A stretch of 63,669 nt of DNA, counting the filler, from Folioceros fuciformis (lineage: Eukaryota), in the NCBI GenBank assembly GCA_049999805.1. It is 14 parts of 14 records of this genome, joined end to end, with 100 filler letters (N's around TTAATTAATTAA, not from the genome) between each part and the next. Parts side by side here need not be neighbours in the genome. Positions count along the whole stretch, not along the records: positions 12,739 to 18,484 come from JBNGIO010002247.1; 13 more parts are not named here. One strand, 5' to 3'. The translations under genes and the position numbers were made by a program. The notes below the pieces were generated by a model. It saw only the letters and a list, made by a program, of their open reading frames with translations. It searched no databases and was not told the origin of the DNA. Each line of letters starts with the position of its first letter. The stretch's first letter is position 1. Shown in pieces: positions 1-63,669 of the stretch.

Positions 1-1625
1 CGTGTGTGAGCACTGTTTGTATGGGAAACAGACGAAGTCACCACATGGAGCAAGAGGTAAACACAAAAGTAAACCTCTTGAGTTGGTTCACAATGACATT
101 TGTGGACCTATGCCCACTGTATCGTTAGGCGGTGCATCCTATTTTTTCACTTTCATAGATGATTTCTCACGCAAGGTGTGGGTTTATCCTTTGAGGAAAA
201 AGGATGATGTTCTGACATTGTTTCAAAAGTTCGTCACTCTTGTGGAGAATCAGTCTGACCTGCGACTGAAATGCCTAAGGACAGACAATGGGGGAGAGTA
301 TGTTTCAAAGGCTTTTCAGTCATTCTATGATTCCAAGGGAATCAGGAGAGAATTGACTGCCCCGTATACTCCTCTCCACAATGGTGTGGCTGAATGGATG
401 AACAGGATCATCCAAGAGAGGATGCATAGTTTGTTGTCAAGCTCTGGATTGCCTAACAGATTTTGGGCAGAAGCAGTGGTTACTGCAGTGCATCTTATTA
501 ACCGATCTCCTAATAGGGCTGTGGATGAGCAGGTTCCAGAGGAGATGTGGTCTGAGAAGAAGCCGTCTTACAAGCATCTACGAGTGTTTGGCTGCGAGGC
601 TTACTACCATGTTCCGAAGGAGTTTCGGGACAAGTTGGCTCCTAAGTTAAGAAAATGTATTTTTCTTGGCTATGGTAAATTTGGTGAGATGGGATACCGT
701 CTGTGGGATCCAGAGGCCAAGAGGATGGTTCGCAGCAATGACGTGTTCTTCAATGAGACCAAGATGCACAAGAAGCCTACTCCAGCTGTAGAGGTGCGAC
801 AGGTGGTCTTCTAAGAAGATAGCCTTGACCATCTCGCGCAGGTTGAACATCGTGATGTGCAGGAACAAGTTCATCCACTTGTAGAAGAGGAGAGAGTGCA
901 ACCAGCTCCGGTCGAGGCGCCAGTGCCTCGTAGGTCATGAAGGATCTCACGTCCTCCTGATAGGTATGTTCCATCTCTTGATTATGTCATGCTGACAGAT
1001 TGTGCGGAGCCCTCTTGTTATCAAGAGGCCATGTCAGTGACTGACAAGGACAAGTGGGAGAAGGCGATGCAATCAAAGATGGAATCGCTCCATAAGAACC
1101 AAACTTGGGAGTTGGTTCGGTTGCCTAGGGGCAAGAAGGCATTGCCATGCAAATGGGTGTATAAGATGAAGGACATACCCCATTATGGCAAACCCAAGTA
1201 CAAGGCAGGATTGGTTGCTAAGGGTTTGAAGCAGCAGCAAGGTATTGACTTTGATTAGATTTTCTCGCCAGTTGTCAAAATGACCATCTTGCGATGTGTT
1301 CTTGGTCTGGTTGCAAGGCATGACATGGAACTTGTCCAGATGGATATGAAGTCGGCATTTCTGCATGGTGATCTTCATGAAGAGGTATACATGCAGCAAC
1401 CAGAGGGTTTCATTGAGTAAGGCAAAGAGAGCCTGGTGTGCAGGTTAAAGAAGAGCCTTTATGGTTTGAAGCAGGCACCCAGGGAGTGGTATTTCAAATT
1501 CCACTCATTTATGCTTTCTCAAGGCTACAAAGGTAGCGATGAGGATCATTGCCTCTATACAAAGCAAACTAAGGATGGAAGCTTGCTCATTTTGGTCCTC
1601 TATGTGGATGATATGCTAATTGCTC
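1..1625 (+). mobile_element. Ty1/copia pol fragment (integrase and RT), degenerate; family A
   Basis: Integrase motifs DICGP, IDDFSRK, RTDNGGEY, NGVAE; RT motifs CKWVYK, LKKSLYGLKQAPREWY, YVDDML. Several in-frame stops. Ends abruptly after YVDDMLI. Confidence 0.95.
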
Positions 1626-1649
1626 TCTAGTGCCCACCAAACGATGACG

Positions 1650-2313
1650 GCGTGCTGTGAAGAAAGAGCAATTCATGAAGACAGAGGAATTTTTGGCTGG
1701 TGGCAAGAAAGGAGATGCATGGAAAGAGCATAATGTGATAAACCTCATTCATGTAAGAGGTGGGATGGAGACCGAATTTGACAAACTCCCAAACAAGGTT
1801 GGCCTTTTGCTACAACTCAAGAGTTAGTAGCAGCAAATTCCAGTTCTTGTCTATTTTTCTACCCCTCCAGGATTTGACATTTGGAGCAAGGTGGCTGCAG
1901 CAATAGCTGCAATTTGCCATGATTTTGATAAGAATTCGGAGGCCAGTAGGCAGAAATGGAAATTGATCTATAAGGACTACAAGGTGGACAAGGCTCATAA
2001 TGCCATATCCGGCAACGACAAGTCTGAAAAGTGTGCATGGTTTGACATTGTTGATCTTTATATGCATAATCGTGCTCACGTTGTGTGTGAGGCGCATGCT
2101 TCTTCACACAAGAGGTCAAGTGTGGTTAGTTCTACACGAAGTGGAGCTAGCAATGACAACATCGCTAAAAAGACAAAGACCTCTCAAGAAAGTTCAAGTG
2201 ATGCTATCAGCTTGTTGAGCTCCATGTCCAAGAAACTAGAAGCCCTTGAAGAGAAGAAAGTAGCACTACTGGAAACTTTAGTTGCCTCTCTGGCCACAAG
2301 TTTCAAGAAATAG
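1650..2313 (+). pseudogene. Myb/SANT-like (trihelix-type) DNA-binding protein remnant, possibly the second ORF of a PIF/Harbinger element
   Basis: Spaced Trp helices (AWKEHNVINLI...FDIWSKVAAAI...RQKWKLIYKDYK...CAWFDIVD) and a C-terminal coiled coil. GT-AG intron 1798-1870. One-base frameshift just before the donor. Confidence 0.55.
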
Positions 2314-2623
2314 TCTTAGTTCATATTTGACTTAAGAGTTTGGCTGCAACTTTCAGGGTTAGTAGCGGCTGCTAGAGGCATGTTCTATGAGAACTGAGAC
2401 CAACATTGTGTAGAGATTGTAAAGCTCTGTATCTGCGTGTATAAATCAGGATTTCTTAGGGTCCAAACTTCACCTGATTTGCACTCAAAGTTTGACTCTC
2501 ATTTTTTATAAACAAAGTCTCACTACAACTTTGAGTGCTCATAGCAACTGCTAAACGCATGTTCCATAAAAACTAAGACCACCATAGTGTTCAACTTGCA
2601 AGGGCCTACACGTGGGTATATAA

Positions 2624-2723
2624 NNNNNNNNNNNNNNNNNNNNNNNNNNNNNNNNNNNNNNNNNNNNTTAATTAATTAANNNNNNNNNNNNNNNNNNNNN
2701 NNNNNNNNNNNNNNNNNNNNNNN
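2624..2723. other. Artificial contig spacer (44 N + TTAATTAATTAA + 44 N); first of 13
   Basis: Identical 100-bp spacers also at 12639, 18485, 22752, 30551, 33967, 39494, 43433, 49776, 52484, 55330, 58833 and 62319. TTAATTAATTAA places stops in all six frames. Confidence 0.98.
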
Positions 2724-3461
2724 TGTTCAGCCTGCGCGGGACGGTCAAGTCCATCTGCTTGGAAGACCACCCGTCGCACCTCCATAGTTGGAGTAGGCTT
2801 CTTGTGCATCTTGGTCTCATTGAAGAACACATCATTGCTGCGAACCATCCTCTTGGCTTCTGGATCCCACAGACGGTATCCCATCTCACCAGATTCACCA
2901 TAGCCAAGAAAAATACATTTTCTTGACTTAGGAGCCAACTTGTCGCGAAACTCCTTCGGAACATGGTAGTATGCCTCGCAGCCAAACACTCGTAGATGTT
3001 TGTATGACGGCTTCTTTCCAGACCACATCTCCTCTGGAACCTGGTCATCCACAGCCCTATTAGGAGATCTGTTAAAAAGATGCACTGCCATAACCACCGC
3101 TTCTGCCCAAAATCCGTTAGGCTCTGATACCACTTGTAGGACCACTAGAGGAGCATGGTGGAGGAGAGGAGAAGAGGAGGCAGAGAGGAGAGGAGAAAAC
3201 GAGGTCACATTGAGAGTAGTTGGCAAGGGAGCTCAAGGGGGTATTTATACCCTCTAGAAGAGCTCCCTAGGAAGCTTCACAAGAAGCTCACAGGAAGCTG
3301 CGCAAGAAGCTTCCTACAGATTAGCTTAAGCTAATCTAAAATAATGATACTTAACTAGACACTAATCTTAGACTAAACACATTAGTCTAAGCACATTAAC
3401 TAGACACTAATCTTAGACTAAACACATTAGCCTAAGCACATTGGGCTTTAATAACCCTACA
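2724..3461 (-). mobile_element. Internally deleted Ty1/copia element, family A: 5' LTR + PBS fused to integrase C-terminus
   Basis: LTR 3135-3461 with TGTAGG...CCTACA termini. PBS TGGTATCAGAGC at 3132-3121. Followed directly by integrase sequence (FWAEAV...CIFLGY) closely similar to 450-850. Confidence 0.92.
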
Positions 3462-3873
3462 AAAGGTTCCTTTCCTGTAAACTCTTCACATAGAGGGCTT
3501 TAGTTTCTCGAATGTCCGTTGGCCTACTTGAATATTAGGGCGCTCCTGGCAGAACCGCAGATAAAATTCCGTCTACACAGCCCACATGGCAATGCATCCG
3601 CTAGGAGACCACGTGAACATTGGACTATGCATATGAGGTAGTGTGGAAACCTAAATGTATTTGTCTAGTGAAATATGTATCATAGTACTTGGAAAAATGA
3701 CAACATGTACCTGACCAAGTGGAGAGATTGTAGTGACCAAAGTAGTAGCACACTGATACTACTGGACTGACTAGTGCACCATATTCCCATACTGTGCAAC
3801 AGGTGCAAGCACGTGGCCACTCTCGTGGACACTATGCCAAGGAACCAAGTCAATAGCCAAGCATCATGGCCCA

Positions 3874-4457
3874 GTGGTCACCAATGTGACCACTGTGCCA
3901 AGTAGGTCTACAGCCAAGCATCGTAGTGGCCACCAATGTGACTATGTGCCAAGCAAAGTCAATAGCCAAGCATCACGGCCCAGTGGTCACCAATGTGACC
4001 CCTATGCCAAGCACGATCTACGGCCAAGCATCACAGTGGTCACCAATGTGACCACTATGCCAAGCAGATCTACAGCCAAGCATCTTAGTTGCCACCAAAG
4101 CGACTATGTGCTAGGCAAAGTCAATAGCCAAGTATCACAGTGGTCACCAACGTGACCAGTGTATCGAGCAAGGTCACCAATGTGACCACTGTGCTCAGCA
4201 AGGTCACCAATGTGACCACTGTGCCAAGAAGGTCACCAATGTGACCATTGTGCTCAGCATGGTCACCAATGTGAGCATTGTGCCGAGCAAGGTCACCAAT
4301 GTGACCACTGTGCTGAGCAAGGTCACTAGTGTGACCACTTTGCCGAGCAAGGTCACCAATGTGACCACTGTGCTTAGCAAGGTCAATAGCCCAGCATGAA
4401 AGTGGTCACCAATGGGACCACTATGCCAAGCAGCAAGGTCAACAGCCAACCATCACA
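3874..4457. repeat. Minisatellite with palindromic core GGTCAC-CAAT-GTGACC
   Basis: About 14 copies of the core. Units are ~52-57 bp at 3874-4140, then exact 30-bp periodicity at ~4172-4380. Confidence 0.92.
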
Positions 4458-4469
4458 ATCAAAACCAAT

Positions 4470-5070
4470 TACACCGAAGTGCATCAAGGAAGTGTGTTAT
4501 ATGCTTGGTGTATGTCTTTGGAGCAATCCTTTGCTGCTTGGTGTCCTTGGTATTCAACGAGGGCCGTGACGTAAGCTCCCAGAATTACACAATGGTCTCT
4601 CTGATGTGTCCTAGGACCATGTCACTCCGAGACTTCCAGCCTGCTCCACACTAAGGTGAAACATCACCATGTGCTAACCCTTGGCGAGAGGTAAGTGCTC
4701 GATACAACTGCCTCCTACTAACACCTATCTATTGAGAAAGAGATGAAACAAGATGCCTCCCCTGGATGCCATTTGACAGAATGATGTTGAACAAAGTGTT
4801 TGTTGCCCTTAAGTGACCACCATGTTGTACATCCTTCAGGCTTGTGCAAGCATTCTTCACATTCTTCAGTACTAGTGCAGCAAGCTTGTTGTCCCTAGCA
4901 GACTGGCTAAATTCTGATTGGTAACCCTTCAGTACTGGTAGTTGCCAAAAATGGGACAAAATGTCCTTCCTGCAATCTGCTATGTATGCTGAAGTGGCAT
5001 GCAGAAATTGTTGCCCAAGCTCACGAGCAACGCGCTGCTTAACCCTAGTAGAACACTGACACAACCCATC
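4470..5070 (-). pseudogene. Degenerate ORF, probably the N-terminal part of the adjacent transposase in inverted orientation
   Basis: ORF 4729-5064 continues in frame through stops as GVSRRQLYRAL...FWELTSRPSLNTKD...RIAPKTYTKHITHFL. Assignment to the transposase is inference. Confidence 0.4.
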
Positions 5071-5474
5071 CTATGCAATTACAGCACGTTGCTCCACTCT
5101 CCACATCCGTACATGTTCTGTGGACGTACATTTTACATGATGGCCATCACCAACAACACACTCTCCATCCCCACCAACATCAGTAGCATGAAGAGCTACC
5201 ACCCCTTCCACCCCTTCATTGTTGTCCAAATAAACTGTGGGAATTGTTGTAGTTGGAGGACATGATGGGTGCTGAACTTGCCTTTCCCTTGCCCTTTCCC
5301 TTTGTCACCGCTTCTACTAAGCCCATGCTCGCCGTTGGCTTCCAAGGGATCGAACCATTCCACACATAAGTATGGGCTATGTAGTGGCAGAAGCTATTAT
5401 TCAGGCCGCCCTTGGCATATGAACCTTGGAAAAAAACAAGGGAACACCTCCATGAGAATCAGGTGCACAAGTTG

Positions 5475-5527
5475 CTCTCTGCCTCCTCTTCTCCTCTCCT
5501 CCACCATGCTCCTCTAGTGGTCCTACA
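5475..5527 (+). repeat. Remnant of the family A LTR 3' end
   Basis: ctctctgcctcctcttctcctctcctccaccatgctcctctagtggtcctaca matches the reverse complement of 3135-3187. Confidence 0.9.
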
Positions 5528-7440
5528 CCTTTGTTGTTGTAGATATCATGTGAAGATGGCATTTCTGAAGAATGCCTTCAATGGCCTGCAAGGAACTGGT
5601 TCAAGAGTTCATCCCCGTGGCGCCTATGAATGCTCCTGTGATTTTTTTGCATGTACTGCTACCGGGTCTGCAATTCTGAGTCCTACCTACGATGCTACAT
5701 CCTCCTCTTTGTCATCGGTGAGGGTTTTGTGTGAACGTATCCTGTGTGGAAGGAAACCATATGCTTATTGGCATGCTCTTCCATGCTTGCAAGGAATGTG
5801 TGCCGCATGTGGTGTCAGCACACTACCATTTTGTTCAGCAGATTGGATACAGATATTCAACCACACTCTGTGCTCAAATGGCGCTGTTTCCAATACCAAG
5901 TAGTGGGTAAAGATGTAGTTGGCAACAATAAGAAACAAATCAAGTTAGTGTTCATGGAAACGCATCTAGCAATGTTCGTGGAGTACCTAAAGGGTAAGCT
6001 GCAGGAGTTTGTGCTCCATGATCTCATCCAGCGATGGCAAGGCATAGAGTTTAGAAAATCTATAGAATGGTTTCCACAAGACATCATTGTGTCTGTGATG
6101 GATTTCTCCCAGAACTATGCTTTTGCTTTGCAGAACGAAATTCAATCCATGCATTGGCAAAACAACCAAGTGTCCATTATGGTTTTGGTATTTTACAGGC
6201 GCAATGGGCCCCTCCATGCTGAAGATCCAGCGTCCACCATAGAGAAGTATTACCATTTTTATATTAGCGATGACATGGTGCATGACACTCTTGTTGTGCA
6301 GCACTGTTTGTTACATCAATGGTGGTGGATGCAGGATTGTGGGTTCCCGGCTTCACGGGAGCACCGGTGCTGGTCAGATGGAGCGGCCAGTCAAATGGAG
6401 CGGCCAGTCAATTCAAGGATTGTCAACCATCCTACTTCATTGCTCGTTACCCCAACCTCACAGGAGGGTGCAACATGTTGTGGTCATATTTTGGAAGTGG
6501 GCATGGAGAGGGGGAGCACTACTGGGTTGGGGCAATCCTGAAGAGAGGGCTCAGTGCAGCCGAGTCGTCTCCTATAGCTAGTCGCTTGCAGAGTGCAGCA
6601 GACGTGGTGGAGTACCTTAGGAACAACATGTCATGTGCTGCTAGAACATCATATTTGTCTGGCGAGCATAGGGTGCATCGGAGTTTTTGGCTGATAAGGA
6701 AAAATGAGGTGAACCGTAGGAACAAATATGGATGTGACCCCATTCCAAGCTCTAAGATGATGCACAACTTGTATGGTTGCAGTGTGAATGACCCTACGTA
6801 GCTAATGATGCGGAGCTTGGCTTGCTTCTGTGTGGAGTGTATTCAAAGCAACCATGCTGATTGTGAGACTGTCCCTCACTCTGGATTTTGGAAACCGGTG
6901 GCATTAAGGGCTCATGGGGATGCCACCACTCATCGAATTATTAGGCAAGTTGCCGCAGAGTCATCAACAAGGCTCCCCAATGCTGGGACTGTTCTATTGC
7001 CTGTGTGGATGACACTGATGTGAATGTCTCGCAGTTGGCGGACGCCTTGGAAGTTGGTGACAACTTCCTTGTTTAAGCGGACCCAAAAGACGAGGAGGGT
7101 CAGGACTTTTACCTCATATGTTGCACCGAAGCAAAGCACAAGATTCGAGTGGCTCGCCGTTGCCTGTGGAGTCGTACCACCTACCAATCAAGGGAGGAGG
7201 TGATTGTTGGTCAGTACTACTAGCTGCAAGAAGACGAGGCAAGCCCTGTGTACAGTTTGCCCCTTCATCTACATGAGTGCATCTTGCCCGCAAAGCTTGT
7301 TCAAGCATGCAAATTTGAGATGGCTCCCCTACGCCAAGAGGGTGAAGTGTGGCTTTACACCTCTCTGCTGAAGCACGGGCTGTGGTGACCATGGTGGTGG
7401 AGGAACGCTTTTGCGACTCCATGGTCATCCACCCTTAGAG
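5528..7440 (+). mobile_element. Degenerate DDD-type DNA transposase, Sola2-like
   Basis: Cys-rich N-region (CCCRYHV; CLQGMCAACG). Core motifs MDFSQNY...EIQSMHW, ISDDMVHD, WSDGAASQFK, FGSGHGEGEH. C-terminal ACFCVEC. Contains frameshifts and stops. Family name is from recalled motif similarity. Confidence 0.65.
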
Positions 7441-8669
7441 ATCCATTGTACTCCTTTTTCCCCAACCTTGAGGCCATACATGTCCAGTGGGTAAGTATGG
7501 GAACTAGATTCATTTGAAAAGCGTGCCAAATTCACAGTCCTTTTGTTTTGTCTCTCATGGCAATCGTCAACCACAATGTGTGCCTACCATACCGTGACCA
7601 CTTCCCCAGGCATGTGCACTTGTCACATTTTTGTGAATGCCGTATTTAAGCAATGCTGGTCCCCTTTGTGGGGTTGCCCTGCCACATGTCACAGCCGGTG
7701 GCCCCATCTTCCCACCACGTACTATTGGCTTGTCGCCCCCCTTTCGTCTTGAAAGTCTATCTAACCCTCCCCTCATCCACCCTTAAGAATCCAGCATCTT
7801 ACATGGACTTGCCGCCATTGCCTGCTGTGGAGTTAGCTGCAACAATCTTTGGCGGCAACTTGCAGCAAGCCGCTGTTGGCGGTTCCCTCTGGCAAGGCAC
7901 AAAGGTCACAGTTGGCCCGCATCTCATTGCCTCACTAGTGATCGCCATTGCACAGTCGCCGTTGTTTGACTCTACAACCAAATACTTGCTGCGCATGGAA
8001 AGGGTGCGAGCATGAAGACGTTACTGGCTGGGGATGCATAAGATTTGGATGGCACTAGATCATGTTGGGAGTGGAGGACACCTTGTGTCACGAGCCGGTC
8101 AGCATGGTGCAGAAGATCGGGTACACGACCCAGCACACACCGGAGCACTCCGTTCCCGAACAGAGTGCTCCATTCAGGAACCCTTGAGCGAATGCGCTGC
8201 GTGGCTCACTCGAACGTGGAGAGCCCGATCGCTTCATCCCAAGAATGCAGAAGGACCACGACATTTAGGGAATAGATCTGGCGACCCTAGCTACAACGAC
8301 CAAATGGGCAGACCAATTGTGGTGAGTACCTGATGCATGAAGGCCTAGGACCACCGTTGGCGGGTTGGGCTAAGGCCGATTGCTTTCCCCCTAGCTGTCT
8401 CCCACATTTTCCATCCTTCTCCTTGTCCACGCTCAAAACCCCTCCTAACGATCAGATCAAAGTCGTTCCCGAACTTGCCCGCGGATAGGATTGTTCCATC
8501 GGACCCCTTCCTCCACTCTCGTCCTCTCATCCCTGTTTCCTTCACCTCCACTTACTTACTCTGACACGTTGTCGACAGGGTGTAAGTGCGCTATGCCAGC
8601 ATTAGCCTAGCTGGGTCCTCCGCCATTGCTCCCTTTTGACTCCGCTTACCTGCCAAGTTTAGCCACTAC

Positions 8670-9200
8670 ATCAACACATTTGGAGAATCCAGTAGTCTTC
8701 AGAATTTTGACTTTGGGGAATTATGTTTTCCAGAGAGCATAGAAATGAGAATGAGAAACGTTTGTGAGTACTGCATTGCAGACTTTGCATTCGTACTCTA
8801 AGAAAATCTCTCCCTTCGTATAAGAATCTAGCAAATGTAAGACCGTTGCATTGGGCAGTCTTTTAGCTATTAGCTTGAAGAAGTGATCCATCTAGGAGAT
8901 GCACACATGTACGTGATTATCTTTTGGTCGGCACCTTCTATTCAACTCAGATGACGATGGAGCATTATGTAGGATGCGGTTCTTCACATCCTGGTATATG
9001 TCCCATCCAATGCAAAATACCTTCCAAATCTTTTTTGTGTTGCTCCCTACTCAAAGTGAGAAATCGGTACTGCAATTGCTCGATATATTTTTTCCCAATC
9101 TTCAACAAACATCCATTGCTGGAACAATGAGATTCCCATGTTCTCCTAATCAGCCTTGGAATACATAGCTTCTTTGCTTGCACATGCCAATTGGGTACAT
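8670..9200 (-). mobile_element. Degenerate DNA transposase N-terminal fragment (Sola1/DUF7869-like)
   Basis: Minus-strand translation RLPNATVLHLLDSYTKGEIFLEY...VSHSHFYALWKT*FPKVKILKTTGFSKC, with CSSNGCL...IEQLQYRFLTLSREQ upstream. Confidence 0.35.
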
Positions 9201-11689
9201 ATGTCCTTTTTTTTGCAAGGCTTGCTTCTTTGAGACTCTCAATCGAGGATTTCTGCGCAAATTGGTTCCGATCCTCACATCCTCCACTGGAACAATCTTA
9301 GGTCACAAGACTCTGTCGCATACATGTCAGCATCCTCATTCCGACTCTCGAACAATCTTCTCTAAGATTGTAGTTGATTGTCATCGCCTTCTGTATCAAA
9401 GTTAATCGAACCCTCATTCTCATCTAAATTGGTACCTCCTTGCTCCTGAAGGCATCCACGGTTGACTTTTGCGCATTTTGGCATTATGCTAAGTGATCTC
9501 CGCAATGACTGGTCAGGTGTCGTATCCACAATGGTCCACTTTAATCTTCCTTCAACCAAACCAAGTCCTCTTGGCATATTGAATTTTGTACTTCCTCAAG
9601 GGGCAACTACATCTGTATTTGCCGCCTGTTTGGATTCTTTGGCATCTGTATCATGTCCTTGAACAGTAGCACATCCCCTTCGTTGGTATTGCTCTCGCTC
9701 TTATCAACTGCACAACAAGTGAGAACATTGCTAATAGTGGTAGTTGTCGGCTGCTTTGCCTACTGCGTATTAGTGGCGATGACTTTGAAACAGGCTTGTG
9801 CGCAGCGGACAATGCAGTTTGATTTAGCATGATTTTTTGTAGATCACCTTAATTCATCTCGGCCGAATGTTTGTAACAGGCAACAAACGCTCACTAACCA
9901 AACTTAACTACAGTTAAGGAAACCAACACATAGTTAAACAAACTCCAGTTATCAGGCATCCCCCCAAGGCTGGTGCACAAAACCAACATGTGACATGGTG
10001 CATTTTCTAACCCTAAGTTCATGGTCGAGTTGGGAACGTTGAGGAGGATGCTAGTTCTGCTCACTCCACTTTGTTGGAAGAGAAGGAACATCTACGAGGA
10101 AGAGAATTTTATGTGTGCCATTGTCAACACCATGAATTGGCCAGAGGCAGTTTGTCATCCTGAGTTGGCCTAGGTTTCACAATAGGCATGGGATTCACAA
10201 CGACATGCGCCAGCAAGTTCGACAATCTGCGAGAAACACTTGCAGTTGTAGGTCATAGGGATTGGCTAGGGACATCGATTGTTGAGGACGGCTTGGGAGG
10301 CGTCCTGCTACGCACATCGTTGGGAGGCGGCAAGATAAATGGTTCATCCAGCAGATAGCAAATCCAACCACCAAGATACCTAATAGAAATCGTTTCTTGC
10401 AAATAGTCTACCAAGGAGGAATTGTAGGTACGTCCTCGATCGGCGAGTAGCCTTCCTCATCTAGCATTCGCAAAAAATCAAAACCAAGCAGGTGAATCGG
10501 TGCTTGTCTATTGCAAGCAGACTTCACAGCATGGGAATGTTTTTGATGTGTTTATGACGAATGCTTGTTGACATCCCTGGTGATCACTTGCCATGTTTGG
10601 TATTACATGTTTCCAGCTATAATTTGCTATGCTTGACAAATGGTGTTTTGTCCCTACAGTGGTGGCGCAGCGCTCTTCTCGTCAAAGGTGTTCACAAGTG
10701 CATAGCTAGATTTTAACTTGCGGTTTCCTTGTTAGATCGAGCATCCCAAAATAACAGGTTTAGGACATGTGAACTTCAAGGCTTTTCGTCAGTACTCATG
10801 AAGGGCAGATGGGAGTTATATTGGCTTGTTGATATTTGACAACTATATTTGTGCTATTGCAAATATGTTCCAACCATAGTGACAGATCCGTGCTAAGTAC
10901 GTGAATATTGACGACTCAGCACCTCATCCTTTGGTACAAAAGAGGAAAAGAGTGAATTCTCATGGAGAAGTGAAAAGCTCAGGCAAGAGGAAATCTTCAC
11001 AAGACAATGGGAAACGGCAAGAAATTGGTTTAGCTAAACCCAAGCCAAAAGCCACCTCTTTGGAGATTGATGCGGCATAGGGCATCTTTGGCTCCACGCG
11101 AGAAGGGAGTCAATGCACAAAAGCAAGTGCAAGCAGGGATGACCATAAAGCAAGACAAAGCATAGGGCTATTGGCAATGAATGAGGATCTTGTTGAGGTA
11201 ATCTTAGAAGATCTGGGAGTGGTAGCCGATATTGATATCGAGAATCCTTTTATAGCGAGAAAGAGGAAAGATGTACGTGACATTTATGTCGCTCTACTAG
11301 AACATGGATTGCTGGACAAAGAATGGTGTGTGCATGAAGAAGGAGCAGACTACACCCTCAAGAACTTTGACCCAATCCCTATTCTTTGGATCAATGGATA
11401 CTTGAATGCATCTCAGACGCAGAAGATGGTAGTGGGATAAATTCTCTAAATGTGGAAGTACGAAGTTTGTGGCCAAGTTTGAGTGAAGATGCTCATTTGC
11501 CTCATGAAAGAGAGGTTCTTCCTCCGCAATTCACATGTCCATTTGTTACTAACTTTATCCCCAAATAAATTGATACCACGATGCTGCAACATGTCAGACA
11601 TGCAGAGCGGATTGGCGAGTGCGATGGCTGCTAACAAGGTGAGGTTTTCGCTAAATCTGTTTTTTGTTTTTGTTTAGGGATGGCAACAG

Positions 11690-12062
11690 GCCTGGGCAAG
11701 CTAACACACACTGGTTTGCGCCATCAGCTTTGCCTGAGTGTGCTGCCGATCACTTGTTTGTGCAAGCTGTTTGGGCTGGGCCGGCTAGCACAAACTTGTT
11801 TGTGCCAACAGCCTAGCCTAGGTCTGTTGGCACGCACAAGTGCGCGGCAGCACACTATCTAGAGGCTGGCACGCTCAAGTGTGCACTAGTCGCTTAGGCG
11901 AAGGGCACTCGGGTAGGCTAGCACAAACTTGTTTGTGCCATGAGCTTGGGTGAGTCGGCTGGCGCAAACATCTGCTCGCCGTCAACTTGTCTCGGGTATG
12001 TTGGCATGCACTTGTGTGTGCCATTGCATTGTTTGGGAGTTGGCGCACCCAAGTACGCGCAA
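11690..12062. repeat. Degenerate tandem repeat (~41 bp) with palindromic core GCACAAAC-TT-GTTTGTGC
   Basis: Core exact at ~11787 and ~11921, with several degenerate copies between and around them. Confidence 0.7.
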
Positions 12063-12217
12063 GTAGGCTTTGTCGGCGATGCTATATCACCCAAGGTTAC
12101 AATAGCAGCCTTCGCTTAAAAGGCTAGCACGCACTTGGGCTGTGGGGACCATGCCACTGCAGCGAGTGGTGTGTAGCACTAATTCCCAAGCTCCCTAGCC
12201 ACGGACTCTTCCCCACG

Positions 12218-12485
12218 GGGCCATGGCCCTCCTTCCTTTCCTAGGCTTGGCTCCCACACAACCCAACGGCCTAGCCCTCCACTTTTCCTCTTCCTCCTCC
12301 CGCCCCGTAACTCCACTCTTTGCGTCTCTTGCCACCCCCCCTTCCCTCTCCTCCTAGTCTCTCATGCGGGGCCATGGCCCTCCTCCTTCCCTTCCTAGAT
12401 GGGCCCCAAGCAGCCTAGCCCTCCATTTTTCCTCTTCCTCCTCCCGTCACGTGGCTCCACTGTCCGCATTTCTTGCCACTCCCGC
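12218..12485. repeat. Pyrimidine-rich direct duplication (~120-150 bp, two copies)
   Basis: gggccatggccctcc...gcctagccctcca-ttttcctcttcctcctcccg occurs at ~12218 and ~12369. Confidence 0.75.
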
Positions 12486-14289
12486 TCCTCCTCCTCCGAT
12501 TGTACTCCATGGCCTGACCCTTCAGCCCCCCTCCCTCCCTACGCTTTTCATCCCACAACTCTAGCTTCCACTCCACAGTACCTCAAAATCTCGCTCTCAT
12601 GCTGCATGTATTATGTACGGCTCGCTACAATGCGCTTCNNNNNNNNNNNNNNNNNNNNNNNNNNNNNNNNNNNNNNNNNNNNTTAATTAATTAANNNNNN
12701 NNNNNNNNNNNNNNNNNNNNNNNNNNNNNNNNNNNNNNCAACTAGCTATTTGCAATCTTAACCACATGTAATAGTTCACAAGATGTAAAATTTAAAGAAT
12801 GTGATCTCATATTCATAACTTTCATTTGCTTCCAAAATGGTCTAGTTTGTCTTTTGTCTTTGAATTAAAGCATTTACACAATTTTCTTTCAAATTTATTA
12901 ACATGAGCTCCAATAAAAAAAAATTGATTGGATATTCCTTCTGAGATGGCTAGCTGGAAGAATGTTGAGAGCTTTTATTTTGACTGAAACAAGTACTAGA
13001 GACTGAAGACAACTATGATATAAAATCCAAACTTTTTATTCTTTTCTTTTGATCAAGTTAGGGAGAAAGAAGTAACCAAGAGTAGATGTATACGGTTGGT
13101 TGTTCGAATCAAGTCACGAGTAATGAAGTAACCTAATGTAGTATGTTGTGGGTTGTTTTGATGAAGTTAGATGATAAAAAAAAGTTAACTAATGACAATC
13201 CCATTGGGGTAACTCCATTTTCAATAAATGTGCAATGTCTTACTGATTGTGTATTTTATTTTATTTTATTTTATTACATTTCAATTTATTTAAAAATCAT
13301 ATACTTAGGGCATGTATTGGTTACAAGGTTTGGAAAAGTTTATAGCAAGAAACCATGATGGGACAAAATCTTGTACCCAAGGTTTGTGGAATGCCCTTGC
13401 AATACATGGTGTCGTGAAGGAGCTAACTTAACAATTTTAAGGAGTTGCCTTGTACTCATGTAAGAAGTGGGTTTCGAACAAGCTTACTATCTTCTTTGGT
13501 GAGGTCAAACAATCCCACCAAAGAAGACAGTAACAATGACATTATCTCAAGTTAAGAACAAGATGAAGTATGTTGTGTTATGAATTACCCACATATTGCA
13601 GTTTCCACTTTTTATATACACTTCATTTTTACCTTGTACATTTTCTAACAATACATAACCTACAACACCAACCTTGCAAAAGAAGGAAGACAATCTTACA
13701 AAGCTAAGAAGATACCCTAAGAAATTAGAAACATATTAAGTATACTTTACCCAAAAGATCTTTGACTAATATGTATGCACCATTGATGATATCCTTCTAA
13801 TATATCCTGCCACCCAAATTCCACCAAAATGTTTATCAACTATCTAAAAGTTAAACACAGAGGTAATAGAGTTTAAACACTTAAAAATCACACAATACTT
13901 TTGAACATGCATTCGGAAACTGTGGTTATGTGCTCCTGGAAAAAAAATCTTTACTCACATATATTAATATAATAATTTATATTAACGATCAGTTTATCTA
14001 CAAAATATACACCAAATTCTACAAAATCAATCACCTGTCCACAGGTTCATAGGAGTACCCATAGTAGGTTGAGAGGTACCCGCTTTGGTGCTTATGCTGA
14101 AGAAAGTTATGCTCCATCAGTGTCCTACTTTGGCTGAAAACACAATTGCGGATAGTCTCAAAGAAAAACAATGATGGGCAGCACTTTATTGAAGGTGGAA
14201 CATGACAGACTTTCACACTTTGATCCCCCTCCGCCTTCTTTCTTTCAGATGATTAGAGCTTTCAGACTTTTCGAGTGCGGGGATGAAGG

Positions 14290-14603
14290 CTATACTGCTT
14301 GGACCTGCAGGCCGTACTTCAGAAAGTAATCACGGAACTCCTCCCATATGACGACACCGTCTTTGTTAGCATCCAACTTGTTGTACATGTCGTCAATCAG
14401 CTCCTGAAGAAAGAGGACGAACCCAAATTAACCTTCCCACAGAGTGATGAAACAACCCAACAGGTCCACACATCACCCTGTCAGTAATTACCTTGGGTAC
14501 GTGCCTGTGGAGACACTTTATCTCCGTGAGATCTTCCATCATCAGCAGCAGCTCTTCCCTACTCAGAATGTTGTCAGAGTTGACATTGTACCTGTCCCAA
14601 ACC
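14290..14603 (-). CDS. Two exons encoding an EF-hand pair (last two exons of the AFG1 model)
   Basis: [22 protein letters not shown] and [22 protein letters not shown], joined by GT-AG intron 14491-14404. Stop TAG at 14292-14290. Confidence 0.88.
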
Positions 14604-17600
14604 CTGCACACAAGGTTTTTCATGTGAGCACAAAGGTGATGTAGACCCGGTGCAGAACTAGTTGATCACTTGCAGCCTTGCCTCCGCAGGTCTCCTTCTT
14701 TGAGAGTCATGGACTCCAGATGTACAATGAAATCTTTGCCAGGTGCAGTCCAAGGGGCACTCAAGTAGTCCGCAGATTGCATGTGGTTCAGCCGAGAAAC
14801 GGTTCTCGCAAAAGCAAACTCTTCATCTTTCTCTTCGTAGGCAGACGAACTGGGTTTTGGTCCTTCTTTCTTTCCAGTGGATGCCGTATCAAAGTCGTCA
14901 TCTACCCTGCGAAAGGAGTATGGGATTAATCCCAAGCAAAGCAAACTAGAGGCAATGATGTGACAAACCCAAAAAGCTGAGCAGAGCCTTTCAAAGAGAG
15001 ATGAAGTGTCATTGGGGTTGATGGGGTTGATAACTTTGAAGTTCAGCTATTGCATTACCTGGGTTGGTATATGCTTCCGGGATCAACCTCTGCGCTGGCT
15101 ATAAGCTTCACTTTCTGCCAGAACAAAGTTGCTATGTTGAGAATCCTTGCCACTGCTTTCCACACAGCTGTCAATTTCTGACATGCAAAATATAGACAGT
15201 TAAGATTGTTGAGCCATAAGAGCATTACTTGTTCGTAGAAGACATCCACCAGAGTGATGAATCTCCTTGCCTGCACTTCACACAAGAATGGCATTGTAAA
15301 GGCGTATACGGTCTTCACAGAAAAACCCAAGTGACCCTGAGTTTGTGAAAGTCTTCTCATGTACCAGAAGGCTGCAGATCAGGGAATCCATTCCAAATGT
15401 ACCATTTCACTGTGAGCCCGGGTCATCCGAGGGATGTTTTCAATGAAAACTGTATGGAAAGATGTAGCAACAGCGAGGTAGTCTGAAGCTCCTCTTGGGG
15501 TGCCACACAGGTCTTTGAAACTGAAAAAAGCAATCCCACCTGCTGCTTTTGGAACTGCAACCATAAAAGGACAATGGTTAGGGAGAGGAGTCTGCAGCAT
15601 CTGGATAGAGAAATCCGAAGTGAGAAACTGGTGGAGCTTTACACACCAGTAATTGCACGAGAACCCTCCTTCAACACCACTGGTCCAATAAGGCGATTCC
15701 CAGCAAGCTTGAGGAACACCTTCTGCATCGCTTCCTTGGTCTCCTCATTCAACGGCATGTGCCAGACGGTTGCAATTTCACTGCATTAAACAAGACAGTT
15801 CATGCAGAAACTTCCAATAGATGCTCGTCTCATTTTGTTGATCTCCGCAGTGATATCAAAATGATCAACCGACCTGGACCCGTCTGGCCGTGCACCGACC
15901 AGGCGGTAATCTGGGGAGTTTGGGCGAAATGCATGAACCTGGCACCGTTGCTTTATCAGCTCAATGCACGGCACAAAGAGATCCCGCTGCAAACCGTTTT
16001 TATATAGCTGCCACAAACAGTCCTTGTTGGATGTAAAATAGACATATCAGTAGGACATGCATGGAAATGACCGCTCTCCACCTACTTCTGCAGGAGCTCG
16101 GTTGGAAGATGCAACCACAACAGCCCCATGAGAAAGTAAACTCTCCAGCAACCTTCTTAAGATCATTGCATCAGCTATGTCTACAACCTGTTCAAACTCA
16201 CAGGACGAGCAAAACTTGTGCCACAGAGTGAGCAAAATTTGCATTCATCCAATCACAAGGACGCAGCAGATTCATCCTTGGCCAACAACTGTCGCAATTC
16301 ACACAACATGTGCATGTCTTTGGCAGTAGCAACTCAGGAACAAACTCATACCATCCCGACTGATGCCGCAAAAGTTCTAACAGATACAACAAGAATGACA
16401 GATGAGCTTGACACGTTCACGCACTTGAAATTCATCGAAGCAGAGCAGCCAGCCTGCTTTCAAAAGGTCGTTAGCCACAGATTCAACATGATCGCCAGTC
16501 TTGTCTCCTTTCAATCTCTTCTGATGCAGCCTATACCCTCAGCCAAGTCACCACAAATCAATCGAGCCTGGCTACCATGCAACAAATGGGTAAGAGCACC
16601 CGAGCGCTAATCCTCCGAGGCCAGCTCAACCTCAAGGAGTTTCCCTTCCCCCAAAAAATGACAGAAAGGACTACATGATTCAAGAAGTCGGGAGGAAATG
16701 ACCAAGCACACACCTCTTATGTACGTCGAGCATGAACTGATGGAAGTGCACCCGATGCTTGCTTTTTGTGGGGCTGCAGTGGAAAAAAATGTCTGCCACC
16801 AAAGATTTCCCTGTACCCACCCCTCCATAAATGTAAACCCTGCAGATGGACAAACACCAGAAACATGACCACCAAACCAGGAATGCTCACAAGTGAAGAG
16901 GGTTTCCAAGAATGAAGAAGCTCACAAGTGGGAGGGGGCGACTGTTCTATGGACATATACAGGTGCTCTACAAGGTCTACAGTCTTGTATCCAAAGTGTT
17001 CTCTGGATGGAGAACCCTCTTGCATCGGGAGAATTCGAAATGATCGGGACAACTTAAATGCCTCACCAGTGCATCCCACGAAACATGCATACCCCTCTGG
17101 CCCATTCCAACCCCCTGACCTTCTCTCTCAGAGTTTCGACCTGAATTTGAAAAGATCTAGGACGTACATTCCCCATCCTCACGTGTGATCCGCATGGGAT
17201 CTCGACGCGGGTCGAGTTCCCATGTCGTCAAAGGACAGACATTTCCTTCCTTTTCCTGTACTGTACTACATACTTGACGTAGGAGGCTGACCACTCCTTC
17301 CTGTGACTGGTACCTGACCGACGAAATGCAGTAGATGCGTAATAGTGTACATCTAATCCCGGCATCCAAAGTTCCCTTTCACCACAAGGCCCAAGCACAG
17401 TGGCCTACCCTTGAGGTGCCTTGGGCGGGGGCCGCAACCGAATGGCCGAAAAGATCCTGGAGGTGAGATCATCTGCAGGAGGCTGATAAGTCTGCAGCTC
17501 CTGAAACAGACGTTCCAGCGGCTGCAAAGCCGCCACCTGCCCCTGATCCAGCTTGATGGAGCCCTGCTTCACAAGCTCATTGTAGGCGGCTAACGGAGGA

Positions 17601-17758
17601 GTCCCCACCTTGATGGTTTGCAAGTCTGCTCCTCCATGCACCAAAGCTCTTGCCATGCCCAGCACCCATGACCCCGGTCCGGATGTTGGACGGGCACGCA
17701 CATTCCTGGTGCTCAGCAGCAACCCCAACACAGGCCGACAACGGCTCCATGTGCTCAT
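14290..17758 (-). CDS. AFG1: AFG1/LACE1/ZapE-family AAA+ ATPase with organellar presequence-like N-terminus and C-terminal EF-hand pair (~550 aa, 12 exons)
   Basis: Exons (minus strand): 17758-17409, 16839-16714, 16530-16425, 16187-16086, 16007-15874, 15780-15647, 15554-15403, 15270-15229, 15114-15059, 14906-14682, 14603-14492, 14403-14290; total 1653 nt, frame intact. Walker [17 protein letters not shown], Walker [44 protein letters not shown]. All introns GT-AG except one GC-AG (14681-14604). The ATPase call is near certain; the EF-hand junction is less so. Confidence 0.93.
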
Positions 17759-18588
17759 GGCATCAATCGAGGTGAAGGGCTGGGGGCATTGGGTTCAACC
17801 CAGATCTGCTCATCAGACAAGGTCGGAGCCCAGGTACCACATGCACGGTCTACTCTTACATGCTTTGCATGCGCATGCTTTTAGATACGCCCATTATCAA
17901 GACTAGCATTAAAATAGGAGTGGCTGAACTGAACTGTAGGTGAATGCATCCTGCTTTACATCGGAGCCCGGGCATCTTTATCCTCACTAGGGTTCTGTGG
18001 GGTAGGGTTCTACACTTGTGAATGCTCGGGTTCTCGTGCCCAGAGAGATGTGGATTTGAGTTGGGAATCTCGATGCACGAGATGTGGGTACATATGTTAA
18101 TTCGGTTACCTATCAATCTGGGAGTTGTTTTGGAAACTCGGAACCATATCCACTTATGTTCATGAGCCCACTCCACCCCAGCCCACCACAGCTCAACAGC
18201 TTTTCTGAAATCGGCTCTGCTTCAGGTGCTCTGGCAAGGGCAGGTCCTCAGTTTGCCTATCGCTTTTTCTTCTGCGATGGCGGGTCAGGATGTGTTCCCG
18301 CGTGTTGGATTGTACAGTGAAGCTGCAATCCAGGATGGATTTGGAATTTTTCTGCTTACCAGCCAAGCATAGGATTCAGAGTGTCATTTCTCACAAGATG
18401 CTGGAGCTGCGGGATCCGGGTGTCGGTTTCTGGACTCGCTTATGGGTCAGGGTGAAACAGGGCATGTGAAGGGTTGTTGGGAGANNNNNNNNNNNNNNNN
18501 NNNNNNNNNNNNNNNNNNNNNNNNNNNNTTAATTAATTAANNNNNNNNNNNNNNNNNNNNNNNNNNNNNNNNNNNNNNNNNNNNAAAG

Positions 18589-21500
18589 ATGGCAGGCGCT
18601 TCTAGCTCCGGGTCCGGGTTTGGTCCAGGTGCGGGGCCCTTTGGGTCACCATCACGGCAAGGATCCAGACCCCCGTCACCACCTTTGGGCGTGCCGATGG
18701 GCAGTCCACCACCCACCTCACCTCCTGGCGGTCCAGCCGGCCCTATACCACCTCAACCAACAGTAGGCCTCCAACCTTACTTCAATATCGTTAATATCAA
18801 CACTGATTTTAAGGAAAAGGATAGATTTAACGGCACGAAGTTTGAAGTGTGGTCTAAGCGCATGAAGACTGCCCTCAACACACGGGATCTTCTCCCAATT
18901 GTTGAAGGAACTTTTCCCAAGCCCATCGGTAATCCGGTTGCCCTTGACGCTTGGGTTCGTCAAGATCACCAAGCCATGCAGATGTTGATCTCTGGTCTTG
19001 ACGAGGTTACCTTACACCACACGGATGGTGCGTCCACATCAGTAGAAGCTTGGAAGCAAATCACTGATATATCTATCAATCTACTAACGTTATGACGTTG
19101 GTCACAGTACGTCTAGAGTTTTACTCTCTGCGTATGGGTCATAATGATAGCGTTGCTCAACACGTTAGCAAGTTTAGATATCTACGGGCTCAGCTTGCTG
19201 CTCTAGGGACAACCATCACAGAATTTGAAGCGGCTGTTCAGTTATTGGCTAGCCTCCCTGCTAGCTACCAGACCTTTGTCTCCTCACAAAACCAAACGGT
19301 GAGAAATGCACATCAGGCTGTGCAGTTGGGTATGGTACCCAACATCACCGTGTCCGAGATAGCTGGAGCTCTCCTTCAAGAGGAGGCTGCCAGGTTCAAT
19401 GTCGGGACTTCAAAACACGGAGGAGACCGGGTCATGTTCGTCGCCAAAGGACGTCAACAACAGCGTAAGAATTCTACAAAACCTAAACACAGGAACAATT
19501 CACAAGGTTCCGACAAGCCTGCTCCCTCGGCTGGCTCCTCTTCCAAGACCACGAAGCGACAAGGCACGTGCAATTGGTGCCAAACGCCCGGTCATTGGGA
19601 AAGGGAGTGCAGGAAGAAGCAAGCTGGTGAGGCCAAGCGAGAGCCTCGTACTGCCAACTCGGCTACTGTCTCGACTAAGGCCAAGAATCCTTCTCAACCT
19701 GGAATTGCTCTCACCGTGTGTCTTGTGGCCTTTGAGTACAGGCAGTCCTGGCTGCTTGATTTTGCTGCGTCCGCGCACATCTGTAGTCACAAGACCATGT
19801 TTACCACGTATGAGGCGGCTGCTGACACTCAGCGCTTCGTACTTCTTGGAGGTGATTCTGGCCTCTCCATTGCGGGGATTGGCTCTGTCGCCTTCACTCT
19901 GGCTGATGGATCCCACATGATGCTTACTGATGTGTTACATGTTCCCCAGATGGCCAAGAATCTCATCTCTGTTCGACAGCTTGTCAAGGACGGCTCCTTT
20001 CGCCTAGAGTTTGGTTCAGGCGATTGTCTTCTATATCGGTCTTCTAACCCTCGTGTGATTGTTGCTAGAGGACGTCCGCGTCATGACTTGTATGTTTTCA
20101 CAGGTCAGCCCGTGCTTCCGGCAGCTACCTCCCTGGCGGTTCCCTCACATGGAGACCAGCCTTCAAGGAGATCCCACCCAGGTGACGCTCTCCTTTGGCA
20201 TTGTCGGCTTGGACATCTTAATCCAGCCCGGCTCCTGGCCACGACTCAGCAGGACTTGTATCGCGATAAGCTTCCCCGAATTTCGTCAACACCTCCTCTT
20301 TGCGAGGCTTGTGTGCTTGCTAAACAGCGAGGTTCTCCTTATCCTTCTCTTCCTGCTAGTCGGACCACTGCGCCTCTTGACTTGGTCCACGTAGACCTCT
20401 GTGGTCCTCTCCCTGTTGCGTCTTTAGGCGGGGCTAACCACTTTATGACTGTCGTTGATGACTTCAGTCGATATACGTTTGCGTTTCCCATCCGCCTTAA
20501 GAGTGACTCTTTTAATGTGCTCTCACCCTTTGTTGCTATGGCCGAGTTACAGACTGGTCGTAAACTTCGATGTATTCGATCCGACACTGCGGGAGAGCTC
20601 AACAACCCTCAGTTTCTTGCCTTCTGCGAGGAGCGTGGTGTCTTGCGCCAGTTCACTGTACCTTACACCTCCAAGCAGAATGGCGTGGCCGAGAAGGCTA
20701 ACGGCGATTTGATGTCCATGGCTCGTGCCATGCTGACTCAGTCTCAGCTGCCCAAGTCCCATTGGGCTGAGGCTGTGTCTACGGCGGCTTACATTAAGAA
20801 TAGGGTCCTTACTAAGGCGGTTTCAGGCCGTACACCCTACGAGTGCTGGCACGGGAGCAAGCCTCTACTCTCACATCTTCGTGTTTTTGGTTGCCCTGCC
20901 TATGCCTTTGTCCCTTCACAGCACCGTGACAAGCTTGATGCTCGTGCTCGGAAGCTAGTTTTTGTCGGCTATGGTGATGATCGCAAAGCCTACAAGCTCG
21001 TGGACATGGCCACTCGGAATCTAATCTATGCGCGCACAGTCACCTTTGATGAAGCCAAGATAGTGCCTGCCCTCCGGACATCCTTGGAGATTGCTCCTGG
21101 CATCCCCGATGGTGCTTCCTCTGGCTCCAGCACTCCATGCTCCCTTGGTGACCTCACTCTTGACCACCATGTTCAACCTTTTACCTTTCCCACTGATGCG
21201 CCTCCTACTCCTCCTATGGCTCCTATCCCTCAAGCAGGTCCTGTGCTGCCAGTTGCTGGTCATGTTCCTCACATGCAGCCTGCTCCTACGCCCATCGTTC
21301 CTGCTAGAGAGGGGGACATGGAGATAGACCACGAGGCTGTAGTCGAGGACCCTCCTATGGAACAAGGTGATGTTGAACATGTTGCCCTTGATCACATAGT
21401 GTACCATGATCTTCCTTCAGTACCCGTCACTCCTCCGTCCCCTCTTAGGCCACCAGTTGCTCCCGAGCGTAGATACCCTACTCGTGTGCGTCAGCCTAGA

Positions 21501-22520
21501 CATCTTTGGAAGGACCTACCATTTGACATTGAGTTTAATCAAGCTCATCTAACCTATGGTGATTCTATGGATTTCCCCTTTGCCTTAAGTGTCGCTGCTG
21601 CAGAGGGAGATCCTTTAACCTTACAGGAGGCTTACTCAAGACCTGAGGCAGCTAAATGGAAGCTGGCTGTCGATGATGAGTATAACTCATTAATCAAAAA
21701 CAATACCTGGTCTCTTGTTAGCCTGCCCAAGGGTAGATCGACCGTCAAATGCAAATGGGTTCTTAAGACTAAGTTTCAGGAAGTTGAGCCTAGAATCTGC
21801 TACAAAGCGAGATTAGTGGCTAAGGGGTATAGTCAAAAAGAGGGAGTTGATTATCAAGGCGATAAGGTTTACTCACCCGTAGTTAAAGCTGCATCCGTGA
21901 GGATGCTCCTTGCATTATGTGCTGAACTAAACTTAGAAATTTATCAGCTAGATGTGTGCACGGCCTTTCTCTATGGTCATCTACAGGAAGAGATTTACAT
22001 GGATCAACCTGAGGGCTACGAAGACAAGGCATGCCCACACAAGGTGTGTAAACTCAACCGCTCTATCTATGGACTCAAGCAGAGCCCACGCTTGTGGTAT
22101 GAGAGGATGGACTCTTACCTTAAGAAAATAGGATTTGTCCAAAGCAAAGCTGATACTAATATCTATGTGCTGCGCAAGGATAGCTCACTTGTTCTAGTCG
22201 CTCTCTATGTTGATGACTTGGTCATTCCAGGGAACAACGTAGACCTAGTCAACAAGATTAAGGCTGACCTCAGCAGGGAATTCGAAATGAAGGACCTAGG
22301 AAAGGTCAAGTATATCCTTGGCATGCATGTACATAGAGATAGCACAGGCGCTATTTACCTACACCAGGGTAGATATGTAGCCGGTATGCTCAAACGTTTT
22401 AACATGGAGAATGCAGGGGCGTCTACCACACTTGGTGCCTTTAGCGTCAAGCTTTCTTCTGCCTCATGTCCACAGTCTGAAGAAGAAAAGAAAGAGATGG
22501 AGAATATCCCTTACCGTATG
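18589..22520 (+). mobile_element. Ty1/copia gag-pol (family B), near-intact, interrupted by an LTR insertion after RT
   Basis: gag KEKDRFNG and zinc knuckle CNWCQTPGHWERECR; protease WLLDFAASAHI; integrase WHCRLGH, DLCGP, DDFSRY, QNGVAE; RT YVDDL. Single 2-bp (AT) frameshift at ~19069. Confidence 0.96.
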
Positions 22521-22751
22521 TGTGAACCTCCAAAGTTTGGGGTAGTAGTTTGTTTTGGTTGAAAAAGGGTTAATAGTGGTATGGTTTGGTTTTCTTTTTC
22601 AACTTATTTTCCCTAATTTTCCTTGATTTTCTGGTCATTTTTCCTATTTTTCTGTGTGTTAATTAGGTTAATTGACCAGGAAATAGTTGGTTTGGTTATA
22701 AGAGTGGGTATAGGTTTGGTCCCAGAGCTGGGAAGGTTTAGGTTCGGTACC
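22521..22751 (-). mobile_element. LTR terminus, family C/D (the ...GGAGGTTCACA end), inserted into the copia pol
   Basis: Reverse complement matches 49876-50127 and 52584-52818. Terminal TG at 22521. Confidence 0.9.
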
Positions 22752-22851
22752 NNNNNNNNNNNNNNNNNNNNNNNNNNNNNNNNNNNNNNNNNNNNTTAAT
22801 TAATTAANNNNNNNNNNNNNNNNNNNNNNNNNNNNNNNNNNNNNNNNNNNN

Positions 22852-24895
22852 CGGCCTGGCTGCCCATTCCTCGGCCTCCCTTGATCCCAGCCAGCTCCTG
22901 GAGCTCACCAATCTGGTCTCTACCCCGCCCTCCTGGCCTGGACCCGGCTTCAACCAGCTCGCCCAGAGGCCGCACACCAGCCTTTCGTCCTCACAAATCT
23001 GGCCAGGCCACTAGCCCCCCCAAAATCCCATTGAGCCAATCGCCAGCCGCCAGGCGGGTACTTGCTTTGTCAGCGCCCCCTGCTCCTCGCCCTGCCGCAA
23101 GGATCTCCTCCAGCTAGCCACCAGCCGTTAGGCGGCCGCCTAGCTGCCTGGCGATCCGACCATCTGCCAGGCCGCCTGCTAGCCCCTGCAAGCCGCCTGC
23201 AGCCACCGGTCTAGCCTACCCAGCTACTTGCTTACAGCCCGCCTGGCTGGCCCGAGATCGGCTAGCCAAGCCGGGCGGATCCAGCGCCGCTCCTGCCTAG
23301 CCAACCCTCACCACAGCCAGGCCAACCACGCCCTGCCTGGCTGGTTTCCCAGCGCCGGCCTTGGCCTCCTCAGACTCACCTGTTAACCATCTGGGCTGTC
23401 CTGGCTGGCCAAGCATGCCTACGGCCGGGGCCGATATGGCTGCTGGCTAAGCTCTTCAGCCGCCGCCTCCCGGTAGCAGATCTCCCCCCCGGCGTGGATC
23501 CTCTTCAGCAAGTCGGACTGCGCCAGCTGTTGGCTAGACTGGGCTGTCTGGCAATCGGCCAGCATCTGCCTGAGCCACCTGCCAGCCTCCTGATCCGGCC
23601 CCGGCTAGCTTGCTAGATTTGCCACCGCCTACCTAGATCCGGTCCGCCCGCTGGACCTAGCCCGCAGGCTGCCGCTCCCGGCTGCCTGCTCTGCTGGGTC
23701 GCCCGGCTGCTACTCAACAGCCGGTCTCTACTGGCCAGCCCTTGCCAGGGCGCCTGCAAGGCCTGGTGGCTCCTCAGCAGCTGGCCGCTACTGGGCCAGC
23801 CACCTGCCTGACTCCGTCTCGACCAACAGACCACAGGGCCCCGCGGCTCAACCACTTGCCCGGCTGCCATGGCCCGGCCTGGCTGACCTCTCCGCAGCAG
23901 CTCCTGGATCTGAGCCTGGCCTGCCCGGCTGCCTCCAAACGCAACTAGCCGGTCAGGCCAGCTGGTCACGCAACCGCCGCCTTGCTTCTCCGCCGTCAGC
24001 CCACCGCTGACCGACCACCTCCAGCCAAGCCCCCTACCTGGCCTGGCTGCCTGCCCCGCTTGCCGGCAGCCCGCAAGCCTGGCTGCCTAGCACCCATGAC
24101 CAGCCAGCCAGCCCCTACTAGCCAGTAGACCCGCCTTGACCAAATCCATCTACCAGCCCGACGGTACCCCGGCCTACTACAGTTGCGGATCCAGCTCCGA
24201 TCCCGAGTCGCTCAGGCCGCCCACCTACTCGGCCTGCCCTGCCCTTAGTGACCCGCACACCCAGGCCCACCTCGGCCTGCCCAACTAGCCGACCGGCTCG
24301 CCTCCCGGATCGGCCAACCAAGCTGGCTGCAGACCAGCTGATCCCGCTGCGCACCAGGCTACCCACCGGCTCCCGCATGCTCGCCTGGTTCCTAGCAGCC
24401 GGTTGCTGCCGAGCCAGCCGCTTGTCCACTAGATCCCGCAGGGACCTCAGCCTGGCCTCGGCCTGCTAGCGCCACGGCTTGCCCAGGCCGACTGGCCAGA
24501 GCCGCTGGCCGACCCCCATATCCAGCCAGGGAGCCACCTTGCCCGACCTGCCGACGGCCTGTGTGGCCCGGCCACCTGTGCTCTCGTGAGCCTTGTCTTG
24601 CCGGTGAACTAGGAGTAAGGGCCGTCCGTCATCCCCATCCTTACCCGAGAGCCCGGTCTGGCCCTTCGCACGCACAGTCCTAGGATCCTGCACTCATCTA
24701 GACACTCTAGCCAATGGAGACCCAGACCCGTGACCTACCTGCCACACTTCCCTCTAAGACCCTATCGACTTACCGTTAATCTATCTCTAGTCTAACTTAG
24801 TCTCCTAACCAATCCTCTACGAAATTCAATCAGAAACCCAAAAAAAACAAACTCTTCCATTTTCCAGGGGGTCTGTTGCCCATATGGACTCCACA
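22852..24895 (+). mobile_element. GC-rich large LTR segment (family H) ending ...GGACTCCACA
   Basis: The end (A-run, tttccagggggtctgtt...tggactccaca) is homologous to the end at 39929. Low-complexity GC-rich body with no credible ORF. Confidence 0.6.
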
Positions 24896-25329
24896 CCAAC
24901 TCACGCACACTTCAACAGTTTCTTCAGCACAAGGATACCAAGTGCCATTGACCTTGGCACTCGTTGAGAATTGCACTGGCTTGGGCGCTTGCCATGCACA
25001 AGGTAAACAAGGTCATCCACATTTTTCCATTCCTACTATGTCAAGGTGTCAGTGCCTTGTCACTTGAAACCATGTTCTCGTTGTGCACTAAGCCAAATGC
25101 ATCACATAGCACCTCTGCCCCTCCTAGCTTCTCCTTCAAGCCCATTAAGTACTTCTCATTGCGGACATCGAGTCCCTCCTTCCAACACTCTCCAACTCCA
25201 TCATGCCAGTTCCAATACCTAGCATGGTAGGTGGGTGTGTCCTTCAACAGGGCATCGATTAGCAAAGCTCGCTGTTGCTGAGCTTTGACTTGTTGCTTCA
25301 GGTTCCCGGCCTCCTTGAATGTTGGCTTT

Positions 25330-28300
25330 GGGCCATTGAAACCCTGAGTGCACCAGCAATGGGCAAGGTCAGCAACAAAGCAAAAGACGAGATGTGCTGG
25401 CCCCAAAAACCAAAGAAAGGAAACAAACAAGGAACTGAGCACCAAATCTTAGCAATATTGAAGGTCGCTGGAGGGAAGGAAGCCAACAGCCTTGCAGGGT
25501 ACTAAACCTAGAGACAGGTGCCAAGTTGCAATATGCACGACCAAGGGTAAGTGGTAACAACTAGTGAGCGCCAAGACAAAAAAAACCAATGTCAGCAGAC
25601 ATATCTGTTTACTCTTGCCAGACTGTCCAGGGTATTCGACAGCTGTAGCAGCAGGGGATGATCGCTAGAAGTAGCGGCATGGGTCAAGTAGCGTCATGTG
25701 GTCACGCACGAAAGGCTGCGGTGGGAAGGTAAGAGGGGGGGGGCGAGAGAGACTTAGGCCGCAAGCAACAGTAGGTAGGACGAATCCAAGAGGGCCAAAC
25801 ATGGCTGGTCGCAGCTGCAATGCCGAGATGCACGCCACCCTACACCAGCAATCTAAAGTGCCACCACCAGCAACTGTACACCCAGCTCCGCTTACACGTC
25901 GCGCAACGCTCTCCACCACAAATGTGCGTATCTGCCGCAGCAACCACAAGCCACGGAGGTGCAGTGAGGCAGCAGCACGTCGTCTCCTACTAAACGTGCA
26001 TGCATTTGTCGAAGCCTACAAATGCCCCGAAGCGAACGTGAGCGGGGCTGATGCAAGCATAGCACCTCTTGAACCTCCACGCGTGAATGTAATTCAACTT
26101 GCTCCAGCCAGCAAAGTTCACTTTCTTAAACGCATAAGGAAAGAAACAACCTACCTTTCATGATATATGGTATGTCAAACATCAATCTTATGGGGCCTCA
26201 AATATATAGCATTGGGGGTCCTTGGCCTTTGAAAATTGTAGTACCATAGATCACTTGGGGTCCTTGGCCTTTGAAAGTCGCAGTACCATACATCACTTGG
26301 GGTCCTTGGCCTTTGAAAATCGCAGTAACCTAGATCACTCGGGGTCCTTGGACTATGATACCCGCTGTCGTGGAGGGGCCTCTTGGCATCTTAACCATGT
26401 CGACATGGTTTTTGGATTTCGAGGTTTCCGCTTCTATATCGAGAGATGTTTGTTGGTTGTTGAGGTTTTTGGTCCTTAGATTTGATTACTTCGCGACCAT
26501 GAACTCTCTACACTTTGATACCCGCCACCCTACACCAGTAATCCAAAGTGCCACCACCATCAACTCTACACCTAGCTCCGCCAATAGGACGCGCATCACT
26601 CTCCACCACAGATGCTTGCATGCACCAAGACAGCCATAGGCCATGCAGGTGCAATGACGCAGCAGGACGTCGACTCCTAGTGAACGCGTATGAATCTGTC
26701 GAAGCTTGTAAATGACCCGACGCGATCGTGAGTGGGCGAATGCAAGCGTAGCACCTCTTGAACCTCCACGCGCAAATGTAAGTCAACTTGCTCCAACCAG
26801 CAAAGTTCACTTTCCAAAATGCATAAGGAAAAAAACAACCTACCTTTCATGATATTTGGTATGTCAAACATCAATCTTGTGGGGCCTCAAATATATAGCG
26901 TTCGAGGTCCTTGGCCTTTGGATCACTTGGGGTCCTTGGCCTTTGAAAATTGCAATAGCCAATCAATCGGGGTCCTTGGACTTTGATACTCGCTTTCGTG
27001 GAGGGGCCTCTTGGCATCTTAACCATGTTGACATGGTTTTTGGATTTTGAGGTTTCCGCTTCCATATCAAGATGTTCCTTGAATGTTGAGGTTTTTGGTC
27101 CTTAGATTCGATTACTTTGCAGCCACGAACTCTCTACACTTTGATACTCAACAAAATAACCATGAATATCAGTCCTTGGACTTTGAGCAATAAGGTTTAT
27201 CCCCCAGGGGCCTGTAAGTACTCCAAGACATCTGGCCCCACTGTTCTTTGACTGATCCAATCACTTGCATTCGACAGCGACCAGATGTAATTTGGTCTTA
27301 TGGACCGACGTGGACCAAATGTCATTTGAACCATCAGTGACCTTATGTCCAGTACACCAAAAGCAACCAAATGTCTCCTACACCGGAAGCGACCAAATGT
27401 CTTGCACACCAGAAGCTACCAAATGTCCTACACACCAGAAGCAACCAAATGTCCTACACACAGCAAGCGACCACATGTCTTGCCTTCACACAAGAGCCTA
27501 GAAGCAGCCTGTCCAATGCTCAAAAATGGAGGGAGCTCAAGCTCCCAGCTCCTAACAAATGAGGAAGCCACCACTTAACTCGCCACTCATGCGTGCAACC
27601 AAGAGCAAGGAACCATGACGTGGAGTGCTAGAACACCACAAGGCCTCACGCCACAAGCACTTAAAAACGCCACTAGACGTTGCGTTCTACCATAAACCCT
27701 AAACCCTAGAACACCAGAAGAACAAAACACCAGCTTTGGAGCCATTGAAACCCTGAGTGCACCATCAACAGGCAAGGTCAGCAACAGACCAACAGACGAG
27801 ATGTGTTGGCCCCAAAAACTAGAGGAAAGGAAAAACACCAAGGATCTGAGCACCAAGTCTTAGCAGCATTGAAGGTCGCGGGAGGGAAGGAGCTAATAGC
27901 CTTGCAGGCTAGTGAAGCTAGAGACAGGTGCCAAGCTGCGGCATGCACAACCAGGGGTCAATGGTAGCAACTAGTGAGTGCTAAGAACACAAAAGAAACA
28001 AGTGTCAACAAGCATATTTGTTTGCTCTTGCTAGACTGTCCTCGATATCCAACAACCGCAACAGCAGGGGATGATCGCTAGCAACAACAACATAGTTTGA
28101 GCAACGTCATGTGGTCACCCACGAAAGGTTGCAATGGGAAGGTAGGAGGGCCAAACATGGCTGGTTGTAGCTGCAAACCCTAGAAGCACGCCACCCTACA
28201 CCAACAATCCAAAGCGCCACCCCCAGCAACTCTACACCCAGCTCCGCCAACACGATGCCCATCACTCTCCACCACACACGCATGCATGCGCTGGGGCGGC

Positions 28301-28390
28301 CACCGGCCACGGAGGTGCAGTGAGGCAGCAACATGTCGTCTCCAACTGAACGCTGATGCATCAGTCAAAGCCTGTAAATAATCCGACACT
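25330..28390. repeat. Compound duplicated block with embedded minisatellites
   Basis: 25330-25665 is repeated at 27735-28080. ~25830-26515 is repeated at ~26520-27150 and partly at 28185-28390. ~39-bp units at 26215-26350 and ~25-bp units at 27280-27480. Confidence 0.85.
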
Positions 28391-30650
28391 AACCCGAGCG
28401 TATAAGAAGTCTGAAGTTGCAAATAAAAGAAGATAAATATATATTATTAAGTAACTTTTTCACATTGATAGAAAGTAAAACATAAATAATAAATCATAAA
28501 AATACATTTTTCCATAATAATAAAAAGTAATTACTTAAAGTGAAATATGAAAAGATAACATAAATATACAAACCACCATTCTCTCTCTTGAGCAGAACAT
28601 GACCTTTTGTACCTGTGCCAATTGGTTCAAAAGTGTGGCACCAAAGCATGCTTACACCCCTTTCCTTCTTTTCAATGCTTGTGCCAACCCCCGCTTCTCC
28701 CGCGTGCTTGGCACTCTACTGAATCGCTGCCCACAACACGGACCGCTCGATGTGAAAAAGTTTCCATTTCAATAGTAAAGTGACTCCATTGAATTGTTGG
28801 ATCGTTGCTTCAAGGAGGGACTTGGTTTGCCCATGCTTTCTTATGAACATCGAGTAGTCCGCCCACAATGGAGGACTCTTATCTTAGGTAGTGGTGTCTT
28901 ATCATTAATGGCCACTCTTCATAAGAAGAGTGAATCGTGCCTCCGACTGGCCTCATGGGATCCCGTCCTTTTTCTATCTTATTACTTAAACCCACAAGCT
29001 CATAAGAATACGCCTATGTATTTGTCTAGGAAATATCTATACTCTACCTACCACTTCATGACACTTTCCCTTGAGAGAGATGCCTACTAGCAGTGTGCAC
29101 AAGGGGACCCACTAGATTTGGAAGAGTTAGAACTGACTTTGGAAGAGGAGAGGGTCCATCTACATAATAAGATCTTAAAGACCAATCAAGAGTTGTTGAG
29201 GACTGCAAGAAGGAAGGCAATTGAGCCACATGATGATGACCAAGTGAAGCTAAAGAAAGCCATCCCTCCCCATGATAGAGTGAAAGGAGGATAGCGATAT
29301 GGATACTAAAGATTCTAAATGGAAAGAAGTGAGTAAGAGTGGGCACAAGAAGGTGCGAAAACGTTATCTGACTTAGCAGTCCTGTTACTAAACCACCTAT
29401 GGAGAAGGAAGGGAGTTTACCTATGAATAATGGAGGGGGACAACTCAAGAAGGGAGATATTCTCCCCTGGAGGAAGGAAAGGGACGTGAAAAGGTACAAG
29501 GGATAGTAGAAGGTGTCACTGTGCAGATATTGAGCAAACTTGCACGCGCCAAAGGTAGCCCTACTTATGCGAGAGGAAGGAGGAAGTCAAGAATTAGAAG
29601 ATGACATCTAACCAATGAATTCGGCTGTCGCAAAGGCCCAAGAGGTAGGGTATCTTCTTCTCCAAAGAGATCCAGACCCAATTAGCACATGTGCAGCAGC
29701 ATCTAAGGGGGTTAAGCGCCCCCCTCTTTGAAGATATCAACATCTTACCTCTATAATGCATCAAGAGACATTAACAAGGAGAATAAAGGGAGGATAGTAG
29801 TGAGAGGTCAACGTTTGCCTATGTAGTGGATAAAAGAGAAGAATGCTAGGCCAAGAGTGATAAATAGCTTCTGAGAGATAGCAATAGCCGATTGCCTCCT
29901 AGTTAGATGCGATACTTGCCATAACAAAGGCCTGCCATAGGAGTTGCGTGACTTGTACTTGTTGCTGTTCTAAAAGCTAGGTTGACCAACACTCGTTGCA
30001 AAGTAATAGATATGCATTGTGGAACAAAGCCACCATAAAAGAAAGAGGGCAAATCCATTCCTATGACTTTGATATACTTTTCGCACTCCTTGATGAACCT
30101 TGAAAAATCCTTCGTATGGCCTCATGGGTCTCGAGAGAAGGGGATGAAAATATGAATGTCTTGTAGGGGAGAATACTGACTTTTGCGCTTACATAATTTG
30201 GTATAGTATTTATGTATTCTCCATCCTCTTCTACTATGTTTCAGTACTATGATTATTTTTTTTGCCTTTCAAAAGGTCTATTTCCTTTTTATAAATGTTT
30301 TTACATGATATTCCTTGTGCTATTCTCGAACATTTTCAAGACCATTTAGAAAGGTCTTTTCTTTAGTTTAAGGGAAGAAAATAATAGAGAAAGTAAAAAT
30401 ATAGTATCAATAGTAATGATTAGAATGCATCTCGTATTTATGGTAATCATAGGTCTGTTTTTGATACTTTTTTTTTAATCACTCATAGAAGTTATTTTTG
30501 AATTCGATAGTAATCATAGGCCTGTTTTTGATACTTTTTTTTTAATCACTNNNNNNNNNNNNNNNNNNNNNNNNNNNNNNNNNNNNNNNNNNNNTTAATT
30601 AATTAANNNNNNNNNNNNNNNNNNNNNNNNNNNNNNNNNNNNNNNNNNNN

Positions 30651-30725
30651 GACGAGACGAGACGAGACGAGACGAGACGAGACGAGACGAGACGAGACGA
30701 GACGAGACGAGACGAGACGAGACGA
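30651..30725. repeat. (GACGA)15 microsatellite at a contig edge
   Basis: 15 perfect pentamer copies. Confidence 0.98.
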
Positions 30726-31256
30726 GGCCAGACCCGGCCAGCCGAGGACTTCATGCCCTCTGCAGCGCTGGCTGGGCGGCCTGTTGCTCCTGCAGTCCAA
30801 TCCGGGTGCGTTATAAAAGATGAGATATCACGTTTCTCGCAGCGCCGCTGCAGGCAGCAGGCGTTAGGCCAATCGGTTGCCATTGCCTTGTGGGGCTTGT
30901 TTACGGGGCGGTGCGAAAGCCATGAGCGCTTGTCCTGGAGCCACAAAGGCGTTTTGTCTTGCAGACTCTGAACCTGGCTCCAGATTGATTCCTTCTCTCC
31001 ACCTGCCGCTGGGGTGCTGCTGCACCAGCTCTACGACCTCTTGCCTTCGTACCCCACCCTCTGTGCAGACTGCGTTGTTCTGCATACCATGCCCAGCAGT
31101 CGCAGCAGGCAGGCAGCAGTATCAGCATGGATCGATGTAGTCTATGCGGATTGTACAGCATAGTGTTTGGAGGCGAGCGGGCAGCAGGCCTATGTGGCTG
31201 TAAAAAGATGGTGAACATCTCTGTGATGTAGTGTACTGCAAGTGTTGTACATAGCT

Positions 31257-31340
31257 CGGCTGGACTGGACTGGGCTGGGCTAGCCTGGCCTGACCTGGCC
31301 TGGCATGGCCTGGCCTGGCTGCGCTGAGCTGAGCTGAGCT
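31257..31340. repeat. Degenerate pentamer microsatellite (GGACT/GGGCT/GGCCT/GAGCT)
   Basis: Continuous 5-bp periodicity with drifting unit sequence. Confidence 0.85.
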
Positions 31341-32049
31341 GCCCATATGTGCTGCTCCTGCCATATATTCTGCCCCCGCTGGAGCTGGTCTGCCACATTC
31401 TCCTGCCGCTCTGCTCCGTACGAGGACGGCCCGAAACGGGATTGTTAATAGGAGTTTGGGCACAATCAGAGAGGGTGGAAAGCTGCTTTCAGACGCGGTC
31501 GTGTAAAAAGCAGCCGACCGCTTCGGGTGGCCATTTCACAGCCAAGTAAACAAAGCGACTTGCACGAATAGCTACAACGGTGGACCACAAGCAGCCCGAA
31601 TCAGGCCGCGTCATAGGTCTCCGATGTCCACCACGTCCCAGACAATCTGCGTGGTGGCCACGGGCCCCAAAGTTTCCCGGGCCCGGGCCCGGGCCCGGCT
31701 TTCCCCTTTTCCACACTGCCTGTGTGAACAGGGCGCTCCATTATTTCTAGGACCATAAACGGGCGGCGTCCACGGCTCCCTACTGGACGGACGCGTGTAC
31801 GCGCCCTTTCCCGGCCCCACCGCGCTACCAACAGAGTCGTCCGTCGGGCGCCCACCCGTCCATCATGTACGGCTTTACAGCCCCGATTTTTCCATATACA
31901 GTATGTATAACTGTTGTACCATACGGCAGCTTTCCATATGCCAGCGCCAACACCCGCCTCCCTATACATACCCCTTTGCAGTAGCGCGGGAAGCTTCCTT
32001 CCCGGGGGAGGACGACTTCCTTTCGCTGCCAGCATTATCCAATCCCAAG

Positions 32050-33966
32050 TTCTGTAAGTTGTGCATTGTGAATTTTTACTACTTTGCGATGACGAAGATT
32101 GTAAATGCAGGAGTTGCAAGTTGTCCATAGTGCCAGGTTGGTTTTCAAGGGGATTAATATGTGGTGATTGAAGGTGTACTGCTGCGAGTTGTCCGTTGTG
32201 CCATGTGGGTTTTCAAGGGGATTAACATGTGGTGATGAAGATGTACTGTAAGGTGTGAGTTGTAAGTTGTGCACAATGTGTTTTTGGCTTCTATGGACAA
32301 TGAAGATGTGCGACTGCACATATGTAAGTTTTTGGCTTCAAGTGATGAAGGCCGGCGCCTAAACCTCACCCAAAGTTTATTATCCTCTTCTCGAGAGGCA
32401 TGTGGGATTTGTCGTTACGTGCTCAGCCACCAGCTCCACTCCACCGGTTAGTTTTCAATCCATCGTCATTTGTTAGCCCAGTTGGCACCAAACTCGTCCC
32501 CTACATTCCTGTGAAATGCATATGTGGTATACAGATCTGTATGTAATTTGGTTTGAATACTTTCTTATTCTCCAAGCTGCACTTGAGCGGTGAAGTGCAT
32601 TCGTGGGCTATAGAGTTTGAATGGGCTTTTACTCTTCAGGCTTTTGGTCGATGGTAAACACAAGCGTATCTTTCGTTCCATGCCTAGGCTTAGTGCATTC
32701 TACATTAGGTCTTCCTTATGAGAATTATGGTTCTCAAGGGCCTTCAGCAACCTCGATCTCCAGTTCAAGGGTCTTCAACAACCCTGATCTCTAGTACACA
32801 GTTTCTGCAATGAGGGCACGGCTTTAGGAAGTCCACTTCTCAATTTCATGAACAATAGGTTTGATACACTTGCAGTGTTTCCTGCTAACCATTCTTGTCC
32901 AACGCTAGTGTCTATTCTTCACATCTAGTTCAAACGAGCTTCTCACCAATGTGCACCTATGATCATATCTTGGGGTTTGAAAACTTGCAACATCTTGTCT
33001 TAGGTTCGTTCTGTAAAGAGCACTTGAACTGGTTAGTAGCATTAAGAGGAAAGTGCTCTAAGCAAGAGGTAAATTGGGGCCGACAACTCGACCAAGAGGA
33101 TAAAGGCGTTTTGGGAAAAATATTTGCTTAGGAGGATTGCTGGCCAATTCTTAAGTAAGCCCTGGAAGTGCCCGCCATAGAAGAAGCCGAGAACTTTTGC
33201 ATAATAGGCTGCAGGCGGTGGAGCCAAGCTTGCTTAATTGTGAGATAATTTCAAAAGTGTAGCGAGTAAAAGCCATGGAGATCATAGTGTTATCACTTGT
33301 AGTGAGTGGAAGCGGTGGAGATCATAGTTGATGGAAGCCTAGAGCCTAGACTGTGCTTAAGATCATATGTGGTTTCAGAACCCGTTGTGGTGAGGGGGAA
33401 AACTAAAGGAAGTAAAGATCACCCTTGCGTTTACGATCGACCAAAAGTGTGAAGAGTAAAGGCCCAGTCGAACTCCATAGCCCGTGAATGCACTTCGCCA
33501 CCGAAGTGCAGCTTGGAGAATACGAAAGTATTGAAACAAAAGTACATATAGACATGTACATACCTATACCACATGAATGAAAATTGTAATCAAAATTGAT
33601 CAAAATTGTACGTGATCAAAATTGTAAGGTGTAAGTTGTGCAACTCACTTGGCTTTTATTGGTGATGAATGAATGTACGATTGTGCGGATGTGTAAGTCT
33701 TTGGCTTCTAGTGATGAAGTCTTTGGCTTTGGATGATGAAGATTTGCAATTGTACGAATGTGAGTTGTAGGTTGTATGATCTGAATTGTAAGTTGTAAGT
33801 TGTGCAACTCATTTGGCTTATATTGGTGATGAATAAATGTACAATTGTGCGGATGTGTAAGTCTTTGGCTTCTGGTGATGAAGTCTTTGGCTTTTGGTGA
33901 TGAAGATGTGCAATTGTACAAATGTAAGTTGTAGGTTGCATGGTGCATATTGTAAGTTGTGCAAGT
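32050..33966. repeat. Related degenerate tandem arrays at 32050-32350 and 33620-33966
   Basis: Recurring tgtaagttgtgca, ggtgatgaagatgt and ttggcttct motifs; ~178-bp higher-order duplication in 33630-33940. Confidence 0.7.
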
Positions 33967-34066
33967 NNNNNNNNNNNNNNNNNNNNNNNNNNNNNNNNNN
34001 NNNNNNNNNNTTAATTAATTAANNNNNNNNNNNNNNNNNNNNNNNNNNNNNNNNNNNNNNNNNNNN

Positions 34067-34324
34067 AAGAGGGAGTTAGACTACATATACTAAGTGGGTT
34101 CATCCCTTCTTTTATGGACCTATGGGTGGCACTCTCATTTCATGCCCAATATGGGATAAATGACCCCAACCAAACCCTACAATACTTCTTTTGCCCAACA
34201 TAGCAAAGTCTAATAAGCTATATATATATATTAATCATAACCTTAATCACTCTTACCACTAATTAGTACAAACTCAATAAGCTGGATTAACACTAATTAA
34301 TATCAACGTTAATCATGCTTAACA
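34067..34324 (-). mobile_element. LTR fragment, family E (TGTTAA start)
   Basis: 34067-34146 is the reverse complement of 55430-55509 with one mismatch. Terminal TG at 34324. Confidence 0.8.
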
Positions 34325-34429
34325 AGGTCACTATACTCTTTTCTAAGTATCTTAAACAAAGAGCACCTAAAGGAGGTGGTTTGTGAGTCGGAGGATAGTG
34401 GGCTACTTGGGCCTAGTGCTACATCATCC

Positions 34430-34550
34430 CTCCAAGCAAGTCGAAGAATGGTACATTGATTCGGGAGCTACGGAGCACATGACCAATAGGCGTGAGTGGT
34501 TCCAATCTTTCAAGTCCATTGCTGCTACCAAGATCTATTTGGGTGATAAG
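34430..34550 (+). mobile_element. Copia protease fragment
   Basis: EEWYIDSGATEHMTNRREWF...IYLGD. Confidence 0.85.
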
Positions 34551-35412
34551 TGTGAGAGAGATGAGTGGTTTGTGAGTTAAGCACTGCAGAGTGAATGAAC
34601 GTGAGATGAACGTTGCTGAGCAAATGGAGCGTGACCGAGTTGAGTGATTGATTTGTAAGTTGAGGGCTGCCGAGTGGAGAGACGAAATCCGAGGCATACA
34701 TACAACTTTCTGCATACACCTGGAAAGATTAGTATTAGTTTCCAGTGCCCCTTATATCTTTTGTCAAAAAAGCTGTTTTCTACATTTCATGTGAATGAAG
34801 ATAGGGAAGAAAAGACATGAAAACTTTTACTGCTCCGTCTGTCACACCAAATTGTGAATCTACTGAGGTATAACAAATATCATCTGAACCCCAGATCCAT
34901 TTCACAATTATTTTCCAAATCAAACATCATATAAAAACAGTTAGCTCATGGACTTTTTCAAGCACATGAACACATTTGGCCAACCCCTCTACTCCTCGGC
35001 ACGACTCAAGCAGATAATATTACCAGATGTATAGATTAAGGGGTCCAGGTCTTCACCAGATCTCCCCTGGCGTTCCCATACTCATGTCAATTTTCCAAGT
35101 TATTCACCAATCGACTCGAGGAGAGTTGGAGTAAGGCGCACCTACACACATTCACCAGCCACCTTGCCTCCTTCCCGCGCCTCACGCCTCCCCAGCCCCA
35201 CCCAAAACCTCCGCGGAGATGTACAGCAGATGAGGGTCCCAGACAAAACCGGGGAATCAGCAATAAGTAAGCGTAAAGAGATGTCCGAAGGCATAGGAAG
35301 TCATCCTCAGTCAGTTGTGTTTCCACGGGCAACGCCCTCGTCATTTCATTCCCGGTGATCAGGAATTAGAAGTCGTGACACGGCCGCTACAATGGCAAAA
35401 TATCATACCCAA

Positions 35413-36351
35413 TCAAAGTTGGCCTGCCAACTTTTTTAAATGCTGGAAGGCACGCTGCTTGATCCATTGTCGATCATACGGAACATAAGCATTGATTGTC
35501 GGATCAAGTCTGGAGACACATGTCGAGAACACCAAATGTCGTTCAATTTCTCAGCAAACACAACTCTTATCCTAGTGCTGCGAAAACAGTGATAGAAAAA
35601 TCTACGAACTAAATGGATTCCAGAGAACATACACCAAAGCACTTATATCTGGCTGCCCATCAATAAATTTGTAAAGGTCCCCAATATCGTATGTAATGTT
35701 GCGCTTGTCAGGATTTGCTTCTTTGAGCCTCTTTTCAAAAAGAGCACAAATCCCTGCAGAAGAAAGAGGGATAACGTCAGTTGAGGGCTAAATCTCTTGC
35801 ACTTAAAGCTGTCACAAAGAACAGTATCGACTTACCGTCCATTGCTAGGGACACAGTCTCATAGTCCATGAATGTACGGGTTGCTCTGCTGGAGAGAGGC
35901 TGCCATAAGATAATCGTATGCCTATTTGCCTGCAACAGAATGGAGTTTACTTGACGCAGCTAAGACGGAGGCAAATCTAGCAAACGAGAGAGTCACATAA
36001 TCATTCACTATGTAAAGTCTGTGACGATGCCAACACGGCCCGGTCAAATTTTTTCAACATCCCGTGGCAACACACGAAGGATGCGGCACAGAAAAACCTC
36101 AGAGAGACGGACGTAAGAAGGCCACAGTCCTGAACCCTAAAAGCATGGCATGACACAGACAAAGACCGGGTGGACGAAGGGTTGGAGGCAACCTAGATAT
36201 GCAGACCAACAGCCAAACGCAGGAAAGGCAAGCAGAGATGATACAATCTCAGAATGAAAGCCGTGAATACAAAGGAAACTGAGCTGCTACGGTGCCACGA
36301 GGACCCGTCACGAGACACAATGACAGCTGCCAGTAGGGTAGCATGTACCAT
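35413..36351 (-). CDS. ERH: Enhancer of rudimentary homolog (104 aa)
   Basis: Exons: ATG-only 36351-36349 (inferred), 35929-35836, 35753-35633, 35509-35413. Protein MANRHTIILWQ...RTFMDYETV...GICALFEKRLKE...ITYDIGDLYKFIDGQPDISALV...AYVPYDRQWIKQRAFQHLKKLAGQL. GT-AG introns. Position of the ATG exon is less certain. Confidence 0.93.
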
Positions 36352-38011
36352 AGCTGCTCGCCTGCTGGGGATGGAAACACGCTGGAGGTTAACGCGATGA
36401 CAATTGCAGCTGGCTTCCTCAGAGTCGCTAAGGCCTCAAAAGCATACTCGCGGCCAGCATGATGGTCTGCGATAACTGCGTTCGTCACCTACAAGCACAA
36501 GCACAAGCACAAGCACAAGAAGCACATTAGTTGCCCTAAACTGTACCTTTATTGGCTATTCGATGTGTGGAGCCTTCGGAATGGACAGGTTTGTGTGACA
36601 CACATTAGGACGGCGTGTTTAAGCCTGCGATCGCTACTGGTGAGGCGCAAAGTGGAAGGACGATAATAAGAAACTCACGGCATTCGTTCCTCGCATGTTG
36701 CAACCATAGCGGAGGTCGGGCTGAGTGTCTCACTTGCTGAAAAACTCAGCGAACTGTCATTTTTGCTAAAACGTGGTGTAGAGATTGTTCGATCCCAAAT
36801 CTGGAATTTCGAATGGCCTAACAATGCGCTGTTACAAACCCGCATGAAACGGCGGACGCGAATCCTTGCACGGCACGTTTATGAAAACCTTTGCGCAAGG
36901 ACAATGCGCAGCCTTGAACTGCAGTTGCCAAGCATTGTTTGCAGACAATTCGCAGCAGACAACTGTCGTTGTCAGCCTTTGCTTGCAGACAACTGTTGTT
37001 GACAGCCTTTGCTTGCAGTCAATTCGCAGCTACGGCTGCAGTAACTTCATTTAGGTTTCTGTAGTTTGGCAGGCTTCACAATCTGGTGCTGAAATTTGAA
37101 CACATTCCTGATGCTCAAATTTGGTGCCTTCTTTCTCCGTCTAAATGCTACTCTCAAAACTCCTCAAGTATCCTTTCATGCGCTGAAAATATCCTAAAAA
37201 GAAGGATTGCGGTCACCGCAGTACATACCAGAAGCCGTGAAGGATTACATTCTGAGCAGTACAGACGAGAAATGTGATATGTGTGAGCTGAACAGGGTTA
37301 GCCAAGGGGAGGGTGACATTCCGTCTTATACAAGCCAACTCCAAAGCAAATGCTCTGCAATGCGCGGTTTTGCAGTAGCATCAGCACAAGGGCCAGTGAA
37401 ATCCTTGCAGAAGGAGGCTCTGCCCAGCCGGGAGGAAAACGTGTAGTCCATCAGCTTCTGTTGTGGCTCCAGCTGCAAATCCTGTTCAACCAGACGTCTG
37501 GAAGTACGTATACATGGAAGGGTAGCATGGATGGGGAAGCTGTTGCCCATCCCTCATCAGATGGACAGACTCGGCGACCTACTTAGTGGCAACGGGACTC
37601 AACGCTTGTCTTTTGCCCTACTTATTCAGCGCCAAGCATTCTTCAATCTGCTCCGGGCTGTCGTTACCACATATCGTAACTAATTGTCAACGCTAACTAT
37701 CGCCACTTCTATTCAATACTAGAGAGTTCGTCTCTTGCTCCCCTTTGTCATCGGGTGACAATTCTTCTCAGACCGTGAATCCTCATCCTCCGTGCTGACC
37801 AATGTAACAGAAAATAACGAGCGTCACTTTTAGAAAATGAGGAGGCTTCACAGCCATCGTCGTAATACATCATAATCAATACATCTCGGCACGAAGCTGC
37901 CATTTTCCGCCAGCAGGCGAGAAATCAATCCACAGCTCGCAAAAACTGAGACCAAACCCCATGGCGCATGACCAAACAGTTTTCCAATCGTCCCTAAGGA
38001 GAGCACACCCT

Positions 38012-38613
38012 CTAATTCGCTTTCTCTTTGATAACTTCAATATCCATCTCAGTCGGATCCGTTGCCTGAAGCTCGTAATGAACACCATCCAGCTCTCTGC
38101 GAAACCGGTCCTTGGAACTGGCATACATCATCTTGGCTTTCACTCTAGAAGTGTCGGGGGACCTACAGACATGCAGGCACGAGGATCAGACTTAACAGGA
38201 ATGAAGAAAGAGCGCCTACTTGGTCAGATCCGTTGCTACGTACCAAGCTATGAAGAAGATCTTGCTTTTCTGACAGTTGTCTGAAGTGGTGAAATCGAAA
38301 TCGAAGACTCCGTATCTACAGTCATGTTCTGGAAGGGCAGCAGTGAAGTCGTCATAAGTTTCAGATGGACCACCTGCTTTCTCCACCACAACCTGCTGAA
38401 CTTTCTCGTCAATTTTGAAAACTATGTAGCGGTAGGTCTTCTTTCTCTTAAGCTCCATAAATTTGAGCTTGCACTCATCACTCACTGCCATTCCCGAAGC
38501 CGCGTTCGCCTACAAGAAGATGTTACGCAAACATCCATCAGATCTGACAGATCGCAGGAGTCCTCAGGAAACATGACTGCACCAAGTAGGAGCTGAAGAG
38601 ACCAACCGACCAT
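38012..38613 (-). CDS. ADF: Actin-depolymerizing factor / cofilin (139 aa)
   Basis: Exons: ATG-only 38613-38611, 38509-38244, 38162-38012. Protein [18 protein letters not shown]...[10 protein letters not shown]...[33 protein letters not shown]...ELQATDP. Typical plant ADF structure with Ser6. Confidence 0.97.
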
Positions 38614-38831
38614 TGCAAACACGATGAATAGGTGTCGCTGGAAAAGACCGCTGGCGTTCCTGCCTCGTCCCCGAGGATCTGTGCAGAACACCGGCTCCGT
38701 CGGGAAGGAGGCTTCTCAACCACGGCACAGGAGGAGACGTGTATGAGTAGTGTGGTCCACTGGAGCTTTAGCACCTCCCTCGTCCGCTAGTCCCTACGTG
38801 AACGAGCCCCTAACCCATGACCCCAGCCTGG

Positions 38832-38840
38832 TTAGGGTTT
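38832..38840 (-). promoter_or_regulatory. Telo-box (AAACCCTAA) upstream of ADF
   Basis: Exact motif ~220 bp upstream of the ADF ATG. Confidence 0.35.
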
Positions 38841-39593
38841 CCAAAGTTTCGCGGGTGTGTACAAAGGGAATTTACAAATCCCGAATCTGTGTGAGTACCT
38901 AATCACAAACAAAACATCTCGTTGAAATGAATAAAGGAAAACAACATGAACAAAACTTATTTATCCCACAAATAAAAATAAAAATAAAGACATCGGGAAA
39001 AAGGACTGTTCCTTAGGCCACTATGTATAAAGCTACCAGCAGCACGTAATATATCATGATTTGGAAGTTACAAGGGTTATACAAAGTGATTTGGAAGTTA
39101 CAAGTGCTCTACAAATATAGTGTTGCATTGTATTGGACATCACTATCCAAAGGCTGCCATAATATGGGAGAAAAGGAGACCAGTTCCAATCTTTTGGTGG
39201 TAGTATGTATTGACACAAGTCTTGAGGAACCTAGAGAATGGCTTACATATGGCCCTATAGATCTGAGTAGCAAAGGGAATGAAGGCAGGCCCAACTTGCA
39301 TAGGGTGTACTTGTGGATCTTGGCTGATGCACACCCCTTCACCTTCATTATGAATTTTATTCCATTGCTATGATGGAATCTTTAATGTTACGCACTCTTG
39401 AAGCCCCTTCTAACTAGTGCTCAACGTAATTTATTTTTTTATCTTATACATACCTTATCCAAAGGAGTGATTCAATGGGATTATGCACACCCCNNNNNNN
39501 NNNNNNNNNNNNNNNNNNNNNNNNNNNNNNNNNNNNNTTAATTAATTAANNNNNNNNNNNNNNNNNNNNNNNNNNNNNNNNNNNNNNNNNNNN

Positions 39594-39929
39594 CACAACC
39601 TTAGGCCCTCCTTGCGTGACCGCCTGCTCTCGGGCCCTCGGTCCCAGGCACCGCTATCCCCGTCTCCCGCTTCCACCAGCATCGACCAGAGAGAGCCCCG
39701 CTCGCCTTCCATGACGTCCTAGGGTTTTCTATTCCTTCGTCACCTTACCCCAGGAACCAGAGCCCACGTCCTATCTACCACACAACCTACCTACCCTGTC
39801 GACTCACCATCAATCTAGCTACTATTCTAACCTAATCTCCCCACCTTTCCTCTACGACACTCCCTCACAAATAAAAAAAAAAGAAAACCTATCCTTTCCC
39901 AGGGGTCTGTTCAGCATGTGGATTCCACA
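39594..39929 (+). mobile_element. LTR end, family H, apparently inserted into a copia 5' LTR
   Basis: Ends tttcccaggggtctgtt...tggattccaca, homologous to 24860-24895. Confidence 0.65.
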
Positions 39930-42900
39930 GGGGGTCGTGACTCTAAATACATGACCGACACAAGTCACGGGGCGCCACCAAGCGGCGTCCCCGCAACTTT
40001 AAAGCGGCCCCACGGCCCTCATCAAGAATCCATCCTTTCTTCTCTAAATCCTCCTCTCGATCCTATCTCAAGCTTTTTATGGTATCAGAGCAAGATGAAT
40101 GCCGCCTCGCCTCCTAGCGTCTGCCCAACCTGCTAGAGCGTTGACTGCATCAGGAACCTGCCACATGAGCATTTTCATGCTGCGATCTCAGCATTGCGAG
40201 TTGCACTGACTAGATTTGGAGCGATGGCGGACTCGTTCCTCGCCAGCACGGTAGAACATTACTACAGATGATCCCGCGCTATGCCGAGACGTGGAGGTAG
40301 GAGAAATTGTCTGCCCATAGACCCATTCTGTAGCAGACCTGGTGACTCGGTGGAGCTCCAACACCGTCGGTTGAACAAATTCTTTGCAAATCACCGTAAA
40401 CAACCTGTTTGCAATCACAGTCAGCACGATAGCAAGTCCAGAAGCATTCCCAACAGCGGAAGATCTAGGCAAATCAGCAATTCAGATTCACTAGCAAGTT
40501 TTCGCTCACAAGTAAGGAAAGACATACTTCATGCTCGCTCGATCTCTGCACAAAGAGCTTGCCAGCTTTCACGTTCCACCTTGTGCGATTCCTGTAAACA
40601 CAACCTGAACCCGCCTTCTGCATCTTCTGAGCAACAACACCTTTCTGATTTATTCTCACTGGTACAGTCTCAAGGGGAGAAAAACAGGCACCTGGTTGTT
40701 GACCTCATCGACAAGGTTGTCTCTACCAATAGATTGGTCACTGATCTTGCACAAGAGATTAGTTCCCTTAAGATAAATCAGTCAAAAACCCGTGCACGCA
40801 CATTCAACCAGCACAATAACATAGCAACAAAAACTTGTTACTGACGACTTTAGAAAAATGGCAGAAGCTGTAAGAGAAGCATTTCGCATAGACTCTGAAT
40901 GTCTTGAAGCCCTTGAAGTCGAGGCTTCTCTCCCACTCTGAGGAGGTTGCACATGTCACACAGAGGACATGGTCGAGGCATTAGTAATCCAATCAATTCA
41001 AGAAGAGGTAGAGGTTGTGGCAGGGGGAGAGGGAACACACCACCTAACACAAACCCCAGCACTAGAGCTTCACCCCCTGTAGATCCCCTCTCCATTTTTG
41101 GAACTGGTGCACAACCATCCTCTTCACAAAATAGTACCACAACAGTAGACACAACCCTTGCTGCTGTCCAGAGAGCACGTCGTGCATAGGCCACAGCTGC
41201 AGCACGTGATGCTAGGGCTGCACTAGTTGCTTGCACACTAGCAGCACAAGTCCTTCACTCCATGGCACACCAACAGCCTCCTGCACCTGTCACACATATG
41301 AAAATAGATTTTAAGGAGAAAGATAGGTTTGCTGGTACACAATTTGGCATATGGGCTTTAAGGGTCCAAACCATTCTAAAGGAAAACGGGCTCTGGGGAG
41401 TTGTTTCAGGAACAATACCTAAGCCTCTAGCTGGTTCAGCACCTGCAGATATTGAAGCATGGGAGAAGCTCGATCTTCGAGCACTTGTGGTAATCCAATC
41501 AGCCGTACACGGGTCCATGATGCAGCATACTTAGGATGCTGATTCAACGAAGGTAGTCTGGGACTCTCTCTCTCAAACATACCAAGTCACAAATGGATCT
41601 TCGCTCGTAGGAGCAACAAGAGCATTTCATAACTGTAAAATGCGAGAGAGTGACACAGTTGAACAACACGTGCTGAAGTTTAGACAGTTAAGATCAAGGC
41701 TTACCTCCAGTGGCACGAGGACTCTGAAATGCAAGCTACGGTGGCCCTTCTTCTCTCCTTGCCTGGGAGCTACAGAACATTTGTAAGCAATTACAGCTCA
41801 ACGTTGCGGCAAGCAACTCTGGCTACACCTACAGGTGGCACCCCTGCAGTATCTTTATCATATGTCATCGGTGCTCTTCTCGAGGAAGAGTCAACTAGGA
41901 ATGCAAATCATGGTGGTACCTCCTCAGGGGAGAGTCATCTAATAGGACGCTCTATGCACACAAGGGGCCCAAGAGACAACCGCCAAGGCAGACCTAGCCA
42001 CCGAGTAACAGTAGCAATGCTCACAAGAAAAAACCTGCAGCTCCAGCAAAGAAAAAAGGACCCTGCAACTGTTGTCTTATCCCAAGCCATTGGGAAGCCG
42101 AATGTCGCAAAAAGAAAGTTGGGGAACCACGGCGGGAACCAATGCCTCACCTGAATCCAACATCGTCCAACGTAAGCCAAATACAATCTTGGCAGTCTGC
42201 ATGATGTCTACTTCCTTCAACAAACACGTCTGGTTCATTGATTCAGGGGCATCTTCCCATATCTGCCACTCACAAAAATCCTTCACCGAGTATAAGCACA
42301 TACCTCCAGGTCAATTTGTACTCCTCGGTGATGATAGTGGTCTCCAGATTGAAGGCATAGGCTCCGTTCCTGCAACCCTAGCTGACAGGACCTCCCTCAT
42401 TCTGTTTGACGTCCTGCACGTCCCATCGATGGTTAAAAATCTTGTTTCAGTTCGTAAGCTGACCTCACAAAACTTCTTGCACGTTTCTTTCAAGGGGCTG
42501 CATTGTTCCATCATTGATCCACAACAAAAGAAATAAAGTGTTAGCAACAGGCACCCCATTCCATGATTTATATCAGTTTAACATCACTTCGAAAAGAGGT
42601 CAAACACCAGCACGTGCACAAGTCCATGTCAGCCAGGAAACTAAACAAAAAGATGCTGCCATGCCCTGGCACTGCCGCCTTGGCCATGTTAACTTTGAGA
42701 AGCTTAAATGTATGGTTGCCGGCAACAATCTCTATCGAGAAAAATTCCAGCTTCAATCTGCTGATAAGCAATTCTGTGAAGCGTGTGTGTTTGGGAAACA
42801 CCACCGGCTGCCATATCGTGATGAGAATCCCACTCGGGCTACAAAATTATTGGAGCTGGTGCATACTAACCTCTGTGGCCCTATGTGCACAATGTCAATG

Positions 42901-43336
42901 GGTGGAGCTTTGTACTTTCTCTCTTTTATTGACGATTGAAGCAGGTATGTCATCGTCTACTTGATCAAACACCAAGGCTAGTCACTTAGCTGCTTCCAAG
43001 AGTTTGTGACCTTTGCTCAAAGGCAAACCGGGGAGTTGCTGAAAACCCTGCACAGTGACAACGGCGGTGAGTACAGATCACATGCATTTGCAGATTATTT
43101 TAAGGAGCTGGGGATTAATCGGCAGTTTATTGTACCTCATACTTCCTCACAAAATCCGGTGGCTAAGCTCAATAACAAACACCTCCAGGAGCAGGCTAAA
43201 GCAATGCTGAAATTATCTGGTCTTTCTTGGGGCTACTGGGGAGAAGCAGTAGCAACCGCAGCATACATCAGAAACCGCCTGCCCACAAAAGCTTTCTTTG
43301 GTGCAACACCATTTGAGAGGTGGACTACCCACAAGC
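39930..43336 (+). mobile_element. Degenerate Ty1/copia: partial 5' LTR, PBS, extra upstream ORF, gag, protease, integrase
   Basis: PBS 40080-40091. gag ATG 40953 (KEKDRFAG). Protease WFIDSGASSHI. Integrase WHCRLGH, NLCGP, SDNGGEY. Many stops and frameshifts. Confidence 0.92.
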
Positions 43337-43432
43337 TGTTGGATAATATGTGCTAATTAATAATTGCGGCTAGTTATTATAGTTTAAAATAATTTAACTT
43401 ACCCGTTCGCTAGGGTTACACCGCTTAGCAAA
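43337..43432 (+). mobile_element. Start of an AT-rich LTR inserted into the integrase
   Basis: Integrase homology ends at TGTTGG (43337), followed by AT-rich sequence to the gap. Confidence 0.55.
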
Positions 43433-43532
43433 NNNNNNNNNNNNNNNNNNNNNNNNNNNNNNNNNNNNNNNNNNNNTTAATTAATTAANNNNNNNNNNNN
43501 NNNNNNNNNNNNNNNNNNNNNNNNNNNNNNNN

Positions 43533-44997
43533 AGAAGGGCAAAGGGAATCTAGTGTGCAGGTTAAAGAAAAGCCTTTATAATTTGAAGCAGGCACACAGG
43601 GAGTGGTATTTCAAGTTCCACTCATTTATGCTTTCTCAAGGCTACAAGCATAGCGATGAGGATCATTGCCTCTATACGAAGCAAGCTAAGGATGGAAGCT
43701 TGCTAATCTGGTCCTCTATGTGGATGATATGCTAATTGTTGGGACTAATAGTGATGAGATTTCAACATTGAAGTCAAAGTTGAATGGTCGCTTTGACATG
43801 ACAGACTTGGGAGAGGCAAGCCATATTCTTGGCATGCGTATTCGTCAAGACAAACAGAAGCGTTTGCTGTACTTGTCTCAAACTGAATACATTAACAAGG
43901 TGCTTCAACGTTTCAATATGGAGAAGGGGAAGGTATTAAGTACTCCGTTGCCTCTATATGTGAAACTGTCGAGCAAGGATTGCCCAAGCTCTGCGGAGGA
44001 CAAAGCTGAAATGGAGAAGGTTCCATACTCATTAGCTGTAGGGAGTTTGATGTATGCAATGATTGCTACACATCCTAACATTGCCTTTGCAGTGGGAGTG
44101 GTTAGCAGGTTTATGTCAAACCCTAGCAGGAAGCATTGGGAGGCAGTGAAAGGAGTTATGAGGTACTTGAATGGTACGAAAGCTTTGTGCTTATGTTTTG
44201 GTAGTAAAGATGCATCTGTCGTGGGATATACAGATGTTGATTATGCAGGGGATATGGACAAAAGGAAGTCCACATCAGGTTACGTCTTCATGTGCACAGG
44301 AGGGGCAGTCTCTTGGCGATCCCGTTTGCAATCATGCATAACGCTATCTACCACAAAGGCCGAGTATGTTGCAGCAACTGAGGCATGCAAGGAAGCCATA
44401 TGGCTTGCTCGTCTAGTGGGCAATTTAGGGATCAAGGTTGAGCTGCCAGAGTTGCATTGTGATAGCCAGAGTGCTATTCAATTGGCAAAGAATCCAGTGT
44501 TTCATGCGAAGACCAAACATGTAGAAGTGAAGTATCACTTCATTCGAGAGGTGTTGGAAGACAAGAGGGTACAACTTGTCAAAGTTCACACCAGTCAGAA
44601 CCCTGCACATGTTCTTACCAAGGGGCTCTCTTCGGAGCAATTCGCACAAGCTCGGACGCTCATGGGCATGAGGTAGACCACTCCCCTATGAAGGTAAATT
44701 GGCCTTTAAGGGGGCGGTTGTAGGGTTATTAAAGCCCAATGTGCTTAGACTAATGTGATTAGTCTAAGATTAGTGTCTAATTAAGCATCATTAGTTTAGA
44801 TTAGCTTAAGTAATCTTTAGGAGGCTTCTTGCATAGCTTCCTGTGAGCTTCTTGTGAAGCTTCCTAGGGAGCTTTTCTAGAGGGTATAAATACCTTCTTG
44901 AGCTCCCTTTGCAACAGAGCTGTGAGACACACTGTGAGACCTCTCTTTCTCCTCTCCTCCTCTCTTCTTCTCTCCTCTCCTTCACCATGCTCCTCTA
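43533..44997 (+). mobile_element. Ty1/copia family A 3' part: RT/RNase H, PPT, nearly complete 3' LTR
   Basis: YVDDML, GYTDVDYAG, KSTSGY, CDSQSAI, HAKTKH. PPT ~44708-44718. LTR 44719-44997 homologous to 3135-3461 but lacking the last ~12 bp. Confidence 0.95.
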
Positions 44998-45158
44998 TCG
45001 ACCCTTTCAATGGTGGGAATGTGAGTTTCGCAAAACCCCTAGAAAGCCAAGAGGGAGCAAGAGTTTCACAAAACTCTTGAGAACCGTCCGGCTATGACTT
45101 TTCGCTTCCTCACTCCGCTATCTAACCAGGCTGTGCTTAATCTCTGTAAGTAGTCTGT

Positions 45159-45300
45159 GTGGCTCAAGGAGGAGTCTTTGAGGCTCAAAGAGGAGTCTAT
45201 GTGGCTCAAGGAGGAGTCTTTGAGCCTCAAAGAGGAGTCCATGTGGCACAAGGAAGAGTCTCTGTGGCTCAAGGAGGAGTTTGTGTGGCTTAAGGAGGAG
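45159..45300. repeat. 21-bp minisatellite (ggctcaaggaggagtctnTGn), about 7 copies
   Basis: Direct 21-bp periodicity. Confidence 0.9.
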
Positions 45301-45469
45301 GATTGAGTGGAGATTTGGTGTGTGAGAAGTGTGGGTGGTTGGAATTGAGAAGTGCTGAGGAAGATTGCTAATAGATTGAGTGGGGAAATGAGTGAGGATC
45401 AAGTGTGAATCAGTGATGTAGTGCAGCGTCGAGGTGTGGTTGGCCCTAATCTGCACCTACCAGTGTGAT

Positions 45470-47645
45470 CAGTGTACTCTTATTGCCTTTCTGTTTACCC
45501 CGTCCAATGTGTTTGCCTTTTGCAGCGAAGAGCACTTTCTCTCCACGAAAACGAGAGGAAGCTCCTAACTTTTGTCTGCTCTGCTCCTCTTGCAGGAGAG
45601 CGCCAATAACGTTGTTGAATGTAACTGTGGGTGGCTTCTTCGCAACAACTACAATATAAGAGTCTTGAAGGGCCGCATTCTGACTGGAAATGAAATGCTG
45701 GAAGCTAGTAGGTAGGTTGGATACAAGTTGAGCAACAGCATCCACCTCTGACATAGTGCTTCCCAGATTTGACAGTTGTGACCTCAGATTTCGAAACTTG
45801 ACAACATGAGGCCCAACAGCTTCTCCATCACGAAGTTTAAGGCCAAAGAACTCATTGCGAGTTGCCACAAGCATGAGGATATTCTGAACTTGGTAGGTGT
45901 CCTTCAATTGGTTCCAGACTTCAGCAGCAATCGGTAAGGATTCCACCTCTGTCACCATTGTTTCGTCCAGTCTAGAAAGAAGGATAGCAAAAGTTACTTT
46001 ATTGCCTTTCACCCACATATCAACATCTGTTTCTGTAACACTTGCTTGAGTAATATCAAGTTTGGTGTTAGTTCCATCCACATACTCCCACAAGTCTCTA
46101 GCATCTAGGAAGGCTTTCATCCTAGCACGCTAGCTCTCTAATCTACTAGCTTTCCCTTCAAACCTATCCTTTTCCTTCAAGTCACCAGAGTACGTGACTC
46201 CTCCAGAAGTGGAAACTTATGCAGCAGCAGAAGACATGTTGACAGGTATTTTTATGTAGTCTGAGTTGTCTAATGATTCAGCTGTTCATGTAGTCCCTAA
46301 TAAAAAACCCGTAATATCTTCTTGTGTAGATTCAATGCTACTAGCAGACGGGAGACTAGTTGCTGAACATGTGGGGAAAGTGGGGAATCCTGACTAGCTT
46401 AGGAGGCGACTTAAAGTCACTGGCCTCTCTAGAAGTCCTCTAGTGAAGAATAATGTCCACACAATCAGGTTAGTGATCATTAAAACCCTAAAAAACGAAA
46501 CGCCAACAGGGTACTCATGACGGTTGGGATTCAACTGACCCAAAACAAGACATGAGAGGGTGGAACTCGCACTAAATCGATGGGATGCTAGAGCAGACGC
46601 GCTAGGGTGGCTAGTAGGATAGGGCATGGAATTAGAACCCATGAGATCCTCGCCACACGTCACGCTGTCGCCACTAGAAAAAGGTATGTGTTTCACACGC
46701 ACCTATCCAGATCTGAATGAATTTCTCAGGAAGAAGTGTTGCGATCCGAGACGCAACCAGAAATCCGTAGGTAGGAATCTCCAACAACCAATTCCCCTAA
46801 ATTATCACTTCGATTGCTTGCATATGAGCCAGTCAGAGATAGAGCAGCCACTAAATTTTGAAGTTAAAGAAGTTGATTGGCCAAAAGTCGGAAGTTGGCC
46901 TTCTACACTGACTTCGCAGTCAGAAAGTGTTCTTCCACTTTCGCAAACTTCTCGTAAATGTCAGCCTCAAAAGACGTGAATCTGCCTTCTAGAGATTTGT
47001 AGCTTAGGGAGAGATTAGCAAAATTTAGAATAGGTTCAGGTTCTTGTTGACACTTGCTTTTAGTAATTCCCCTCTCTCTCACATAGCGTGGTTGTTGTCC
47101 AAACCTCTCTGTATAGGTGTGATCGTAGTCGCAGAACAAGCTAGAGTCTTGAACCCACCTGATTGGCAGTGGGGATCTCCTCTGAACTGGTGGAGGTCTC
47201 CTTTGTCTACCCCTGCTAGAGCGATTCGATGGCGGAGAGGGGAATCCTTCAGGATACTTGAATCCTCCGCCTCCTTGAGCCATTACTGACACCGACAAGA
47301 ATCATTTTTAAAGTAGTGAACGCATTTTCAATATGCTGTAAAACACTACAACTACTAACCTTAGAATACAGATCTAAACTACTTGCTCCAACACACAATT
47401 ATACACCGTGCCTGGATTGACAGATGTACATTGTGTGCTTGAGTGTATAGTGTGGATCCGATCTAAGAGTCATTAAACATGCTCTGATATCATGTAAAGC
47501 GAAAGCCTTGTATATCGCACAAAACAAAACAATAAACTCGAATAATAAAAGAGAGTACTTAAACATAATTTATAAGTCTCTTAAACTAGGGTTAACTAAC
47601 CCTTGGTAAACTAAATCAGGTTGGGTTTAACATAAACCCTCAACA
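45470..47645 (-). mobile_element. Truncated Ty1/copia: short 5' LTR, PBS, extra upstream ORF, gag
   Basis: LTR 47645-47493 (153 bp, TGTTGAG...TTACA). PBS variant TGATATCAGAGC 47492-47481. gag ATG 46237 (KEKDRFEG...MKAFLDARDLWEYV...GALLQEE). Confidence 0.9.
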
Positions 47646-48097
47646 TCATGGACACGCTTACTAATCGTATAATTTTACCTACGAGGTTGCCTCTTGCATA
47701 AATTGGGAAAACGTGACGCTTGCTTTCCTAGAACACTTTCAAGGACTGGGTTCCTCCCACAACACGTTTTCGAAGCTTCACGCATTGAAACCTTGAAACC
47801 TTGCAATCCTGCAAGTATGTTGATTGTGTCCCAAAGTGCCCTTCGACCACGCTGGGGAGCTTGTTCACTCTTGGCTACTCTCAAGAGCAAGTGGTAGACT
47901 AGTTTACTAGTCAACTACCTTAGTGAATGAATGTTCATTGTTGTCCCTAAATTAAGATGTTGGAACATGGCTATTTGGCATGGGGAGGAGTAAGAGGTGG
48001 CGGAGATGTGGAAGAAGAAGAAGAAAATGAAACGGAGAAAGAAGAAGATGTTCAAGGAAGCATAATCATCTTCTTTTGACTTCTTAGACTTAGAGAG

Positions 48098-48371
48098 TTT
48101 GAACACTTCGACATCCAACGTTTGAACAACACTTCGACATCCAACGTTTGAACACTTCGACATCCAACGAGAAAGAATTGACCTTTGGTGACTCCATATT
48201 TGACCTTTGGTGACTCCATATTTAAAGGCGAGATGAACAGCTCAAATGATTGGAAGAAGAAGAAAGTGGCAAGGATAAAGAAGGCAGGGAGGCCTTTAAA
48301 GACTCCTCCGTGGCCAAAGAGGTGCTGAGGCATTTAAAGACTCCTCCGTGGCCAAAGAGGTGCTGAGGCAT
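48098..48371. repeat. Cluster of three short tandem duplications
   Basis: acacttcgacatccaacg three times, ttgacctttggtgactccatat twice, tttaaagactcctccgtggccaaagaggtgctgaggca twice. Confidence 0.9.
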
Positions 48372-49875
48372 AAGAAGAGGGTTTGAATTGTAGACGTGGC
48401 ATGATAGATCAAATCAACCTCTTTTTATGAAAATTATCTTATCTAGAGGTGAAGGCAATGTGAAATCAATGGTAACTATGGACTCCTTCTCCAAGAGAAC
48501 TCCTTCTTCTGGACGTCAGTAGATGTTTGGCTCCATTTGCCACTAGTAAGACCACACCCACTAAGAGTGCACATGAGCACCTCCTCACACAATGAATTTT
48601 CATTAAAAAGACTAATTAAATCATAACACCTACAATAACTAATTGTGCTTTAAGCTATAGAAAACCCAAAAAATGGCTTGAATGTTTGTACAAATACCAC
48701 TTACTTGTTTACCACCCTCCTTGTTTGCCTTTGCAAGTAATGGGGTTTGCAGCTTGTAGTCTAAACTTATGAAAGGAGGTGATGCCATATTTAGTTCAAA
48801 CTTGTGTGCTAAAAGATGTATGCGCCCATATTTTGAGATATTTATCATATATAAATTCTACGGGGGGACGGTTCAAAGAAGAAGAAGAAGAATGATAAAA
48901 GATGGATTACAATGGAGCCGTGAAAGTAATTTTGAAAGTCATAGCTACATTATAAATTTTTCTTTGATTATGAAATCCATAATCAAAACAAGCACAATGA
49001 ATAGTGGCATGGTCTTTTATGCCAAAAGAAAAGAGAGGGATAAATAATGGCATGTGTATGTTATATGGTGGGCATGTAGAGTTTGGTGCATCATATTTAG
49101 TGTCCACAATAATTTTACACTACCTAATTTTGTAGGAGCTAAGATTGCTTGCAATACTATTAGTGATGCATAGAAAGGCTTTCCGCGCACTCATGATCAC
49201 TCTATGATATTTTTTACCTTGAGTAAGAGTTATATTTTATATACACATATAAAATATTAGGTTTTTGTTGCCAAGATTAAACTGAAGTCATACCTTATAA
49301 CAAAGATTTATTTTCTATTATTAAAAAAGAGAGAAACTCCCATTTGCTCCAAAGATGGAGGAACAACTCGAACAAGGCCAAAGACCAAAAGGTACTAGGC
49401 TAGCCCCCTTCATTCTCAAAAAGCTACCTGTTCCCAAAAGGTCATGATGTAGAATGCTTTATTGACTTGTAGTTTTAAAATAAATAATAATGGTAGAGAT
49501 GCTAAGGTGCTACATGCAAGTTCTCCCAGGATAGAGGGCGGGCTACTTGGAAGCATAGTAGTGGTTTCCCCACCGCGCTAGAGGGGTTTTACTTCAAGTA
49601 CATACCTATCTCAAAATTATATATATATATATCATAATAATAGGTATAAAATATGCATTATATGCATACTTAAAACCGTTCCGTTCAAATCCGTTACGGG
49701 TTGCCGTGTATCGATTCGTTTGAGTAAATACATTTTCACATCTGTACATAGTTGTGTATGTACTTGCAATGTAGCNNNNNNNNNNNNNNNNNNNNNNNNN
49801 NNNNNNNNNNNNNNNNNNNTTAATTAATTAANNNNNNNNNNNNNNNNNNNNNNNNNNNNNNNNNNNNNNNNNNNN

Positions 49876-50127
49876 AATCACCCAACCCTATGGCCTGGTA
49901 CCGAACCTAAACCTTCCCAGGTCTGGGACCAAACCTATACAAACTCTTATAACCAAACCAACTATTTCCTAGTCAATTAACCTAATTAGCACAAAGAAAA
50001 ATAGGAAAAATGACCAGAAAATCAAGGAAAATTAGGGAAAATAAGCTGAAAAAGAAAACCAAACCATACTACTATTAACCCTTTTTCAACCAAAACAAAC
50101 TACTACCCCAAACTTTGGAGGTTCACA
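49876..50127 (+). mobile_element. LTR end, family C/D
   Basis: Near-identical to 52584-52818; ends GGAGGTTCACA. Confidence 0.9.
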
Positions 50128-50164
50128 TCCGGCCACCACTCCTTCTCTTGCCCCACAGAAGAAA

Positions 50165-52242
50165 TGTTGAGTTAGATATAGGTACGTTAGGTTTGGTCAT
50201 ATATCTATATCTAGTTAAAAGTTAACCTATTGGTTAGGTTAAGCAGACTGCAGTTAGATCAACCAAGGTGACCTTTAGCCAAACGTCACCTAGAATACTA
50301 TTAAGACATTTTTTCTTGACACTTTAAACGATCTCTGAATGTTTTGAACAAAGTGTGCTCACTCCCGCTCGGAAATCTTCATGGTATCAGAGCATGGTGC
50401 TTTGCTTCATACATATAGATTCTAGAGAAACGAAGGCACCAGTTAAGATTCTTATTGCTTGCCTATCCAGCTCCTTAAATGACGATGGTAGCTAGTACTT
50501 TGATTCCGAAGCCACGACTCATATCTGTAAGGACAGAAAACTATTTACTACCCTTAGCCTTAGTCATATTCATGACAAAGTGTTACTTGGAGACGAGCAA
50601 AGTACAAGCACTTTGCGCATTGAAGGTAGAGGTACTTGTGACTTCAGGTTACAGGATGGCACAGACCTTAGGTTGAGTGATGTCCTATACGTCCCAAGCA
50701 TGGCTAAAAATCTCATGTCCATGACTCAGCTCATGCGTATGCGTACCTTCTGTATGCGTGCCGATTTCAATCATTGCTCTTTTTACAGAAAGTCATACCC
50801 AGAGACTTGTGTTTTCATTGGTATCTTAGACCACGATCTATATAGGTTGAACATATGTTGTGGCCCTGCTGCTGTTTCCCAGCCCATTTCACACTCCACA
50901 ATAGTGAATACAGTTAGTGCAACACAGGAAGCAGGATTATGGCACGCTAGGCTAGGTGATGTTAATAGGGCTAAACTGAGTGACATGTCTGTCACGAAAT
51001 GTCACAAGAAGCCATTACCTGAATGTTTCAAGCATTTACCTGTTCTTAAGTCGTGCATATTGGCCAAGCAAAAGGAGTCACCTTTCTCGAATGTCCTTGC
51101 ACACAGAGCTACAGAAGTGCTAGAATTAGTGCACGCTGATATATCTGGAAAAATTCACGAGCCTTCTCTTGGAGGCTCTCGATATTTTTTCTCTCTCACA
51201 GATGATTACAGTCGCTACACTTGGACTTTCCCTATGCATGCTAAGAGTGAAACTTTCAACCATTTTCAAGACTAGCTCACTACTGCTCAGAGGCAGACTA
51301 GCAAGCTGCTAAAGATCCTCATGACAGACAATGGGACAAAGTTTGTTAACTCATCCTTTATTGACCTTCTCCAGGAAGCTAGAATTTTACGTCAATTCAT
51401 GGTTCCCTACACACCCCAGCGAAACGGCGTCTCAGAACGCAAGAATCAAACACTATTTGGTATGACCAGAAGTATGCTACTCTAGTCAGGTTTACCTCAA
51501 GGATTCTGGGCCAAAGCAGTGGTCGCAGCCACTTATATTCTCAACAGAGTGCTTACCAGTTCAGTTCCTTAGAAGACTCCTTTCGAGGTTTACCAGTGTA
51601 AGAAGCCTAGTTTGCTCCATCTCAAGGTTTTTGGATCCAAGGCTTTTGCCCACATCCCTGTTGAGAAGCAAAACAAGCTTGACCAGCGTGCACAAGTCCT
51701 CATTTTTATGGGTTACAGTGAGCAGGCCAAGGCATATAAGCTGTACAATCCAGATACAGCCTCTATAGTGCTTGTTAGAAGTGTCACATTTATTGAACCA
51801 CAAGCTCCCCTTTTAGCTGGTGACTCTATTCTTCCAGATCCTGTAATAGAGACTAGTTAGAGATTGTTGTAGATTATCCCTTAGATGACACTAAGCCTGA
51901 TGCTCCTAACCCTTCAGTTGCACTTGTCCAGAGTGATGCCCTACAGCTTGCCCCTCAACATCCGGATGTTGCTGAAGGACAAGTACTGGATCTACCGGCT
52001 CTTGCAGCAGAGGGGACAGGTGAGCTTCAAAACGCTGTACCTGAAAATGAACAGCTATTACCTGATGTTGCTGACAGTGCTGCTTCAGACCCGGAAGATG
52101 ATCCAGAAGCTATAGCCCCATGACGTTCCACCCGTTATCGTCACCCACCTGAGGATTGGAATGAACCAAGATATCAGTCTACTGATTTTTGTACTCACCT
52201 TGCAGTTAATCATCTTGCAATCGATGAGCCATCTACCTTAAC
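50165..52242 (+). mobile_element. Gag-less degenerate Ty1/copia: 217-bp LTR, PBS, protease, integrase
   Basis: LTR 50165-50381 (TG...CA). PBS 50382-50393. Protease *YFDSEATTHI within ~100 bp of the PBS. Integrase DISG, DDYSRY, NGVSER. Confidence 0.9.
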
Positions 52243-52483
52243 TGTGGAGGCAAAACCCCGGGCACTGATTGCCGACGGGTTCCACCTTTAGTGGCCACAC
52301 TTATCCCACTGTCGTTGAGACATTGGGTTTCGTTCCCACGAAGGAGCGATGGGGTTCCTTGCTGCTGTGGATGGAGGGTCGGACTTGATCGACTCGATGA
52401 CGGATTCGAGGGCTCCCCTCCAGCTCCGATCAGGCGTAGGACAGGCCTCGCTGTCCGGCGGTCAGCTGCACCTCTCTCGGTGC
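52243..52483 (+). mobile_element. LTR start, family C/D (TGTGGAGGCAAAACCCCGGG), inserted into copia
   Basis: Near-identical to 58079-58319. Confidence 0.9.
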
Positions 52484-52583
52484 NNNNNNNNNNNNNNNNN
52501 NNNNNNNNNNNNNNNNNNNNNNNNNNNTTAATTAATTAANNNNNNNNNNNNNNNNNNNNNNNNNNNNNNNNNNNNNNNNNNNN

Positions 52584-52818
52584 GCCTGGTACCGAACCTA
52601 AACCTTCCCAGGTCTGGGACCAAACCTATACCCACTCTTATAACCAAACCAACTATTTCCTGGTCAATTAACCTAATTAACACACAGAAAAATAGGAAAA
52701 ATGACCAGAAAATCAAGGAAAATTAGGGAAAATAAGTTGAAAAAGAAAACCAAACCATACCACTATTAACCCTTTTTCAACCAAAACAAACTACTACCCC
52801 AAACTTTGGAGGTTCACA
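52584..52818 (+). mobile_element. LTR end, family C/D, followed by TSD GCCGC
   Basis: Ends GGTTCACA; 52819-52823 is GCCGC. Confidence 0.9.
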
Positions 52819-53261
52819 GCCGCTCATAATTAAGAGCACCTGCTAACCACTGGGCAAACTTAATGGCGGAAGCGCACCCGCCACCAGCATGTATGAGAGG
52901 CCTGTTGGCGCCTCAGAAAGTAGCAAAAAACCGACATTCCGAGCTTGAGGAGGCTTGGCGATGACCGCTGCTGGATACGGAGATCCAGGTAGGTGAGTGC
53001 ACACAGTGTTCCTGGGTGGCGGCGTTCAGGTTGCGTTGCTCTGCGGCGATGGTTTCAGGGACAAATCGGGAGGAAGAGCCTCGTCAAGTGGAAGCTAGTC
53101 TTCCCTGCTATCCCCATTACTTTCCGTTGTGTATGGTGGTGGGAGCAAGAGGGGACGAATCCGCCAGCTGCGGAGTGGAGGCGGCAACCACATCCCTTAT
53201 TCCTTGGTGTCCCTGCCACCTCCTTAATCACTGAAAGGGGGTGAGGCCGAGGACCCACTAA

Positions 53262-55130
53262 GTGAACTTAGTGGAGATGGCAGACCAAGGACCAGCCGAG
53301 TTACAAATTGAGATCGTAGGGTGTGCGATTAAGAAGGTACCTCTAGACACAGGGTATGGAGTGAACATCATGACTGAAGACACAGCCCGGAAGCTGGGAC
53401 TGGAGATTGAGCACACAGCCAAAGTTGTGCGGCTGGCGGACATGTCAAAAATGGCTCCCGTTGGGGAGATCCTTGGAGTTCTGACTCACATCGGCACCAT
53501 TTCATATCTCATGGATTATGTGGTGATTAAGCAGAAGGTCCCAGGATATGAAGTACTGAATGGAAGGACCTGGATGTACGGTGCCAGATGTACCTTTAGG
53601 TGGGGACGAAAGGAGGTAGGTTTCAAACCACTGGATTGGGACCCGAAGACCAAGGAAGGAAGAATCTACTTGTCGTGGAGCAAGGACATGTATGCTAGGG
53701 AGACACCCTCCGGGACAGATGGATACACTTCAGCTGAAGAGACGGATGAGCGAGTAGATGAAGATCAGAGGCTCCCCTTTGCACACATCTCTTGGTCAGA
53801 TGAGGAGAAGGATTATCAGCCAAATCTGCCGCTGGTCAATTGCTACAGAGTTACGGAAGACTGTGCAGACGTGGAGTCTGACGTGAAGGTAGTGGAGTCG
53901 ACTACTGAAGTAGTTGAAGGAGAACCGGAGGTAGCCGAACCAACTACCGAGGTAGCCGAAGGGAGACTGGAGGTAGTGGAGATGACTACCGAGGTAATTG
54001 AACCAGTGAAGTCAAAGGTAGGAGAACCGAGAGAGAGGCTGCCTGAGCAAGAGGAGACACCGGAGGGCGTCACACAGATTACCTCTGAAGAACTTTTCCA
54101 TGAGTGGGGAATGAGGGAAGCAGAACCCCAAAGGCTTGAGGAGGGATTTGGTATCACCTCTGCACCGGTGGCACGCAAGTGGGTGTAGGCGGATGAGATC
54201 AAGGACGTGGAGGTCTTACCAGGAAAAATCCTCAAGTTTTCCACCAAGCTAGACGCAGTACTGGAGAAGGGAATGAAGGATCTGCTGGTGGAGTTTATTG
54301 ATGTGCTTGCCTTCGACGTCACCGACATGAAAGGGATACCCAAGGAGCAGGGGGAGCACAAGATCGAGTTGGAGCCGGGCGTCGTACCAGTTAGGATTCC
54401 TCAGTATAAGCTAAATCCCAAGTACTCACTGAAGGTGAAGGAGCAACTGGAACTGTACCTCCGGGCGGACATCATTTATCCTATTGTCACCTCGGAGTGG
54501 GTAGCGCCGATAGTTGTGATACCTAAGAAGCAACCAGGCAAGATCAAGGTGTGCCAAGACTGGAGGAGGATGAACAAGGTAACCCAGAAGGACCATTTTC
54601 CGCTGCCATTCATTGACAACATTCTGGATTTAGTCGCGGGGCGGATGATGTACTCTTTCCTGGACGGATACTTGGGATACAATCAGTTGCATCTTCGAGA
54701 GAGTGACTGGCCGCTCACTGCATTCACCACTGATTGGGGAATGTATGCCTACAAGCGCAGTGTTTTTGGATTGACTGGAACGCCAAGGTCTTTCATGAGG
54801 CCAATTGTCAAGATTTGTAAAGATTTCCTCCGTGACTTCATGGAAGTTTTCCTGGACGACTTTTGTGTATTCGGGACAGAGGAGGATCACCTGCGACACC
54901 TGAGGAAATGCCTGGAGAGGTGCAGGGAGGCTAAGCTGTGTCTGCACCTGGAGAAATGTTACTTTGGGATGGCAGAAGGCATCTTGCTGGGACACAGGAT
55001 CTCAGCAAGGGGGATTGAGGTCGACCCTGACAAAGTAAAGATCATCGCAGCTCTCCAACCGCCGACGACACTGAAAGAGTTGATTTTTAGGCATGGTTGG
55101 CTATTACAGAAGGTTCATCGAAAACTTTGC
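53262..55130 (+). mobile_element. Ty3/gypsy (non-chromovirus type) pol fragment: protease and RT
   Basis: Protease VPLDTGYGVNIM; RT EWVAPIVVIPKK, KDHFPLPFID, YSFLDGYLGYNQ, VFLDDF, LLGH. Protease precedes RT. Stop at 54186 and frameshift near 55085. Confidence 0.93.
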
Positions 55131-55133
55131 CAA

Positions 55134-55210
55134 GAGATCGGTGCGCGACCCCCGAATCGGTGCGACACCCGAATCGGTGCGCGACTCCCAAATCGGTGCG
55201 ACACCCCCCA
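55134..55210. repeat. ATCGGTGCG-containing tandem repeats (four copies) where the gypsy RT is cut off
   Basis: Alternating 21/17-bp units. Confidence 0.8.
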
Positions 55211-55429
55211 AATGACATTTTAACTCGCCATTTCGTGCAGGTGGGTTTGTTTTATCCACGCACCAGTATGAATGCGGCCGATTTTGGCACCGGTTCCATT
55301 TTGTGCCTCTTCACACTTGTTGGCACCTCNNNNNNNNNNNNNNNNNNNNNNNNNNNNNNNNNNNNNNNNNNNNTTAATTAATTAANNNNNNNNNNNNNNN
55401 NNNNNNNNNNNNNNNNNNNNNNNNNNNNN

Positions 55430-55647
55430 GGCACGAAATGAGAGTGCCACCCATAGGTCCATAAAAGAAGGGATGAACCCACTTAGTATATGTAGTCTAA
55501 CTCCCTCTTCACTTGTATTGTGTTGTTTTTGTAATTCTCCTTTTTTATTTGAGTTTAAGAGCCTTGTTATAGTGCTCTTAGTTTTGAGATTCTGCATCTT
55601 GCTTCAACTAACTTGTTTTAACCTCCTTTGAGCATGGCGGGGTTACA
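55430..55647 (+). mobile_element. LTR 3' end, family E (...GGTTACA)
   Basis: Overlaps in reverse complement with 34067-34146; terminal CA. Confidence 0.75.
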
Positions 55648-58078
55648 TCTCAACACCTATCCACCTAAGGAATTTTCCTAAGAACATCTTCTCATTCTCG
55701 GAAGCTTCTTGCTCCGGAACGTGCCCTAATTCACTCCTCTTCTCAGGAGGGGCCACTTCCATCGCTGGCATCTGCTCTTGGGGTGCTTCTAGTTCCTCTT
55801 CGTTCGGCTCTTGGTCTGCTGGCTCTTGAATAGCTCCCTACTCCTCCTCAGCCCATTCCTGGACTACCTCCTGTGACGCCGACCCGCTTCCTTTTCTGAC
55901 AATCTGTCCACCGGCCCGTCTCCTCTTGGCGGGAGCCTTTTACCCTGACCCTGCCTTTCTCTTCTGCCTGGTGGGGTTCACCTCCTCCAAACTATCCGCA
56001 TCGCTTGACTCCCAGCTGCTGGAGTCGGCTTTCGTGGGCTTGGCGGGCGTCCACTTTACATCCCTTATCGGTCTCCACATGTGCAGTGAGGTGAGCACCT
56101 CCAGCTCAGACACGAGATTAGCATAGCAGTAGATATGAATTAGGAAGGGAGAAATCATTGAAGGTCGGGGAGAGGACAGGGTTAGATTCTGTCTTTCCTT
56201 GTCCATCCTGGCGTATAGGATTTTTCTTAAGTCCACCTTGCTCCCCTTGACCACCTCGTGCACAAACAGGAGCATCTGGTCGGACAGATAATCCTGCTTG
56301 CGAACCTGCAAGAAACATAGGAACCACCTGGCCAGACCCATCAGCTAAGGGTTGGCCATGTCGCGGACCAGCCACCCGTTGGCTTCCTTCTTGGTGCCTG
56401 GTTTTAGCTCTTCAGCCTCCGTCGTGCCACCTCATTTCTTCAGGGACTCCAGCACCAGTCCCCCCTCCTCCTGCTTTTCGCAGCCATACACTTGCCTTAC
56501 CAGCAAGAAGGTGGGGATAGGATGGAGAACTCCTGCCAAGAGGAGGAGGACTGCTGGGCAGGTCACCAAAAGAGGAAGTGGGTCAGCGCAGCGGGAAGTC
56601 GTCGAGGAGTGGGCTGAGAAGGAACCAGAGGCACCTCAGGAGCAGGTGCTAGAAGTAGAAACGGCTGTGTCTGAGGTGATGGCTGAATTACGGCACGTTC
56701 CGGAACATGAACCCTTCCCAGGATGGGAAGAAATTTTTAGAAGAATCCCTCTGGTGGCCAGACTGTGGATGGAGGATCTGGACAGGTTACAGGTGCTGCT
56801 AGGAAGGTAGATCTTGGACAGGAGCATGGCTCCTATGGGGGAGTCACAGCAAGTCGACCTGCCGGGCCTGACCTCAGCGATGGTGCAGGCCCAGGCAGAT
56901 ATGCTGAACCAGGCTGCCAAGGCACTAACTTGGCTGAGCATGCAAGCGGAGAGGGAAGCTGAATTCCGAAGGAAGCTAGCTGAGTCTGAAGCAGAATGGC
57001 AGCACCTGGAAGAAGTTGGACAAGCCCTAAGCATGGCCAAGGAACGGGTGGAGGAGGAAGTTCGACAGGCGAGAGAAGAGGTTCAGGCGCTGAAGGAGCA
57101 GTAGGAGATGCTCCTAGCTCAGGTGAGAGAGGCCCATGGGACTAACTAAGAAATGCAACAGGAGTTAGTGAGGGCTCAAGAGCAGGAAGCGGCGGTGGTG
57201 GAGCAAGTACAGAAGCTAGCCGACAGGTACAAGTGGGAGCGGGACAAGGCCTGGAATTGGGTGAAGGGGAAGGGCAGAGCCAAGCGAGGTAGTTGAGCGA
57301 CAACGGAGGTAGCCGAAGATGCTACCAGTAGAAGAGAGACAACGCCGGTAGAGGAAGGGTGCCGGTGGAGGTGCCTGCGACCCGACGGTCTGGGAGAGCA
57401 ACTTGCACCAGGAGGACTAGGCAGGGAGGAGCAGCAGCTGGGGGAATGGAAGATCCTCTAGTACCCCTAGAGAGTAGAGGGCAGGCAGCCCGAAGTAGCC
57501 CACGCGAGGAGGGGGCAAGTGCTTCCTTTGCAACAGAGGATCGGATAGTGTTGTAGTATGAGGAGGAGGCCACTTATGTGCCTGGCCTCTATGTGGAAGG
57601 AGCCCGTGTTTTGAAGTTGATTTTATATGTGCGTGTGGGCTTTTAGGAGGGACGAGGGGCTACGGCCTGCAACTGAGGACCCGCAAGGGTTCCTACTACT
57701 ACTGTTGGCGAGTGTGGGGACTACCTCATTGCTATTCAGAGGAAGTCCTAGTGGAGTTGATAGAGGAGGAGGCGCAGGCATGGGTGGAACGGGAGCCGGT
57801 ACTCATCCTCAGCAATCAGCGACGAGAGGAGCAGAGGAGTCCTCCTCGACGGGACCCACCTGCGCCGCCGCCAGCAGTGTCCAGCAGCAGCAGCACTGAG
57901 GTGGAAATCCTCTGGGAGGATCTGCCCGACCAACGGCGGGGAAGGAGAGCCAGAGGCGGGACAGCGAGAGGAGGAGCGCAACGGCCAGGAGCGAGGCGAA
58001 TGCGGCGAGGAGAGAGGCGACATTAAATGCATCCTAGAATAGATTTTTAGGAGATGCTTTTGCTTGGACCTATGCCGC
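55648..58078. mobile_element. Retroelement accessory-ORF region; two diverged copies joined in opposite orientation
   Basis: 55648-~56495 (minus) and ~56500-58026 (plus) are both homologous to 59292-61721. Confidence 0.75.
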
Positions 58079-58832
58079 TGTGGAGGCAAAACCCCGGGCA
58101 CCGATCGCCAACGGGTTCCACCTTTAGTGGCCACACTTATCCCACTGTCGTTGAGACATTGGGTTTCGTTCCCACGAAGGAGCGATGGGGTTCCTTGCTG
58201 CTGTGGATGGAGGGTCGGACTTGATCGACTCGATGACGGATTCGAGGGCTCCCCTCCAGCTCCGATCAGGCGTAGGACAGGCCTCGCTGTCCGGCGGTCA
58301 GCTGCACCTCTCTCGGTGCCCACAAACTCACTCCAGTCACTACAACGACTCTAACCTCTCAGGTCTACGACTTCTCTCACACACTTCACTCACTCTCTCA
58401 CTCCAGCACCAACACCAGCAACTACCAGCCACCAGCAACGACACCACTACCTTCTACACTTCCCTACTGACTCCTCCTACCCGGCAAGAGTCACTAAACT
58501 AACCCCAAACAAAAGGAAGAAGGGAACACACTCCCCTCTTGGGTATCTCCCCCCCTACAACCTTACCAGACACCATGAGACATGGCCGGCCTACAACACT
58601 TGACCAAGCAAGGAACCAGAGTGGACAGGTTGAGAGAAAGACACACCCTTTACAATCAAGAGCTAGGGGCAAGCCCCTACACCCTGGTCATTACACCTTG
58701 TGATCCTACCAGACACTATACAACCGGCAACACGCTGCCCGCGATCCTACCAGACACTGTACAGCCGGCAACACACGGCTTGCGATCCTACCAGACGTTG
58801 CACAGCCGGCAACACACTGCAGGTCCTAGACC
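58079..58832 (+). mobile_element. LTR start, family C/D, preceded by TSD GCCGC; contains ~41-bp tandem repeats at 58700-58830
   Basis: TG start; near-identical to 52243-52483. Confidence 0.88.
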
Positions 58833-59019
58833 NNNNNNNNNNNNNNNNNNNNNNNNNNNNNNNNNNNNNNNNNNNNTTAATTAATTAANNNNNNNNNNNN
58901 NNNNNNNNNNNNNNNNNNNNNNNNNNNNNNNNCGAAAGCGCGGGGAGCGGGAGTAACTTGAAGCGTGAAGCGGCTGAAGGAGGAGAAAGCACCAGGACGA
59001 CGGGGCAGACGGCGCAGGG

Positions 59020-61721
59020 CATGAGGGTTGAGCAGGCGCAGGAGAGTAGGAGACCTCCAAGGCGCGAGCGGTGGAGAGAGCCGGGCGAACAGAGGAAGAG
59101 CCAGAGCGCGACCAGGACAGAAGAGTTCCGAGCCCGAGCGTGAGGGGGGAAGGACAGGCAGGATGAGGTCGCGGCCTGAACTGATCCCTGGAGTAGCAGC
59201 CTCTAGACAGGAGGGGGGACCTCCTGACCCCCGAATCGACCTACTCTTGTGGCCCAATATGGAGTACTAGAGGGTCAGGGCAGGAAAGTTCGTGGCAGAG
59301 CTGCGTCTGACTTTTATGACCCAGAAGTGGAACCATGCAGCACCCCAGCTGGTCCGGGAGTGCGCCCTGAGGCTGATAGAGCCTGTACGCGAGGAGGGGA
59401 GTAGAGGCAGACCCCAGGAATGGAACCTAGAGTTGATCAGGAGGGTCTACGGGCGCGACCAACAGGAGGAAGGGGGACTAGTGCTGGAGTCCCTGAAGAG
59501 GCGTGGCGGAATGGGAGCCGCGGAAACGCTGCTCAAGGTAGGCATGAGAAAGGAAGCGAGCGGGTGGCTGGCGCGCGATATGGCAAGTCCCCAACTGTTG
59601 GGATTGGCCAAGTGGTTCCTGAGCTTCTTCCACGTACGCAAACAAGATTATATGTCCGATCAGATGCTCCTGTTTGTGCATGAAGTAGTGAAGGGCACCA
59701 GGATCGACTGGGGGAGGATTTTATACGCCCGGATGGATGAGGAGAGGCAGAACCTCATCCGACCCACCCCTGAACCTTCTATGATTTCCCCGTTTCTAAT
59801 TCATGTGTACAGTTACGCTAACCTGGTCACTGAGCTAGAAATGCTGGCCTCGCTGCACCTGTGGAAGCCAGTTCGCGATGTGAAGTGGAAGCCCGCTGAG
59901 CCAGCAAGGGCTGCCTCCAGCACTTGGGAAGTTGACAGTGGGAATAGCTCGCAGGAGGAAACCCTAGTCAAGCCCAGGAAGAGGATGGTGCCACAAAAGA
60001 AGACTCCTGCCAAGAGGAAAAGGATCAGAGGACAAAGTGTGAGCATGGGGGCTGATTAGGAGGAAGGGGGGACAGCCCTGGAGCAGACGGGTCAGCAAGA
60101 GGCAGAACGAGTACCAGCTGTCCAGGGAATCAAGGACCGAAGGTTGGAAGAGCAAGGTGAGGGTGAGACAAGACCCGAGGAGCCATCGGATCAGGTGATG
60201 GCAGCCGACACAATTGTCTCCAGACAGGAGGATAAGTTAGGGCACGTTTCAGCACAGGAGGGTTCCTCAAGGTGGAAGGACATTTTCAGGTGCAGGTCTT
60301 AGAGAGACAGGTTGCAGGTGGGAGACCTGGACAAGTTGCGAGAATTCCTGGGCAGACAAATCACGGCGAGAGGAATGGGCGCGGGACGGGTGCAGGAGGT
60401 GGACCTACCCGGGCTGACTGCTGCGATGGTGCAGGCCCAAGCAGACCTCCTGGATCAGGCTGCTAGGGCCCTGACCTAGTAAAGTGTACAGGAGGAGCGA
60501 GAGGCCGAGGCTTGGGGAAAGGAGGAGAAGGCTCGTGAGCGAGAGGCTGAAGCAAGGAGGCAACTAGCGGAGTCAGAGACGGCGCAGCAACTGCTGAAGG
60601 AGAAGCAGCGGGTCTTGGACAAGGAGAAGGCTCAAGCTGAGGAAGAGGCGCGTGAGGCGAGGGCTGAAGTGCAGGCGCTGAAAGAGCAACAGGGGACCCT
60701 GCTAGCTCAGGTGAGGGAGGCTCACGAGACTAACCAGGAGATGCAACAGGAAATGGCTAGGGCACAGGAGATGGAGATAGCTGCTGTGGAGCAGGCTCAA
60801 AAGTTGGTTGACAGATACAAGCGGGAGCGGGATGAGGCCAAAGAGAGAGTGAAGGGGAAGAGCAAGGCTGGGCGCCCGAGTTAGTCGGTGCCCCCGGTAG
60901 TAGAAGGGGCTACCGTTAGCCAAACCAAGGGAATGGTAGTTGATGGGACTACTGGTAGTCTGGTAGTCCACGGGACTACCGGTAGTCGGGTAGCCGACGG
61001 GGCTACCGGTGGCCCAGCAAGGCCCAGGATAGCTGAAGAACCAACCTTGGAAACGAAGGAGGAAGCAGTAGGTGCGCCTGCCCCTAGGCGCTCCAGGAGG
61101 GTGACCCGTACCAGGAGGATAGAGCAGGAGGAGGCAACAGCTAGGCAGGCAAAGAACCTTCATGTACCCCAGCAGGAGGGGGAGCAAGCAACCCGAGGTA
61201 GCCCAAGGGAGGATGGGGTAAGCACCTCTGTTATGACAGAAGGTCGGATTGTGCTGCAGTATGAGGAGGAGGCCTCCTATTTGCCAAGCCTGTATGTAGA
61301 AGGGGCCAGAGTTCTGAAGCTATTTCTGTATGTATGTATGGGCACAGGAGGGACGCGAGGCTACGGCCTACAATTGAGGACACGCCTGGGACTCTACCAC
61401 TACAGCTGGTGGGTGACAGGACTGCCCCACTGCTATGTGGAAGCAGTTCTGGAGGAATTGACGGAAGAGGAGGCCCAGCGTTGGGTAGAACGGGGGCCTG
61501 TGGCTGTCCTCAACAACCAGAGAAGGAGGAGGGGTGGTGGACCACAGCGGCGGGACCCACCTGCGCCGCCAGCCAGGTCCAGCAGCAGCAGCAGTGATGT
61601 GGAGATCCTCTGGGAGGATCTGCCAAACCAACGGAGGGGCAGAAGAGCGAGAGGAGGGGCAGCAAGGGGTGACACGCGAAGGCTAGGAGGAAGCCACAAG
61701 CGGCGTGGGAAAGGGCAATAG
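59020..61721 (+). mobile_element. Retroelement accessory ORFs: helical-domain ORF, coiled-coil ORF, Arg-rich ORF
   Basis: ORFs 59292-60059 (IDWGRILY...SPFLIHVY), ~60380-60884 (Glu/Gln/Ala coiled coil) and 60888-61721. Conserved at protein level with the paralogs at 55648-58026. Confidence 0.65.
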
Positions 61722-62418
61722 TAAATGCAGGCTAGAATAGGATTATTTTTAGCGTGCTTTATTTGGACCTAAGTCGCTCAGAATTTAAGAGCGCAGCTCC
61801 CTTGCCTGACAGACTTTATGGCGGAAAAAACCGCCATCACCGTGTACAAGAGGCCGGTTTGAAGGCCTAAGAAATCAGCAAGAACCAGCCGAACAGTCGA
61901 CCTTGCAGGGACCTAGCGATGGCCGTTGCTGGACAGGAGGTCCAGGCAAGCGAGCGCACGTAGCAACTTGGGGTGCGGGTGTAGGTGGTGGGCGCTCCAT
62001 GATCAAGTCCAGGGACGAATCGGGAGGAGGAGCATCGCCGAGTGGGAGAGAAGCTCAACAGCTATCCTCGAGGTGGTCACGTGGGGTGGTGCGGGTGTCG
62101 GAGCCGAATCCGCGAGTTCGGAGTGGAAGGGACTCCTCTTCCCTTAGCCCCGGTACCTCACCATTCCTCAACGTTAATAGGAGCTCAGGAGGGGGCATCG
62201 CTGAGAAAGAAGACTGAAGAACCGGAGAAAGGAGAGCGCGGGAGTGCGCGTGTGTGAGAAGGAGGAGGAGAGAGTGGCCGAGTAGTGGGTAAGAGCGAAT
62301 GCGAAAAGGAAGCCGGAANNNNNNNNNNNNNNNNNNNNNNNNNNNNNNNNNNNNNNNNNNNNTTAATTAATTAANNNNNNNNNNNNNNNNNNNNNNNNNN
62401 NNNNNNNNNNNNNNNNNN

Positions 62419-62444
62419 TCAATGCCCGGGGTTTTGCCTCCACA
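62419..62444 (-). mobile_element. LTR start, family C/D, reverse orientation
   Basis: Reverse complement of TGTGGAGGCAAAACCCCGGGCATTGA. Confidence 0.85.
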
Positions 62445-63669
62445 CCTAGGCTTGCCTAGAAGGTGACTCGGTGTCAGAAGTCTTAATGGGCCTACCATTT
62501 AGGCCCAATCACCACAAGCCAACATAAACTAAGTCTAAACAGTGGGGTCTAACCCCACTCTTGACAGCCCTCCGCCAGCTGTGTCCTTGGGAGGGAACCT
62601 TCTGATCTTTTGCTGGCTGCAATTATCCTCCTCGTCCTCTTGTGCTGTCACCTCATCAGCTGGTCTCTTCCTTGTGGTTGATTGAGGTGCAATTGTTGGG
62701 CTGCTCTCCAAAGGCATAGGAGGGAGAGACTCCTCCTGTCCTGTAGGCAACACAAGCGACAGATCAACGTAAGCTTCCATCCTGGGGTCAAGTGTCCCCA
62801 AGATCTCTTGTCTGTCAAATGTGCATTCCACATCTGTCGAGCTGCCCCTGGCATCTTGGGTGGGCATAGGACCAGTGCTGTATGTAGAGCCATTCCATCC
62901 TAATGTCAGGATCTGCAGCATAGGGACAAAAGTCCCACAAATCCTTGGGTGACACCTGTCCTGTAAGGCACAAAAATTGTATCTTCTCCTACTTGGGGCC
63001 TTCCTTGGCACTAGAGGGGTGGAAGTGGAGTCCACTTGTCCCTCTGTCTCACCCATGCCCTTCTTTGTCTTCATGTTTCACTAGTTGAGCCCCAAGTTCA
63101 GCCACTGTTGACCACACTTCCGTCCGGCCAAGAGCAAACCACCTCAACGTTGGTGAATCCTACAGTAGGAGCCCACAACACTCTAAACCCCTCACAGCAC
63201 TACTTGCAGCTCCTTCATGAGCTCACAAACCACCCTTCATCACCTCCCCCTACAATTGCTAGATCACCTGCACCTAAGAAGGGAAAGAAAAAGAAGGGGG
63301 GGGGGGGAAGAAAAAGAACAGGAGGCCAAGAGCCACACCCCCTCCTTTACACTCAGCCACAGCCCGTGGAGATTGAGGCACCTGCCTCACTCCTTGCCCC
63401 TTGCCTGTGAGTGAAAGAAAGGAAAAAACACACAAAAAGACCAGGATCTGCACCCCATTCCCCTTCCTCACAACCTAATCCATCACCTCTTGTGGGCAGC
63501 CCTCTAGAGGGAGATTGGCTGGCTCCACATGTTACTCTCCACAGTAAACTTAGCAGATCAGGGGAGTGCAAAAACCCCCACTGAGACCCGCTCCCCTTGA
63601 TCAGCAAATTAGAGAGAAAGGCGGAGTCTTGGGAGGTGGCTCTTCACTCCCTTTGCTCACAGCCCTCCT

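What the first reader, a model, noticed from the sequence alone, without database searches (positions are those of the whole stretch)
14290..17758. AFG1/ZapE AAA+ ATPase fused to a C-terminal EF-hand pair: candidate Ca2+-regulated organellar ATPase
Seen: after the normal family C-terminus ([19 protein letters not shown]) the frame runs ~27 aa further and splices in phase into two exons with EF-hand loops [12 protein letters not shown] and [12 protein letters not shown]. These exons have no start or promoter space of their own (78 bp from exon 10). The N-terminus is Arg/Ser/Leu-rich with no acidic residues in the first ~40 aa. Established: yeast Afg1, human LACE1 and bacterial ZapE are stand-alone ATPases, and the eukaryotic ones act in mitochondrial protein quality control. 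I know of no characterised member with EF-hands. Inference: this protein could couple organellar Ca2+ to protein turnover. Novelty is unverified.
Basis: partly seen in the sequence, partly recalled or inferred. Interest (0 to 1): 0.78.

Follow-up and report, generated by a model that had tools for sequence, protein, structure and literature searches.

The report
AFG1 ATPase with fused EF-hands
This is a real, expressed plant gene for a mitochondrial-type AFG1 quality-control ATPase that ends in a calcium-sensor (EF-hand) tail; mosses, ferns and many algae share the layout and databases list it, but I found no study of it.

Summary
A 12-exon gene on the minus strand (17758-14290) encodes a 550-aa AFG1/ZapE-type AAA+ ATPase. 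Its last two exons add a C-terminal EF-hand pair. The join uses a 78-nt GC-AG intron, the only non-GT-AG intron of the eleven. One public run holds spliced contigs with no mismatches that show all 11 joints. One contig runs from exon 4 to the 3' UTR across the disputed joint.

The layout is not unique. Full-length relatives, 61-69% identical, occur in liverworts, mosses, Selaginella and ferns. The same AFG1 plus C-terminal EF-hand order occurs in green algae, stramenopiles, haptophytes and dinoflagellates. Sources already name them "EF-hand domain-containing protein" or "AFG1-like ATPase". No seed-plant, animal or fungal member with the tail appeared.

Seven full-text searches found no paper on the fusion. 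The nearest studied case is Arabidopsis AFG1L1, which binds calmodulin in a Ca2+-dependent way.

Most likely it is a mitochondrial, possibly dual-targeted, AFG1 ATPase that senses Ca2+ through its own tail. That function is inferred, not shown. It is a new member of a catalogued but unstudied kind. Interest is moderate.

The parts
14290..17758 (-). Whole coding region of the AFG1-EF-hand gene: 12 exons, 550 aa
   Evidence: Exon model and translation. All 11 introns are seen as joints in spliced contigs.
17409..17758 (-). Exon 1: start codon, presequence-like N-terminus and the first helices of the AFG1 domain
   Evidence: No acidic residue before residue 45 and 6 Arg in the first 54 residues. 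A contig covers 17408-17835.
17759..17835 (-). 5' UTR, at least 77 nt
   Evidence: Record 3 of run X1 reaches 17835.
16714..16839 (-). Exon 2, with Walker A GGVGTGKS at 16826-16803
   Evidence: Pfam AFG1_ATPase 46.4 bits, cut-off 27. Translation.
16425..16530 (-). Exon 3, with Walker B (LLCFDE) at 16448-16431
   Evidence: Translation. The D and E are invariant in 89 relatives.
16086..16187 (-). Exon 4, with the SSNR sensor-1/arginine motif
   Evidence: Pfam AFG1_ATPase 34.3 bits. S, N and R are invariant in 89 relatives.
15874..16007 (-). Exon 5
   Evidence: Pfam AFG1_ATPase 26.5 bits. Joints.
15647..15780 (-). Exon 6
15403..15554 (-). Exon 7
   Evidence: Pfam AFG1_ATPase 40.1 bits. Joints.
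15229..15270 (-). Exon 8
15059..15114 (-). Exon 9
14682..14906 (-). Exon 10: end of the AFG1 domain ([10 protein letters not shown] motif) plus a 27-residue linker that already starts the first EF helix
   Evidence: Pfam match to profile positions 330-359 of 361. The linker is conserved in orthologues.
14604..14681 (-). Intron 10: 78 nt, GC-AG. It holds the TGA (14668-14666) that would end an unspliced reading, and an in-frame ATG (14623-14621)
   Evidence: Splice-site listing. Joint 14602/14681 skips 78 nt. The ORF listing shows the ATG and the stop.
14492..14603 (-). Exon 11: EF-hand 1 (loop 14587-14552) and the inter-EF motif, with Leu at 14512-14510 where relatives have Gly
   Evidence: weak EF-hand_6/EF-hand_1 matches; E = 1e-46 for the whole EF part.
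14290..14403 (-). Exon 12: EF-hand 2 (canonical loop 14373-14338) and the stop codon TAG 14292-14290
   Evidence: (EF-hand_7 21.1 bits, EF-hand_1 19.5 bits).
14107..14289 (-). 3' UTR, at least 183 nt
   Evidence: Record 1 of run X1 runs on to 14107.

Best explanation
What it is. The locus is one nuclear gene for an AFG1/ZapE-type AAA+ ATPase. Its C-terminus continues through a short conserved linker into a two-EF-hand domain. That the gene is real, spliced in this way and conserved is shown (about 0.97).

How it most likely works (inferred). The Arg-rich, acid-free N-terminus imports the protein into mitochondria, perhaps also plastids. There the ATPase module does the usual AFG1 job on the matrix side of the inner membrane, which is to help turnover or assembly of respiratory-chain subunits. 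The EF-hand pair acts as a built-in calmodulin-like sensor. Ca2+ binds mainly at the fully canonical second loop and opens the pair. The pair then clamps a helix of the ATPase or of a partner, and ATPase activity, oligomer state or substrate choice follows organellar Ca2+.

The gene belongs to an old lineage of EF-hand-tailed AFG1 proteins. The lineage is found in green plants up to ferns and in many algae and protists. It was not seen in seed plants, animals or fungi.
For: Gene and transcript.
- The 12-exon model has an open 550-aa frame.
- Run X1 holds spliced contigs with 0 mismatches and all 11 joints. One 1254-nt contig runs from exon 4 to the 3' UTR across joints 14681/14602 and 14491/14402.
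- Intron 1 bins 16861-17283 have depth 0 while the flanking exons have 40-48. The run therefore holds the spliced form and not the genomic form.

Conservation.
- 12 of 13 hits to exon 10 carry PF03969 plus an EF-hand family. They come from Calypogeia, Marchantia, Ceratodon, Physcomitrium, Selaginella, Adiantum and Ceratopteris.
- The alignment is collinear at 61-69% identity, including both sides of the exon 10/11 junction.
- 82 of the best 120 profile hits have an EF-hand Pfam family. Named ones include Cymbomonas, Tribonema, Haptolina, Polarella, Pelagophyceae and Hondaea.
- A local profile finds the EF part in 93 of 122 sequences. It always lies C-terminal of the AFG1 part, with a median spacer of 22 residues.
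- With an EF-less query, 23 of the 150 best 50%-identity representatives have the tail, including the Chloropicon and Choristocarpus clusters.

EF-hand quality.
- Over 89 relatives, loop 1 has D1 in 77, D3 in 71, G6 in 73 and E12 in 86. Loop 2 has D1 in 68, G6 in 70 and E12 in 63.
- The window's loop 2 is canonical at positions 1, 3, 5, 6, 8 and 12.
- Orthologues pass Pfam's EF-hand_7 cut-off: 32.5-33.5 bits against 30.
- An AlphaFold2 model of the Selaginella orthologue gives four helices with two short strand bridges at pLDDT 85-96.
- The sequence matches among solved structures are all Ca2+ sensors or buffers, such as GCAP1/3, calbindin D9k and calsenilin.

ATPase motifs. Walker A, Walker B and SNR are intact.

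Location.
- N-terminal composition and a disordered N-terminus in the model.
- AFG1/LACE1 sits on the matrix side of the inner membrane (passages).
- All three Arabidopsis AFG1-likes were detected in mitochondria.

Link to Ca2+. Arabidopsis AFG1L1 binds calmodulin Ca2+-dependently within its AAA domain and is found in mitochondria and chloroplasts (passages citing Bussemer 2009).
Against: - No Ca2+ binding, ATPase or localisation data exist for any member that I could find.
- The window's loop 1 is weak. It has Asn at positions 1 and 3 and Asn instead of Gly at position 6. Asn at position 1 is shared by the land-plant group, 11 of 89.
- The window has Leu where 87 of 89 relatives have Gly in the conserved G-H-R motif between the two hands. 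This particular copy could be a poorer sensor.
- Taken exon by exon, the window's EF matches lie below Pfam's cut-offs: 21.1 against 30 and 13.3 against 25.
- The model's pTM is only 0.56, so the position of the EF pair relative to the ATPase is not predicted.
- Run X1 is not on record as RNA and holds assembled contigs only. Isoform ratios, and a minor EF-less intron-retaining form, cannot be judged.
- No targeting predictor was available.
Confidence: 0.6

Rival explanations
1. The tail is a Ca2+-independent EF-hand-fold module, a docking or dimerising piece that holds a partner or a neighbouring subunit, not a sensor. The conserved G-H-R motif between the hands, not the loops, would be its working surface.
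For: - The land-plant loop 1 has lost Asp at position 1 (11 of 89 have Asn), and the window has also lost Asp at position 3 and Gly at position 6.
- The G-H-R motif is better kept than most loop ligands: G in 87, H in 82 and R in 79 of 89.
- Among the structure matches are calbindin D9k and S100 proteins. By recall, some EF hands of that group are non-canonical.
Against: - Loop 2 of the window and of all 13 orthologues aligned keeps every canonical ligand.
- Across the 89 relatives, E12 of loop 1 is kept in 86 and G6 in 73. That is the pattern expected under selection for metal binding.
Confidence: 0.2
2. The GC-AG intron 10 is a regulated switch. Removing it gives the EF-tailed protein. Keeping it gives a 480-aa stand-alone AFG1 that ends at the TGA at 14666. 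The cell would then make both a Ca2+-sensitive and a Ca2+-blind form. This reading can be true together with the best explanation.
For: - Intron 10 is the only non-GT donor of the 11 introns. By recall, GC donors are often linked with alternative splicing.
- The stop codon lies 13-15 nt into the intron, so retention gives a near-normal family C-terminus.
- NCBI calls the Selaginella orthologue 'isoform X2', so at least two isoforms are modelled there.
- An unspliced contig exists for intron 3 in the same run.
Against: - No contig of X1 covers intron 10. The depth of bin 14605-14745 (39.7) is what the spliced contig alone gives (65/141 x 86.1, my arithmetic).
- Contigs drop rare variants, so this is weak.
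Confidence: 0.15
3. There are two separate units. A stand-alone AFG1 gene ends at the TGA at 14666. A small EF-hand gene starts at the ATG at 14623. The fusion would be an artefact of reading or assembly.
For: An in-frame ATG exists at 14623-14621, and its ORF runs into EF-hand 1.
Against: - A spliced contig at depth 86 joins 14682 to 14603 and removes that ATG.
- Database proteins from Calypogeia, Marchantia, Ceratodon, Physcomitrium, Selaginella, Adiantum and Ceratopteris, plus six unnamed transcriptome or contig proteins (five from Logan assemblies, one from EukProt), read straight through the same junction.
- The first EF helix begins in exon 10.
- There are only 78 nt between the units.
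Confidence: 0.02

Closest known systems
Yeast Afg1 / human AFG1L (LACE1), the mitochondrial AFG1 ATPases
   Same: Same Pfam family, PF03969. Several single exons pass the cut-off, and orthologues score 299-326 bits. Walker A, Walker B, SNR and the C-terminal FAF-R-T-VSRL motif are kept. The N-terminus looks like a presequence. The role expected by homology is matrix-side help in turnover of complex IV subunits (passages).
   Different: The EF-less animal, fungal and Cavenderia (slime-mould) proteins end 5-21 residues after the AFG1 profile; one fungal row, Coemansia, has a 60-residue tail. This protein adds a linker of about 20 residues and an 80-residue EF-hand pair. In the AFG1-domain tree, the EF-less animal, fungal and slime-mould (opisthokont and amoebozoan) rows fall outside the EF-tailed group.
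Bacterial ZapE (E. coli cell-division ATPase)
   Same: Same family and the same AAA+ motifs. The bacterial-type rows serve as outgroup to all eukaryotic rows (100*).
   Different: No EF tail and no presequence. Lengths are about 370-400 aa. The described role, cell division, is different (passage).
Arabidopsis AFG1L1 (At4g30490), a calmodulin-binding AAA+ ATPase of mitochondria and chloroplasts
   Same: An AFG1-family ATPase of a plant organelle that is tied to Ca2+ signalling. It binds calmodulin Ca2+-dependently within its AAA domain (Bussemer et al. 2009 as cited in passages read; the original paper is not held).
   Different: There the EF-hand sensor is a separate protein acting in trans. 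Here it is part of the same chain. No seed-plant protein appeared among the best 120 hits or in the 20 clusters I looked up. AFG1L1 is therefore probably not the orthologue.
Database orthologues: Physcomitrium A0A2K1KUX4, Ceratodon M758_1G128000, Selaginella 'AFG1-like ATPase isoform X2', Marchantia MPTK1_6g04760, Calypogeia, Adiantum and Ceratopteris proteins
   Same: Same length class (535-568 aa), same domain order and same junction. They are 61-69% identical to the window's model.
   Different: In loop 1 the window has Asn at position 3, shared in the set only with Selaginella. It has Leu for the near-invariant Gly of the G-H-R motif. None of these proteins has a paper in the library I searched.
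Mitochondrial ATP-Mg/Pi carrier (APC/SCaMC), an EF-hand regulatory domain fused to a carrier
   Same: A working analogy only. It is a mitochondrial protein that became Ca2+-regulated by fusion with an EF-hand domain (title and abstract of PMC6283063, seen in the listing).
   Different: The catalytic module is unrelated. Its EF domain is N-terminal and, by recall, has four hands. There is no homology beyond the EF-hand fold.

Membership tests
AFG1/ZapE ATPase (Pfam PF03969) | Significant match to the family profile over its whole length | tested here: met
   Exons 2, 4 and 7 each pass the 27-bit cut-off on their own (46.4, 34.3 and 40.1 bits). Exons 3, 5, 6 and 10 match successive profile parts up to position 359 of 361. 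A local AFG1 profile covers residues 55-449 of the model.
AFG1/ZapE ATPase (Pfam PF03969) | AAA+ motifs: Walker A GxxGxGK[ST], Walker B hhhhDE, and sensor-1 Asn with the adjacent Arg (SNR) | tested here: met
   [14 protein letters not shown] and SSNR are present in the translation. D, E, S, N and R are invariant in 89 relatives.
AFG1/ZapE ATPase (Pfam PF03969) | ATP hydrolysis and a role in mitochondrial protein turnover | not testable with these tools
   Needs a bench assay. No solved AFG1 structure was found by sequence or by fold.
EF-hand pair (Pfam PF13499, EF-hand_7) | Match to the pair profile above the curated cut-off | tested here: inconclusive
   The window can only be scanned exon by exon. 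Exon 12 scores 21.1 bits (cut-off 30) and exon 11 scores 13.3 bits for EF-hand_6 (cut-off 25). The orthologues pass at 32.5-33.5 bits. The window's EF part scores E = 1e-46 against a profile of their tails.
EF-hand pair (Pfam PF13499, EF-hand_7) | 12-residue loops with oxygen ligands at positions 1, 3, 5 and 12, Gly at 6 and a hydrophobic residue at 8 | tested here: met
   Loop 2 ([12 protein letters not shown]) meets all of these. Loop 1 ([12 protein letters not shown]) keeps D5, L8, S9 and E12 but has Asn at 1, 3 and 6, so it is only partly canonical.
EF-hand pair (Pfam PF13499, EF-hand_7) | Helix-loop-helix twice, with the two loops paired by a short beta bridge | tested here: met
   The AlphaFold2 model of the Selaginella orthologue has helices at 464-474, 484-499, 506-516 and 526-536 and strand bridges at 481-482 and 524-525, at pLDDT 85-96. 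This was tested on the orthologue, not on the window's own protein.
EF-hand pair (Pfam PF13499, EF-hand_7) | Ca2+ binding | not testable with these tools
   Needs ITC, a 45Ca overlay or a similar assay.
EF-hand-tailed AFG1 lineage (database architecture PF03969 + PF13499) | EF pair directly C-terminal of the AFG1 domain, and placement inside the clade of such proteins in a tree built from the AFG1 domain alone | tested here: met
   The window has a spacer of 20 residues (family median 22). The window sits in the land-plant group (100*), inside the green group (98-99*).
Calmodulin-binding AFG1L1 type (Arabidopsis At4g30490) | Ca2+-dependent binding of free calmodulin to a site in the AAA domain | not tested
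No seed-plant protein was among the hits examined.

The most novel reading that the evidence does not exclude
The EF-hand tail was fused to AFG1 once, before green plants and the stramenopile-alveolate-rhizarian and haptophyte groups diverged. It makes AFG1 a direct matrix Ca2+ sensor that ties respiratory-chain maintenance to organellar Ca2+. Seed plants later lost this gene and rebuilt the same control in trans, by letting free calmodulin bind a remaining AFG1 paralogue (AFG1L1), possibly at the surface that the built-in tail once used.
Probability: 0.2. Interest if true: 0.65.

Novelty: new member of a known kind. Interest (0 to 1): 0.4.

Why it matters
AFG1/LACE1/ZapE is a conserved but poorly understood ATPase of mitochondrial protein maintenance. 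How Ca2+ reaches the organelle's protein-quality machinery is largely open.

A whole lineage of AFG1 proteins with a built-in Ca2+ sensor sits in non-seed plants and many algae, outside the usual models (yeast, animals, Arabidopsis). It offers a direct and genetically tractable handle, because Physcomitrium and Marchantia have orthologues.

It also gives an evolutionary frame for the otherwise isolated report that Arabidopsis AFG1L1 binds calmodulin.

For the scan itself, the lesson is that the fusion is real but not new to the databases. It is only new to the literature I could search.

Tried and rejected
- Docking test. The AFG1 part and the EF part of the Selaginella orthologue were folded as two chains with 2 Ca. 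The result was no support (score 0.00, mark 0.34). It counts neither for nor against docking.
- Sequencing runs. No holder is on record as RNA. The single run listed is marked 'RNA? (a guess)'. Its nature was judged from the laid contigs instead.
- Whole genome. No genome is held for this window, so paralogues in the same genome could not be counted.
- Earlier notes of the scan. There is nothing on this genome, this protein or AFG1. The eight EF-hand notes shown from that look-up concern other proteins in archaea and bacteria and did not affect this reading.
- Solved structures. No AFG1/ZapE structure was found. The best folds are DnaC/DnaI/DnaA/IstB-type AAA+ modules at E about 3e-5 and TM up to 0.64 on the target. 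This gives only the general AAA+ class.
- Original AFG1L1 paper. It is not held and is cited second-hand.
- Literature searches for the fusion. No hit describes it. I opened passages of eight of the listed papers. They name AFG1 and EF-hands in separate contexts.
- A eukaryote-wide ZapE phylogeny paper never uses the word calcium (found through a reference). Its supplementary trees could not be seen and might show these sequences.
- Other donors for intron 10. A GT donor at 14669 (CAA|gtgatc) was considered. It puts exon 11 out of frame with an early stop, and it is not what the contig shows (my reading).
- Downstream gene. I considered that the EF exons might belong to a downstream gene. No convincing ORF lies within about 3 kb downstream on either strand, and the transcript ends at about 14107.
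- First Pfam call. It failed on a frame slip of mine and was corrected.
Full report
**The sequence**

Reading the minus strand of 14000-18200 and joining exons in a script gives a 12-exon gene. Translation starts at 17758 and ends with TAG at 14292-14290. The CDS is 1653 nt and the product 550 aa.

The exons are:
- 17758-17409
- 16839-16714
- 16530-16425
- 16187-16086
- 16007-15874
- 15780-15647
- 15554-15403
- 15270-15229
- 15114-15059
- 14906-14682
- 14603-14492
- 14403-14290

Ten introns are GT-AG. Intron 10 (14681-14604, 78 nt) is GC-AG, with a donor that otherwise fits the consensus well (GAG|gcaagg). If intron 10 stays in, the frame stops at the TGA at 14668-14666 after 480 aa.

Inside that intron there is an in-frame ATG (14623-14621) whose ORF runs into the first EF-hand.

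**Domains**

Scanned exon by exon, Pfam AFG1_ATPase (PF03969) matches exons 2 to 10 in order. Exons 2, 4 and 7 each pass the curated cut-off alone. The profile ends at position 359 of 361, just past the L of SADYL in exon 10.

27 more residues follow in exon 10. Exon 11 then holds loop [12 protein letters not shown] (14587-14552) and exon 12 holds loop [12 protein letters not shown] (14373-14338). The short EF exons reach only sub-threshold Pfam scores when scanned alone (21.1 and 13.3 bits).

Walker A (GGVGTGKS, 16826-16803), Walker B (LLCFDE, 16448-16431) and the SSNR motif are intact.

The N-terminus has no acidic residue before position 45 and has 6 Arg in the first 54 residues.

**Is it one transcript?**

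One public run (X1) holds 40% of the sampled words of 14200-15300. It is not on record as RNA.

Laid on 13900-18100, it gives 5 contigs, all at least 99% alike, with no differing letters. They show 11 joints whose skipped lengths are 88, 78, 152, 114, 132, 92, 93, 78, 237, 183 and 569. These are exactly the 11 predicted introns.

One 1254-nt contig of depth 86 covers exon 12 plus 183 nt of 3' UTR, then exons 11, 10, 7 and 5 in the listed pieces. The gaps in its own coordinates equal the lengths of exons 9+8, 6 and 4. It therefore spans exons 4 to 12.

The joint at 14602/14681 may lie up to 3 places further on. One place further on, the skipped stretch reads GC...AG on the minus strand. Every allowed placement gives the same mRNA.

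Intron 1 has zero depth over three bins while its flanking exons have 40-48. The run therefore holds the processed form, not genomic DNA.

The depth of the bin that contains intron 10 (39.7) equals what the spliced contig alone contributes (65/141 x 86.1, my arithmetic). No contig there keeps the intron. Contigs drop rare forms, so a minor retained isoform is not excluded. An unspliced contig does exist for intron 3 (16158-16452, depth 9.8).

**Relatives**

A word-index search with exon 10, asking for longer proteins, found 13 proteins among 39 candidates. 12 of the 13 carry PF03969 plus an EF-hand family. The named ones are:
- Calypogeia fissa
- Marchantia polymorpha (two models)
- Ceratodon purpureus
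- Physcomitrium patens
- Selaginella moellendorffii ('AFG1-like ATPase isoform X2')
- Adiantum nelumboides
- Ceratopteris richardii

The window's model aligns with them end to end at 61-69% identity. The last residues of exon 10 (EGDLRR) and the first of exon 11 (VWDRYN; most others have IWDRYN) lie in one conserved block. A search with only the tail of the Selaginella protein returned the same set, 11 of 37 candidates.

A profile of nine full-length members (A1) found 6064 proteins at E <= 1e-20 among 8000 scored. Of the 120 best listed, 82 carry at least one EF-hand-type Pfam family by my count of the table. Named ones include:
- Cymbomonas tetramitiformis
- Tribonema minus
- Haptolina ericina
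- Polarella glacialis
- a pelagophyte
- Hondaea fermentalgiana

One JGI protein is already labelled 'predicted ATPase/Ca2+-binding EF-hand superfamily protein'. The EF-less rows in that list are fungi, animals, a dictyostelid, bacteria and a few unnamed ones. No seed plant is listed.

That ranking is biased, because the profile contains the tail. I therefore also searched 1.84 billion 50%-identity representatives with an EF-less, truncated Marchantia paleacea model (P0014). 6293 hits reached E <= 0.001 and 290 reached 1e-30.

After the query itself come the land-plant representative (66% identity, 455 bits) and a fragment. The next hit drops to 193 bits at 44% identity. No closer EF-less group, such as a seed-plant orthologue, fills the gap.

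Of the 150 best, 23 have the tail, always C-terminal. Of the 20 clusters I looked up by name, none is from a seed plant. Named ones are Chloropicon roscoffensis and Choristocarpus tenellus (both with the tail), and Diphylleia rotans, Circinella and Aureococcus (without).

A language-model atlas lists a 140-member cluster named 'EF-hand domain-containing protein'. It has PF03969 in 100% and PF13499 in 54% of members, and its commonest phylum is Streptophyta.

**Order of domains and tree**

Local profiles of the AFG1 part and of the tail find the tail in 93 of 122 sequences (the window's model plus 121 database proteins). It is always C-terminal, with a spacer of 18-78 residues (median 22). EF-less fungal, animal and bacterial proteins mostly end 5-21 residues after the AFG1 profile.

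A FastTree of the AFG1 part alone used 120 rows. Two short rows, P0002 and P0006, were dropped. It gives these groups:
- a eukaryotic clade (100*)
- a green group of 16 rows that holds the window (98*)
- a group of 80 rows from stramenopiles, haptophytes, alveolates and rhizarians (97*)
- separate EF-less opisthokont and amoebozoan groups

The tail needs 6 changes on that tree. The EF-less rows inside EF groups include an obviously truncated Marchantia paleacea model.

An IQ-TREE 'quick' run used 63 rows that I chose. The 57 left out include all five EF-less rows that had sat inside EF groups, so 'one change' is partly by construction. It puts all 43 EF-tailed rows on one side of a branch with weak support (SH-aLRT 80). 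The green group gets 99*, the other group 97* and the bacterial-type outgroup 100*.

A single old fusion is therefore compatible with the data but not shown. The same tree shape would also follow simply from species relationships.

The window's protein sits in an unresolved land-plant group (100*). It is closest to Selaginella, at 72% identity over the AFG1 part. I did not identify the organism.

**Quality of the EF-hands**

Over 89 tailed relatives (A2):
- Loop 1 is canonical: D1 in 77, D3 in 71, G6 in 73, hydrophobic at 8 in all 89, E12 in 86.
- Loop 2 is nearly so: D1 in 68, G6 in 70, E12 in 63.

Between the hands lies a family-specific G-H-R motif (G in 87, H in 82, R in 79 of 89).

The land-plant group has Asn at loop-1 position 1 (11 of 89). 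The window also has Asn at positions 3 and 6, and Leu (14512-14510) for the near-invariant Gly. The transcript contig agrees with the genome there, so these are not sequencing errors. The window's loop 2 is fully canonical.

Orthologues pass Pfam's EF-hand_7 cut-off (32.5-33.5 bits against 30), and algal members pass well above it (45.9-54.8 bits).

An AlphaFold2 model of the Selaginella orthologue built with A2 has mean pLDDT 84.6 and pTM 0.56. Residues 1-34 are disordered. The tail forms four helices with two short strand bridges at pLDDT 85-96. The spliced window protein itself could not be handed to the remote tools, so folds and profile searches rest on orthologues.

A sequence search of solved structures with A1 returns 18 chains, all EF-hand proteins (GCAP1/3, calbindin D9k, calsenilin, S100, neurocalcin), and nothing for the ATPase part. 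Foldseek gives only general AAA+ neighbours such as DnaC, DnaI, DnaA and IstB.

**What is in print**

Seven full-text searches found no paper that describes an AFG1 or ZapE protein with EF-hands. The terms were AFG1 + EF-hand; AFG1L1; AFG1-like ATPase/calcium/EF-hand; ZapE + EF-hand; AFG1/calmodulin/mitochondria/chloroplast; AFG1 + 'EF hand'; and LACE1 + EF-hand. The passages I read in eight of the listed papers mention the two things separately.

A eukaryote-wide ZapE phylogeny paper (PMC7314023, passages only) does not contain the word calcium. Its supplementary trees were not visible to me.

The relevant known biology is as follows:
- AFG1/LACE1 sits on the matrix side of the inner membrane and mediates turnover of complex IV subunits (passages in PMC7050145 and PMC12699882).
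- Trypanosome ZapE interacts with Oxa1 (abstract passage).
- Arabidopsis has three AFG1-likes, all detected in mitochondria (PMC12464808).
- One of them, AFG1L1 (At4g30490), binds calmodulin in a Ca2+-dependent way within its AAA domain. It is found in both mitochondria and chloroplasts (Bussemer et al. 2009, as cited in PMC3830196, PMC3758327, PMC4844381 and PMC6471148). The original is not held.

**Mechanism**

Shown:
- One gene and one spliced mRNA.
- An intact ATPase module.
- A folded-looking EF pair with at least one canonical loop.
- Strong conservation of the layout.

Inferred:
- Import into mitochondria, perhaps also plastids, from N-terminal composition and family knowledge.
- Ca2+ binding, from the loop ligands.
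- Ca2+-dependent control of the ATPase or of its partner choice, by analogy with calmodulin acting on AFG1L1 and with other EF-hand-fused organellar proteins.

A two-chain docking test of the tail against the ATPase part gave no verdict and is not used. I put the structural claim at about 0.97 and the Ca2+-sensor mechanism at about 0.6.

**Verdict**

Its novelty claim does not survive in the strong form. The architecture is widespread and already labelled in public databases. It does remain without any experimental study in the literature I could search.

The gene in this window is a further member of that catalogued, unstudied kind.

Noticed in passing
window 19068-22562 (+), with 18541-19095 (+) upstream of it: A 1164-aa stop-free frame directly upstream of the gene. 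By eye it has a CCHC zinc-knuckle, integrase-like motifs and a YVDDL-type reverse-transcriptase motif. It looks like a Ty1/copia-type LTR retrotransposon polyprotein. It was seen in an ORF listing only; no family search was run.
   Followed up: no
window, 26 runs of N, e.g. 18485-18528 and 18541-18584: Runs of exactly 44 N come in pairs 12 bases apart, every 3-10 kb along the window (1144 N in all). They look like masking or scaffolding marks rather than biology.
   Followed up: no
window 14512-14510 (-): The window has Leu where 87 of 89 EF-tailed relatives have Gly, in a family-specific G-H-R motif between the two EF-hands. The transcript contig agrees with the genome. The motif itself is unexplained and is better conserved than several loop ligands.
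   Followed up: partly
window 14587-14552 (-): All land-plant members have Asn instead of Asp at position 1 of EF loop 1 (11 of 89 relatives). The window and Selaginella also have Asn at position 3. The first hand may have weakened in land plants.
   Followed up: partly
window 16158-16452: Run X1 holds a 295-nt unspliced contig (depth 9.8) that runs through intron 3, beside the spliced form (depth about 46). This is either intron retention or pre-mRNA.
   Followed up: no
P0008 and P0014 (Marchantia polymorpha and M. paleacea database models): Both public gene models look faulty against the other orthologues. P0008 lacks one exon's worth of the AAA domain, carries a 36-residue insert that looks like a translated intron, and misses four residues at the EF junction. 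P0014 stops before the tail.
   Followed up: partly
window 17964-18100 and beyond: A separate 2923-nt contig of run X1 (depth 49.8) ends at 17964, about 130 nt upstream of the gene's 5' UTR, and runs on past 18100. Something next door, perhaps the retroelement, is present in the same run.
   Followed up: no
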